A stretch of 63,987 bases of DNA, counting the filler, from Neolecta irregularis DAH-3 (Eukaryota): NCBI GenBank assembly GCA_001929475.1. It is 20 parts of 20 records of this genome, joined end to end, with 100 filler letters (N's around TTAATTAATTAA, not from the genome) between each part and the next. Parts side by side here need not be neighbours in the genome. Positions count along the whole stretch, not along the records: positions 48,637 to 55,592 come from LXFE01000202.1; 19 more parts are not named here. One strand, written 5' to 3'. Each line of letters starts with the position of its first letter. The stretch's first letter is position 1. Below the pieces are notes generated by a model. The model was not told the origin of the DNA. It saw only the letters and a program-made list of their open reading frames with translations, and did no database searches. A program made the translations under genes and the position numbers. This document shows, piece after piece, positions 1-63,987 of this stretch.

Positions 1-88
1 CCTGTACCACCCGCAGGCCGCCCAGGCACAAGCCGCCGCCGCCGCTGCCGCCGCCGCCGACGCCTATCCGCGCCAATCGCCCTCCCTC

Positions 89-823
89 ATGAGTCCCTTT
101 CTCGCCCGCGACGACCAGTACTCCCACCAGCCGCCCTCCGCCGCCGCAGCCTCCTACTACCCCGTCCGCCACAGCTCCTGGTACCCCTCCGCCGCCGCCG
201 CCGCCTCACCCTCCCCGCCCCACTTTTCCCAGTACAGCTCCTACAACCCCTCCACAAACACCCTCACCACCCCCACCGCAAAGATCCAGACCTTCAATTT
301 CGTCCCAATACCCAGTGCCCAGCCCTGCAAACGCCCCCGCAGAAGATACGACGAAATAGAGCGAATATACAAGTGTGGCTGGGAAGGCTGCGAAAAGGCT
401 TACGGCACCCTCAACCATCTCAACGCCCACGTCGCAATGCAAGGCCACGGCTGCAAACGCCTACCAGATGGTACCGCCCTCACTCTCCCACTGCTAATTC
501 TAGAATTCAAAGAAATAAGAGCCACCTGGAAAGCAAAGAAAAAAGCAGAAGAAGAGGCTCGCAAAAAAAAGGAAAAAGAAGATCGCGAGGCAATGGACGT
601 TGCTCGTTCACGCGGTGGCGTCGCTGGAGGCGCCGGCACCGGCGCCACTGGACAAGCCTCGTTGAATAACGGCGTTCCTTCCTCTTCCTCGAATCAACAA
701 AATATACAGTCTCACCATAGTTCCGTTGTCGGACTCCAACCTACCGCTTCTTCCATCCAACAATCTGCATATTCAACTTCTTCAGATCCGGCCGCTGCTG
801 CTTACTTTAGAGGACATTACTAA
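89..823 (+). CDS. Con7-like C2H2 zinc-finger transcription factor (probably 5'-truncated by window start; in-frame intron 471-503)
   Basis: Motif RPRRRYDEIERIYKCGWEGCEKAYGTLNHLNAHV...HG..R.P.EFKEIR..WK is typical of fungal Con7; removing the 33-nt GT..CTAATTCTAG intron gives PDEFKEIR. Confidence 0.85.
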   Translation: MSPFLARDDQYSHQPPSAAAASYYPVRHSSWYPSAAAAASPSPPHFSQYSSYNPSTNTLTTPTAKIQTFNFVPIPSAQPCKRPRRRYDEIERIYKCGWEGCEKAYGTLNHLNAHVAMQGHGCKRLPDGTALTLPLLILEFKEIRATWKAKKKAEEEARKKKEKEDREAMDVARSRGGVAGGAGTGATGQASLNNGVPSSSSNQQNIQSHHSSVVGLQPTASSIQQSAYSTSSDPAAAAYFRGHY

Positions 824-1103
824 AAATCCCTCTCCATTCCATTCCCCTTCCTCTTATTTTCTGTATGAATATGATTGATATCCGTCGACATTTATTGGTG
901 TGGTCCTGTTTTTTGTTTTTGTTTTTGTTTTTTTATATTTGGTTGGATGATGAGCCTTTTTTTTTTTTTCTCTGATTTTCTTTTGTTTGGTGTTGTGGTG
1001 CTATTTGATTGTAGCGCGGAATATGTAGATGGCGCTGATAGAGTATGTCTAATACATTGATAATGAATTGGTCTAGGGAATATCAAGTGATTAGTGGATT
1101 GAA

Positions 1104-1278
1104 GAGTTTATGCACCGTGAGTTTATTCGTTGATTGTGAATGCACCGCGAGTTTTGTGTCATGAGTTTTCGTATTAATTATGGATGAGCGTGGAGTTATT
1201 CGTATTAATTATGGATGAGCGTGGAGTTTATTCGTTGATTATGAATGAGTGTAGAGTTTATTCGTATTAATTAGTGAG
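1104..1278. repeat. Degenerate ~30-nt tandem repeat (GAGTTTATTCGTATTAATTATGGATGAGCGTG-like)
   Basis: Several imperfect copies read directly. Confidence 0.7.
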
Positions 1279-1327
1279 TGATCAATGGAATGAAGAGTTC
1301 ATTCAGAGCCACTCAGTTGTTCAGTAG

Positions 1328-1530
1328 TTCAATCGTTCAATCGTCAGTTCAGTCAATCAATCGTCAGTCGTCAGTCGTCAGTCGTCAGTCGTTCAATCGT
1401 CAGTCAATCAATCGGCAGTCGTCAGTCGTTCAATCGTCAGTCAATCAATCGTCAGTCAATCAATCGTCAGTCGTCAGTCGTCAGTCGTTCAATCGTCTGT
1501 CAATCAATCGTCATTCGCCAGTCGTCAGTC
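1328..1530. repeat. Compound microsatellite built from TCAGTCG / TCAATCG / TCAA units
   Basis: Dense run of 4-7 nt units; produces the spurious SSVVSRQ-repeat ORF. Confidence 0.85.
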
Positions 1531-1580
1531 CCCCAATTCACTCACAGTTCACTCAATCATTCTCAATCACTCACCCGCTC

Positions 1581-2165
1581 ATGACAGAATCGTCAATCTG
1601 TTTTTCTTCCTTATTATCCTTTACACAACAAGTCGTACAAGAAAATATTCAGCTACGTAGCCACCTAGGCCACCTCCTCTCCCCAGATCTCCCGTCCCAA
1701 TGCGACTTTTACAAACTACAAGTATCAAAATTGGAAAAATTACTCCTGAAACAAACAAACAATTGGTCTGCCAACAGAGAAATATATTGGGAGGAATACA
1801 TTCGCAAATTACACACAGTATGCTCCTTGAATACTTTCTTTTGACCCCTAGATGCTCGACCAAGATCTTTTGTCTGAAAATACTGCACTCCAATATAAAT
1901 TAACTCAACTCGAAGAGTCAAAGTCAAAAGGAAATATAGACACCGCAGAGTTTACCAAAGACAAAGTCCAAATCACCACAAAACAATACAAAAATCTAAT
2001 AAACGAAATGCTATTTTACAAACGGTACGTTCTAAAACAACCATTCTAATCCAAGTCAACGAGATCTCCTTTCAGAAAAATTAACGGCAAAAGTCGTCTT
2101 TTGAATATTCAAAAACTAATATCTCAGGAAAATTCAATTCGTAAACTCGTTTCTGAAATCAGTAA
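1581..2165 (+). CDS. Hypothetical coiled-coil protein, about 3 exons
   Basis: ORF pieces MTESSICF..., MLDQDLLSEN... joined by GTATGC..CCCTAG and GTACGT..CTAATCCAAG introns; 3' end approximate. Confidence 0.5.
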
Positions 2166-2284
2166 ACTTGAAAAAGAGGATAGTAAAACAAGATACGCAT
2201 ATGATGAATTATTAATTGCATACAAAAAGATAAAACAATATGTTCAGATAAATAATAAAACAGAAAAATAAAACCGTTATTACA

Positions 2285-2392
2285 GTGGATTAAAAAGGAC
2301 AATAAATCTTTTTCGAGGTTCATATGAGGCTTGTTCATAAGTTGAAGCCTCATATGAACCTCGAAAAAGATTTATTGTCCCTTTTAATCCAC
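2285..2392. repeat. 48-bp inverted repeat (1 mismatch, 12-nt loop) overlapping the RMP1 start
   Basis: 2285-2332 is the reverse complement of 2345-2392. Confidence 0.9.
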
Positions 2393-2776
2393 CATAATAA
2401 AAATCAGCATAGGAGGGCTAGATTTTTTAGGTATGTGAGGATGCTTGGACGGAATTTAGAGCGGCCTGAAAGGTTGAAGAGGATTATACCTAGTGCTACA
2501 AAGTCATTTGAAGAGTTGTTAGAGTTGGGTGAATACCCTGGTTTAGCTATCGCGCTTCTAGGCTGTACCGCGAGAATATGGTCGATGATTAATTTGGACA
2601 GAGGCTACGGCGAGGGGGAGATGACTAGACCGAAAAGTGACACCAAAGGGAGGATGACTATCTTGACAAACGATCACGACGGGGTGACGATTATCTCTAC
2701 AGATGAGGCCCGGGGAACGACTACTATCCCTACAGATGACGCCGAGGATTTTGGACAAGTTGTTCAACGGCCATGA
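2354..2776 (+). CDS. RMP1: RNase MRP protein subunit Rmp1
   Basis: LLIHHNKNQHRRARFF motif plus downstream G.Y..LAIALLG..ARIW and acidic tail EDFGQVV. Confidence 0.75.
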   Translation: MNLEKDLLSLLIHHNKNQHRRARFFRYVRMLGRNLERPERLKRIIPSATKSFEELLELGEYPGLAIALLGCTARIWSMINLDRGYGEGEMTRPKSDTKGRMTILTNDHDGVTIISTDEARGTTTIPTDDAEDFGQVVQRP

Positions 2777-3509
2777 TTGATCAGCTTGTCACACTCTGAC
2801 CCATGTAGGATAACCTTGGTATCAACTATGTGAAATCTTGCTTCACAATCGGCTAATTACTAGACCCACCTCCGAGTACCCTATCAACATGTATCTTCAT
2901 CTACCCTGCTGAATCGTGTGATTATCCTTTGACAAACGTTGTCCTTATCACAAATGACGTTTATTCTGATCACGGCATTCGTTATCAAAAGTCGTCTGAT
3001 CTCTTTAGAAGTTTACTGTATTGTCTGGCGTCTTTGTCTCATGAAACCAATCACAGCTCGATTCCTTGCCCTTCTTCCACCCAATCAAAAGTAAATCTCT
3101 ATTATCGTCCAATCAAAGCTTGTATCCCAAAATACATTCACCCCCAAAATTAAATATTCTTCCAATCACAAGCTTGAGAGGCATCACATGAAACGTTCCA
3201 TTTTTATCCTGAGAATTGGGAAATTACAAGTTTCTTGGCTTTCCAAGGAACATCCATCATGGAAAATGGTAGAAATGGTCATGAAACTCGTTCCAATAGC
3301 TTTCAAATTGTGCAAGTTGTATACGTCAGTTCAATAAATAGGGTCAAAATATCTTTTTTGATGAGATATTTTTCAAGAAAGGCACGAGCCAGTGCCAAAT
3401 TGCAAACTAGAGACGTGAAGAGAATAGTCGCAGATTAATCAAGGGATTCGTTTCATCTAGTATGGCAGTCTAGACGTTGAGATCGACAAAAAGTGCAAGT
3501 ACTTGGTCA

Positions 3510-3860
3510 AAGTACAATAAGACTCTGTTTTATTCTAACCTAAGAATGTGAACTTGGTTAAATGTGAACTTGGTTATACGCGTGATCCTACAAGACTACA
3601 TACCCCAATAATGTCCGAAAATAAGATAATGTATTCATGTGTATGGTAAGAACTATTGTTCTTACAAAAATCTTGTGTCTTACTACCGCCAAACTTTATG
3701 ATAATTGAGAGACCGATTGTATGCTGATCACATAATGGTCACTCCGCCCATGTAAGTGATCGCCGGAAGTACAATAAGACTCGGTTCTATAATCTAACCT
3801 AATTGCGGGAACTTCTAATATACAGGGAGTATACCTAACCTAAGTGCGGGAACTTGGTTA
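3510..3860. repeat. Imperfect direct repeats (AAGTACAATAAGACTC; CTAACCTAAG..GAACTTGGTTA), likely transposon-derived
   Basis: AAGTACAATAAGACTC copies at 3510 and 3767; GAACTTGGTTA recurs. Confidence 0.5.
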
Positions 3861-4013
3861 GGTATGCGTCATCATGCAAGTTAATATACTGCCAATATTG
3901 AATGTCCGCAATATTGATAACATCTTCACGTGCGGTAAGGACTTATGTCCTTACAGCCCAAGTTCTCACAGGATTACAGCCCCTAAGTCAAATGAACCAG
4001 TGGATGCAGGTCA

Positions 4014-4112
4014 GACTTGCTTGCTTGCATATTTCAGCCCTTTGGACTTGTTTGCTTGGACTTACTTGGTATTTTACTTGCATACTTGGACTAGTTTGGA
4101 TGGACTTGTTTG
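4014..4112. repeat. GGACTT(G/A)CTT low-complexity repeat; related sequence at 36072-36140
   Basis: Shared TTGGACTTACTT motifs at two contig ends. Confidence 0.45.
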
Positions 4113-4133
4113 ATAAATTTTTACAGTGTGTCC

Positions 4134-4233
4134 NNNNNNNNNNNNNNNNNNNNNNNNNNNNNNNNNNNNNNNNNNNNTTAATTAATTAANNNNNNNNNNN
4201 NNNNNNNNNNNNNNNNNNNNNNNNNNNNNNNNN
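4134..4233. other. Artificial contig linker (N44-TTAATTAATTAA-N44), first of 19; others start at 5701, 16119, 18519, 19666, 21608, 22942, 32003, 33138, 34425, 35972, 38548, 40034, 44098, 45953, 48537, 55593, 61536, 62790
   Basis: Identical 100-nt blocks with a six-frame stop palindrome. Confidence 0.99.
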
Positions 4234-4410
4234 GACACACTGATACTAATACTGATATGATATTGATACAGATACTCGAATCGGAATATAAGACTTATAG
4301 TCCTCATACTCATACGCTTATCATAGTATATCGCTACGTAGTGTATCTATAAAAGACCCAGGTAGTGAAGTGTAAAAGCATAATAACCAAACCAACCACC
4401 ATTCGAATCC

Positions 4411-5577
4411 ATGCTCCCTTCCAGCAGTGCCGACTCTTTTCTCTGGCCCATCTTTGATTCCATTTACTCCAGAATTGCTTCCCATAATACAGCATCTTTT
4501 GCATTTATTCCCGGCGAGACGCTCTTATCCACCAATTCCAAGGTAGCTGCAGCCATCGTCTCCTACTATGCCCTCATTTTCGGGGGGCAGGCCCTAATGC
4601 GCAATGTGGCTCCAATGCCGCTCAAACGCCTTTTCCAGCTCCATAATTTCGTTCTAACTGTTATCTCGGCTATCCTGCTGCTTCTTTTTCTCGAACAGCT
4701 TATCCCCATCCTCTACTCGCACGGAATCTTGTACGCTATATGCAGTAATGAGGCATGGACACAGGAACTCCTCGTCCTCTACTACGTATTAATGCTCAAT
4801 TCCCATATACTTACCTCCAGATGAACTATCTCACTAAATACGTACTCGCCCTCTCTCCTATCCTCCTCATCCCCCCAGGTCGAACTCTTAGACACCGCCT
4901 TTTTAGTCCTGAAAAAGAAAAAACTCAGTATACCCAATTATCCTTCCTCCGCTCATCCTAGCCTTTCTACATCCCTATCATCATGGCGCTACTGCCGTCC
5001 TCTGCTACAGTCAGCTTCTTGGACATACTTCTGTTGTACGTCTCCCTACTGACACTTCTGATCCCCAGTCTTGGGTCCCAGTCGTCCTTAATCTCGCCGT
5101 CCACGTCTTAATGGTACTCCTCTCTCCAACCATCTAACCCAAAGTATTGGTACTACTTTTTGTCCTCTAGAGGCATTTCCGTCTGGTGGAAAGAATGGGT
5201 CACCAGAGCCCAAATCATCCAATTCGTCATAGATCTTGGTACACACCCACTTGCCTTCATTTCTTACCCTAGCTTTCGTCTACTTTGCAACTTATACGTA
5301 TTAATTTGTTTAATCCCCATTGACTCGTAGATACTTTGCCTCCACCAGATGGCCTTGGCTCCCAAACGCCGGAATGTGCGCAGGCGAAGAATACGCAGCA
5401 ATTATTGGTTGCTCACTCCTCTCAAGCTACCTCCTCCTATTCATCTCTTTCTACATCGCAACCTACACTAAAGCTCGAACCCGCTTTAAGACTCCAAATA
5501 AAACCCGTAATGGATATTATAATAAACCTTACATCACAAAAGGAGACCTCTGCATTAATGGAAAGACAGTCACCTAG
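4411..5577 (+). CDS. Fatty-acid elongase (ELO/GNS1/SUR4 family), 8 exons
   Basis: Spliced motifs [53 protein letters not shown]; 7 short GT-AG introns. Confidence 0.93.
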
Positions 5578-5800
5578 ACTACATATTTCGTCGCCGATTT
5601 GTGCGTATAAATTATATCACGGACAAATCTTTTTGTAAATGGCATTTTTACGCGCTCTAATTCAGAAAGAATAGAATTTATCCTATCCTTTACGTCACAA
5701 NNNNNNNNNNNNNNNNNNNNNNNNNNNNNNNNNNNNNNNNNNNNTTAATTAATTAANNNNNNNNNNNNNNNNNNNNNNNNNNNNNNNNNNNNNNNNNNNN

Positions 5801-6282
5801 TATATAAAACGGGGCTTAGCTTAGCTTTTCCTTTTTTAACCTACAGCGTGTACTGGAAGGAAGTATGTTGAGTTCTACAGGTATATAGAACATTCCCCGC
5901 CCCTCTTTCTTTTTAACCAAGAACATCAAAATATATCAAAGATCAAAAGCACAACTTTAAGACCCCTATCCGTCACTACCCTCCCCTTCACCACCTTCAA
6001 CAGTCGCTCTACATCCATCCTTTTTCGTGACTCTGACCCTTGGGACGGATTCTGCGCGACATATATAAAGAGTTACTGTGGACCATACCTAGCTGAGTTC
6101 TCGTATCTAAAGCTAGGTATGATCCCGGGAATTCTCGTTACTAAAGCTAGACAATATACCCTAGTCTTATTCGTACTCGAGGCCTTCATCTTAAACTAAG
6201 ACAGAGCTACGGTATTTCAAACGCCGAAACTAAAGATCAATGGGTATTACGGGGCTACTTGTCAGGAACCAATCTGCCATGA
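5801..6282 (+). CDS. Possible 3' part of a multi-exon hypothetical gene, truncated by contig start
   Basis: Several short GT..AG intron-like segments with branch points; no recognised domain. Confidence 0.3.
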
Positions 6283-6981
6283 ACCAGTCATCCCGTTTAA
6301 AAAGATCAAAGTTCCGGTTATTCTTGCTTTTCAGTCTGCTATCTTGGTAAATATTGTTCCAAATGCACCACTGACCTTTCAAAACGTATTCCCAGCATTA
6401 AGTCTAACCTTGAGTGTCAATTTTGTTTCATGATAAACAAAGCCGCGTCTAAAAATTCCTTTGACCGTAGTGCCTGGATCCACTCACCTTCCTTGGTTAC
6501 CACAATGCGTGCATGCTGATCACGACCTCCTAGGACAAATCCATTGAATGACAATTTACCAACTTTCATGTCTGTGCCACTGCGTCCGAGCCGTTCTTAG
6601 GCTCTGACGGAGCCTTTGTACCTACTTTTCGCGACCGAATAATACTTCCAAAAAAAGAGAAAGTGCCTGTTCTCTATGGAGAGTGGACATTTGCGCTTAG
6701 TTAAAAAAAAAGGCGATGCCGAATTAACTTTAGCTGTCGAATCATAACATATCTATTGAAATGCCTTACAACAAAGGACTCAAACACGGAGTTGGCTATT
6801 GAAGGTCCGCCTTGCAATCATCTTTCATCGGATGGTTCCTGGCTGCATGGCTTCTCTCAATACGATCCAAGCAGCTCAAAGTATGTTTCCTTTGATATCT
6901 GAGCTATAAATGTATCAGCAAGACTATAAATATTGGCCTTCGATGCCAGCATAACAGTCAATATTCACACTTTAGCCACCA

Positions 6982-8156
6982 GTGATGAGCAAAACACCAA
7001 CTGCAGGACATGAAACGAAACGAAACAGTCAACCCCTCCTTTCGAGTCGCGAGTTTGCTGACTGGGCTAATTCTAATCCATCTTCTCGAATTCACAAGTC
7101 ACTGAAGCCCGATATTCGAACTTCATCCTATCGGGATCTTCTAGGCGGAAATCTTCGCTTCGTCTTTGGACCGATGAATCCCAACGATGAAGCTTGCCTT
7201 GAACGATACTTTCTTGAGAACATCCCAGATACTCCATCAATTCAACAGGAATCAAGGTTAATCCTTGAGCACTTGATTTTGGCTGGAATGGACCCCGATG
7301 GCCATGCCGTTAACAGTTTTCAGAATATATTTTGGCCAATGTTTCAAATAATCATTCGAGAATACCTACATTTGCTGGAATATTCGTGCGTTTGTCCTTT
7401 GATGATACTGATGAAACAGTAATGACCGTCAATGGAATGACAGCAATCTTCCGCTTCTAGCTGAAGGGCAATCTGTTCTCACAGCACCGAGGCCAATGAT
7501 GACTCTTGTCCCGCGTCTTAGCCCAAGCGCCATTCCTGTTCTTAAATTCGCTCTTCGAGGAAAATGTCTTGGTGCTGCTGATAACAGTGAGAGTATTATA
7601 TTTCCATTTTTCGTCGCCGAAATGAAAAGGTAGGCTTTTACGCAGATCGCGCAATCTCATAGATAGATTTGGCTCAGGCTCAACCTTGTCGTATCCGGAG
7701 AACCAAGTTTTCGCTGAAATTTCCAAAATGTTGCACCTCTATCAAGCAGCAGGGATCTTCAATTCTCAAATATTTGGTCTCGCCGCCGTGGGCTCCACCT
7801 TTGCTGTTTATACAGGACATCTCGTTCTCATAAATCCGGCTGCTCAACCCCTTCTGCAGTTCGAAGTATTTGCATTAGCATCTCCCTTAGCTCATTGGTA
7901 GACTCATATTCGATGTGTTTACCGCGAAGATGTTCTCAAAAAGGAACATACCCTTCCGATTGGTCGTAAAATAACAGAAAAGTTTACAGAAGACGTTTCC
8001 CTTTCCAAGCTTTGCACTCTGCTTGTCAGTCTGCGCAGCTTGATTGGTGAAGCTGCTAAGCATAATCTAAATCTCATCGAAGCGAAGATTTTAGATTACA
8101 ATGTTGCAAAGAAGGCATTTGATGTTCGGAAAGGTGAAAAGAAAGGACAGCAATAA
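6982..8156 (+). CDS. Hypothetical protein, about 3 exons
   Basis: Open frames linked by GTGCGT..CTGATGAAACAG and GTATTT..CTCATTGGTAG introns. Confidence 0.5.
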
Positions 8157-8598
8157 CAGTTGATCGCATTGTGTGCATGATATAGACTTGGCATTTATAA
8201 TTCTTCTATACACACGTTATCGCGATCTTCATAAGTGGCATCAAAGCCTGTCCTCAAGTTAGTCCAATCTCCGGTATACATCTAAAGATAAAAATTGAAA
8301 GGAAACCTTGGCCAAATCTTCCTGAGAACATGAATGACCATCTTATTTTGACATGCCATAAATCTGGTCTCTTTCTCGCTTAAAAAATATCCTTCCTTTC
8401 TTTGAAAACACGAGACTTGTTCAAAACGCTCCGGATGTAGAGGCCTTAAAGTTAGATCTCTATCTTGCTCAGTTATCGATTAAGGAAAGGAAAGTATTGT
8501 ATTTACGGGTTTCAGTATGAAATGTTCATAGCTATTAAAACATGACCGAAAATTATGATCTACTCAACACCCTACTAAGTTTCGCCCAAAACCTAGTA

Positions 8599-11347
8599 CT
8601 ACTTCTTTTTGGCCCTTTGCTTAAATAGTGGATGGTGCTCCTTTTTCTCCTTTGTCTTGAGAATTTTGTTTTTGCTTTTATTCATCTCTGCATATACCAT
8701 ATCGGCTCCCCCTGACAAATCATTGAGATTGCCCGCTGTTCGTCGATACTTAGAGGCAGAAGAGGAAATCCCGCTCCCTGTTTTCTTTGTCGAGACAGAT
8801 GACTCCCCCCTATCTATATCTGCGGCTGATTCGTTTTGCATAAGAACTTCCTGTAAGAGTTCTCGACGATCATGAGGTGTGTTAAATGCGAGATTAGGCA
8901 GGTCCTCGAGTCCTGTGAGAGAAGTGATGACCTTAAAGCTATAGCCTTGATCGACAAGGAAAGCTTGACGTTTGGTTGAATAAAACATTTCCTGTGTATC
9001 TTTTGAGACAAGGCAAAATATAAGCGCATTTTCACTTATGGAAAGGGATACCTGTAAAAGAAGGCATTAAATCCCTCGTCATTCCTTCTCTTCGCCCTTA
9101 AGATTCGGCCCAATCGCTGTGCCTCCTGTCTTCGAGATCCATAATGCGAGGATATCTGAATCAAACAAGTGGCTTCGGGCAAGTCAAGGCTGGTGTCTCC
9201 TATCTTGGAGAGAAATATTGTATTCACTAGTTCATTGTTCTGGAAGTTCTCAAGAACAGTGACCCGCTCAGCTTGAGAGGTCCCTCCGTGAAGAAATGGT
9301 TTTCCGAGTTTACGAGCATAGTGTTGAAGCGCAAAAACGTTATCACTGAACACGATTATCTTATCGCCACGACTTTCGTGATAATGAATCAGGAATTGGC
9401 AAGCCTGAACTCTGATCGTTGTTAAATACAGAAGGGACAAAGCAGCACACTTTCGAGGGTTCATAATCCACAATAACATTCTTTTCCTTGATTTTTCGAT
9501 TAAATATTCCTTATAAAATTCTGGAGTCATTGGACACCATACTTCGGCACACTGCTGGTCAGGATAAATATTGGTCAAGTTTTACCTGCACGTTTGCAAT
9601 GTGGCCTTTTTGGGCCAGATCCATCCAATTTGCCTCATACAGCTTCGGGCCAATAAGGAAATTCAAATCGGTAATTTTTTCATCTTCACGAACGAGCGTA
9701 GCTGTTAGTCCAAGTTTTGCGTGTGTTGCCACAGACGTAATGACCCTCCGAAACATCATCGCTGGCACGACATGTACTTCGTCTAATAGAAGAAATCCCC
9801 ATTCGCGAGACTGAAGGAAATCCATCATCTTCTGAGAGTCGTGACTTCGTTGACGGGTGTTTGCTACCATGGAGTATGTCGAAATTACGATACCGGCTTC
9901 GCCTTTGAACTACAAGTAAAAGATAACTATCCCATATGTAGCAAACTTACCCTTTCTTTGCTTTCAGCTGTGAATGTGGAGATGGATTCTGGTTTAATAT
10001 TCGACCACTGAATAAACTGTTGCCGCCACTGAAGACATGAAACCCTAGTACTTAGGCTGGGTTATCTTGCAGCAACATACGATGAGGTACAGAGCACAAG
10101 AACACTCTTTTTTATCGTACAAGCCGCTGTGATCCCAACTAGTGTCTTCCCTGCACCGCACGGCAATACAATAATCCCGCTTCTCGCCCGCCCATTTCCA
10201 AACATTTTACTTAAGCTCTTTTCTTGATAGGGACGAATCTGAGTTGCTGGTTTAAGGTCAATTTCAAGATCTGGATTTCGCTCGTCATTTCGGAAATCGT
10301 ATTCTTCTAGCATCGGGAAGTTTATTTCGGCGCTTCGCTTTTTGACTTCCTCAACTGATTCCTGAGCTACTTCGAAAGAGTGAACTGCATCTGGATCTTC
10401 GTCTTCTTCGTCCGCTGATTAATTAGCATACCTCGAAGGACCATATCGGACCCCGGTCTATTCCAACCACTGCTGTAAATATGTCTTCTGCGGATTTCTC
10501 TATTTCGCCATCTCTCTTCGTTCCTGGAATGACCAACTTTCCAAGCGTCGGTTTGGGAGCTGTTGTGAGAGTCGCATCTGACTCTATTCTTAATGGGCCA
10601 ATTGTGGAATCTCGTAATAACTGCTGAAGGACTTTGGCGCTGGTACTCTCAACAAAGTATCGATTGTGTTTCAACACAAGCTTTACTTTTCCAACAGTAT
10701 CCGTATTATCTCTAATAAATTTGATAAGATCTTCATGTAAGGGGCTTTTCGAGAGGCGATTTAAAACTAGAATAATGTCTTTAGGTTCTAGACCTACTGA
10801 AACCGCAGCGTACAAGGAAAATGGTGTTAGTCGATATTCGTGGATATGAGATGGTCGGGAAACAGGTTCCGCGATGGTTGTTAGGAAGTCTTGTGCTTGC
10901 TCAGCTAGCGGGCTGAAAGATTCGAGAATGATTGTTCCGTTATGTGGATCAATCCAAAGAGGACGAGAGTAGTGGTCGGGCTTAAGTTGTAGGTACGAGA
11001 AGTCATGGTTCCTACAAAATAAGTCTCAAGGTGAATTCAATTGTTGACCCAAAGTAATGCGAGACGTAGTCTCTTTCGGGATTTTTTCCATTCGCATTGA
11101 ACCTCACTTTAATGCCTAAATTTCAGTTCCCAGCGCGCAGCATCTCAAATACGAGTAGTGACTGGGTTATCTCTAGAAGAACTTTCATCGTCGCTAATTA
11201 CGTCGTCGTAATTGAATATTTCATCTTCCTCGTCTTCTTCAACCTCCTGAATTTTTTGCTTCTTTAATTTCAAGATTATAGTGCCTAGTTAAATTAGCAA
11301 CAAGGAATATATCGCGATATACTGGAAGTTGACCGCTTTGGAGGCAT
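8599..11347 (-). CDS. SSL2: TFIIH 3'-5' DNA helicase XPB
   Basis: [52 protein letters not shown]; multi-exon, starts MPPKRSTS. Confidence 0.97.
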
Positions 11348-11934
11348 CGGTCGAGGTCAATTCATAATCGACCTTTTACAAAAATCAGGTTCTACCATCA
11401 ACATGACATTTAAAGAACCTTGATATGTATATTCCTACGTCATGTCCGATTATGATTTCCGGAAACCAGGCGTTGTATTAAACTCCATTCTTCGTATATT
11501 TAATTCGCTTCAGGGGCAAGTCCCATTCCACCGATCCTCTTAATCAGCAAGTTCATGTGATTACTTATTGTGTCCAAGTTGATGCGATATGTGGTTCTCC
11601 CTAACACCTTACTTTTTATGGAATACTATGAGATTTAAATACTATCGATTTGTTCAATGTTTTATGTTCACTTTTGCAATTTTTATTCCTTGATCTCCTT
11701 GCTGTGATGACAGTAACTACAATTGAAATATATAAAAGCAAGCGAGGCATATCTAATCTAAACTCTAAGGTCTACTTAACTTAGATTAGGAAATATTCCG
11801 TTCGAGAATGCCCTGTAACAAATATCAACCAGTGTATTTTTCAAAGCATATTTGAAGAGCTACATATAAAGGATCTGGAACTACTTGGTATGTTTCCTGT
11901 GGGGGTTATGGGGTAACTTGCAGACAATGTAAGT

Positions 11935-12541
11935 CTTAGGTGGTTGATCTCCTGTTCCTAAACTTAATTCAAGAGCTAACTCCAATTCCATATATGCACG
12001 TCCTTGAGGGGAATCTATCCATTTATTTGCAGTTTTGCTCCCGGTAGTTTGATCGATAGTATAAATCGTTGACCACTTGCCTGTTTGTGGATTACGTCCC
12101 CGCGCAATAATTTCTGGATGACGATGAAATAGTCGTCTTTTAGGCTATATCTATAAGTTGAGATTGTGATGCGATTAACTCACCATGAATAGAATGGCAT
12201 CTGGATATAATATTTCCAGGTCTGGGATCCGGTGTGTTGCTGGGAGCATCCCGGACATATTGCAGAAGCGTTTGTACTGCTGTCAGCTTCGCGATTATCT
12301 TCCGTCTAAACTACCTTTTCATAAGTAAATTGCTTCACTTCTTCTAGATTGAAATAATTCCGCGGAGCCGGAAAATGTGTCTGATAAGCCTCTTCCCACT
12401 AATTTTAAACGATATTCGCAGTGTAGTGAATACAATCCATGCAAAAGTATCCTGGACAGCAAGGTATTTCTGAGAACCTTTTAGTGCCGCCATGCTACTC
12501 AAACAAGAAGCAATAGTGATGTGAAGAGGCCCAAGCTTCAT
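11935..12541 (-). CDS. Possible small multi-exon hypothetical gene
   Basis: Open segments (WEEAYQTHFPAPRNYF..., PKRRLFHRHPEIIARGRNP...) separated by short GT..AG segments; boundaries uncertain. Confidence 0.3.
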
Positions 12542-13174
12542 AGCGATGGTAAGGTGGGAAACCGTATTAAGGCAGTGTCGACTACCTGAAATATCATCGG
12601 CGCATGATCATGGTTAAGGTTTGTTCTTAGGAAATTGCTATCGGTGCCCATGTGGATAAGACATTGTTTGTAAAATGAAAAAATGCGGGGAAGAAAGTCA
12701 TGAAATTCAAAATCATGATAAAAATTAGAAAAGGAAAGGAAATTTGGAAATTATGCTTCTTTAGAATAAAGCATTGAGTAACTAGTCTGGTCAGGTACGT
12801 AGAAGTAGTTTCGGAAGTATAAGATTTCTCTTTGTCAAATACGAGACTGATGAGAAAAATTGGATAAACATCGACGTGGCTTACGTACCTAGAAGGAAAC
12901 CCCCGGAAAATTCGCCAGTTATTCAAATTCCTGCTGGGAGACTGTCGTCGGAGACGATTCTACCCTTTGCGCCAAAGCCTAACTTTGTTTGCAAATAGAT
13001 TATTTCAAAAGCGCCTAACGCTACAAAAGACCGGATAGGTAGAGTGGTGATAATAATATTGACCCATTGTAAAAATATGCTTGATTCCAATGACTGACCA
13101 AAGGCGGGATACCGAAAACAAAAACAAAAACTCCTAGGTACTATGCGAAATAGAAAAGAAGTATATAGCACAGC

Positions 13175-15675
13175 TCAAGAAAGCTCTGGACTAATTTGTG
13201 GAATAGGACTTTGGTCTATGGCCCTGTCCTTTATCGCCAGCCAAACTTCCGGATCTGTACAAGCACCGAGAGCGCGCTTCATGTGACTGGTAGTGAACGT
13301 AAGTCCGACTTGGTAACTCGCGTTGACCCAGCCAAAACCCTCGCGGGCGACTCCTCGGAAATCGAGACCTTGATTTCCATATTCGGCCTCGACACGATGT
13401 GGATCTACGGAGCGCGTGACATCATATTTTTCTACGATGACGCCATTATAGTCTACAAAAGACTTCGTAATCATGTAAAGCCAACGATAAACGAGCCGGC
13501 GAGCATCGTCAAGGTAGCCATAACGTTCGAGCCCAATCCATGTAAGCATTTGGTGAGGAGCCCAGCTGGTATTTGGTAAATTTATAGCTATAAAGAAAGA
13601 AGTCGCACCCAAAAGGCCAGTCCCATTGTCGACTCGGCCCATCGAGGGCAACCATTCCGCAAGACTCTTTGCTTCCTGCAACAATACCACCACGAGCTTC
13701 GAATTTAGGTAGACCCATTTCAACCATCTTTGCGGCTTGCCGAGGAGAAGCAACACCGCTCCATAAACCCCAGAATGTGGTAGCAGACTCGTAAAGGCAC
13801 TGCACCTTCTTGACAGTATCGTAATCGAAATATATACCCTTGTCTTCGTTCCACAGGTATCGATCAATGGCAACTTTCCTGCGCTGAGCAGCTCTTTGCC
13901 AGAATGCGCTACTGTGACAAGTCCCATTAGGTAAAACAAACTTATTCCCAAAATATTTGAGGATAGTTTCGGCAATGTCAATTTCGTACTTGTATAAGAG
14001 CGCGTTGAGATCAATGGTTGCTAAATTCGCGCATCTGCCTTCAAACCGGTAAGTCGTATCATGCCCAGATTCACGAACAGCTCGGTCGTGCAAGAAATAT
14101 TCGTCAAGTTGTGGTTCGTGTACAGTTCCGTTATTATATGCAACCTGGAATTCTTCGAAACTCATGTTGTATTTCATTGCATATGGTTCGAGAAGATGAA
14201 AGAAGTGGGAAGCTTCGGTTTCGGGAGGAATTCCAAGGCCGTCGGGCCGATACCGTGATAAACCAGTACTGACATCAAGACGCGGCTTCGCTGTCCATAT
14301 AGTTTCATATTCCTTGATTGCTGCAGCAATGGCACGTTTGAGAAATTCTAGAGAACCAGACTCATGGGTGATTTTGGAGTAAATTCGTAGAGCCATATCA
14401 GTAAGGAAAGGTGGTTGCGAGCGGCATAGATAGTAGGATCTATCAAGCTATAAGCTGCGCAGATAGAAAAGGGCGGGCATACCGATTGGCATTGAGAATT
14501 TTTCCGTAGTGCTTGATTTCAAAGATAAAGTTTTCAACCATGCCCTTTGCAAGATCAATCCTATCATCGACGATAAGTCCAAGAGATTCCATGTAGCTGT
14601 CCCATCCTGAGACTTTAGAATGCAGGAAACATCTTGTACATACCGTACAACTCGTTAAATCTTCCACCAGGGACAACGAAGGGAACACCTCTAAAAGTCT
14701 CCTCGCCACTGGAGTCTGTATACTTCTCCATCTGTAAAGCCAAGATACCAGGCTTATCGTTTAAGCTCTTAACGTATTCGGGGGTGATAATTTCTGGTAA
14801 GAGTACAACATCCAAATTCAGCTGAGACTGTTCGACAGCTGCCTTCTTATAATATAACAAGATTTCCGGTTCATTAGGGGGAACATAAACACGAGGATTC
14901 TGATTGTCAGAGCGATTCTTGGGGTCAGAACAGATAAGCTCAATAGAGGCGGCGTCAATTCGTCGAGTGAGACCATCCCAGAAAGAGTGTTTTATGAGAC
15001 GCGTCAATCGATTAACAGGATTTTCGTTGAGCCGAGCCTAAGGTTAGTTAGAACAAAGTTTAATGGAAGAGACTACCTCGTCAAGAATGATATACTTTCG
15101 TCCATAGTCTCGTGCAAGGGTAAGTTCCTGCAAAAGATTGGACAGCATATAAGTCCCACGAATATCAAATCTATTGAAACCATTGCTGTTCGCGGTACCA
15201 AGTGTAAGGACCTTTGGGCCGACATCTTCAATAGTGATTTGATGGTTTCCATCAGTGTCTAAATATAGGGGTCAACATACAATCCCGTATTTGAAAATTT
15301 TCGTACCTTCGGATTCTAAGAGGAGCTTTGTGGTAGTCTCAACGTCAATAAGGAATTTTCTTGGAAACTGTGTATGTTCGTCTTACAAAGAATCAACACT
15401 GATGGTGAAAGCGCTTACCATGACTTCCCCTTCGGCGTAAATCTGCTTTTGCTATGACTTTTTCTTTTACTTCTAGTTTGGCAACCGTTGGGTGTGTCTG
15501 ATGACGGTTAGAAGTGTGACGAAAAGAGTAGACTGGGAAATACGATAGACAGGGTTCGGGAACGGTTGAGTTTTAGAGACGTTGTAATGTCCATGTCGGT
15601 CCCATAGTATATGCTTGCTTCAGAAAACGGGTCGATGAGTGCTCCTCCCGAAGAAGCTCGCTTGTGATTCGGCAT
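13175..15675 (-). CDS. NTH1: Neutral trehalase (GH37)
   Basis: DPF...IYYG N-terminus, Ca-binding [52 protein letters not shown]. Confidence 0.97.
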
Positions 15676-16289
15676 AGCAGTGTCTGGAAGTCAAGGTTGA
15701 ATGGGTGTTTGAGTAGGAGATGAAAAAAGGGATGAAAAAAGGGATGAAAAAAGGTTCGGATAACGCGTAAGAATCGGGTCGGTGGTGAGGCCGAATATTT
15801 AAGATGATTATGGCTTCGGTGACTGCTGACGACCGACAAGACAAATTTGTAAACTCTATAAGAGGGGGCGACGGATTCGGTTATTTACAAGCCCAAACAA
15901 TTACATGCGAATAATGATCAACAATACTACAGCTATTCATGCAGTTTGCGGTGTTTCTCCATTAACCGGACTATATAAGTTCTTTTGAAATATTCTCCAA
16001 TCGATTAACTGGTTTCAAACTTCATTGCATCCTGTTTGTTTTACAGCTTGTTAACACACAGGCTGTAGTTGTAGCGTCTTTGAGGTTTTAAGGATTCTGA
16101 AAACATAGAGGAAAAAGANNNNNNNNNNNNNNNNNNNNNNNNNNNNNNNNNNNNNNNNNNNNTTAATTAATTAANNNNNNNNNNNNNNNNNNNNNNNNNN
16201 NNNNNNNNNNNNNNNNNNACTAACATATGACTGTGTGTGTAACCATCACACTGAGCTACACACCTAGCTAGTCAATCCTTACACCCCAT

Positions 16290-17507
16290 ACATCAAAGAC
16301 GATAGTGCTTAGCATTAAAATCATATTCAATACCAAGTGCTTCCATGCAGGTATCATTATGTGATGCATTATCTATAACAAAGTAGCCTAGCTTTTCAGC
16401 CAAGCCATATTCCATAATGATATCTTTGATTGACTCAGTGATATTTTTGCCAGTATGAATACCTTCCTGTTCTGGCATACAAAGGAGGAAGCTTTGAAAC
16501 TTGAGATTCTCATCTAGGAAGTGAACAACAACACCTGCATAAATATTAGTTATAAATCATTAAGTAGGAAGTTAAAATTTTACCAAGAAAGGCAATCATA
16601 TTGCTCGAAGTCCATAAGTCAATGTACATATGAATTTGCCCAATTGAATTTTGAAGAAGCTCAGTAATTATACCCTTGTGTTGCCAATACTCATTGAGGA
16701 TCATCTTCTTTGTTGTTGAATGTGTAGGGATGGCCTTTGACTTAATAATTACCTCATTGGCACATTCCATAAGATCATAGAACCTAGAGCTCTTGATCTT
16801 ATAGAATGGTATGTTGTCATATATAATCCATGTGATAAGAAGCTGCTTAAAATGTGTAGGATTGAAGTTTCTAATTAGAGTATTCATGATTCCTTGTTCA
16901 CAGGTCTTTTTGGTGTTGAGCTGCAAAAGTTCAAAAATACCTTTTCTTTTACCCTCAACAATATCCACCATAGTACCACCTTTTTCTCCTATTTGATGCT
17001 TATTGATGAGGTGTTTTTTAATGGTATCAGTATCAGCAGAGATGTAATAGTGTTTCTCATGAGATTTCTGTTTGTGGCAGGTTTTTCAAAGCCAATACTT
17101 GTGCTTTTCCTTTTGAATTTCATACCCATGTTGCCAAAACCACTTCCACTGATCTGAAGTGAAGGGAATGTGATATCCAGGAAGGCGGATCCAATCAATA
17201 CCCTCATAAGAAGCAGTTGTAGTATGAGCTTGGTATAGAGGCTAGTTATCACTAATATCCAGATCTTTATTCAGGTCTGTAGTCTGCAACTTAGTTATAA
17301 CAATAAGATTTGAAGAAACCAATGTCACAGCTGATGTATCATCAATAGACATAGTATCTGACATTTTGGCAACAGTTTAGATAAGTTGAAGATATGAAAG
17401 AAATGTAGAATGAAGAATTTCTGACCACAACAGTAAAGGCATATAGTATAATTATATTAATTCATATTTTACTGGCCTGCCCCCATCTACCTTAACCTGC
17501 AGCCCTA
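16290..17507 (-). mobile_element. Decayed hAT DNA transposon with intron-containing transposase
   Basis: DLWTSSN..AFLG-intron-VVVHF, HTG.NI, VIDNASHND motifs; terminus TAGGGCTGCAGG on minus strand at 17507; frameshifts and near absence of CpG. Confidence 0.85.
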
Positions 17508-17768
17508 TGTTATGTTCTCATGCTTGCAATAGCCAAATGGGCACACTGTGCTAGAGCAGGGGCCAAACATGCACTAGGGTAGGTAACTGTTCACACTGTT
17601 AACTGCAAGTGAGGAACAAGCCAACAAAACAAAAAGACAGCTAACCCTGCCTTGCCCACCTCGCCTCTCCTGTACCACCCGCCCACCTTCCTCCCTCTCC
17701 TCGCCTCTTCCACTTTGTCCTCCTTGCCTGCCTCGCCTTGCCTCACCCTCCTTGCCCTCCTCACCTGC

Positions 17769-18518
17769 TATAACCAGCTCCTCTTTATAGAAGCTGATTA
17801 GCGATGATATGTGGAATTTTTGTGCTCGCTAATCACCACAGTTAGTAACCCTTCTCTTTAACCTAGCAGGAGTCTTAAAGGATTGCTCCTAAGACCAATG
17901 AAAGGTAGTGACGTTTCCCCAGTCCTAGGGAGACTTATTTCCCCAGTATGGCAAAAATAGTTAGACTTAAGCAACTGAACAGGTTCAACTGCACACTTAC
18001 ATTGAAGTAAGGCTAGGTAACTTTTGTAGCAGTTGTAAGGTATAACTATGTATAATCCTTAACTTTCAATGTATATATCAAAGAGGTAGGAAACTGGTTC
18101 AACCAATATACAGTAAAGTACTATTGGCCACTCTGTTTTACTCCTAAGGTCCTCTTGAGTATACTCTCAAGCTCCAGATGTATTCCCTCTGAGGGTTTTT
18201 CACAGGCAACCCTTAAGCCTGACAGTCTTCTAACTAGCCCTGAGCCATAGTATCCCAAAAATGCATGGATACAATAAGTTAGGACCTGAGAACAGTGGTG
18301 AAAGTCAACTGAGTATACTTTGCTATGCAAAGATGAATATCACTGAGGGTCTTTTCCTAGGCTCCCTCAATCCCAACCATTGCAATGACCCTGTAGGCAA
18401 GCTCAACCAATAATACACAGATATAAGATCAGGACCTCAAACTCTACAGACTCAGGCTAACTGAGTATCACAGGCAAGATTTTATGTGCAACAATTGACA
18501 ATGTATTAATCACACAGA
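17769..18518 (+). mobile_element. Degenerate LTR-like repeat; second copy of its start at 48472-48536
   Basis: 65-nt alignment with 48472-48536 has 9 differences, all transitions. Confidence 0.6.
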
Positions 18519-18760
18519 NNNNNNNNNNNNNNNNNNNNNNNNNNNNNNNNNNNNNNNNNNNNTTAATTAATTAANNNNNNNNNNNNNNNNNNNNNNNNNN
18601 NNNNNNNNNNNNNNNNNNAACAGTAATAGAACATAGTACAATAGATAGAAAGGTAGTAAGCATATATGCTTACATTCCTGGATTCGGAAATCAGAGCTGA
18701 AAAGAACAGCTCCGCGGATGATTGAAGAATTTGAATCTGCGAACGTTTCACAGGGGGGAC

Positions 18761-18935
18761 TGTAAGGAGCGCGCATGGGGTGGTTAGTATGAACACCCAA
18801 TGCGGTAAAGTGGGAGAAGGTTCGGGAAGATACCAGAACCTTCTGGCATAATGTAGGCCGCTAATTAGCGGCCTAGTATTGTATTTATATTAGATAGTGC
18901 TGGCTCTCAACCTCCTTGTCTTAGTACAAGTGACA
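18761..18935 (+). mobile_element. LTR (TG...CA) preceded by polypurine tract
   Basis: AGGGGGGAC|TGTAAGG ... CAAGTGACA. Confidence 0.6.
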
Positions 18936-18978
18936 CTGACAGCCAGTATTCTGACTGTCCAGAAGATACAGCAGTATC

Positions 18979-19476
18979 TTACAGGTAGTTGGCCATAAAC
19001 TCTTGCCTGGATATGAAGACCATGGCTTGCCTGACTTGAGGGTCTCTTACTTCCATGTTGGATATCCCTTGTTGAGCAAATATTTGTTGAATGTAGATAG
19101 CAAAGATAGCTGTGACTGATCTCCCTGATTCATCCTTATAGATAGAGTCAATTGCTTCTTGGATGTTGGGAAACTTTAACTGCCTGAGCCTGATCATATG
19201 TTGGTGGTAGAATCCTCTGATGTGATGGATCCTCTCTTCTTCTGTCTCTGCTTGTCTGAGGTGAAGATGAATCTCTGGGTCAAAGTCTGCCAGAGCTCTT
19301 CTTCTGTATCTGTCAATAGCTTCTGCTGCCACTCTGCCTAGGATTGGTGTCTCTGATTGTAATGTTTCTTCCAATTGTTCAATGATAAGGTTATTGAGAT
19401 CCTGATTGATTTCCTGGTAACTCCCAATGCTGATTGTTGATTCTTGTTCTTCCAGTGTTGAGTGATATGATGAGAA
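18979..19476 (-). CDS. CpG-free open frame between two LTR-like elements (repeat- or virus-derived?)
   Basis: About 165 open codons, no CG dinucleotide seen in 18936-19499, no ATG start. Confidence 0.35.
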   Translation of the reverse strand, partial: FSSYHSTLEEQESTISIGSYQEINQDLNNLIIEQLEETLQSETPILGRVAAEAIDRYRRRALADFDPEIHLHLRQAETEEERIHHIRGFYHQHMIRLRQLKFPNIQEAIDSIYKDESGRSVTAIFAIYIQQIFAQQGISNMEVRDPQVRQAMVFISRQEFMANYL

Positions 19477-20043
19477 TCAAACAGTGCTTGATGAATCATT
19501 GTCACAGCAGTATCACTTGGGGATGAATTCCCCCTGAAATAATTGTATAATGCGGTCCGGGGAGCTGGTGGCTTTGTCGACGAATTAACTCTTGGGTAGT
19601 TCGCCGAACCAGGTTATGTAAAGTTAACCAAACTTGCTGAACCTGGTATACTTTGCAGAACTCCTNNNNNNNNNNNNNNNNNNNNNNNNNNNNNNNNNNN
19701 NNNNNNNNNTTAATTAATTAANNNNNNNNNNNNNNNNNNNNNNNNNNNNNNNNNNNNNNNNNNNNCCCTTTGTCGTTTCTTACAAGTACAGGCATCATTG
19801 ATCCTGATCAAGAAGGCAGCGGTGTACAATACGGTGACACAAAATGGCGATGGAAGAATATTGATCACGCAAGGAAAGACAAGGGGTGTTCATGTTAAGT
19901 TGGCATTTTTCGCACCGGTCTCATGATGCATTCATGTATATATACGTTAGATAAACTTTATAATTCCCTCGATGTCAGATACTATCGCTCTAGCTGTTCA
20001 AGCTGAATCCCAATCGCATTATCGTCCTCAGTCTGCATCATTT

Positions 20044-21603
20044 CTATTTGAAATCTTTATATGTATACTTTTCAACCCATTTCACGGGATATCTCCTACG
20101 CTTTACCTGGGGTTGTCTAGCTTCAACCAACCCGCGTTCTAAAATGCTATTGTACCGATCCCGAAAGAGATTTCCCTCGGGCTAACATAATCAGCCTGTT
20201 TCACTCAACGAGAATCTCACTTTAAGTGATCGAAAGTCAGCCGCCAATTCATCAGAGAGCTGGATCTCAATAGGACGTTGCAGTATACTATTCTGTAAGA
20301 AACGGGTGAAAATTGGTCAAATATACCTTATNNNNNNNNNNTTCAACGAGAATCTCACTTTAAGTGATCGAAAGTCAGCCGCCAATTCATCAGAGAGCTG
20401 GACCTCAATAGGACGTTGCAGTATACTATTCTGTAAGAAACGGGTGAAAATTGGTCAAATATACCTTATTTTCCCGAATTTTCGCTTTCGTAGCACCAAT
20501 GGTTTGTCTTCAGCTACATCCTCTACTTGATTGAACGTTATTCCATCGTTTTGGTTTGGAGATTCAATATCAGCGGCTATTTCATCCACTCGCTCTACTT
20601 GCATAGCCAGACATTTTCTCCGCGCATTTTCCTGTTCTTGTCGCATCTAGAACTCAGAAATGAAAAAAGATATTTGGATATACCCGTGCAGCTCGTTTTG
20701 CTTCTTTATTTCTCTGTACTCTAGTCTTTCTCTTAGCCGTGGCTTTCTCTTCTACAGCCAGTTTCTCGGTGTTCATGTCATCATCAACCCGCTCCTCTTT
20801 AGCGTGCAACTGCTCAAGAGATTCCTGGATTTCCGTTGCATGATCTCTTATTCTCATTGCCTGGGGAACTTTTTCAGTGATGGACTCGGCAGTTTTGTGG
20901 ACAAGATCGACCCACTCTTGAAGCACAGGGTTGTATGACATGCCTATACTAAGTTGTGCTTCTTGAAAAAGTTACCTCTATCTGCAATCTGTATAGCTGG
21001 AATCTTTTGTGCATTTTCTGCAAGCCTGACTGGTGGATGTTGTAAATGTTTCACCGTCATGTATGACTCTACAGGCAAAGACCAAATATCTCGGGATGCA
21101 TGAAATTCTCGAGCAACCATCGCTGCCTGTGTCTTTGCTGATCCGGCAGTCATACCACGTTTGGCGATGAGTTTCAGTCGCTCAAGCTCAACACGCGAAA
21201 TTTTCGAAATTTTCCCTGACGGTCTAGGCAATCCATCAGTAACCAGCCTAGATGATTTAGACGAGATGCTAGTTAAAGATTTGACAGCAGAACGAGCGGC
21301 AAGGATTTCGTCGACTTTGAGCGGTTTCACGGAACGTAGATGATTTTTTGCAGCATTCTTATCTCCGCAAACATCGATAGCAAATAGCTGCTCATTCGGT
21401 TTCTCATTGATCACACCTCTAATATCTTCAGTAAAAGAAATTTCCAAAATATATATATACCCTAAAATAATTTCCTGCCGTATCTCTTCAATCCCGAATT
21501 CGATTTGCTCGAGATCAATATGCTTCCTCCAGGCCTTTTTGCCTTTTCTTGAAGGTTGTTTCTTCTGGGAAGGCTTTCCGCTACCCGCACTCAAAGTTGA
21601 CAT
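20044..21603 (-). CDS. NOP53: 60S ribosome biogenesis protein Nop53
   Basis: QPSRKGKKAWRKHID, LFAID, PLKVDEIL, SYNP..QEW, C-terminal WVEKYTYKDFK; assembly duplication around the N10 gap at 20332. Confidence 0.93.
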
Positions 21604-22201
21604 AAATNNNNNNNNNNNNNNNNNNNNNNNNNNNNNNNNNNNNNNNNNNNNTTAATTAATTAANNNNNNNNNNNNNNNNNNNNNNNNNNNNNNNNNNNNN
21701 NNNNNNNCCCTCTCACTCTATCCCGCCGCCGGGCCTCGCCGCAGACTCTGCCGCCATGCCCGGCAAGTCACCGTCCACCATCGCCGCCTTGGTCTGCTGG
21801 CCATACTTGCACTGGTCGCTCAGCCCGCAGGCATCCTTGTTGGCACTCAGCCCGTCTCGAACATACTCCTTTGAAGGTTAATAAGGCCTCCACTGACTCA
21901 AAACATTTTGGGTAATCTCAGGAAAGAACCAAGTTGGCGAACACGATGCTAACAACTTCCGCTCCTGGAATACTATAAAAAGCGAGGTTTGATAGTCGGT
22001 CAAAGGAGCAATGAGCAACGTGATCTAGCCACAGCTAGAGGCAGTTATAAGCTGATGCAAGAATATTCGTCAACTAATATTTAGATTCGAGGGCGATTTG
22101 GATTGCTGCCACCGCACTAACCGAACCGTCCCAAGATATAATTTGTGGCACGTAATGAAATATATTTATTACACAAAATTTTCAAGTCTCAACTTTTTAA
22201 T

Positions 22202-22878
22202 TAAACCCCTAATCACATCAGCCATGAATTTCTTCCAATTATTAACCGTGAAGCCATCTATTATGACAAAGTGAGCAAGTGGTCACCCTGTCTACAAGTA
22301 ATATATATCGCAACAAAGGAAGAACGTACCTTTCGACGAGTGATGAAAATCTTCGACAGTAGCTTTCAGGATCTCAGAGTATAAAGCTATCCATCTTCAG
22401 CTTTACCAGCTCATCATTCTCCGATTCCTGCCGTGCGTCCCAGATATCCTTGAGTTTGCTCTGCAGAGAATCAACAGCAACCCCAGTTACTCCTGCCATA
22501 GTTCCAGCAACGCTTTGGTAATCAGCCTCAACGGCCTTGACTCTTGTCTCAATTGTGTTGCTTCATACAATCGGGTTCGGCAGTTCGATCCTTGAGCGCC
22601 TGTTCGGCCTGTTGAATGAAAACTTGCGAGGGACTGCACGGGCGATGCGAGGTGGACGTGACACGGGTTGTGGGGCGGGGCACGGGCAAAGGAGTGGGGG
22701 GAGATGTCTGCCACGAGGTGGACCGAGTACAGCGGGCACGGCTGGACGGCGGTGGAGAGGGCGATGCTTGCGGAGGAGCCGGTGAGGGCGGGGAATATGA
22801 AGGCAGCACAGACTGGCAGCAGCTCCAGGTGGCGTAGGTCAGACTAGCCAGTGAGCATGAGGAATTGATGCTTGCCAA
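22202..22878 (-). CDS. Hypothetical Pro/Ser-rich protein, model uncertain
   Basis: Open frames with intron-like GTACG..TAG segments; no recognised domain. Confidence 0.3.
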
Positions 22879-23041
22879 TCAATTCAATCAATATATTGAA
22901 CGGTTGATTGATTTGCAAGCCTGGTTTTATGAATTTGGGTANNNNNNNNNNNNNNNNNNNNNNNNNNNNNNNNNNNNNNNNNNNNTTAATTAATTAANNN
23001 NNNNNNNNNNNNNNNNNNNNNNNNNNNNNNNNNNNNNNNNN

Positions 23042-23295
23042 ACGTACTTGACTAGGTAAGTCTAACAGCCGTCTTTATATACAATCTCTTCCAAGCCTCT
23101 ATACCTAGTTGGTAGCCGTATTGGTAAGGGTATACCCGAGGGGTATATCCTTACACGAAGCCTCATTTACACGGGGTGACTCGTCAGCATGCCCTATACT
23201 CCCGGTACAAAGATACTCTCGTGGAGACAGGAAGTGACGTAGGAAGCCGGACTGTACAAAGGTAAATAGGATAATTATAAGTGAGACTGGTGACA
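23042..23295 (-). mobile_element. LTR-like repeat; related segment at about 39593-39630
   Basis: Starts TGTCACC on minus strand; shares GTAAGGATATACCC..CGG.TATACC.TTACCAAT with the 39.6-kb insertion. Confidence 0.5.
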
Positions 23296-23440
23296 ATAAA
23301 AATCGCGGAGGGTGAGGGGAGGAAGGGGCTTCAGCGATTTTGGTTGTAGCATTTCTTTATAACAGGTGCAAGTCTGTTTGGAGCCTTAACCACCACTTCC
23401 CCTAATTACCCCTCCAAACCATGCGCGGAGTCTCGGTTTC

Positions 23441-23941
23441 ATGACATCAGTAGAGATAACCAGCCGAATTAACCATTTAAATAATGCAGCCTATGCTTTT
23501 TCCTCCATATCCCCACACCTCGCCGCCCATCTAATGACAAAATGTTTACAATTTGCTGATGAAAAGAACGTGAAACTACATGAATCGCATCGAACGAAAG
23601 CGTGTGGGAGTTGTGGAACAGTGTTTTTACCGGGGTGGACAAGTACCTTGAGAACCAGAAATTTGTCAAGGAGGAGAGGAGTGAAAGGGGATAAGTGTCT
23701 TGAGATTGAATGTAAGATATGCGATCGCGTTACTCGGTCAATGATACCTTCGCCTCCGAAAAAGAATAAGAATAAAAGTACGGCTTCAGGGGATAAAAGT
23801 GAAGTGACAGAGTCGAAATCGGGTGGCACCAAGAAGCGGAAGAAGAAAGGGAAGACAGCTGGATTGGCTGAGATGTTAGCAAAGAGCAAAATGCAGAAGG
23901 AATCAGCAGCTGGGTTCAGTATATCTGATTTCTTGGCTTGA
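23441..23941 (+). CDS. RPR2: RNase P subunit Rpr2/Rpp21
   Basis: RINHL..AA, zinc ribbon CGSCG..FLPG and CKICD, basic tail ending FSISDFL. Confidence 0.85.
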   Translation: MTSVEITSRINHLNNAAYAFSSISPHLAAHLMTKCLQFADEKNVKLHESHRTKACGSCGTVFLPGWTSTLRTRNLSRRRGVKGDKCLEIECKICDRVTRSMIPSPPKKNKNKSTASGDKSEVTESKSGGTKKRKKKGKTAGLAEMLAKSKMQKESAAGFSISDFLA

Positions 23942-24016
23942 GTTTCAGTAAAACATGGAAAAACGGTCGACTTGTCAATATCATTATGTAATACATACAG
24001 AAAGTACAAAATCTAT

Positions 24017-25438
24017 TCAAGAGAGTACCAATTTGTTGCTTATTCCAATGAGCTTACAGAATTGCTCGGTCTGTGGGTTTATCAGATTATTACCTGCTAC
24101 TTAGAAAACATTGAACGGGTGTAATACGGTGTCTAGGTTGAAGCTCCTTTGGATGCGGAGGTATCGTAATTTCGAAATTCTTCGGGATGGCTAGGTCCTT
24201 TACATTTTCTGCAACCCATACTCTTTCCTTTTGAATCAGCCTGATAGTAAGCAGTGTAGAAGAGATGAGTTGTACTCCTCAACGTTCTGCGGGAGTAATG
24301 GTTGCGTTCTGGAGGTGGTGAAATAAGGATGATAGACTCGAGTGATTGCTAGCCATTCGGGGTCATAACAAAGATTTGTTGACAAGGACGGATTTGAAGC
24401 GATCGGCGAGACCGGTTCGATTTCTAGGATCTGCATATAATCACGACGTGGTAAGACCTTGTCTAATGCCAAGAATCGTGTCTCCTCAGGGAACCGCGGA
24501 CCGTCTTCCTTTGGTGCGGTAGTATCTCCTGCGCTAGGAGTCTCGACTTGGGTATTATCGTCAAGATCGATGGCAATTTCGTCTGGATTTTCTACCTTTG
24601 TAGTGACCTTATGTTTGAAAATTGCAGCAAATTTGACGTGCAGGTGACTTGAAAACCAGAATCTTGGTTTCAAAGTCTTCAGAAGATGCATTGCCGGAGG
24701 ACTCCCAAGTTGACCATTCTTGATATCATCATGGAAATGCTTTTTTTTCTTTAGAAGAGCTTTCATATTTCCACGGTGTTCGATTCCAGCGGGCCAGTCG
24801 TGAGATAGCATGATGTCCAAAGGACTTTTGTCACAGATATGAGAGAGTTTGGCAACATCAAAAGCGCGGACATGGTAGGCACTACGCATTGTGGAATGGT
24901 CGTACGGAGGCTTTTCGAAATGACCTTGTCGTAAGATGATTGGTAGTCTAGCAAGAGTGTACCGAGATTTAAATCGGATTTATAGTAGATTCCAGACAGA
25001 CCAGCAAGCCGGAGGCCGTTGAAAGTGACTGCTCCCGAATTGCCGAGATAATACATATTTGGGGCGACCCAGCCGCCATAGAAGCTGTGGTCAGAGCAGC
25101 ACAGGTGAAGCGACATACAGCTCCCGCATATAGCCACTGGATTCATGGTTGCCGCCGATTAGAACAGTCAAGATGGGGGCTCTTCGTTTCGCTGCATAGT
25201 ACTTTTGAAAGTCGCCCAGCTGGAGATATTTCTTGGGAACAGCCAAAGACGCATAGTCTGAGGTGTTTCTGATAGCCTGTCAATGGTTAGGTGGTGCAGA
25301 AGAAAGCAAGTGTGCTTGAAAATCGCCGGTGATGAGCAACAGGTCTATGCGTGTCTTTTTCTTGACCTGGAGCTTTGCTACGGTGTCATAAATGACATCA
25401 AGCTCGCCATGGCAGCACCCCTGGACAGCGATTTGCAT
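24017..25438 (-). CDS. DBR1: RNA lariat debranching enzyme
   Basis: [60 protein letters not shown]. Confidence 0.96.
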
Positions 25439-25489
25439 TTTTTGGGTGGAACGGGAGCGGGCGTTGTGCCTGCGGGCAATATAATAGGT

Positions 25490-25720
25490 GCCAGTGATAA
25501 CAGTGGTAAGCGGCTTATGCCGGTGAATAAACGGCTTTGGCTGCCGGTGTAATAGGCGGAACTGAGTGCCAATGGCGGTGAGGGGCTTCGACTGCCAGCG
25601 TAAAAGCAGCTTTAACTGCCAATTGTGGAAAACGGCCCGACTACAAATGGTGGTAAGCGGCTCTACATGTAAACGACTCCGATTGAGTGAACATCCCGAC
25701 TACACAAGTAACAGAACCCT
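25490..25720. repeat. Degenerate ~24-nt tandem array in the divergent intergenic region
   Basis: About 8 units of (CT)GCC(GG/AA)TG...AA(G)CGGCT... Confidence 0.5.
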
Positions 25721-25834
25721 ACGATTAGTGTAGTAGCCCACTCCACTGTACAAAGAACAAGCCCCCATTGCGATAGTTGTGGGCTGTGAAATCGTCGACG
25801 TCAGCTACTACTCCAGCAATACTGTTACTGCGCC

Positions 25835-26672
25835 ATGCCCACCTACCAGGATCTGCCTGAGCGCGAGCAGCAGTTTGGACAAGGAAACCCCAAAATTTTC
25901 CTTGTCACCACTGCAAAACTCTCCTTCATGGCATATCTACCCGTTACTCTTCTCACTCCCAGGCCCTTGACGAGCAAGCCCCTCTCACCTCGGACGAGCG
26001 CACCCAGATCAAGGATATTGTCCGTTCCACAACCATGTGGGGCCTCGGCTGTATGTTCTTTCCGCCTGTGTTTATAGGATTAACCTATCGTGAGTCTCCG
26101 TGTTTCACTGCTCCGCTAATCCTCCAGAGCGCCCCGATGTCCAGCGCTGGCTATTTTCCTCCCGCAAGCCCTCATTTACCCGCATCGGTACCGTCTTGTT
26201 CCTCAGCAGTCTCGCCGGCGACATGGTTGTTCTCCTCCTTTCCTCCTGCTGACAGCAGGTCGGCACCTTCATTGGCGCAAGGCGCATTGCACGAACTGTG
26301 CATGAACTCGGTCCTGGATTCCGCCAGCGCTATGTTTCATACGAGCCTTCTGTGAATCCTGCAAAGATACCCCAGAATACAGAGTCCTGGCCCATACAGC
26401 CCTCTTCTCGTCCTGATCCGCTAGTCCAGGATAGATACTCAATAAACAAAGATCCGCCTTTACGTCCGCCTCTCAGCCGCTGGGAAGAAATCAGGCAAGG
26501 GATATCAAAAGAATCAATCCGCAACCCGCCTGTCTCCAATATGGATTATTCTTACGAGACTCCCAAGTCTGCCTCATCTAATGAAAGCACAGGCTCTCAA
26601 TCATTGGCACAGAAGGAATTTGATTCATTGCTAGAAAATGAACGAAAAATGGCCGACCAAGAATTCATGTGA
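25835..26672 (+). CDS. Hypothetical membrane protein, multi-exon
   Basis: Short introns, hydrophobic middle, C-terminal SRWEEIR and QKEFDSLLENER. Confidence 0.55.
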
Positions 26673-26833
26673 AGTCGGATTATCCCCAGATATACACTGC
26701 TGTTCATGGTACCCTTATTAGAGGCTTGAATTCTTGTATACACTGGTAATTTTTGGTTTTGTAAATTGGAACATGGAGGGGATTATCCTCACAAACCATC
26801 AATGATTATTGCTATAGACCCAACACCACCGCC

Positions 26834-28006
26834 ATGAGTAAACGGCAACTTGAAATTGTAGACTCCGAAGGCGAGGATGAAGATATATACATCGAGCGTG
26901 ATTTCTCGCTGAACGGTATGCCTCGGCTACCATTTCAAAGGTGAACACTCAGTCGAGCAAACTCTTCCACCTGCAATCTCGGATAAGTTTCAGCTTCCCA
27001 CTGCATACGAACATAGAGATGGTCCTTTGTGAGAAACGCATTTTGACTGAGGATTTTAGCTGCACACGATAAGAGACAACGCTTGGATGATAAAATCAAG
27101 GATAACATACAAGATCTGACTATTGCACGCATTCAAGTTGGGGCTACAGAAGAGCCTGCTACTTCCCCTAGACCCACATTCGAAAGAGATGTTATTCCCG
27201 AGACGCCATCGGAGATACCACATACCTCCCAAACAGATCAGGTGCCCTGCAGTATCGAGAGCAAACCCCGATTACCAACATCTCCTCTAAATACAAGCCA
27301 CGATGCAAAGGAATTGCACGATAAAAATACTAGTGGCGAGATGAAGGCTCCATTAATAATACCGCCAAACAAGAAACGGAAACTAAAACAGAAAATCACG
27401 AAAGAAGTTCCTCCGTCGATTGAGACTCCAAAATCGGTGGACCCTGGTCTGCAATCCACACAGCCTTCAAGCTTCGTCTATCCCGATCGTAGTCTATTAA
27501 ATGATAAGAAGCCCATGCTGTCATTTACAGAAGAACTGGATGAATTGCGACAGATGATAACCGACAGCCCGAAACCTCGACTCGATGAACGAATACCGAC
27601 TTTGAACTATTCGTCAGCGAAAAGCCAGGACTCTCAGTTTGCTAACCCTGAGCCCTCACAGCCGTCAACTACAAAAAAGACGCGTTCGCGGAAATGCGAC
27701 AAGCTCGAGAAAAATTCTCGAGGTCGTGTGAAAAACAAAAGTGTTGAAATCGACTCGATATTCGAAAAAGAGAATACTCAAGACAGATTGGAAGTGAACA
27801 AAGAGCCGTTAGCTGCCCTTCCTTGTGCGGTGCAATGTATTGAAACGGGAGTTTGTAGAGAGTCTGATACCGTGGAAGAATCCTCGATTCCTGCTCATGA
27901 CGTCAAATCAACATTACGACAGGTCTCTTCCAGACCAGCCGTTAGAGTCGGCCTATCTAGGATACGCAGAGTTGATTCTTTGCATAGCTATTTGAAGAAG
28001 GTCTGA
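26834..28006 (+). CDS. Hypothetical low-complexity (likely nuclear) protein
   Basis: Starts MSKRQLEIVDSEGED; 307-aa exon ending VRVGLSR..RVDSLH, a motif style seen in conserved fungal proteins. Confidence 0.65.
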
Positions 28007-28058
28007 TCTACCTCCAACCCCAACCTTCAACTGCATACACCCATCCGGTCACAGTATT

Positions 28059-28253
28059 ATGTCTCGTCAAATTGATAAGGAAGCGTATATGGAGGAAGAG
28101 GACTTTGATACTGAGATACCGGCTGGAGACTTTGTCATTGAACAGATTCGACCATCTTCTATCTGGCCTCTTCTTGTATGTTACATCTTTATGATGGTAT
28201 ACATGTCTCTCATTATGATTATTCCAAATCTTGAAGCTAGATCTAAACTCTAA
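28059..28253 (+). CDS. Possible 64-aa single-pass membrane microprotein
   Basis: ATG-initiated, acidic N-terminus, one hydrophobic helix near the C-terminus. Confidence 0.35.
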   Translation: MSRQIDKEAYMEEEDFDTEIPAGDFVIEQIRPSSIWPLLVCYIFMMVYMSLIMIIPNLEARSKL

Positions 28254-28430
28254 TGGCATCAATTCCATAATGAACTATTTCCAATAAAAGTAGTTTCTGA
28301 GATGAAGCGAGGTCGATTTTGAATTGTATTCTAGATAGATAATAATGGCGTCTGTAGGGGATATGCGACTCGCGTCACACCAGCAGCCTTGTTTCCGATA
28401 CCGACGTTCGTTCAACCATAGCCCTTGCCG

Positions 28431-29900
28431 ATGCTCTTTGAAAGGCTCGGTCTAGTGACGCAGACTCGAATCTCTTTCGCATGCAGCATATTGAACTGGT
28501 AAGCTCAACATGTATCATTGCTCAACGTTAGCCTGACTGCTGGCTCCGTGTTGATATTCTCATGTTACAGCCCCGAGTTTCAGCGATCTTTGGGATACAC
28601 AGCGTCCGATATAAATGAAGTGAGCATAGCTTTTGAAACGGGCATGTCTTTGCCCCTTCCGTGAGATGCTATCCTTGCATTTTATTTATACAAGAATCTA
28701 CGGATGGATCTGCGACCATGAACTTCTCGGTCCTCATAGGTATATCTTCAACGCATGCGTCTGATGCTAGGCTATCGCTTTTGAGCTCATTTCTATTTGT
28801 GCTTGGTTATATATTCGCTGCGCAGTCATTTCGGCACTCTTGGTCTGCGTGGGTTATGATAATTTGTTTCATCCTGATTGGAGCGGGAACCACCGCTTCG
28901 TGCTTCATCCCCATTTCCAGTAACTTACAATAGGTATTTATCTGGGGTATCCGCGGCTGCTAAGAATTATCCGCATCGACGGGGTCTTGCTATTTCCCTT
29001 ACGATTTCCTCGTTTGGTCTGTCTGGATTATGGATATCCCAGCTCGCGTCGTGGTTCTTCATCAAAGAGGATGTTGTTCAGGTCGATAGGCTGTTCAATT
29101 TTCTTGGTATATTATTAGGTGTCGTCGGGATCATTGGCTGGATAGGTACGGTTCAGTCGTTTGTAGATTAATATACAGGACTCCGAATAATACCACAGTC
29201 CGACGAAGAGGAAGAGCCATTAATCCAAGGTCCTCTTCTAACGACTACATTGAAGGAATTCATCCGTGATTGGACAGCGTATGTTTATCTCTTTTCACTC
29301 ATTCTTTTACTTGGCGCTGGGGATTTATGGGTTAATACGGTACATTCCATCACCGACGTTTGTTGACATTAGATGGGCACGCTTCTCTACAGTTTAGATC
29401 CCGGTGGAAATCCGGCAAACCAAGTATCTATTTTCGCATTCTTCAGTACTGTTTCACGGCTACTGTTTGGTGCGCTGTGCGATTTTCTTCCGAGTCGAAT
29501 ACCCCGGCTTTGGCTGTTTGTTATTCCGGCGGTGATTATGGCCGCGACGCATCTGCTTATTGCAGTCGGGGTGTTTGAAATATGGCCTTTTAATATAGCT
29601 AGTTTGCTCATTGGGATCGCTTACGGATCGCTCTTTACGGTGGCACCCGTTCTGACATCGTCATCTTGGGGACTGGAGAATTTTGCAACGTTTTGGGGTA
29701 TCCTGGCATATAGTCCAATGATCGGAGCGTTGGTGTTTGGTTGCCTCTACAGTAGTTTTTATGATTCTCGGGCTCGAGATGGAGTTTGTTTTGGAAATGG
29801 ATGTTATAGAGACGCATATCTTATCAGCGGGGGTTGTTCAATTATTGGTATTTTGGGGATGATTGTAGTCTGGAGAGGATGGAAATTAAAACGAAATTAA
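28431..29900 (+). CDS. MCH1: MFS transporter, Mch1/nodulin-like
   Basis: AGSVLIFS.YSP, PIYGWICD, AAKNYP..RGLA.S...SSFGLSG, SRL.FG.L.D, WGLENFATFWG, CFGNGCY. Confidence 0.75.
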
Positions 29901-29945
29901 TTAAGAACGTCTTTCTATGTCTATGTAGTCTACTCTGACTGAGAG

Positions 29946-31483
29946 TTAAGAAATCGTCTTTTCGGCTTGATCGATTCTATGTGTTAGATTCTGCTGGTAG
30001 ATGGTATACGAGCTCAGTTTGACCGCATTTCTCCGTCGTTGGCGGATAATCCGGGGACCGACGGACAAAATGCCCAACACGACAAACATGCAAGCGGCAC
30101 CCATGATGCCAGCTGCTACGAGAGAAACTGGATCTCGCTTCGTAAAGTCCAAGGACGTGTATTCTGCACAAAACCCGGTACTCAGTCCGCAAGCATTGCA
30201 CCAGCCTTTAGCATCACGGATCGCGAATTTGGTCAATTCCAAAAATTCAGTCCAGGGTAAATCAATTTCATCTTTTCCAAACAGGGGATAGGAATACATT
30301 TCTTCAACGGTGCCATTTCGAAAGTTGAATCGCACGACGAGATCAGACGTATCTTGAGCTAAAAGTTCGAATGACATCATCGATGCATATTGCGGAAGCC
30401 CGATGAAATTTTGATTCAGGTTCGAAAGACCGAGGAGTCCAAAGACCGCAAGAAAAGTATCGTAAGAGCCTTTATTAGAAATCGTAGGCAGGAAGTACCT
30501 GCAAAATAAGTCAATTTCGATTTACGAGACGGATCGAATGCTGTTTCGTTGAGACGAGCGATGAGTGCGCCGATAAAGGACATGCCGCCGATTGAACGGT
30601 CGCGAGAGTGTGGAGTATAAGACAAGGCAAATTCATGCTGGTCGGCGAGGACTCGCAGTTGATCGAGATCGTGGGGGGTTACGATGGACGAGTTATTTTG
30701 GATTGATTCGCAGTTCAAGTAATCAAAGATACCATAAGCGTTCTAGATACCGTAAGCGTTCTTGTATTAAACCGGTCAGAGGGTTCGTACCTGGTAGCCA
30801 ATTTGGGAGTCTGTATAAACTGGATCAAGGACATTTTTGAGTGATTGGTAAAAGTCTGCTGAAGAATTTTGAATGTCTTTGAACTGATGGTGAGTACAAG
30901 TGAGTGGGAACAGCACCTCTGTAGATTGAGAGTAGCGATGCATGGATTTTGTAGCGACAGGACAGTTTTCGTCGCCTTTGAGCCAGATTGTTTCTGGAGC
31001 GTTTGCAGAAAGGCCGTTGACGACGACGTATTGGTAGCCATTCAGCGGGGCTGGTTGTCGCGTTCCATTTGACAAAACCTCGATATCGCTGCTTGTGGGA
31101 GGGTAGAGGCCCTGCAGAAAGGCGTACGCGGTGCTCATCAGAGTGTTTTCATTGCTGTGATTGAGCGGATGGTGAGGGGGGCAGATACGGAGCGGCCGAA
31201 AATATTTGAAAAGGCAGATATTCGCTTTGAGAGATGCCTTCGATGTAGTTGGAGGAGGAATTGAGCAGATAGCGATTGCGGGCATAATTTCCGGCGGAAT
31301 AGACCTGGGACTGGCCCAAGTTTGTCAAATGAGTGGTACCCAAAACTTTCTGCAGTCAGCAAATGCAATCTAGCTATTCACCGCTGTGCGATCTCCATGG
31401 CGACCAAGGATCACTGCAGCAATGACCGAGTGAGCGCTAACCCCTGCAGCACAGAGGAGAATGGCGGCCCGGAGCAGATCCAT
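29946..31483 (-). CDS. Histidine acid phosphatase family, signal peptide and C-terminal TM
   Basis: RHGDRT motif, LT.LG..Q...AG...R.RY, AFLQGLYPP; several 29-48 nt introns. Confidence 0.88.
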
Positions 31484-31519
31484 GGTAATTATTATTTTCT
31501 GGGGGGTTGTTGCGCGAGC

Positions 31520-32002
31520 ATGACCCCCCCCCAACTATTCGCGGACGCCTTTCTCGACTACGAGACGTATCTCGAGCCGGGCTTTGACGCCGCGGCGTAT
31601 GCGAATGCTGTAGTTCTTGCCACGAACAGCCCTGGCGACCGCGAGGTTGATCTCGCGACGCCGCTGTCGAAAGTGCGGTTCGACCTGGCGGAAATCGACA
31701 AGCTGATCGGGCGCGAGCTGGACCTGCACCACGACGAGATTCTGCAGCATGCGCGGGAGGCGCGGCGCAGCGAGGCGACTGCCGCCCGGCTCGAGGACGC
31801 GGTTGCGGAGATGGCGCAGGCCTACGAGCGGTATTTGCTGCGGGGCGGGGCGATGATCTGACCGCAGGGCGGCCCTGAAGGCGCTGCGGCCGTTCCAGCA
31901 GGCGGCGCCGCTGCTGGACGTGCTGGCCAACCTTGCGGCGACGCTCCCGCTGCTGGGCGCGCTTGTGCGCTACCTGAACCTGGCGGGGCGGCTTGCGACG
32001 CA
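31520..32002 (+). CDS. COG5: Conserved oligomeric Golgi complex subunit 5 (5' part, truncated by contig end)
   Basis: DYE.YL.P.FDA.AYAN..VLATN...D..VDL.TPLSKV.FDL.EID. Confidence 0.88.
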
Positions 32003-32102
32003 NNNNNNNNNNNNNNNNNNNNNNNNNNNNNNNNNNNNNNNNNNNNTTAATTAATTAANNNNNNNNNNNNNNNNNNNNNNNNNNNNNNNNNNNNNNNNNN
32101 NN

Positions 32103-33137
32103 CCATGTAACAATGGCCTAAATTTCTCCAGTGCTTTTCTTATCGCGAACAACTCCTTGTCATGAGTTGTCCAGTTCCTTTGATGCATGTCGAGTTTCTT
32201 CGACATGAACATGACCGGATGTTCTAAATTGTCCGCCCCCACTTGCAACAGCACTGCTCCGATGCCAATTGATGATGAGTTGCAGGTAACTACCAAAGGT
32301 TTGGATGGGTCATGTCATGCTAGAACTGGAGGAGAGATTAATGCCTGTTTTAGTTTCTGGAATGCAGTCTTTTGCTCTGCATCCCATTTCCATGTTTGAT
32401 CTTTTCGAGTAAGTTCCGATAGGGGTGCTGAGATTGTTGCGAAGTTCGGAATGAAGCATTGATAAAACCCTAACATTCCCAAGAATGCTTGAGTTTCTTT
32501 AACGTTTGTTGGCTCTTTCCATTCCGAAATCACTGCAATCTTGGCATCTTGAGCTTCAATGCCCTTCTGGGATATCTTGAATCCCACCCACTCGATAACT
32601 TTCTTCTCGAATTCACATTTCTTCAATTTCGCGAAGAGTTTCTTCTCACGAAGTCATTCAAGTATTGCCTGGACATCCTTAATGTGCTGACTCTGTGATT
32701 CTGAGAATATCAGTACATCATCCATGAAGACATTACAGCATCATTCTAACCCGACCAATGCCCTATTCATCATCTGCATAAATGTGGCTGGCACATTTGC
32801 CAAGCCAAATGGTAACACTTTAAATTCAAAGTGTCCCATCTTTGTCTTAAATGCCGAGAGGGGTATGGTGTCCGGGTATAGTCGTTGCTGAAAATATCCT
32901 GATGCCAGGTCGAGTTTAGAGAACCAACCTGCATTACCGATCCGGTCCAACAGTTCATCTATCCTTGGTAGAGCGATGTTATTTTTAAGGGTATTGCTAT
33001 TAATATCGCGATAGTCAATACACATGTGTAGTTCTCCTGATTTCTTCTTGACAAATAGGCACACTGCACCGTAAGGAGATGTACTATGCTGGATAAATCC
33101 CTTTTTTAGCAGACTTTGTACCTCTTCTCTCATTGCG
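32103..33137 (-). mobile_element. Ty3/Gypsy pol fragment (RT-RNase H), inactivated
   Basis: SPYGA..LFV.KK, CIDYR, KLDLASGY, PFGL, FMDD, FLG..GFY, DKELFAI; in-frame stops. Confidence 0.95.
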
Positions 33138-33237
33138 NNNNNNNNNNNNNNNNNNNNNNNNNNNNNNNNNNNNNNNNNNNNTTAATTAATTAANNNNNNN
33201 NNNNNNNNNNNNNNNNNNNNNNNNNNNNNNNNNNNNN

Positions 33238-34229
33238 GCCGAACTTTGAGGACAACACAAGCGACAGCAGCGTCGGTTCCGAAAGTAACGATTACAACAT
33301 TGATTTCGATAAAGAATCGAGTTCTGACGAGTCAAAGACATACCGGAGACCATTGCGCCGAACTAATATATTGCGTTCAACGCGAGAAGGTAAACGTACA
33401 CGGCCAGCCCATGCGACAAAATGTGCCACTATAAGTGCGGCAAAGAAAGATATTAAGATACCCAAACCCGGTCATATTAAAAACCTTCGAATTATCCTCG
33501 CTGGCAATAAGCTGGGTGTCTCAAACTCAAAGCCAGTGGCTACCGGCGGAATTATGTGCCGAAGACAAAACCTCGTAAACGCTGTCAGATATTTGGTGCG
33601 ATACTTCAAAATTCCCTTTGACGAATTCTAGTTACAACCTGTCTTGGAAGTAACAAGTATCCGATACAAAGGAGAGGATATCGATCTTCTCTCACTTGCT
33701 GAACTTGCAAGGACGGATTTACTTCATTTTCAGGTATATAGAGCCCTTTGTAGTGAAATTTGACAGGAAGGAATCTCGCAAAGGACAAAACCAATTGTCT
33801 GCCATTGTAGATTGGGTTTATGAGAAAGTTCCTGACAATAATCAATTCTGCACTGGCCCCAATATTGATGGAATTATTATCCTTATAAATACCGGGAAAT
33901 GGGCGAACATGCGGAACCCGGATGAGCCTTCTCAAACTATTCATGCCATTTCTCATAGACGACAAGTAGCAGAAGGTTCCTTGGCAGCTTTTGTATCTAA
34001 CCTATCCTTTGATATGAATCTGACCTCCCAGCTCAAGCTCGCACCTGAATCCCTTACAGGAAATGACTTACTTGCATTAAAGAAAGTCAAGCCAGAACTT
34101 GAAGAAATTGCAGGTAGATTGCCAGGGAATAAGGTACATTCATGTGCGAGGTGTTCTAATTTCAAGAAATACAACAGTCGAGAAGTAATCCGACTATGGT
34201 GCGAGGAACATCTCCCATTTCAAAAATAG
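33238..34229 (+). CDS. Orphan multicopy protein with C-terminal CxxC..CxxH (paralog of 37446-37985), 5' truncated
   Basis: 177-aa terminal ORF nearly identical to the second copy. Confidence 0.55.
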
Positions 34230-34740
34230 ATTTAGAGTAGACGATAGAGTTTGTGCGTGGAAATTAGTAAAGTTTCTACAAGTTACTTTGAATGTAAACA
34301 ATGTTTTATTTCTCGATTTTCTCAGAAAACCGGGGTAAGCGGTGCCGCTATGCACAGTGCTGCGCCTGCAGTCAGCAGCAGGCAGGTGAGTGCAGGGACA
34401 AATACCCTACAGCATAGCCCGCTGNNNNNNNNNNNNNNNNNNNNNNNNNNNNNNNNNNNNNNNNNNNNTTAATTAATTAANNNNNNNNNNNNNNNNNNNN
34501 NNNNNNNNNNNNNNNNNNNNNNNNTCAACTTGATTATGTTGGAGAACTAGAAGTAGTCACTTTTGATGGAAACAAGAATCGCAAGTTTTACGTTTGCCAG
34601 GAAGAGGGTGGTCAAACGATACGTTCTTTCGGAGACTTGGATAATACCGGGATAAATTGCGAAGTGGTTCGAATATTTGTGTCTGCTGAGTATGATCGCC
34701 CAACTCTAAGTACAAGGACTCAATGTGATCATCTGATTTA

Positions 34741-35544
34741 TTGACATCTATACTGATGATGGTAGTCACCATTGAGTCATCTCTACTTCAAGGATCTGCA
34801 AACGAAAACATTGAAGGCTCGCTAGTTGATTTGCCAGATCTACCCCAAACCCTCTTTCAAGGAAAAAATGAGAATTTATCCCAGAGTATCAAAACGCCAA
34901 AACGACTATTAATACTCGATTCGACTGGAAGGTATCTCTCTGCCTTGTGCGCGCATGGATTAGCAAGGGGCTATGAAATCAATGTTGTCGTTAAATCATC
35001 AGGAACGATTCCTCCCGATTTGCGTCATCGTGTGACGATATTCGAAGGAGATCTACTATCGATTGATATTGTAAGCACGGCGTTAATGAATGTGGATGTG
35101 GTAGTCAGTATATTGGCACCTCGAATTCTCTTTCATGGAAAAGAGCAACCTGTTGCTACATTCTACGAGGAACTGGTACTAGTTATGAAGCAGCAGGGTG
35201 TCCAACGTATCATTGTAATTTCCGGAGCACAATTGAGCGACCAAAAGAAACATGGGGCGATGAAAATCCTAACATCTGCCAAGCTATATGTATTGAAGCC
35301 AGCTATGATGGAGTGTAATCGTTTCGTGGAGGTCATTTCAACTAGTGGCCTTCAGTTTACAATATTCAAAATGTTTATGCCGCATGGAAACGCGATGGAA
35401 AAGCCCACACCATATAGGCTCGAATATGGAACTCATTTTCAAGGACTATTAAAAACTTCAAGGAGCAATGCTGTACATTTTATATTCAGAGAACTTGCTA
35501 CCAATGAGTGGATATACGAGATGCCTGTAATTCACGATATATAA
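34741..35544 (+). CDS. NAD(P)-binding Rossmann-fold protein (flavin reductase/BLVRB-like, divergent); 5' end uncertain
   Basis: LLILDSTG...GLARGYEI.VVV, IFEGDL, NVDVVVS.L, MKQQGVQRII..S, SGLQFTI, TSR..AV.F. Confidence 0.7.
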   Translation: MTSILMMVVTIESSLLQGSANENIEGSLVDLPDLPQTLFQGKNENLSQSIKTPKRLLILDSTGRYLSALCAHGLARGYEINVVVKSSGTIPPDLRHRVTIFEGDLLSIDIVSTALMNVDVVVSILAPRILFHGKEQPVATFYEELVLVMKQQGVQRIIVISGAQLSDQKKHGAMKILTSAKLYVLKPAMMECNRFVEVISTSGLQFTIFKMFMPHGNAMEKPTPYRLEYGTHFQGLLKTSRSNAVHFIFRELATNEWIYEMPVIHDI

Positions 35545-36308
35545 TGGATAGTAAATACGAGATTGAGATCTAAAAGCAATACGGCTCGAGATCTAGTGAA
35601 GATAGAGTGTGGATTGATACAAACTAATATTCAATCAATACAGAATCCACAGCACATCACTCCCAAGTACATAAATTCAGTGCAACGTCCAAGTAGACGG
35701 TCTACTATCGGTGAGACTCCTGTGGGCGGGACGTTCAGATTTCTTCGGCGGGCGCGTGGATATTGATCGAGAAAGTGGCGACACGTGTGCCATGGATTCA
35801 AGACATGCTTTAACATGGGAGATTTGTATTACTTTCAGACTAGACAATTCCACTCACCGATCTGCCAAATATGTCTCAAGACAACTGTCGATCCATTTTG
35901 ACATACAAAGGCAACTCGACTGAAAAATACGATAAAACGTGGCGGGATTCCTCTCAAACCGCAGGATCTAANNNNNNNNNNNNNNNNNNNNNNNNNNNNN
36001 NNNNNNNNNNNNNNNTTAATTAATTAANNNNNNNNNNNNNNNNNNNNNNNNNNNNNNNNNNNNNNNNNNNNTCCAAAATGAGCAAGTAAGCAAGTCCAAA
36101 GGCTAGACTTGGACTTACTTACTTGATAGCAAGTCTGATTACAACAACTACAACAACTACCAAACCCTTACAAACCTTAAGCTACAACCTGCGTGTGACA
36201 CGCTTACATAGAGTCTGTCGTGATATCAGGAGTCCTGTGGGTTAGTCCGCTGTATTTGTCCTGCTATTATGCAGTCCTATATAGAATTAGAGGTATCTTA
36301 ACGTAACC

Positions 36309-37083
36309 ATGCCCAATCCACCCAACCGCTCGTTCGGCCTCCCCAGCAGAGGCGACAACCGGTACCCCCTCTACTGCCCATGCTCACTCGAGTCTCAAAA
36401 ACGGCAATACACAGCTCCTCTTCCACCGCGAATTGCTCCCCAAAGTACACACTCCTCAACACTTCTAACGGCAGTACAACGCCGCAATCGCACGTCTGCT
36501 TTCGCCAAACTATTCCCCCTCCGGTTCAGAATCCCTCGACATCGAAAACCTGCTCGCATCCTTTCGGAAACTGCGAGAGGGAATAACTTCTTCCAGACGC
36601 CTAGACCCCTTCTCCCTAGCCGTCTTTGAACAATCAGCACAACTAGCCATCCTGTCAAACCACCCCGAATCCTATCTCCCCGCATTAAAATTCCTCCTCT
36701 ACCACCTCTACCCAAAACTCGATTCCTTTCTTTCTCCCATCTTCAAAAACGTCTATCTGCTATACATCGCCTTCATCACAAACGATCTAAACCAGTACTA
36801 CACCCTCCAAAATACCCTGCACGCTCCAGACACTTTGCCCATCGTCCGACACTGGATATCCCGCAATTACATAGCCTGGCACAGAGAATACCGTAATGCA
36901 GATCCTTTCATAAAAAGGATAATGGCCTGCGCAAATCACCGCATGGAGGTCGCCGTAATCGAAACCGTCGCTGCAGTTTATTATACTGTCGATGCTCCCT
37001 GGTTCGATAAATTGGTAGGAAAGACCGCGTGGAAAAGGCTTCGTGATTCATATATCGTCAGAGATAAAAGAGTCCCAGTTTAA
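36309..37083 (+). CDS. Conserved fungal PCI-like (CSN8/PSMD8/eIF3K-type) protein
   Basis: FGLPSRGD.R start; long frame LASFRKLREGI..RRLDPF..HPESYLPAL..LL..NYIAW. Confidence 0.6.
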
Positions 37084-37309
37084 CAGTATTGGTCATTGAT
37101 TAGTCGGTCATTATTAGAAGTCGGTCATTATGATTATAGTTGATTAAGCGTCGTTATAATTAAGTCGATCGTTATTAGAAGTCGGTCGTGATTCAGAACA
37201 TTTTCCTATCTTGCGTCACCCTCGATGACTTAGATTTCTACTTTCGAGACAACTCTAAGACGCCTCCACGCCCACAAGCTGCTTCCGTTTTTTGGCTGCA
37301 GCTGTCGTT

Positions 37310-37985
37310 CGAAGACAAAACCTCGTAAACGCTGTCAGATATTTGGTGCGATAGTTCAAATTTCCCTTTGACGAATTGTAGTTACAACCCGTCTTGGAAG
37401 TAACAAGTATCCGATCCAAAGGAGAGGATATGGATCTTCTCTCGCTTGCTGAACTTGCAAGGACAGAACTACTTCAATTTCAGGTATATAGAGCCCTTTG
37501 TAGTGATATTTGACAGGAAGGAATCTCGCAAAGGACAAGACCAACTGTCTGCCATTGTAGATTGGGTTTATGAGAAAGTTCCTGACAATAATCAATTCAG
37601 TTCTAGCCCCAATCTTGAGGGAATTATTAGCCTTATAAATACCGGGATATGGGTGAACAGGCATGGCCCGGATGAGCCTCATCAAACGTATACTGCCATT
37701 TGTAAGAGACGACAAGCAGCAGAAGGTTCCTTGACAGCTTTTGTATCTAACCTATCCTCTGATGTGAATCTGACCTCCCAGCTCAAGCTCGCACCTGAAT
37801 TCCGTACAGGAAATGACTTACTTGCATTAAAGAAAGTCAAACCAGAACTTGAAAAAATTGTAGGTGAATTGCAACTGAATAAGGTACATTCATGTGCGAG
37901 GTGTTCTAATTTCAAGAAATACAACAGTCGAGATGTAATCCGAATATGGTGCGAGGAACATGTCCCATATCAAAAAGAGATCTAG
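37310..37985 (+). CDS. Second copy of the orphan CxxC..CxxH gene (lacks the 5' part of copy 1; possible pseudogene)
   Basis: Identity to the 33.5-34.2 kb copy starts at CGAAGACAAAACCTCG. Confidence 0.5.
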
Positions 37986-38226
37986 AGTAGACTATCAGGT
38001 GAAAAATGTTTTGTACCACACTGAACTAGATATATCATGATATATATAAAAAATACCAGAAAAGCTAATCAATCTAACTCCCTAGGAGAGTATTTTGATC
38101 ACATGTATAGGATGCCCTAGACAGTCTAGACCAGTCTATGGTCTACTTAGACCGACCGGACAAGGACCTTCGATTATGAACACTCATAAGGATTATATAC
38201 ATAATTGAAAGAAATCATGATGCTTC

Positions 38227-38310
38227 GGTCGTGTGGATCAGTGGTTAGATCATGTCCTTCACAATTTAATGCACACGGACAGGGTCAAGGGTTCGAACCC
38301 TTCTCGACCT
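38227..38310 (+). tRNA. tRNA-Val(CAC) with 12-nt intron (38264-38275); structurally irregular
   Basis: GGTCGTG acceptor, GATC D stem, TGTCC-TTCACA/C-GGACA, GGTTCGAA B-box, T-run terminator. Confidence 0.75.
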
Positions 38311-39004
38311 TTTTTCCTATCGAGAGTTCGATTGTTATCAATCATATAGTGCAACCTGATTCAGGCTATCAAACATACTTGATTGGTAAAAGTATATCAA
38401 ACAGTTCTTATATACTTGAGTGCTATATGACTGATACATAGATCAACAAATAGCATAATAATCAATCCACATTATAGTTTAACTCCCTCTCCCACTATCC
38501 CGTCCGAAAAGACGTCCTTGTATTCACAACAATCGTTAACTTATCGANNNNNNNNNNNNNNNNNNNNNNNNNNNNNNNNNNNNNNNNNNNNTTAATTAAT
38601 TAANNNNNNNNNNNNNNNNNNNNNNNNNNNNNNNNNNNNNNNNNNNNGCCAGGGCGAGTAGCGCATCGGCAACCGCAAAGGCGACGCTGCGCCAGGCTGC
38701 CACCGAAGAGTACGGCCACGGGTTCGCGGGCAGCGGGCGGTGAACAGCCAGCGTCCTCAGCAGCACCACGCCAGCTCCGCGCCCGCAATCACTGCCGCCC
38801 CACACACCGTCGCCTGCCGCCGCGTGCAGCAGGTGCGGCCATGCAAGCCCAGGCAGCGCATACACAAAGAACCCCAGCGGCGAGCAGTGCGCGCTCCCTC
38901 TCCCGCCTCGCACCCGTGTCTCCCATCTCGCCCGTCCGCCTCGCCCGCCCGTCTCACGCATCTGATGCGTCTCTCCCGCCTCGCACTCCAATCTCGCTCG
39001 TCTC

Positions 39005-39322
39005 CAGTGTTTGCAATGTGCAGTGGGCTTAGCCGGCCCATTAAAAGCCTGGCCCCATAGGCCCATATGACTCAATGGGCCCACACAGTCCAGATTGCCT
39101 TATCTTAGATAGTATGAACAACGATATTAAATCTTATTCTTCCACAATCAAAATCTATAAGTAAAAAGGTTATTGAATCCCTTATTACTTGCTATATATT
39201 TTACTGGACGCCACCACCCAAATTGGTCGTCACATGTTAGGCCCGGCCGACCGGTCCATGAACCCATGGGCCGGGCCGGACCCTCAAAAAAGCCCATGGG
39301 ATTCGGCCCATTGCCAACACTG
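39005..39322. mobile_element. hAT-type MITE
   Basis: TIRs CAGTGTTTGCAATG / CATTGCCAACACTG (13/14), subterminal GGCCCA/CCATGG motifs, 6/8 TSD match. Confidence 0.6.
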
Positions 39323-39388
39323 CTCCTCACTTACAATCATCACTATACTGATAAAGGTATACATCTGTCATGAAAATTTTGGCTAATA

Positions 39389-39807
39389 TTGGAAGTGAAA
39401 CGTTCTCTTGAGAATCGAATGAAGGAAGTCGTAAAGAAATCAGTCAAGAATGAAAATGGGGACGGATTCGTCAGGGCAACTGAAATCGCCCAAGAAATGA
39501 CGAATGAATACTATGCTCTATTGGATATAATGGGTTGCCTCGTTGCTTACTACGACGTGTCTCGAAAGAGATTCGTCGATAATGTCACGACCAGTAAGGA
39601 TATACCCAGTCGGTATACCTTACCAATCCAGTAATCAGGCATTGGTGGAATAAGTAGCGGAGTTTATAATTATACCTGGCCTGAGTTACAACACTTAGGC
39701 TAGGTATGTCCCTGTCCGGAGTTAGGCTAGAAATAGATAGGTGAAGAGGGAATAACCAGCAGATCAAGAGTTTAAAGGAGGCAGCAGATATTCTGAAATC
39801 TGCGTAG
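39389..39807 (+). pseudogene. Dynamin/Mx-like GTPase effector (GED) fragment interrupted by an LTR-like insertion
   Basis: AYYDVSRKRFVDNV motif, insertion about 39583-39693, then ..IKSLKEAADIL..stop. Confidence 0.6.
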
Positions 39808-40133
39808 ATGAAGGGTTATCTGATGCAGTAGAAAAATATACAATTTTTGTGAGCGTTCAGGTGTTCCTTTTTGTCGCTCATGGACTTAGGTTGGTATGTT
39901 GATATTGCGGCAGCTACTTTGAGTGAAGGTAACTACGTTTATAATCAATTTACATCCCTCTGCTAGCCAGACGTGGACCTACTTATATAGTAATTCCTTG
40001 AGGCGCGCTTCGCTGCTGCCTATTGGCTCCTTCNNNNNNNNNNNNNNNNNNNNNNNNNNNNNNNNNNNNNNNNNNNNTTAATTAATTAANNNNNNNNNNN
40101 NNNNNNNNNNNNNNNNNNNNNNNNNNNNNNNNN

Positions 40134-43100
40134 GTTTGTTCCGCCATGTCCTGTTGCTTGTTCTGCCGTCCCTCTCTACTGCCTCCTCAGTTACTCCTCC
40201 CCAGATCGCATATTCTTCGCTCGGCCGGATCTCGCTGACAGGTGCATTTGCAGGTCTAAGCATCTACACGGATACGCGCCAACTCCAGTTATCTCAACCA
40301 GCGACCACCGATGGTTTATACACACAGCTGGCCGATGGGACATTCGTCCCAGTTGCCGCTACTGATGGAAAAATCAATTCAGTCTGTTCAATTGATAATG
40401 ATCTGTACGTTGGCGGCAATTTTACGACGATCGCTGGAGTCAGTGCTCATAATATTGCTCTATGGAGCAGCAATTCCTGGGCCGCCCTGGACTCTGGTCT
40501 ACTAGGCATTGTCAATTCGCTATTATGCGATTCCAATAACAAAGTCGTCACAATCGGAGGCGACTTTCAAATGCTGAATTCATCGAATGTCGTTAATTGG
40601 AAGATTGGAACTGGCTGGCGAAAATTACCCTTTGGCGGATTCGACGGTCCAGTATATTCTATAGCGCAGGGTGATGGACAAACCCGCATTTTTGGTGGTC
40701 GCTTCGATTCTACAGGAAATGGAAGCAATGTAATTCTCACAAGCGCTCAAACGGTGAATATTCAGACCGCCAATGTAAGTAACCTGTCGTTCCATTTATT
40801 TTTTTGATTGCTAGATATCTGCCGATGGTTCCACCAGTCTAACCGGCTTTTCTTCCCCCTCTAATATCATATGCCCAAGTGCACAGGATACCCCGGGATC
40901 TACCTGGCTTGCTGCGGATAATCGCTCAGCGTATATCTACGTCGTCCAAGGGTTCACATTTCGGCCCACAAAGCTTCGTATCAGGAACACTATGTACCAG
41001 GGCCGAGGAACTAAAACCTTTCGTTTTATTGCTTATCCCATATCTGGGATCATGAACTTGACGTACACGGACTCGAATGGAGTTAACCAATATTGTGACG
41101 CTGACTGTCCATTGAATCAAACATTGGAANNNNNNNNNNAGGCCGAGGAACTAAAACCTTTCGTTTTATTGCTTATCCCATATCTGGGATCATGAACTTG
41201 ACATACACGGACTCGAATGGAGTTAACCAATATTGTGACGCTGACTGTCCATTGAATCAAACATTGGAATACCAGGACTTCACCTTTGTTAATATCATTG
41301 GGATGATTGGTTTTCAGTTTGCCATATCCGATTGGTATGGGGATGGTGCTGGATTGAACGAAATCGCATTGTTTCAGAATGGCATGGACTCATTCCAATA
41401 GCATATGCTTAACGCTAGATATTGCCGCATTTGCTGTCCAAGGATTTAACGATCCTAGCTGCTCCGAATCGACTTTGAAGTCGTCAAGTGTGATAACTGG
41501 CGGTCCTTGGAAGGTCTACAATCTGAGTACAACTAGTGCAAATTACTTGACAACTACCAATCCTGGTTCCTCGGTTACTTTTCTTCCTCATCTCTCGTCA
41601 AGTGGGAATTATGCTGTTCGACTTTTCACCCCCGGCTGTGTTGCAGATGAAACATGTGGCTCCAGAGGTCAAGTCAAGATTACTATTATTCCCGAACCAG
41701 GTCTGTCGTCGTCGATCACTATGTATCAAACCAACAACTATGATAAATACGACTCGGTGTATGAAGGAAAATTTGCAGCGGTGAGCTCAGGGTTCAGACC
41801 ATCTGTTACTCTTACCATAGTGGGATCTCCAGGAATTGCTGTTGCCCAGAAAGTACAATTCCTTGCGCTTAGCACAACCTCGAGGTTGAATGGTCTGTAT
41901 GAGTACAATCCAGCAAATTTTACTTCTGCTGGTGTTGACATTGGCCAACCAGGTCTTATCGTCAATGTCGGCAGTACGTCCGTTCTTCGATTAATTTGCT
42001 CATTCGATAGATTCTTTATCGCCGGACGCTTTTATATCGAATATTCTAAAAACACCAGATACCGTCTTCATAGCAGGAAATTTCTCTTGTAGTGATCCTC
42101 AGGCGGTCAATATCCTTACAATCGGCTCATCCTCTGCGAAAGCATTTGCTGGGAACGGTCTCAATGGGCAAATCCGCACAGTCCTCCAAAGTGGTGACAA
42201 GATTTATTTTGGCGGGGATTTCACTGGTCTTACAAACTCCGATTCTACAACCGGACTAAATTATATCGCTGCCTATACTCCATCTTCAAACACCTGGTCA
42301 TCACTTTCAGCGGGCCTAAACGGAAAAGTTGAGAAAATAGTGCAATTTACCTTAAGCAATACGACTGTTCTCGGTGTTTCCGGAGGTTTTACGCAGATTG
42401 TAGGTGGCCCTGATGTCAATGGCTTTGCGATCTGGGGGGACAATAATTGGCTAACCAGCGATATACCTTTCTTTGACGGCCAAATTGATCAAGTTGTGAC
42501 ATTGAGCAATAGCAGTGAAGTTTTCGTTGGAGTAGTGAAGGCAAGCTATCAAGTCAAAGCAGATGGTGCTGTTTACCTCTCCAATGGAAACCTTGAGTCG
42601 TGGAAATATAGTTTCTCGTCTCCGTCTTCATCATCAACGAATGATACTTTATTGTCCAAAAGGGATGTCACACCTGATATATCTCAAGGTATCATTCGGA
42701 CTGGAGTATATTACAATACTTCGGATGAAAACCTCACTATCCTCGGAGGAAACTTTAGCATTTCTGGAAATCCTTTAGTTAGCAGTGTTGCTATTATCGA
42801 TTCGAACGGCGGCATTTCAGGTCTTCCAACTGGCTTGAATAGCAATGCTTCAATATATTACTTCCTTGTCGATGGTGATCTTCTCTATATTGGCGGTTCT
42901 TTCACCGGGAAAGTCAACCATGGAAATATCGCAGGGATCGCGATTTACGATTTAAAGAATAAGGCCTGGAGTTCTAACCAACCTTCCGGTCTTGCTGGTA
43001 TATTTTATCACTAAAGAAACCAAATGCTAATTACAATTAGCTGATGACAAGACTGTTGTCGTAAAGAGCATTAATAAACGGCCCAATACCCAGGATATTG

Positions 43101-44035
43101 TGGTGTCTGGAATATTTGACAGAGCTGGCAGTTTAGGATGTCAGAGTGTTTGCATTTTTGATGCAGATGCGGTCCAGTGGCATTCTACCAGCTTCGCTAT
43201 TGGCGGGCAGGTCGAGACTTCTGTCATTACTGGAGTATGACTCCGGTTGGCTATGGAAGCTAACAAACTCAGGCCAACACCGTACTCTTTGCTGGAAATC
43301 TTACAATGAATAACTCTGCTGCATATCTTCTGCAGTACGATTTTAACCAAACGGCCTGGGTTTCTGAACTCGCTGGGAAAATCAAGGGCCCCCTTAATTC
43401 GCTTGTTTTGCAGGGAGATATAATATACGCGGCTGGAAGCCAAAACGGAAAACCATACTTCATCAAAACGGATGGAAACACAGTCACAGAAATTGGTTTT
43501 CATAATATTTTTTCCTGTACTGACAAGGTTAGCAAGTGGTCTTTCGGATTCTTCTGTCGTCTACGACATTCAGTTACTTCCGTTGAAGAACGACCACAGC
43601 AAGAACAACCAAATCCCATCTGACCGTATCTTGATTGCATTTGGACAATTGTCTTCCCCGACTATGGGAACCGCATCCGCTGCCGTTTACGATGGAGAGA
43701 ATTGGCAAGCTTATATTCTCACTGGCCAAAGTGATGGCTCCCCTGGTATCATTTATTCAATCTTTTCCGATGGTTCTCTTTCAACATTTTCGTCCCCATG
43801 TATGTCTCTCACCTTCGCTCGTTTTTCTAACGTTTTAGCACATCTCGCAAAAGGGTGGGTGCTGCTTATCTCTCTTGCTATCAGTCTTGGCATCATCTTC
43901 ATACTCGTTGCTGCAGGTGTCATCGCTGCTTACTTCCGGAGGAAGAAAGAGGGTTATACTATAACACCTCATCTTGGAGGCGAGAAGAACTTGAAAAGAT
44001 TGCCTCCAAATCATTTATTTAGCGAATTTAATTAA
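40134..44035 (+). CDS. RAX2: Cortical polarity marker Rax2 (start codon cut by contig edge)
   Basis: LGRISLTGAFAGLSIY, LPFGGFDG, F.PTKLR..NT...GRGTKTFR, TPGC..D..C.SRG, TM followed by RRKKEGY. Confidence 0.93.
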
Positions 44036-44197
44036 CGTCATTCCCTTTTTACTTTTAATATTCGTTCATTTTTCAGAAATGTTGTTTTTCTTTTTTTNNN
44101 NNNNNNNNNNNNNNNNNNNNNNNNNNNNNNNNNNNNNNNNNTTAATTAATTAANNNNNNNNNNNNNNNNNNNNNNNNNNNNNNNNNNNNNNNNNNNN

Positions 44198-44465
44198 ATC
44201 CCAATATAAATTAATTTATATGATATTGCCAATATAGATAATCTTATATCATATTATCAAAATTTGAAATTTTTCATATTATATTATATTATATTGTCAC
44301 AATATGAAAAAATTCTATATCATATGGCCACAATATGAAAAAATCTATTTGAAATTGTCAAAATATGAAAAATCTTATATTATATTGGCAAAATATGAAA
44401 AAACCCATATTATATCACATGATATACAATATATCATATTTATTGGCATATTATAGCCCACACTG
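44198..44465. repeat. AT-rich ~30-nt subterminal tandem repeats ending in a hAT-like terminus
   Basis: Units (C/A)AATATGAAAAA..TATAT..ATTG(G/T)C; end TATAGCCCACACTG. Confidence 0.6.
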
Positions 44466-44864
44466 GGTAGCCCATTAGTTTTGTCTTTAGATTCTGATGC
44501 TGAGGGTACTTCTTTAGTTGGGATAACTGGGTTTGCTGCATAGGTAATAATTGATAGTGATTTGTTCTAAGTCCTGTTGGTAGAATTGGTCACAGGTCAC
44601 ATGACACTGTATGCTACCTACTATAGTAAATGTTTTGAGTATACAAAGTATACTTATAACTTCCCTATTACTTTCTGTTATCTATAAATATTATTATTCA
44701 TTGCTTCTAGAATTAAATATTTCACTTCATGGAATATGCCAACACAATCACCTCATATTATCTGGAACTTGGAAGTGAAGGAAGATTGGGTATATTGTTT
44801 TAAATTACTCTCCATAATATAACAGAATCAAGCAAGAACAGGCCAGTTACCTAGGATATATAAA

Positions 44865-45659
44865 ATGGACAATGAAAAAATGGTATCATCCAATGACCTC
44901 AGTTTTGTATATGAATCTTCTCCACAAACCTTTGCAGAATCATTCACCTCATATGGTACTCCAGTATACCAAAGCTTTTCAAAATCACCTCTATTTCAAG
45001 AACTCTTCCCTTCATCAAGCCCAAGGGAAAAAGAATTGCTCACAAGCCACAGTTCCCCATGGCATTCTCCTCAAACCCAAGATAACTTGTCAAGTAATAC
45101 ATTTTCTCACATCTCTAATATCAATCCAATTGAAATTAGATCTCCATTGCCAAAAGCTTGTCAACATTCAAACAAATCTCCTGTAGCTATATCCAGACAT
45201 CAGGCCTGGAATAATACATCATTTCTTGATCATTCATTATCAAAAAATGTTATATGGGTCAATAGTGATGAAGTAAAAGACTTTCATCAAAGCAGTTCTT
45301 GTAGTCTACCACCAAAAATACAAGTCAAAGTCAAAAGATACTGCAAGAGTACAATAACTGGTAAGAAAGAATTTGCTTGTTATGATTACTATGATATTGG
45401 TGAAGATGAATTATATTGGGATAACTTGGAAGAATGGAAAGTAGCACATATAGCTAACCCCAGGAATATGAGTAGTAGCCCAAGTAATCTGGCTTGGCAT
45501 CTTGGTTATGGAGCTTATGATAGTTATTTTGATGCTCAATGCAAGGCTGACAAGAATAATAAATACCTTCAGATTGCTAACCACAAAAAACAGAAAAAAG
45601 CAGAGCAATTTGTAGAAAGGAACTATGGATGTGAAATTGCTTCAGATCTCATGAGTTAA
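44865..45659 (+). CDS. Intronless 264-aa orphan ORF in a CpG-free contig
   Basis: ATG-to-TAA open frame; Ser/Pro-rich N-half and aromatic/acidic C-half. Confidence 0.45.
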   Translation: MDNEKMVSSNDLSFVYESSPQTFAESFTSYGTPVYQSFSKSPLFQELFPSSSPREKELLTSHSSPWHSPQTQDNLSSNTFSHISNINPIEIRSPLPKACQHSNKSPVAISRHQAWNNTSFLDHSLSKNVIWVNSDEVKDFHQSSSCSLPPKIQVKVKRYCKSTITGKKEFACYDYYDIGEDELYWDNLEEWKVAHIANPRNMSSSPSNLAWHLGYGAYDSYFDAQCKADKNNKYLQIANHKKQKKAEQFVERNYGCEIASDLMS

Positions 45660-46052
45660 TAATAGTTATAAGAAGGATAACAAGTCAGGGAACTAAACTT
45701 TTTCATACATATTATATCATAGCAATATATATTAAAATGTTACAATTGTAAGGGTCTGTGGGGTGAATACCTGTACAAAGACCTATACATTATACCTGTG
45801 GTGGGGAATACCTGTACAAAGACAAGGTGTCACACTCACAGTTACCTAATTATATATGTACAATATATCTGTGGGAGCTCTCTGTATGTATGCCTTGAGG
45901 GCTAGAACTCCTATACCAGACTTTAGGTGAACTTCTAGGAATAGGGGGCTAGNNNNNNNNNNNNNNNNNNNNNNNNNNNNNNNNNNNNNNNNNNNNTTAA
46001 TTAATTAANNNNNNNNNNNNNNNNNNNNNNNNNNNNNNNNNNNNNNNNNNNN

Positions 46053-48092
46053 CTTTTCTTAACCACATATACATAATTATACTTCAAACATATTCCACCA
46101 ACCAAGGTAAATAAAAGGAAGTTAAGAATCCTTCCCATACCACTCAACCTCGAAATTGAGATTCCATGTTGTACCACTGGGAAACTATGATGTGATCCTC
46201 GGTGACCTATTTGTAAAGGGACTTCGAGTGACAATTAAGAAATTTGACATGGAAACAACTATAGAGGGTCATTGTGGAAATATAGTTACACCAATAGTAA
46301 TACAGAAGAATCATAAACAAAAGGATCTTGCAGTAGCAACTACAGTACTCCAGATTGATGATTCAGAAGATGTTGGAGAGGCTATGCAGCTCCAATCACT
46401 GGAAGAGAAATACCATAAACATTTCTCTAAACTATTCGAGGTCCTTGAATGCCCTTGGTTACAACCAAGTAATGCTCCGAAGCACTACATCGAGTTCAAG
46501 GAAACACCTAAAGAGAAGATCAATGGCAAACTCTATAGCATTCCACACAAGTGGAAGGAGGACTTGAAAACATTTCTGGATATATCCCTCTGATCAAGAC
46601 GAATTAGGCACTTGTCAAGCCAGTTTTCATCTCCAACATCTATGGTAGTGAAAAAGGGTGAAAATAAGCCTAGAGTGGTGCAAGATTATAGAAGAATAAA
46701 TGACTATACAGTCAGGGATCGTACACCAATTCCCATATAGAATGACCTTTTGGAAGCTGTAGCAAAGGCAAAGTTCAAAGGCAAGATTGACCTTAAAGAT
46801 GCCTACTATCAAATCCACATGAATAAGGCTGATATACCCAAAACTGCATTCAAAACTGTATATGGATTATTCGAGTGGACCGTGATGCCACAGGGGCTCT
46901 GCAATGCCCCAGCTATATTCCAGAAATATATGAATCATATATTACGAGCATACAATGGAACTACCTGCTATGTAAACTTAGACGATATAGTAATCTTCTC
47001 CAACACAATTGAGGAACACAAGACTAATATATGCAATATATTAACTGTCTTGCAGGAAGCGGGTATGGCACTTAGCCCAGGGAAATCTACTATTTTTGCC
47101 AAAGAAATCGAGTTCTTGGGTCATTCGTTGACATTGAAAGGGCTTGAGCTTGATAAGAACAAAGTCGAGAGGATTGTCAGTTGGGCAACACCAAAGACAT
47201 TGAAGTGCCTGGCAGGGTTTCTCGGCTAATGAATTATCTGTCGGCATCTATTCCTGGGATAGCATCTCACTCAACAGTGCTGTTAAAACTGACAAAGAAA
47301 ACTATGAAGTTTATCTGGACAAGAGTTGAGGAAAATACCTTCCAGTGTTTAAAAGAACTAGTTGCAAATGCTTCATACCTGAGGCCAGTAGACCATAAAA
47401 GGATAAAGGACGGGGAGCAAATTTGAGTTATTTGTGATGCAAGCAATAGAGCAAGTGGTGCAATAGTATTGCAAGGGTCAGACTGGCATACAGCACAGCC
47501 AGCATCCTTTTGCTCCAAAGCTTTCAGTGAAACACAATCAAAATACCCTATTTACGACAGGGAGATGCTCGCCATATTGAGGGCCTTGTGGAAGTGGAGG
47601 CACCTTTTATTAGGTTATCACTTCATGGTCCTGACGGACCATGAGCCTCTCAAGTATTGGCACAAACAAGCAACCCTATCAGACAGACAGAGTCAATAGC
47701 TCCACGAACTTACTGATTATGATTTCACTATAAAATATATTTCAGGCTCATCCAACTCATTTGCAGATGCCCTCTCTAGGGAGGAGATCATGGTAGCTGC
47801 TGTTATCATCACTCAAGGAGCTATAGATCCTACTGAATCAAAAATACTGTAAGACAAGTATGAAGATGACTCCTTTATGAGGGAAATCCAAGAAAATCCC
47901 TAGAGATTCATGGAATATGAAGTAGTAGAGGATGCAATTCTCCACGGCGATCGAATTCTCATCCCACGAGGAAAGTTTAAAGAGAAGCTTTTCCGAGACT
48001 GCCATGACAACCAGGGCTATTTTGAATTCAATAAAATGTACAAGCATATGAGGAAGAAATATATTTGGCCTAACATGGCTTCAGAGGTATAA
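46053..48092 (+). mobile_element. Ty3/Gypsy pol pseudogene (protease-RT-RNase H-integrase start)
   Basis: YDVILG, KIDLKDAYYQI, VMPQGLCNAP, NLDDIVIFS, CDAS, DREMLAI, TDHEPL, CHD..G; several in-frame stops. Confidence 0.95.
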
Positions 48093-48158
48093 ATAGCTAA
48101 GATCTGCAATAGTTACATGAACGCGATCAGGTTACACAAGGCGTATTAGAGGATCTCG

Positions 48159-48435
48159 TGTGACACTCCAGGCTGTGTTGCTGAGCAAGCAACAATGAAC
48201 AAGTCTATTATCTCAGAAGATACAAAGAGAGAATCCATCATATCTATTATCTCAGAAGATATAAAGAGAGAATAGTAGGTATGGTGGAGGTGGCAATATT
48301 ATATACCAAAGAAAGGTCCCTAATTAATGTACGTTGTGCGACATTACACCAACGTCACACAAAGTTGTACAACATAGTATGACATAGGACAAAGTAAAGA
48401 AATGTAGTAAGCAGATAGTAGCTTATGTGCTTACA
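48159..48435 (-). mobile_element. LTR with adjacent polypurine tract (48436-48452), opposite orientation to pol
   Basis: Minus strand purine tract ..GGGGAGGAG|TGTAAG ... TGTCACA; internal ~30-nt tandem duplication. Confidence 0.6.
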
Positions 48436-48660
48436 CTCCTCCCCTCTTTCTCTTTTTGAAGGGAGTCACTATGTAACCGGCTCCTCTCTATAGAAGCTGA
48501 TTAGTGACGATATGTGGAGCTTCTGTGCTCGCTGATNNNNNNNNNNNNNNNNNNNNNNNNNNNNNNNNNNNNNNNNNNNNTTAATTAATTAANNNNNNNN
48601 NNNNNNNNNNNNNNNNNNNNNNNNNNNNNNNNNNNNCCCCCCCGCCCCGCTGACCCCCAG

Positions 48661-49007
48661 GAACGTCGGCTTCCTCCGCTACTACACCCTCAACAACATC
48701 CCAAACTTTCTGCTCGCTGCCCCCTCCTTCTACCTCCTCTTCTCAGACCTGCACGCCATCCCCGCCCGCTACAGACTCGTCCACCTCGCCCTCGCCCTCA
48801 TCGCCCTCTCCACCATGCATGTCCAGATCATCACCCGCGTCATGACCTGTCTCCCCTCCGTCGTCTGGACCCTCGCCCGCAAGGTCCGCTCAGGCTCCCT
48901 CCTCTGGGTCCGCTGGTGCATCGTCTATGCTGCCATCCAGGCCCTCCTCTGGGGTGCTCACCTGCCTGTATTTCCCTCCAAGAATCATCTCACCTTAGCC
49001 CGCCTGA
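48661..49007 (+). CDS. GPI18: GPI mannosyltransferase II (PIG-V), 3' part
   Basis: NVGFLRYYT.NNIPNFLLAAP, HVQIITR, ends LP|PA-stop. Confidence 0.9.
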
Positions 49008-49032
49008 TCTATTACGATGATCCAAACACTTG

Positions 49033-50270
49033 CTACTCAACTCTCTCCTGATACTCAAACACAGAAATCCCCACCTCCCTCAGCATCACACCCTTTTCGT
49101 TCATATCCACCCTCCGCAATACCATCGGTTCACACACAATCGTAATCCTGTCAATCCCCTCAATAGAATGATCCCCACTTTGTTCCAACACCCTCCCTTG
49201 ATCCACCTCCCGCGATCCTTGATCCTCCCGCGATCCCAAATTCATTCCATTCATTCCACTCATTCCTTCATTCATCGTTCCAACATCCACATCCCCCTCC
49301 TCGCACCGTATATCAATCGCAAGCTGATACGCCCGCCCACAAATCTTTGTCAATGAAGTATGTGCACTTTTAGTTGCACTCGTCGCAGGCAAATTCTGCA
49401 AAACATACCCTGAAAACATTCGAATACTCGCCTCTTCACGCTCGACCACATCATCCGTATTCAGCGTTTTAAAATACTCCACACGCCACCTCGTCGCTCG
49501 CTCGCGATTAACTGCAATTAGCATAAAAACTCCATTCCCATACCGCCGCATAACTTGTCGTACATCAACGCGAAACTATTCCCGATTTCAGCAATGGCCA
49601 GTGGATACAACCGCCCAAAAATCCACTCACATATATTCATAATCACGAATCCTCTAATCGCTGCAATCCTCAATTTCCGATTCCGTACCAATTCACCTTG
49701 AACTAGTCCCCACTCCGTCGGGATAATTCTCCCCAGCCACTCTTTCATCGTCGAGGATTCACTTATATTTGATCCCGGTACTTGATTTCTGAAATATTTT
49801 ACCGTCCATTGTCGTATTTCACTTACTATCTGACTCGTCCCTTCAATATAATACCGGTCATCTTTTAAATCTACATCACCAGGCCTATTCGCAACCACAA
49901 ACTGCGTTTTAATCTTTTCCGATTCTTGAATAATCTCAACAATTCGGCTTTCTAGTATCCGCTTTTCTAGTCGTTCGGCGTCTAATTGTTGCTTTAAACT
50001 CGTGGCCTTTTGTTCCAGTTTTTGATATTGTGTCGTTCGGATTTCGTCGTTTAGCGAATGCAGCGATAGCTCTGCGTTCAATCGGCTTGTCTTTTGCACT
50101 AATTCGTCGTTGGCTGATTTTAAGTCCATATCCCTTGTTACCCCATTCAACAGGGTTTCCGTTTCGTTTGGTCTACCCTCGCTCCCATCAGGGATTAATG
50201 GACTCGATTGATTGTCTGGTTTCTTTCCTTTGGATTTTCGTTTAGGAATAATCGCTGTCCATAGTTTCAT
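49033..50270 (-). CDS. Coiled-coil protein A (paralog of 51596-52873), intron 49512-49543
   Basis: Heptad-rich N-half; shared motifs with paralog B. Confidence 0.7.
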
Positions 50271-50666
50271 TGCGATGCTCTTTAAGTAGCAAATGGTGGA
50301 TAGATGGATCCTCAAAGGTTGAATCTTGATACCTCAAAGGTTGAATAGAAATTCGGGATAGCTCCGACTTTATAGGACAGCAACTGATCTACCGACTTTG
50401 CGATCCATTTGTACTTTTGGTACACGTCCTCGCGCGTGTCATACAAAAACGTGTTCGTTCAATGCACGTTTATTTCTATTCTTGATTACATAGTATACGT
50501 CATTCAATCACACTCGTTTTTTAACCTTCTGACCCAGCATTCTGTTATTACGGAAAAAGGTTTGCATGATATTGCGCATTTAAATAAAGTAGAGGCGTTG
50601 AAAGTCACTGAGCTAGCGTAATAAACCAGAAATTCAACATGCGAAACGTTTATTGACTACCCGAAA

Positions 50667-51419
50667 ATGACTGCAAAAAACTTTCTCCGACGGGGGATTA
50701 GCACCGCCCTCCTAATTTCGATTCCGTCTTTTTACTTTCTTCATACACCAGAGACCTCGCGATACTTGAATACAGAAACATTTGCTCCGTATGAAATTAC
50801 TGATACGGAAGCGGTTACCCCAAGTACTTTTAAAATCACCGTCTCGTCTAAATACCCACAACGAGGAATACATCTACCTAGAGATCTATACCACATTCAA
50901 ATCAAACATCCGCTAATTCAAGTGCAAAGACCGTATACCCCGATTTCTTCCGACGACGCTTGTACTTTGACGTTTCTTGTGAAAAAGTACAGGGATGGAG
51001 AGGTCTCGGGCTACATCCATTCCCTTTTTCCCGGCTCCGAAATACAGCTTCGAGGCCCTATAATTGACTACTCGATACCATCTCATGTCAAACAAATCAC
51101 TTTTATCGCTGGAGGAACGGGGATTACACCCGCCTTGCAATTATCTCGTTCTCGACCTGATTTATCAATATATATAATCCACGCGCATTCCAGCCGCGAT
51201 TTCCACCTCACAAAAGTCCCCCCCAACGTCGAATACACAGAAATTTCAAATCGACTTGTTTTAAAAGGGGATTTAGACGGTCGTAAAGGGACAGTATTGG
51301 TTTGTGGACCAGATGGTTTCATACAGTATATCGCTGGATCCAAAAATTTAGACGGCTCGCAGGGATTTATAGCCGGATTGCTAGGAGATCTAGGAGAATC
51401 CAATGTTTGGAAATTGTAG
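50667..51419 (+). CDS. CYC2: Mitochondrial cytochrome-b5 reductase-like flavoprotein Cyc2
   Basis: VQRPYTP, VKKY..GEVS.YIH, AGGTGITPALQ, VCGPDGFI..IAG.K, QG.I.GLL, VWKL. Confidence 0.75.
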   Translation: MTAKNFLRRGISTALLISIPSFYFLHTPETSRYLNTETFAPYEITDTEAVTPSTFKITVSSKYPQRGIHLPRDLYHIQIKHPLIQVQRPYTPISSDDACTLTFLVKKYRDGEVSGYIHSLFPGSEIQLRGPIIDYSIPSHVKQITFIAGGTGITPALQLSRSRPDLSIYIIHAHSSRDFHLTKVPPNVEYTEISNRLVLKGDLDGRKGTVLVCGPDGFIQYIAGSKNLDGSQGFIAGLLGDLGESNVWKL

Positions 51420-51595
51420 CATCTTATCTCGTGCATGAATATTTATACGATTCCGTTACATTATTAATATCAGACAAACGTTTGAGTCTAATGAATGCGG
51501 GGAGATCTCGGAAAGACTGAATTGTATTCCGAGTTTTGAGAACTTACTTTTGGTTTATGGACTCTAGAGAAATCTATTCACGACAGATCGAAGAC

Positions 51596-52873
51596 TTAGT
51601 CCTCCATTGGGTCATATCCTCTTACGAAATCCCCATCATACTCAATAGCGGCGTTTTCGCTGGCTGTTGGCAAGGCTTCATATTCAAACGTCACCCAAAG
51701 GACATCCCGAAGTACAACAGGCGCAAGCTTGGGATCGATAGACCGGGATATAGCTGGTTCGCAAGGTATTGCAATATTTGGGCTGTTCACAAGTGAATGA
51801 TTTCCGACTTTCTCCAGGTCTGAAAAATCCTTGTCCCGACAATCCAAAGTTATCGTGATATCCCCCTCTTCGCAGCGTGCATCCCAAGCCACTTTCAACG
51901 CTTTTGAAAGAATCTTTTTCACGGAACTCGACACACACGGTCGATTCGACGCCGTCATGAATGGAAACCCCATAACGATCCATTGCGTGTGAATTTCGAT
52001 ATCCAAAGCCTCGCGTTCGATAAGATCGCTTGTATTGAGAGTCTTAAAGTAATGTTTTCGCCACTTTTTGGCTTGATTTTCATCGACTATTCAAATTAAT
52101 GATATCAAAATGAGAATCTTACACTTTGCCATCTCTCCAAGCATGAATTGAAAAGCAGTAGATATTCCCGGCGGCTTCAAAGGATATATCGGTCCGAATA
52201 TATTTTGACAGAGAACGCTAATTATGAATCCCTTAAAAAGCGCTATCCTCAGTTTTTTGTTTACCACGATTTCAGCTTGAATATCCGTCCAACAAGTCGC
52301 ACACCTACTTTCGCACCAACGGCAAAAAGACGAATTCTCACTGTCGAAATCATTGTATTGCGATAAACCCGTTACTCGACGAAAGTATTTCACGACCATC
52401 TGTCGGATTTCAGAGCAGATTTGGTTTATCACGTCCGAGTAATGTTTATCATCGCGGGTGTCGACATCTCCATGCTTTGCAATCACAAACCGGGTTTTGA
52501 TTTGTTCGGATTCTTCAACTATTGACGCGAGCTGAACTTCAAGTTTTCTAGTCTTTGCTTTCTCGTTCACGCATTCCGTCTTCCAATCTTGGTAGCTATC
52601 TCGAAACCACTTCAATTCAGGTTTCCATTTCTTGTTGATTTCTTTTTCAAGATCATTAATTCTTTCCTCCCCGAGCAACAGTTTCTTGTTCAAGTCTTGG
52701 TTCTTTTTCTGGAGCTCTTCGATTTCTTTTCCCCGTTTCAAAACAAGATTTTTGATTTCCTCAATTTCGGGATCTCTTTCCGGCTTAAAGGCTTGACTTA
52801 AGAGCTGAGGTAAGCTGAATTTCGAAATCACGGTGACAGTCTTATTGAACATGACCAACAATGAAGCGAGCAT
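51596..52873 (-). CDS. Coiled-coil protein B (paralog of 49033-50270), one intron near 52.1 kb
   Basis: ESEQIKTRFV..GDVD..DD..Y, YFKTLNT, RCEEGD, CEP, FEY shared with A. Confidence 0.7.
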
Positions 52874-53102
52874 CACCTGGCATCACCTATCGCGAATCTT
52901 GTAGCAAGCACAGATGGCGATATCTGCAGCACCCTGTCGGTGTTTGCCACGCAAATGAAGTGGTATACAGGGGTTGGCAGGGATTGTAGATAAGGCAAGG
53001 TTACGCTAGGTTCTTTGTGGCCGTTAGGCACGCAACAAAAGTTGACTTGTCACTCAAGTTAAAGGCTGGCTGTTGTCTCATTACATTCTCAGCAATATCG
53101 AC

Positions 53103-55157
53103 ATGAAGCATCCAAGAATTCAAAGCCTCTCTCTTGATGACCAAAAAAATCATTTCGTGAGGAGCATCAAAAGTCTCTTCTGATAATTAAAAAGGTCGTT
53201 GGGATAGATTTTGGTACCACGTATTCCGGTGTTGCCTTTGCGTACTCTGGCGATACAGATACGATAGGAGTCATCAAACAATGGCCAGGGGCAAAACAAC
53301 GGACTAGTGAAAAGTAACATTCCGGCCCTCAAGCAAAATTACTGACACCGAGAGAATTGGGTCTCTTATTATATATGAAGGAGATGGAACAATCTCAGCT
53401 TGGGGGGCGCAAGCAGAAAACAAACCCCGAAAATCTGGCCAAACAAAAGCCCGATGGTTCAAATTGCTCCTCGACGACTCTCAGTCAAATTATCTCGTTA
53501 CGGCAACCCAATATGCAACCAAACCATTCGGAATGACAGCGGTGGAGGTTGCCACTGATTATTTGCGTCTGATAAATACCCATTTGATCAATCATCTCAA
53601 GACCACTTATGGATCTGGACTATTTGAGTGTACCCCGATCGAATACTTTGTCACTGTTCCTGCAATCTGGTCAGACAAAGCTCAAGCCATCACTAGAAAT
53701 GCTGCCATCAATGCCGGTATTCAGGGGAAACTGGAAATAGTGCGAGAGCCTGAAGCAGCTGCGATCGCGTGCGCACATTCTGGACACCTCATCTTTGAGG
53801 TATGTCATCATGCCCTTGCTAGACTCAGACGATAGGAAGGAGATCGGTTTCTTGTATGTGATGCAGGAGGTGGTACTGTAGATCTTATTTCCTACGAAGT
53901 TACTACTCCTCGACCACTAAAAATGAAAGAAATTACCATAGGAACAGGTATATTACAGTTGGCATTATCTTTTAAATTATAAAGGTGGCCTTTGCGGAGC
54001 AACTTATCTCGATCGAGAATTTGAAAAGCTGTTGAGAGAAAAGTTGAGCAAATACGGAGATCAATTTCTTAACGAGAAATCACTCGCTAGTCTTCTTCAG
54101 GATTTTGATGAATATCTTAAAGTCAATTTTGGTGAAGATGAAGATGAAGATGAGTTCAGCATCATCTTACGGGGGTGTGATATCGACGAAGATGAAGAAG
54201 CTGGAATATCTGCTGGGTGTCTTATATTCACTCGGTATGTATATCAAAGGAAGACGATTAATTGTGACTAGAGACGAGATTGTTCAAGTATTCGATCCCG
54301 TCATTAACAAAATCATCCAGCTTATTGAGGAACAAGTCACGAATTCAAAGGAGACAATCAAGGTATTTAGCATTACTCTGGAATGTTGACAAAGATCAAA
54401 AGACCATCTTTCTTGTGGGGGGGTTTGGTTCCAATGGCTACCTTCGTAACCGAATTCAAGGGAGATATCCACATATTTCCGTTCAACAACCTGTCGATGC
54501 GTATGAGGCTCGAGTCAAAGATATTCTCATATACTAGGTGGTCAGCTGTTGTTCGTGGTGCTGTCATTCATGGTCTACGAGAGAAAATTGTCACAGCTCG
54601 ACATCTTCGTCGAAGTTATGGAGTATCATGTAATTCGCAATGGGACCCTTTAATCCATGATCTGGATCAATACTATGTTTGTGAATTCACAGGACATGCA
54701 AGAGCCAATGATTGTATGAGTTGGTACGCAAGGATGGTGCGTTCTTTATACTTGAAGGTCTCCTGAGGTTTGACAGGGTCATGAAGTTCAACATGGACAG
54801 TCAATCAAGTTTCCATTTTGCCACAAAGTTGGTGAGAAGAAGGACCGATATGTTTATGATTTGCTCTGCTCAGATATCGAGAACCCACCCAGAAGGGCAA
54901 GTCATTGTATAATGCCTCCAAAATAAATGCTCTTCTGCTTACACTTTGTAGCATCTGTCACAGCATTAGGTCAAGTCGTGGTAAATTTAACCGACGATCA
55001 AAAGCAATTGTATCGAACGCGAAATTCTGTCACCGACGGTTTTGAATACTATGAACTATGTATCGATATTTCCATGAAATTCACAGCCTCATTACTCAAA
55101 TTCGAGATTCTTTTGGATGGAAAAGTGGCAGGCGAGGCAGTTATCAAGTATGAGTAG
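53103..55157 (+). CDS. Atypical Hsp70 (HSPA12-like actin-fold ATPase), multi-exon
   Basis: VGIDFGTTYSG, RWFKLLL, TVPAIWS, EPEAAA, VCDAGGGTVDL, CG.TYLD, LVGGFGSN.YL, AVVRGAV, RRSYG. Confidence 0.92.
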
Positions 55158-55974
55158 GTGAAACTATGACAGGCTCGAGAAATACCTGACTAATGTGAAA
55201 ATACACATATTTGTAGCCTTCATCAATTTTCTATGTCATAGCTCTAGGAGCCACTTGACAAAATATCGTTGATTTCATAGATTGGTGATTTTCAATCGCC
55301 TTTTACCGACTTTTGATACATTAAATTGCACTGATTCTTTTCTTGGCTTTTAATTGTAATTTGCTCATTATGCTGAATACGTCCACTGGTGAAGAGTAGG
55401 AAAATATCTTGGCTGAAAATGAGTATTTCAACAGAGAACTTGGGCAATCAGATTAGTTAATAACTGGAGGGTTGTTTGCAAAAACATATTCATCGTCATG
55501 TATCCTGAATCATTTTGTCAAAATTACAATCATCAATATGGATTCCAGCAATCTTACCACAGCAAATTTTTCAATTTTTCAAGACCAGACACNNNNNNNN
55601 NNNNNNNNNNNNNNNNNNNNNNNNNNNNNNNNNNNNTTAATTAATTAANNNNNNNNNNNNNNNNNNNNNNNNNNNNNNNNNNNNNNNNNNNNTTTTTTCA
55701 TTTGAGATGTTTATTCATTTTGTGCATATTCATTTTCGTTTGTGTCTTCTTTTTTTCGTTGTAGAGTGGAGTATACCTTGCTCATGATGATGGAGACGAT
55801 GATGACTAAAAGAATAGAATTCTTTTCTAGCTCTAGTGTGCGAAATTGGTCTAGGTAAATTTAATCAAGTGGGAGAGCAAGAAACTTAATTCTTCGCAAT
55901 TCTCACGAGAAATGATGTCAGCATGTCCCATTCCCGCATTATAAAAGCCACCGTGTCTTTTTTTCACTCGTTAA

Positions 55975-57594
<1,620 letters not shown>

Positions 57595-57753
57595 GCCCCC
57601 TATCCTAGTCGCTAGAACGCTTGTCCACAGAAAGCACACGTTAAGAAATGATTTACTGTATCGTGCGAGAATAACATACCGTACAAATATCAATGATCTA
57701 TCGTCGTGCTGAAGAGGGAAGAGTATGTTGTCTTGTAATACAAACAAAAGCAC

Positions 57754-58834
57754 TTATTTTCCGTCTATTGCTTTGTCAAATAGGGGAATCAAGGTTTGAG
57801 CGACCGCAAATCTACTATCAGCCCACGAACAAAGACTAAAACATACGAGAAAGCAAGTTTTGGCCCTGTGGTAAGAAGCTTGGGTATAAGTCCTTTGAAA
57901 AATGCACCAAAGCCTGAGAACGTGAGCAGTAGCAATGAAAGAAAATACCTTCATGTTTGATGAGATTTTTGAGGATAGAAACTCCGCTTTCCCTACTTTC
58001 AAAATTCGTGTTTTGTATACGAGTCTTAACTACATCGAGAGGACTCGAGACGATTAATGACGCGACTGCACCCGCGATCGAAGCACCGGCATTTTGTAAA
58101 GCTGTAGCTGAAGAATAATCGGTGAGTTTATAGCCATATTCCATAGCAAAAGCCGAACCCCCAAAAAGCTGACCTGTTAATTAACGGTGAAAACAAGAAC
58201 ATACAGCAAATGATCCAGGAGCATTCCGAGCCGCTGTCCACAGTGCACCGCGGTATAAACCAAATTTCTCATCTATGATTATCTTGAACACTCCACGTCC
58301 GCGGAATGCCTCCGGATTTGTCTGTCTCTTGATCTTGAGGACGTCCAGAGGTAAGAGAATGATTTCTCCGATTCCCATCAGACTTCCAGCTGTGGCATGC
58401 AACATAGTCTTTCCTGTTCCTTTTCCAAAAGCATTATCAAAATGCGTTCCATAATGTATCGCCAAAAAGTCTTTCACATATCTTTGACCGCCATATTTGT
58501 ATATCCGTTGTAGGATTTTGTAGCATGCCGCGTATCCAAGACCAGGGAACAGGGACGTGAATTTCCGGGTAACCTTGGCTGCAGAATATTCTCTAAATAT
58601 AACGCTGTTTAACTGAGAAGCCGTGCGAATTTGTGTTTGGTTGGACATCAACCGTTTGCCTATAGTATCGATCTGAAAGATATCAACTGACTTTTACTGA
58701 TTCATTATACGCACTGGATGGAACAATGCAAGTTCCAAGACTCCTGCACTGGCAGAACCCAAGATCCGAGCAGACCCACTTTCTCTCTTTGTCTGCGTGG
58801 CAGAAGTGCCCGTTGAATGAAGGCCGGGAGACAT
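57754..58834 (-). CDS. GGC1: Mitochondrial GTP/GDP carrier
   Basis: ARILGSASAG..EL..FHP.DT, SLFPGLGYAA.YK.LQR.YKYGGQ, LPLDVLKIKRQTNPE, TAARNAPGSFA. Confidence 0.93.
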
Positions 58835-59265
58835 TTCGACAACGCGAGAATATGTTGGGTGATATGGGAAATATTTTTTTCCAAGTTGAGAAATATCCGC
58901 TAATTCCAATGACCCCGATATTAATGGCTTCTGGATGCGCCACATTTGTAGACTTCCTTTGTATTCTGCCAGCTTACTGTGTGACCACCATCTTCCCCCT
59001 CCACCACATAAATCGTCAATACATCTGTTCTTGCTTGCTCCGAAGTTGAAAGAGAGGAGGAAAGATAAGAGGACAGTTTTTGCTTGGAGCTCTCGAAGAG
59101 ACAGAAATTAAGAAGCTTGATTTTTGAGTTCCATTTGTGAAGAAGGATATCTCCCCACATTTATCATATATCCACTCCTCGACCACCCCGCAGTTTTTTG
59201 AGAGTTCTCACTTAGCGCTACAAATCAAGTAAAACTTGATCCCCTTTGTTGATTTGAAGCAAATC

Positions 59266-61138
59266 ATGGTTTCTCGATCTGAACTGGATGACATCCGTGA
59301 AGATTACCGATGTTCTTTGACGGAACTGACATTTAATTCGAAGCCAATAATCACAAATCTCACCGTTATTGCGCAGGAAAATATGCATGCTGCTGCTGTC
59401 ATCGCCAAATGTCTTGAAGAACACATCAATCGAGTAAGTACCTTCATCTTATTCCCTTGTCTTGTATATTTGACCATGTCATACGTACGGCCTGAAGATT
59501 GTGGCGTGCTGAAACGAACATTGAATTGATCACCTTGCCTTCCATCTTTGTCCTTTGACCGAATGCTAATAGATATCAGGCACCACCGCCACATAAACTC
59601 CCGGCGCTGTATCTCCTTGACTCGATTTGCAAGAATATAGGAACTCCATATACCACATATTTCGGGCGAAATTTATACAGAACATTTATGGAAGCATATA
59701 CCCTGGTCGATCCAAGTACTCGTCGAAAATTCGAAGAACTATTACATACATGGAAGCAGCCGATGCCTATGTCTAACTCCCATTCACCAGTCTTTCCTTT
59801 TGACGTTACTCGACCCATTGAGAATGCCCTTATCAAAGCTAAAACGCTCCTGCTTCAAAGTAGCCAGGGCATTTATCCTCCTCAGATCCATCATCCCCAA
59901 CAACACCTTCATTCGCCTGCACCTAGAACTACACCCCCTATAGGTATGAATGGGACTTATTCATCCGGCGTGTTGCGGTTGGACGGGAATCCCAATATAT
60001 CTGGCGGAGTAACGGTACGAGATACTATAGCGGAAACCCCATTTATATCTTTGCAGCCGGTCATTCCTTTGGTGCAGCATGCTGCAGATATTTTACTTCA
60101 AGATATCGATGGTTATCTTGCAGGAGTAGATGCACGCCTTATCATTAATCCTCACGATCAAGTCGCTCATGGTCAGCGTATGGCTCTCACTGATCTTCGC
60201 GCTCTTGTTCGCAGTGCAGCTTTGCCTCCTGATCAGCTCGAAGTTGTCCGCACTCAGCTGGCACTTCAAGGTTTTTCAAAACTTGCGCCCAATGTTGCAT
60301 CTCAGTCAGAGGCTGCCAGGCCTAAACCCAGTGGTGGAGTAGATAACTTGCTTGCCGCTCTACAGCAGAATGGGTTGATCACAGCTCAAAACATCCCATC
60401 TCTTGCACCTACTCATCCACCTCCCCTATCTAGTCTTATTGACGTTGAACTTCAATCATCTTCTTTGCTGAAGTGAGTTATTTTGTATTCTCCTTACTTA
60501 ACAACAGATCCCGACCTCATCTCATTCCCATGCTATTCAGCATGATGCCGCTTCAATGCCGGACTTGTGGACAGCGTTTTGCTGATGCAGAGAGTGGTCG
60601 AAAGGACCGCGATGAACATCTTGATTGGCATTTTCGTATTAATAAAAAGTTACGTGAAGCCCGAGGTCAAAGTCGCACATGGTACGTTACAGAAGAAGTA
60701 TGTTGAAACTAGTTCTCAATCCATTATAACAATCACAGGAATGGATCAAATTTCGAGAAACCCCCGATATCAAGTCTGATGAAATCACAAGGAAGTCTCC
60801 CACACCCGACCTTGATGCTTCCACACGTTTCATCAAAGCCCCCATCAGTGGATCAACCAATACATCCTGCCTCATATGCAAGGAATCTTTTCAGACAGTA
60901 TGGAATGATCCTACGGAAGATTGGGTTTGGAAAAATGCTGTTAAAATCGGCAATACTGTGTACCATGCGACGTGTCATAAGGATTCATTACGAGAGCATA
61001 CCCCGGAACAGACAATTTTGGGGAAACGGAAAGCTGAGGTATATTGATTAGTTACTGGATATGTGCTGATCTCCACAGCCACCAGTCGCCGATATTCCCA
61101 GCAAGCGGATCGAGATGAAAAGGGAAGTTATGGTATAG
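59266..61138 (+). CDS. PCF11: mRNA cleavage/polyadenylation factor Pcf11
   Basis: CID domain (LTFNSKPIITNLT.IAQE, LYLLDSICKNIG), zinc fingers CRTCGQRF..HLDWHF and CLIC.E.F..W....EDWVWKNA..YHATC. Confidence 0.95.
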
Positions 61139-61635
61139 CTGTTCGAAAGGAATATATGGCGTAGGCTTTGTAAATATGGATCTGAATCTACCCTTGATGG
61201 GTGCTTCCGTCATTTCATACATTTTCATTATTTACGGTTTTACTTTGTATCAAAATCTTATTGGTAAGATCAAAGAGAGAACAATCGGGTAAATTTGTTT
61301 TACAATTTTCATAATTGTCTTTATTTTCTTATATTGATTCTGAACTTAGGGCGCGTTTTGCATCCACTTTTTTAGCCCGAATTTCATGAAATTTAACCCT
61401 AACCCTAAACCCAAACTGACGCACGTGTCTTGCAACCACAAAATAGCAAGGTGTGTTTGGCAGCACCCTCAAAATATTTTCACGAAATCCGAAAACGTAT
61501 AATTTGAAATTTATTTCGCATAATTCCAAAAAAAANNNNNNNNNNNNNNNNNNNNNNNNNNNNNNNNNNNNNNNNNNNNTTAATTAATTAANNNNNNNNN
61601 NNNNNNNNNNNNNNNNNNNNNNNNNNNNNNNNNNN

Positions 61636-61794
61636 GAGGACAGGCAGGACAGTCCTCGCAGGGCTGAAGAGGGCGCGGAGTGCGACATGAATGGAAGAGT
61701 CGCTGGGAAAGAGTCGCAGCCAGAGGTCGTGGGAGAGGAGCACTATGCGGGAATCGTCGTCGCGGAGGATAGGTGTCGCTTGAATGGGGGGCAT
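61636..61794 (-). CDS. 5' fragment of a gene truncated at contig edge (weakly Pex6 N-terminus-like)
   Basis: MPPIQATPILRDDDSRIVLLSHDLWLRLF; too short to assign. Confidence 0.3.
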
Positions 61795-63618
61795 CGATTG
61801 ATAATCGGTAAGTGGGGGTAGGTGGGAGAGCAGCGCGGGGCCGGAGGCGGTGCGGTACCGGCGGGAGTGAGGAGTGCAGTGCCGGCGGGAGTACAGTCCC
61901 GGCAGGCCGGCTGTCAGAGCAGCAGCAGCAGCGAGTTCTTCGGCCAGCGAGACACGGCCAGCACTCAGCCAGCACCTTTGGTGACTAGTTCAAAAAGACG
62001 GATTATTACATCATCTTTCAGGTTCCCTATTATTCGCATCATTCCCGCGCGTTATTTAGGGGATTGTTGGATCACTTCATCGGTTGCACAGGGTGTTTTC
62101 TTTTTCTTTTTTCTCTGTCTTCTTCATTCCCATTATTTATGTTGGCTTAGAATTTCTGCTATTATAATATTCAACAATGAAAGGGTGCTACCAGTTTTAA
62201 ACCTGGCATTGTCCGGGTGCTGCTTGCGAGGGCGAGGAGTGTTGAATTATTTAAACACAATATGATCACATATTGGCAAGCCAGGCAAAATTCAATTTTT
62301 TATCGATTACCAATCATCTACTGCACGTTCTGGTGATAGCATTCACGGATCCCCTCTTAAATCCTGAATAGTGGCTATGAGACATCATATGAGACATGTT
62401 GAGTGAGGGAGCATGCTGGTATCCCACCTACAGAGATCAGATATTAGGGAGAGTGGCAAGGAGCACCACGCCCAGTGAGGACTATCACAGGCCCTGCCAC
62501 TAGATACGTAAGATGGGAGGCAAACAGAGGTACAGGTGTGTGGACTCAGTGATCCCCCACAGCCACCATCTGTGATCCAGATGCAGGAGGGAATTAACAT
62601 TGAGGAAGACCGTAAGAAGTCATCAATATCCGGACGAGGGCATTGGTGGGCCGCGCAGCCAATTTCGGCAAAGATGAAACCAATAGGAGCAGAATGAGAG
62701 CGTGCAAGATTGCTAAGATATCTTAAGATGGGCGGCGATGAAATGGCCACCACCCTGAACCGGCCACCTTTCCAAAAAAACACGTAAATNNNNNNNNNNN
62801 NNNNNNNNNNNNNNNNNNNNNNNNNNNNNNNNNTTAATTAATTAANNNNNNNNNNNNNNNNNNNNNNNNNNNNNNNNNNNNNNNNNNNNGGAATATAACC
62901 CTCCCATTTCTTTTTTACGCTATCAAAAGCAGATAGAACTTGGACATTTCACAAAAAACACGAACAAGGACAAACATTAGAATTACTCGTAGTACTGGGA
63001 TAGGAATAGATGGAAATGNNNNNNNNNNAGAGTGTGCGGAGGCCTGAGGAGTCACTAGGTAGCTTCCGGGGTTTGACAATTTTCTGTTTCCCTTTTATTG
63101 TTTCTTATAACTTTCTGGAAAGCCCGCTCTTTAATTTTCTGCTCTTTCAGATAGAGGAATATAACCCTCCCATTTCTTTTTTACGCTATCAAAAGCAGAT
63201 AGAACTTGGACATTTCACCTGTGTAAAGTCCCTGTACAGAGTATAGCATAACATCAAAATAAAGCCAGATTTGGGCATATTTTCAGGGGTGATCTCAATT
63301 AATGGGAACTAATAAAGAACCTAGTCGGTGATTTCTATGCAATAATATAACTTACGATGATAGCAGTAACCTTGATCATAAAACTTACGATATAGCAGTA
63401 ATATTTACTGCTGTTCATGTAAACCGTTGGGTTGATTACAGCGCATCGAGGCACGGGAATATTCTAGAAATTCCAAACGCGACCAAAATTCATCAGGGAA
63501 GGGAATATTTGAGAAATTCCACAATGACCAAAATTTCTATTGTTTGGAAATCTTTCCACTTTTGCAGTTTAATGTCAACCTGGTTATTGTTACAAGAAAA
63601 GAGTGATACCGAAAAGAG

Positions 63619-63696
63619 TGGAGATACCGGGAATCGAACCCGGGTCGCTCCCAATGTCGATGCGAAGGGAACACTCTACCACTAAGCCATATCCCC
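63619..63696 (-). tRNA. tRNA-Ala(CGC) with 7-nt intron
   Basis: GGGGATA/TATCTCC-A acceptor with G3:U70, TTCCC-TTCGCA[TCGACAT]T-GGGAG, CCGGG-TTCGATT-CCCGG, downstream TTTT. Confidence 0.9.
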
Positions 63697-63987
63697 GTAA
63701 TGAATAACTGGATTCAAATGTAATAATTAGATGTAAGAAGCGTTGTCTACTGCGAACACGATAATTCGAGCAAGTTAAACGTGATTCACAATTACTGCAA
63801 CACGAACAAGGACAAACATTAGAATTACTCGTAGTACTGGGATAGGAATAGATGGAAATGGGGAATAAACTATGAATAGGTACAAGGTGGAGTGTACAAG
63901 AAGGATGAAAAGGGATTATAAAGGACCGGCGGGAGGATGCAGGTCAGTCCTTGAGGATGCGTTTGAGGGCGGATTCGAGCATCCAGT

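Follow-up and report, generated by a model that had tools for sequence, protein, structure and literature searches.

A divergently paired HSPA12-type Hsp70 gene and a candidate GrpE-type coiled-coil partner in the fungus Neolecta irregularis

In Neolecta irregularis DAH-3, a gene encoding a putative HSPA12-type Hsp70 stands head-to-head with gene B, whose product combines a coiled coil, a helical domain and a short beta tail. The pairing is not a chance one, as it recurs in the same genome and at metagenome loci, and related bacterial Hsp70 genes are followed by a coiled-coil gene on the same strand. We judge the chances about even that B serves the facing Hsp70 as a dedicated cofactor of the GrpE type, one that would bind the ATPase and promote nucleotide exchange. 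No published account of an Hsp70/coiled-coil partner pairing was found in a literature search covering sources outside subscription journals and supplements.

Results

The locus and its gene models

The window analyzed here is a stretch of 63,987 nucleotides joined from 20 parts of the genome, in which a single contig of 6,956 bp set between N-linkers (LXFE01000202.1, positions 48637-55592) carries the Hsp70 gene, gene B and its paralog, gene A. The Hsp70 gene (53103-55157, plus strand) starts at ATG 53103 and comprises ten exons (53103-53156, 53195-53313, 53355-53799, 53836-53947, 53985-54234, 54272-54362, 54403-54500, 54538-54736, 54777-54906 and 54952-55157) separated by nine introns, all GT-AG and 36-45 nt long; its open 567-aa product is identical to the database protein P0005. 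Gene B, on the minus strand, starts at ATG 52873, and the gap between the divergent start codons (52874-53102) measures 229 nt, bearing out the divergent arrangement on one contig and the spacing of about 230 nt described in the first-pass annotation. This gap probably holds a promoter common to both genes.

The 413-aa product of gene B is encoded by exon 1 (52123-52873), which contains the N-terminal coiled coil (residues ~28-118 of database model P0001, whose start lies 7 codons downstream of ATG 52873) and the first half of the helical domain, and by exon 2 (51596-52086), which contains the WR helix, two more helices and a short beta tail that appears related to a GrpE-like tail in bacteria. 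Its single intron (52087-52122; 36 nt, phase 1) falls 8 codons before a conserved Trp, a position common to the family. Gene A, also on the minus strand (50270-49033; 401 aa, identical to P0003), has the same organization, with exon 1 at 49544-50270, a phase-1 intron of 32 nt positioned as in B (49512-49543), and exon 2 at 49033-49511, encoding helices, a beta tail and an insertion of ~20 aa. The FAD/NAD-binding oxidoreductase gene between A and B (50667-51419, plus strand; 250 aa; PF00970, PF00175), tentatively called CYC2 in the first-pass annotation, is outside the module. At the contig edge lies the 3' end of a PIG-V mannosyltransferase gene (PF04188; 48637-49051, plus strand), whose open frame overlaps the final 19 nt of gene A.

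An Hsp70 with an ATPase domain and no canonical substrate-binding domain

The Hsp70 matches PF00012 with 40.4 bits (cut-off 20.6) over residues 19-401, which correspond to the ATPase domain, and aligns to DnaK (1dkg_D) with E 9e-28, the catalytic Lys, Glu and Asp motifs lining up. The phosphate-1, catalytic Lys/Glu, phosphate-2 and adenosine motifs are all present, and among 67 sequences K94 and E189 are invariant and D23 and D215 nearly so. The matches end at position 371 of 599 in PF00012 and, even against full-length chains, at 409 of 578; the linker, beta-sandwich and lid of a canonical Hsp70/DnaK substrate-binding domain were not matched, and the C-terminal ~160 aa remain uncovered. In retaining the ATPase motifs without a lid, the protein resembles HSPA12A/B. 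Its source name (heat shock protein 12B) and domain layout suggest an HSPA12-type Hsp70, an assignment to be read alongside a tree that is without animal HSPA12. The accessible text of a 2026 review describes the function of HspA12 as unknown and names no cofactor for it (PMC13580251).

The partner family

A and B are 35% identical over 357 columns (E 3e-61). Six of the seven motifs that they had been said to share occur exactly in both, and the seventh is spaced differently (I.CEP...R.{10}LR.V.{4}FEY); the N-terminal coiled coils align just loosely. The long N-terminal helix or coiled coil that characterizes GrpE is represented in the partners by a model helix (residues 28-118 of B in P0001 numbering; pLDDT 60-74 over residues 31-90) and by sub-threshold coiled-coil Pfam matches. 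A Pfam-type domain search of A and B turned up no effector domain.

Five genes of the partner family and three Hsp70s of this type are present in the genome; three of the former and one of the latter are not head-to-head. Since one additional Hsp70 and two additional family genes are unpaired, the module is, contrary to what had been envisaged, not strictly two-component with one partner to spare; those two genes also led us to drop the idea of matching three Hsp70s to three partners. All five local family genes, and 5 of the 12 metagenome genes that are split, have the phase-1 intron at 7-8 codons upstream of the conserved Trp. Database searches with single-sequence and three-sequence queries returned the three local paralogs as the sole family matches, and a fourth match, P0004, was rejected as a repeat protein. 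Divergence analysis places A before the split of B from C, the third paralog, and rules out that A arose recently by tandem copying of B.

Recurrence of the head-to-head pairing

The genome contains just two head-to-head pairs, the second of which (G000:C18) has a gap of ~235 nt compared with 229 nt here; the two gap sequences do not align with each other. The two Hsp70s differ at synonymous sites by about as much (dS 1.30) as B and C do (dS 1.49), which would fit a joint duplication of both genes, and with dN/dS values of 0.14 for the Hsp70s and 0.31 for B and C, both genes are under purifying selection.

The pairing also recurs beyond this genome, in other fungi. For a position-blind search of 8,149 ORFs from 80 metagenome Hsp70 loci, the profile was seeded with nothing but the three partners found locally, and it matched 26 ORFs in 20 of these loci, all of them upstream and, at 19 loci, head-to-head (binomial p 5e-10, or 6e-9 once two redundant pairs were merged). 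The paired Hsp70s belong to long-branched, fast-evolving clades, in which a head-to-head partner went undetected at 4 of 23 loci; the unpaired clade is slow, and none of 20 loci in this conserved fungal clade has such a partner. Median pairwise identity is 15% among partners and 39% among Hsp70s, and the partner evolves ~2.5 times faster than its own Hsp70. Across 16 pairs, partner and Hsp70 distances are correlated (rho 0.45; reached in 3 of 5000 permutations), with the same nearest neighbour in 13 of 16, a correlation that is no proof of contact since linked genes share their history anyway.

Bacterial counterparts

At 75 of 80 related bacterial Hsp70 loci a coiled-coil gene follows downstream on the same strand; the layout is thus divergent in fungi and operonic in bacteria. 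Filamentous cyanobacteria and actinomycetes make up most of the bacterial hosts, a range biased by the single search pattern used. Three long bacterial ORFs extending over the Hsp70 (L118, L163 and L169) start in another frame and were therefore not taken as fusions.

Remote relationships to GrpE and MIEAP

A chain of remote homology connects the fungal partners to GrpE through these operon partners. In HHalign comparisons the bacterial partner matches the GrpE beta domain at 91.7-94.9%, over ~50-60 columns only, with a score of 45 compared with a maximum of 28 in 20 shuffles. The fungal family in turn matches the bacterial partner at 41-71%, the upper figure coming from a subset picked afterwards, with scores of 32-39 compared with maxima of 18-20 in 30 shuffles; a first comparison of the fungal C-terminal half had given 12.6%. 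Direct comparison of the fungal family with GrpE gave 1.7%, 0.5-0.6% with a score within the null, and 4.4% over the coiled coil only. The GrpE motif G..FDP..HE, eroded in the fungal family, is absent from A and B. Together these comparisons suggest that the partner tail is distantly related to GrpE through the bacterial partners.

Neither PF01025 (GrpE) nor PF16026 (MIEAP, at its Pfam gathering score) matched A, B or C, and when 32 alignment rows were searched, neither was among the 25 top-ranking families; searching the genome with PF16026 returned no match, as was also the case for its controls. Searches of PDB sequences with alignments A4 and A5 (hmmsearch) yielded chance or coiled-coil matches only, and no significant match emerged when C-tail HMMs were cross-searched between the fungal and bacterial ORFs. 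Rank tests of the latter were distorted by unscored sequences and left out, and alignments A3, A7 and A9, which contain misplaced fragments, were kept out of all profile claims. The full-length model of B, built from 3 sequences (pLDDT 44), was left out of the fold search. For the B exon-2 model (pLDDT 73, with a low-confidence beta tail below 50), Foldseek found no match at E<=0.001 in PDB or BFVD, and the best VIA match (Z 6.4) covers a helical hairpin only; these results neither show nor exclude a GrpE fold in B.

The nearest named Atlas family is MIEAP for both B (cosine 0.85; TM 0.44 over 248 residues between predicted models) and A (cosine 0.80; MIEAP absent from its structure rows), with cosines below the Atlas bar of 0.9 and TM below 0.5. 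A further Atlas neighbour of A, also below the bar, is the plant GIL1/IRKI C-terminal domain (PF24994, DUF641; cosine 0.77-0.79). One of 45 bacterial partners (L099) passes PF16026, with 28.5 bits compared with a threshold of 27. The earlier description of A and B as GrpE/Mieap-like thus survives as a link to MIEAP and, by way of the bacterial partners, to the GrpE beta domain, but not as a direct GrpE match (HHalign 0.5-4%) or a clear fold match for A or B.

Discussion

GrpE speeds ADP release from DnaK, and B may act analogously on its Hsp70. The Hsp70 would contribute an ATPase with its motifs retained and the canonical substrate-binding domain and lid missing, and B a coiled coil leading into an enlarged helical domain and a small beta head, probably of GrpE-type descent. 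B would dimerize via the coiled coil, grip the ATPase domain with its helices and beta head, and speed ADP release, with the short divergent promoter ensuring that matched partners are made together. A, an older family member, may work with this Hsp70 or with another paralog, or may join B in a heterodimer.

Several known systems share elements of this arrangement. Like DnaK-GrpE and mitochondrial Hsp70-Mge1/GrpEL1 (PF00012 with PF01025), it links an Hsp70 gene to a long-helix protein with a small beta domain at its end, which in the bacterial partners matches that of GrpE. Unlike DnaK-GrpE, the Hsp70 is without a canonical substrate-binding domain, the module showed no conserved J-protein gene, and the partner is larger than GrpE, with an extra helical domain. 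Mieap/SPATA18 has the same succession of coiled coil, helical domain and beta tail, but the PF16026 match is missing from A, B and C. The GAP1-N2 GTPase conflict systems of multicellular bacteria likewise include Hsp70 and GrpE genes in operons but centre on GAP1-N2 GTPases accompanied by DnaJ or FNIII proteins; the accessible text of that account describes neither fungi nor a pair of the HSPA12 or MIEAP-like type (PMC7159879).

The persistence of the linkage in two layouts, with partners only ~15% identical, makes it very improbable that ancestral neighbours were simply copied by duplication with no functional partnership, even though the head-to-head layout is missing from the conserved Hsp70 clade and from three of the local family genes. 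The existence of unpaired family members is also what one would expect if the partner worked with the Hsp70 as a Mieap-like scaffold or targeting adaptor in organelle or membrane quality control, with its beta head a GrpE-derived dock devoid of exchange activity. Such a role would accord with MIEAP, not GrpE, being the nearest named family, with a helical insert of 100-150 aa absent in GrpE, and with the eroded GrpE motif in fungi; given the sub-threshold Atlas and TM scores, we regard this adaptor role as rather unlikely.

Head-to-head gene pairs also occur in fungal immunity, as in gasdermin-protease pairs and paired NLRs, and the layout and fast evolution seen here are reminiscent of them. 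The lidless Hsp70 could accordingly work as a switch, dependent on ATP, by which a coiled-coil effector or adaptor of anti-viral or non-self defence is held, sensed or released. The restriction of paired copies to fast clades and the still faster evolution of the partner fit such a guard or conflict module, as do 54 scanned neighbours that include two dynamin-like proteins, one NB-ARC, one Schlafen-nSTAND3 and two AAA_21 proteins, and hosts from groups that, in the accessible text, have Hsp70-containing conflict systems (PMC7159879). However, many neighbours are metabolic, the host range is skewed by one search pattern, dN/dS is below 1, and A and B are without an effector domain. PADLOC, run on 28 proteins, recognized no Hsp70 or partner as a core protein of a known anti-phage system and matched only four neighbours. 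We consider a defence role doubtful, and favour B as a GrpE-type cofactor.

The lasting linkage of the partner to HSPA12-type ATPases in fungi and bacteria makes it a candidate for a specific cofactor, and the intron-free bacterial pairs offer a simple entry to biochemistry. The pairing also connects two orphan families, HSPA12 and MIEAP, between which the literature searched contained no link. As a tentative and probably too ambitious extension, the lidless Hsp70 and its GrpE-derived, MIEAP-type partner might be one ancient two-gene machine of filamentous bacteria and fungi, with fast-evolving paired copies in defence and with animal HSPA12A/B using SPATA18/Mieap as their missing cofactor. 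According to the accessible text of the 2026 review, eukaryotes have retained no cytosolic GrpE (PMC13580251); if this extension were true, SPATA18/Mieap would give them a GrpE-type factor in the cytosol.

An HSPA12-type Hsp70 gene paired head-to-head with a coiled-coil partner

The window consists of contigs separated by N-linkers. The Hsp70 gene and the two coiled-coil partner-family genes, A and B, lie on a single 6,956-bp contig (C3013; window 48637-55592), as the first-pass annotation had proposed. From its start at 53103, the Hsp70 gene is joined across nine GT-AG introns into an open 567-aa product with the same sequence as P0005. Its start codon is 229 nt from that of B, in agreement with the divergent spacing of about 230 nt described initially. 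B comprises 413 aa counted from the ATG at 52873, with database model P0001 beginning 7 codons downstream, and A (P0003) comprises 401 aa; each gene has a single phase-1 intron, and the products are 35% identical over 357 columns. Six of the seven motifs said to be common to A and B were recovered exactly, and the seventh is present with a spacing that differs from the one quoted. An FAD/NAD reductase gene sits between A and B. The first gene on the contig, entered partway, is PIG-V, whose open frame overlaps the end of A by 19 nt on the opposite strand (49033-49051); its end may be spliced differently than the open frame implies. On the adjoining contig in the window (46126-48092), stop-broken LTR retrotransposon pol pieces (protease, reverse transcriptase, RNase H-like) were recognized by eye in ORF translations.

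The PF00012 (Hsp70 ATPase) match is confined to residues 19-401, and when a profile built from 67 relatives is aligned to DnaK and Hsc70, only positions 11-409 of 578 are covered; by both alignments the protein lacks the canonical substrate-binding domain. In the profile alignment, the phosphate-1, catalytic Lys, Glu and phosphate-2 motifs stay in register with DnaK and Hsc70, and the ATPase is therefore probably active. The HSPA12 label follows the name given by the source. Among the protein hits, many fungal Hsp70 relatives are assigned to the precomputed families PF27032 or PF27033.

A second head-to-head pair, with genes about 235 nt apart, occurs elsewhere in the genome (contig C18; L011:4184-7623), where the Hsp70 is 71% and the partner, C, 39% identical to its counterpart. 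The dS between the two Hsp70s (1.30, 481 codons) is close to that between B and C (1.49, 274 codons), while dN is 0.18 versus 0.46, a pattern that fits duplication of the pair as a unit under purifying selection, with the partner evolving faster. Synonymous sites are saturated, or nearly so, when A is compared with B or C, so A is the older paralog. The database model of the C18 Hsp70 (P0006, 496 aa) ends early, the DNA still containing a last exon that matches residues 500-566. A J-domain protein gene (HPD motif, membrane segments; L011:53-675, plus strand) lies about 3.5 kb off the end of this Hsp70, which may be coincidence.

A third HSPA12-type Hsp70 (contig C4312; L013:4205-6180, minus strand), 30-50% identical by exon, clusters in the tree with the two paired Hsp70s (support 0.81), and no partner-family gene was detected in its fetched flanks. 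Two more divergent family members, D (contig C2646; L206:3145-4600, plus strand) and E (contig C3111; L207:2608-3827, minus strand), are on contigs lacking an HSPA12-type Hsp70; D retains a clear ll.KA..w tail resembling bacterial partners. In total, the genome has five partner-family genes and three Hsp70s, with two head-to-head pairs among them, and a phase-1 intron lies 8 codons before a conserved Trp in all five partner genes.

The pairing recurs in other fungi and in bacteria

Direct sequence searches with the partners returned local paralogs only. In the ESM Atlas, B adjoins unnamed Ascomycota clusters (cosine 0.95, TM 0.52-0.55), as does A by structure (TM 0.63-0.70). An iterative HMM seeded with the A, B and C cores, trimmed of coiled coil, was run without regard to position on 8,149 six-frame ORFs from 80 metagenome loci, fetched from 369 confirmed loci of related Hsp70s. 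It accepted 26 ORFs in 20 of the 80 loci (E<0.01), all within the 245 kb of upstream flank and none in the 209 kb downstream, and a later partner profile gained no extra locus. The layout is head-to-head in 19 and tandem at 2.3 kb in one (L042); the chance of such placement is 5e-10, or 6e-9 once two redundant pairs are merged. Recurrence of the head-to-head pairing in other fungi is thus borne out by 19 metagenome loci.

A partner match is present in 20 of the 46 loci having at least 1.5 kb upstream, and a FastTree phylogeny of these 46 separates 3 bacterial loci, with a bacterial-type partner downstream, from 20 in a slow clade and 23 long-branched loci. Nineteen of the long-branched loci have a head-to-head partner, with none detected in the other four. 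The slow clade (support 1.0; L020, L031, L033, L064 and 16 more), four tested members of which are 80-97% identical to named proteins, has no head-to-head partner in any of its 20 loci and may represent a housekeeping family member. Its sole tandem gene (L042:2470-3657, plus strand, 2.3 kb upstream of the Hsp70) may be the clade's conserved partner, one that is usually unlinked. Among named proteins, the paired loci match Pezizomycotina genera best, within a reference set of only 47 proteins. Under strict filters, 6 of 12 split metagenome genes yielded intron candidates, all phase 1, lying 7 codons before the Trp in five and 10 in one. Partner and Hsp70 distances correlate over 16 pairs (rho 0.45; 3/5000 permutations), which shows shared history, not contact.

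For bacteria, 80 of 121 confirmed loci were fetched by a single search pattern that biases host range, the hosts being mostly filamentous cyanobacteria and actinomycetes. Forty-five of the ORFs lying next downstream group by BLAST, and a tail HMM built from 30 of them places the domain in 75 of the 80 loci, on the Hsp70 strand in every case and 0.76-2.1 kb beyond the Hsp70 match. In seven cyanobacterial operons (L095, L096, L097, L103, L105, L111, L116) a double AAA+ ATPase, a zinc-ribbon coiled-coil protein and a second Hsp70-like gene surround the pair, sometimes joined by a radical-SAM gene. Dynamin-like, NB-ARC and Schlafen-nSTAND3 genes lie just past some pairs (L099:7948-10632, L172:7944-10394, L104:10914-11588, L106:8572-11343), and one partner is joined to an HTH_3 helix-turn-helix domain (L114:6655-8484).

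Relationship of the partners to GrpE and MIEAP

Compared by HHalign with a 29-sequence GrpE alignment, the bacterial partners matched at 91.7% and, in a second run, 92.7% (score 45.3; block-shuffled maximum 28.0, 20 trials), and a 19-row, mainly cyanobacterial subset at 94.9%. The match spans about 50-60 columns, corresponding to the beta domain. The fungal family matched the bacterial partner at 12.6% initially, then at 36% and 60% with improved profiles. A 21-row full-core profile gave 41% against all 75 bacterial partners (score 32.3; shuffled maximum 18.0, 30 trials) and 71% over 104 columns against the 19-row subset, which was chosen afterwards (score 39.3; shuffled maximum 19.8, 30 trials).

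Direct HHalign comparison of the fungal family with GrpE was null, A, B and C have no match to PF01025 (GrpE) or PF16026 (MIEAP), and fold searches with the model of B exon 2, in which three helices are confident and the tail is poor, returned nothing clear. The term GrpE-like, as applied to A and B, therefore rests on a two-step homology chain together with shared gene context. The first-pass description of both as GrpE/Mieap-like is partly supported, through the GrpE beta domain of the bacterial partners and through MIEAP, the nearest named Atlas family to A and B, albeit below the Atlas bar, and not by a direct GrpE match. Among the best five families per protein, 1 of 45 bacterial partners scored above the Pfam cut-off for MIEAP and a further one was sub-threshold. 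Of the named clusters closest to A, one next to MIEAP is the plant GIL1/IRKI C-terminal domain (PF24994, with DUF641), a hint that this tail domain may also have a plant branch.

Discussion

By profiles, the pair would be classed as an Hsp70 with a GrpE-related partner that is a member of neither GrpE nor MIEAP. By analogy with established DnaK-GrpE biology, the most likely reading, to which we give an even chance, is that B is a dedicated GrpE-type cofactor of its Hsp70. B would dimerize by its coiled coil, its helices and beta head would hold the ATPase domain to promote ADP release, and the divergent promoter would drive both genes together.

A role as a guard or defence module would accord with the rapid evolution and paired layout, with the multicellularity of the bacterial hosts and with the 6 of 54 scanned neighbours that are dynamin-like (2), NB-ARC (1), Schlafen-nSTAND3 (1) or AAA_21 (2), but PADLOC matched none of the core proteins, and we regard this reading as rather unlikely. 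To the same degree we doubt that the partner is a Mieap-like adaptor without exchange activity, toward which its extra helical domain and eroded GrpE motif point. Linkage without function is very unlikely.

Excerpts of PMC13580251 describe HspA12 as of unknown function and expanded in bivalves, and state that eukaryotes kept no cytosolic GrpE. GAP1-N2 GTPase conflict systems, in excerpts of PMC7159879, contain Hsp70 and GrpE genes, but in an arrangement that differs from the pair here. No paper describing this Hsp70-partner pairing came up in the literature searches, whose scope excluded supplements and subscription journals. For B as a putative dedicated cofactor, the strong linkage points to a testable candidate for an orphan branch of the Hsp70 family.
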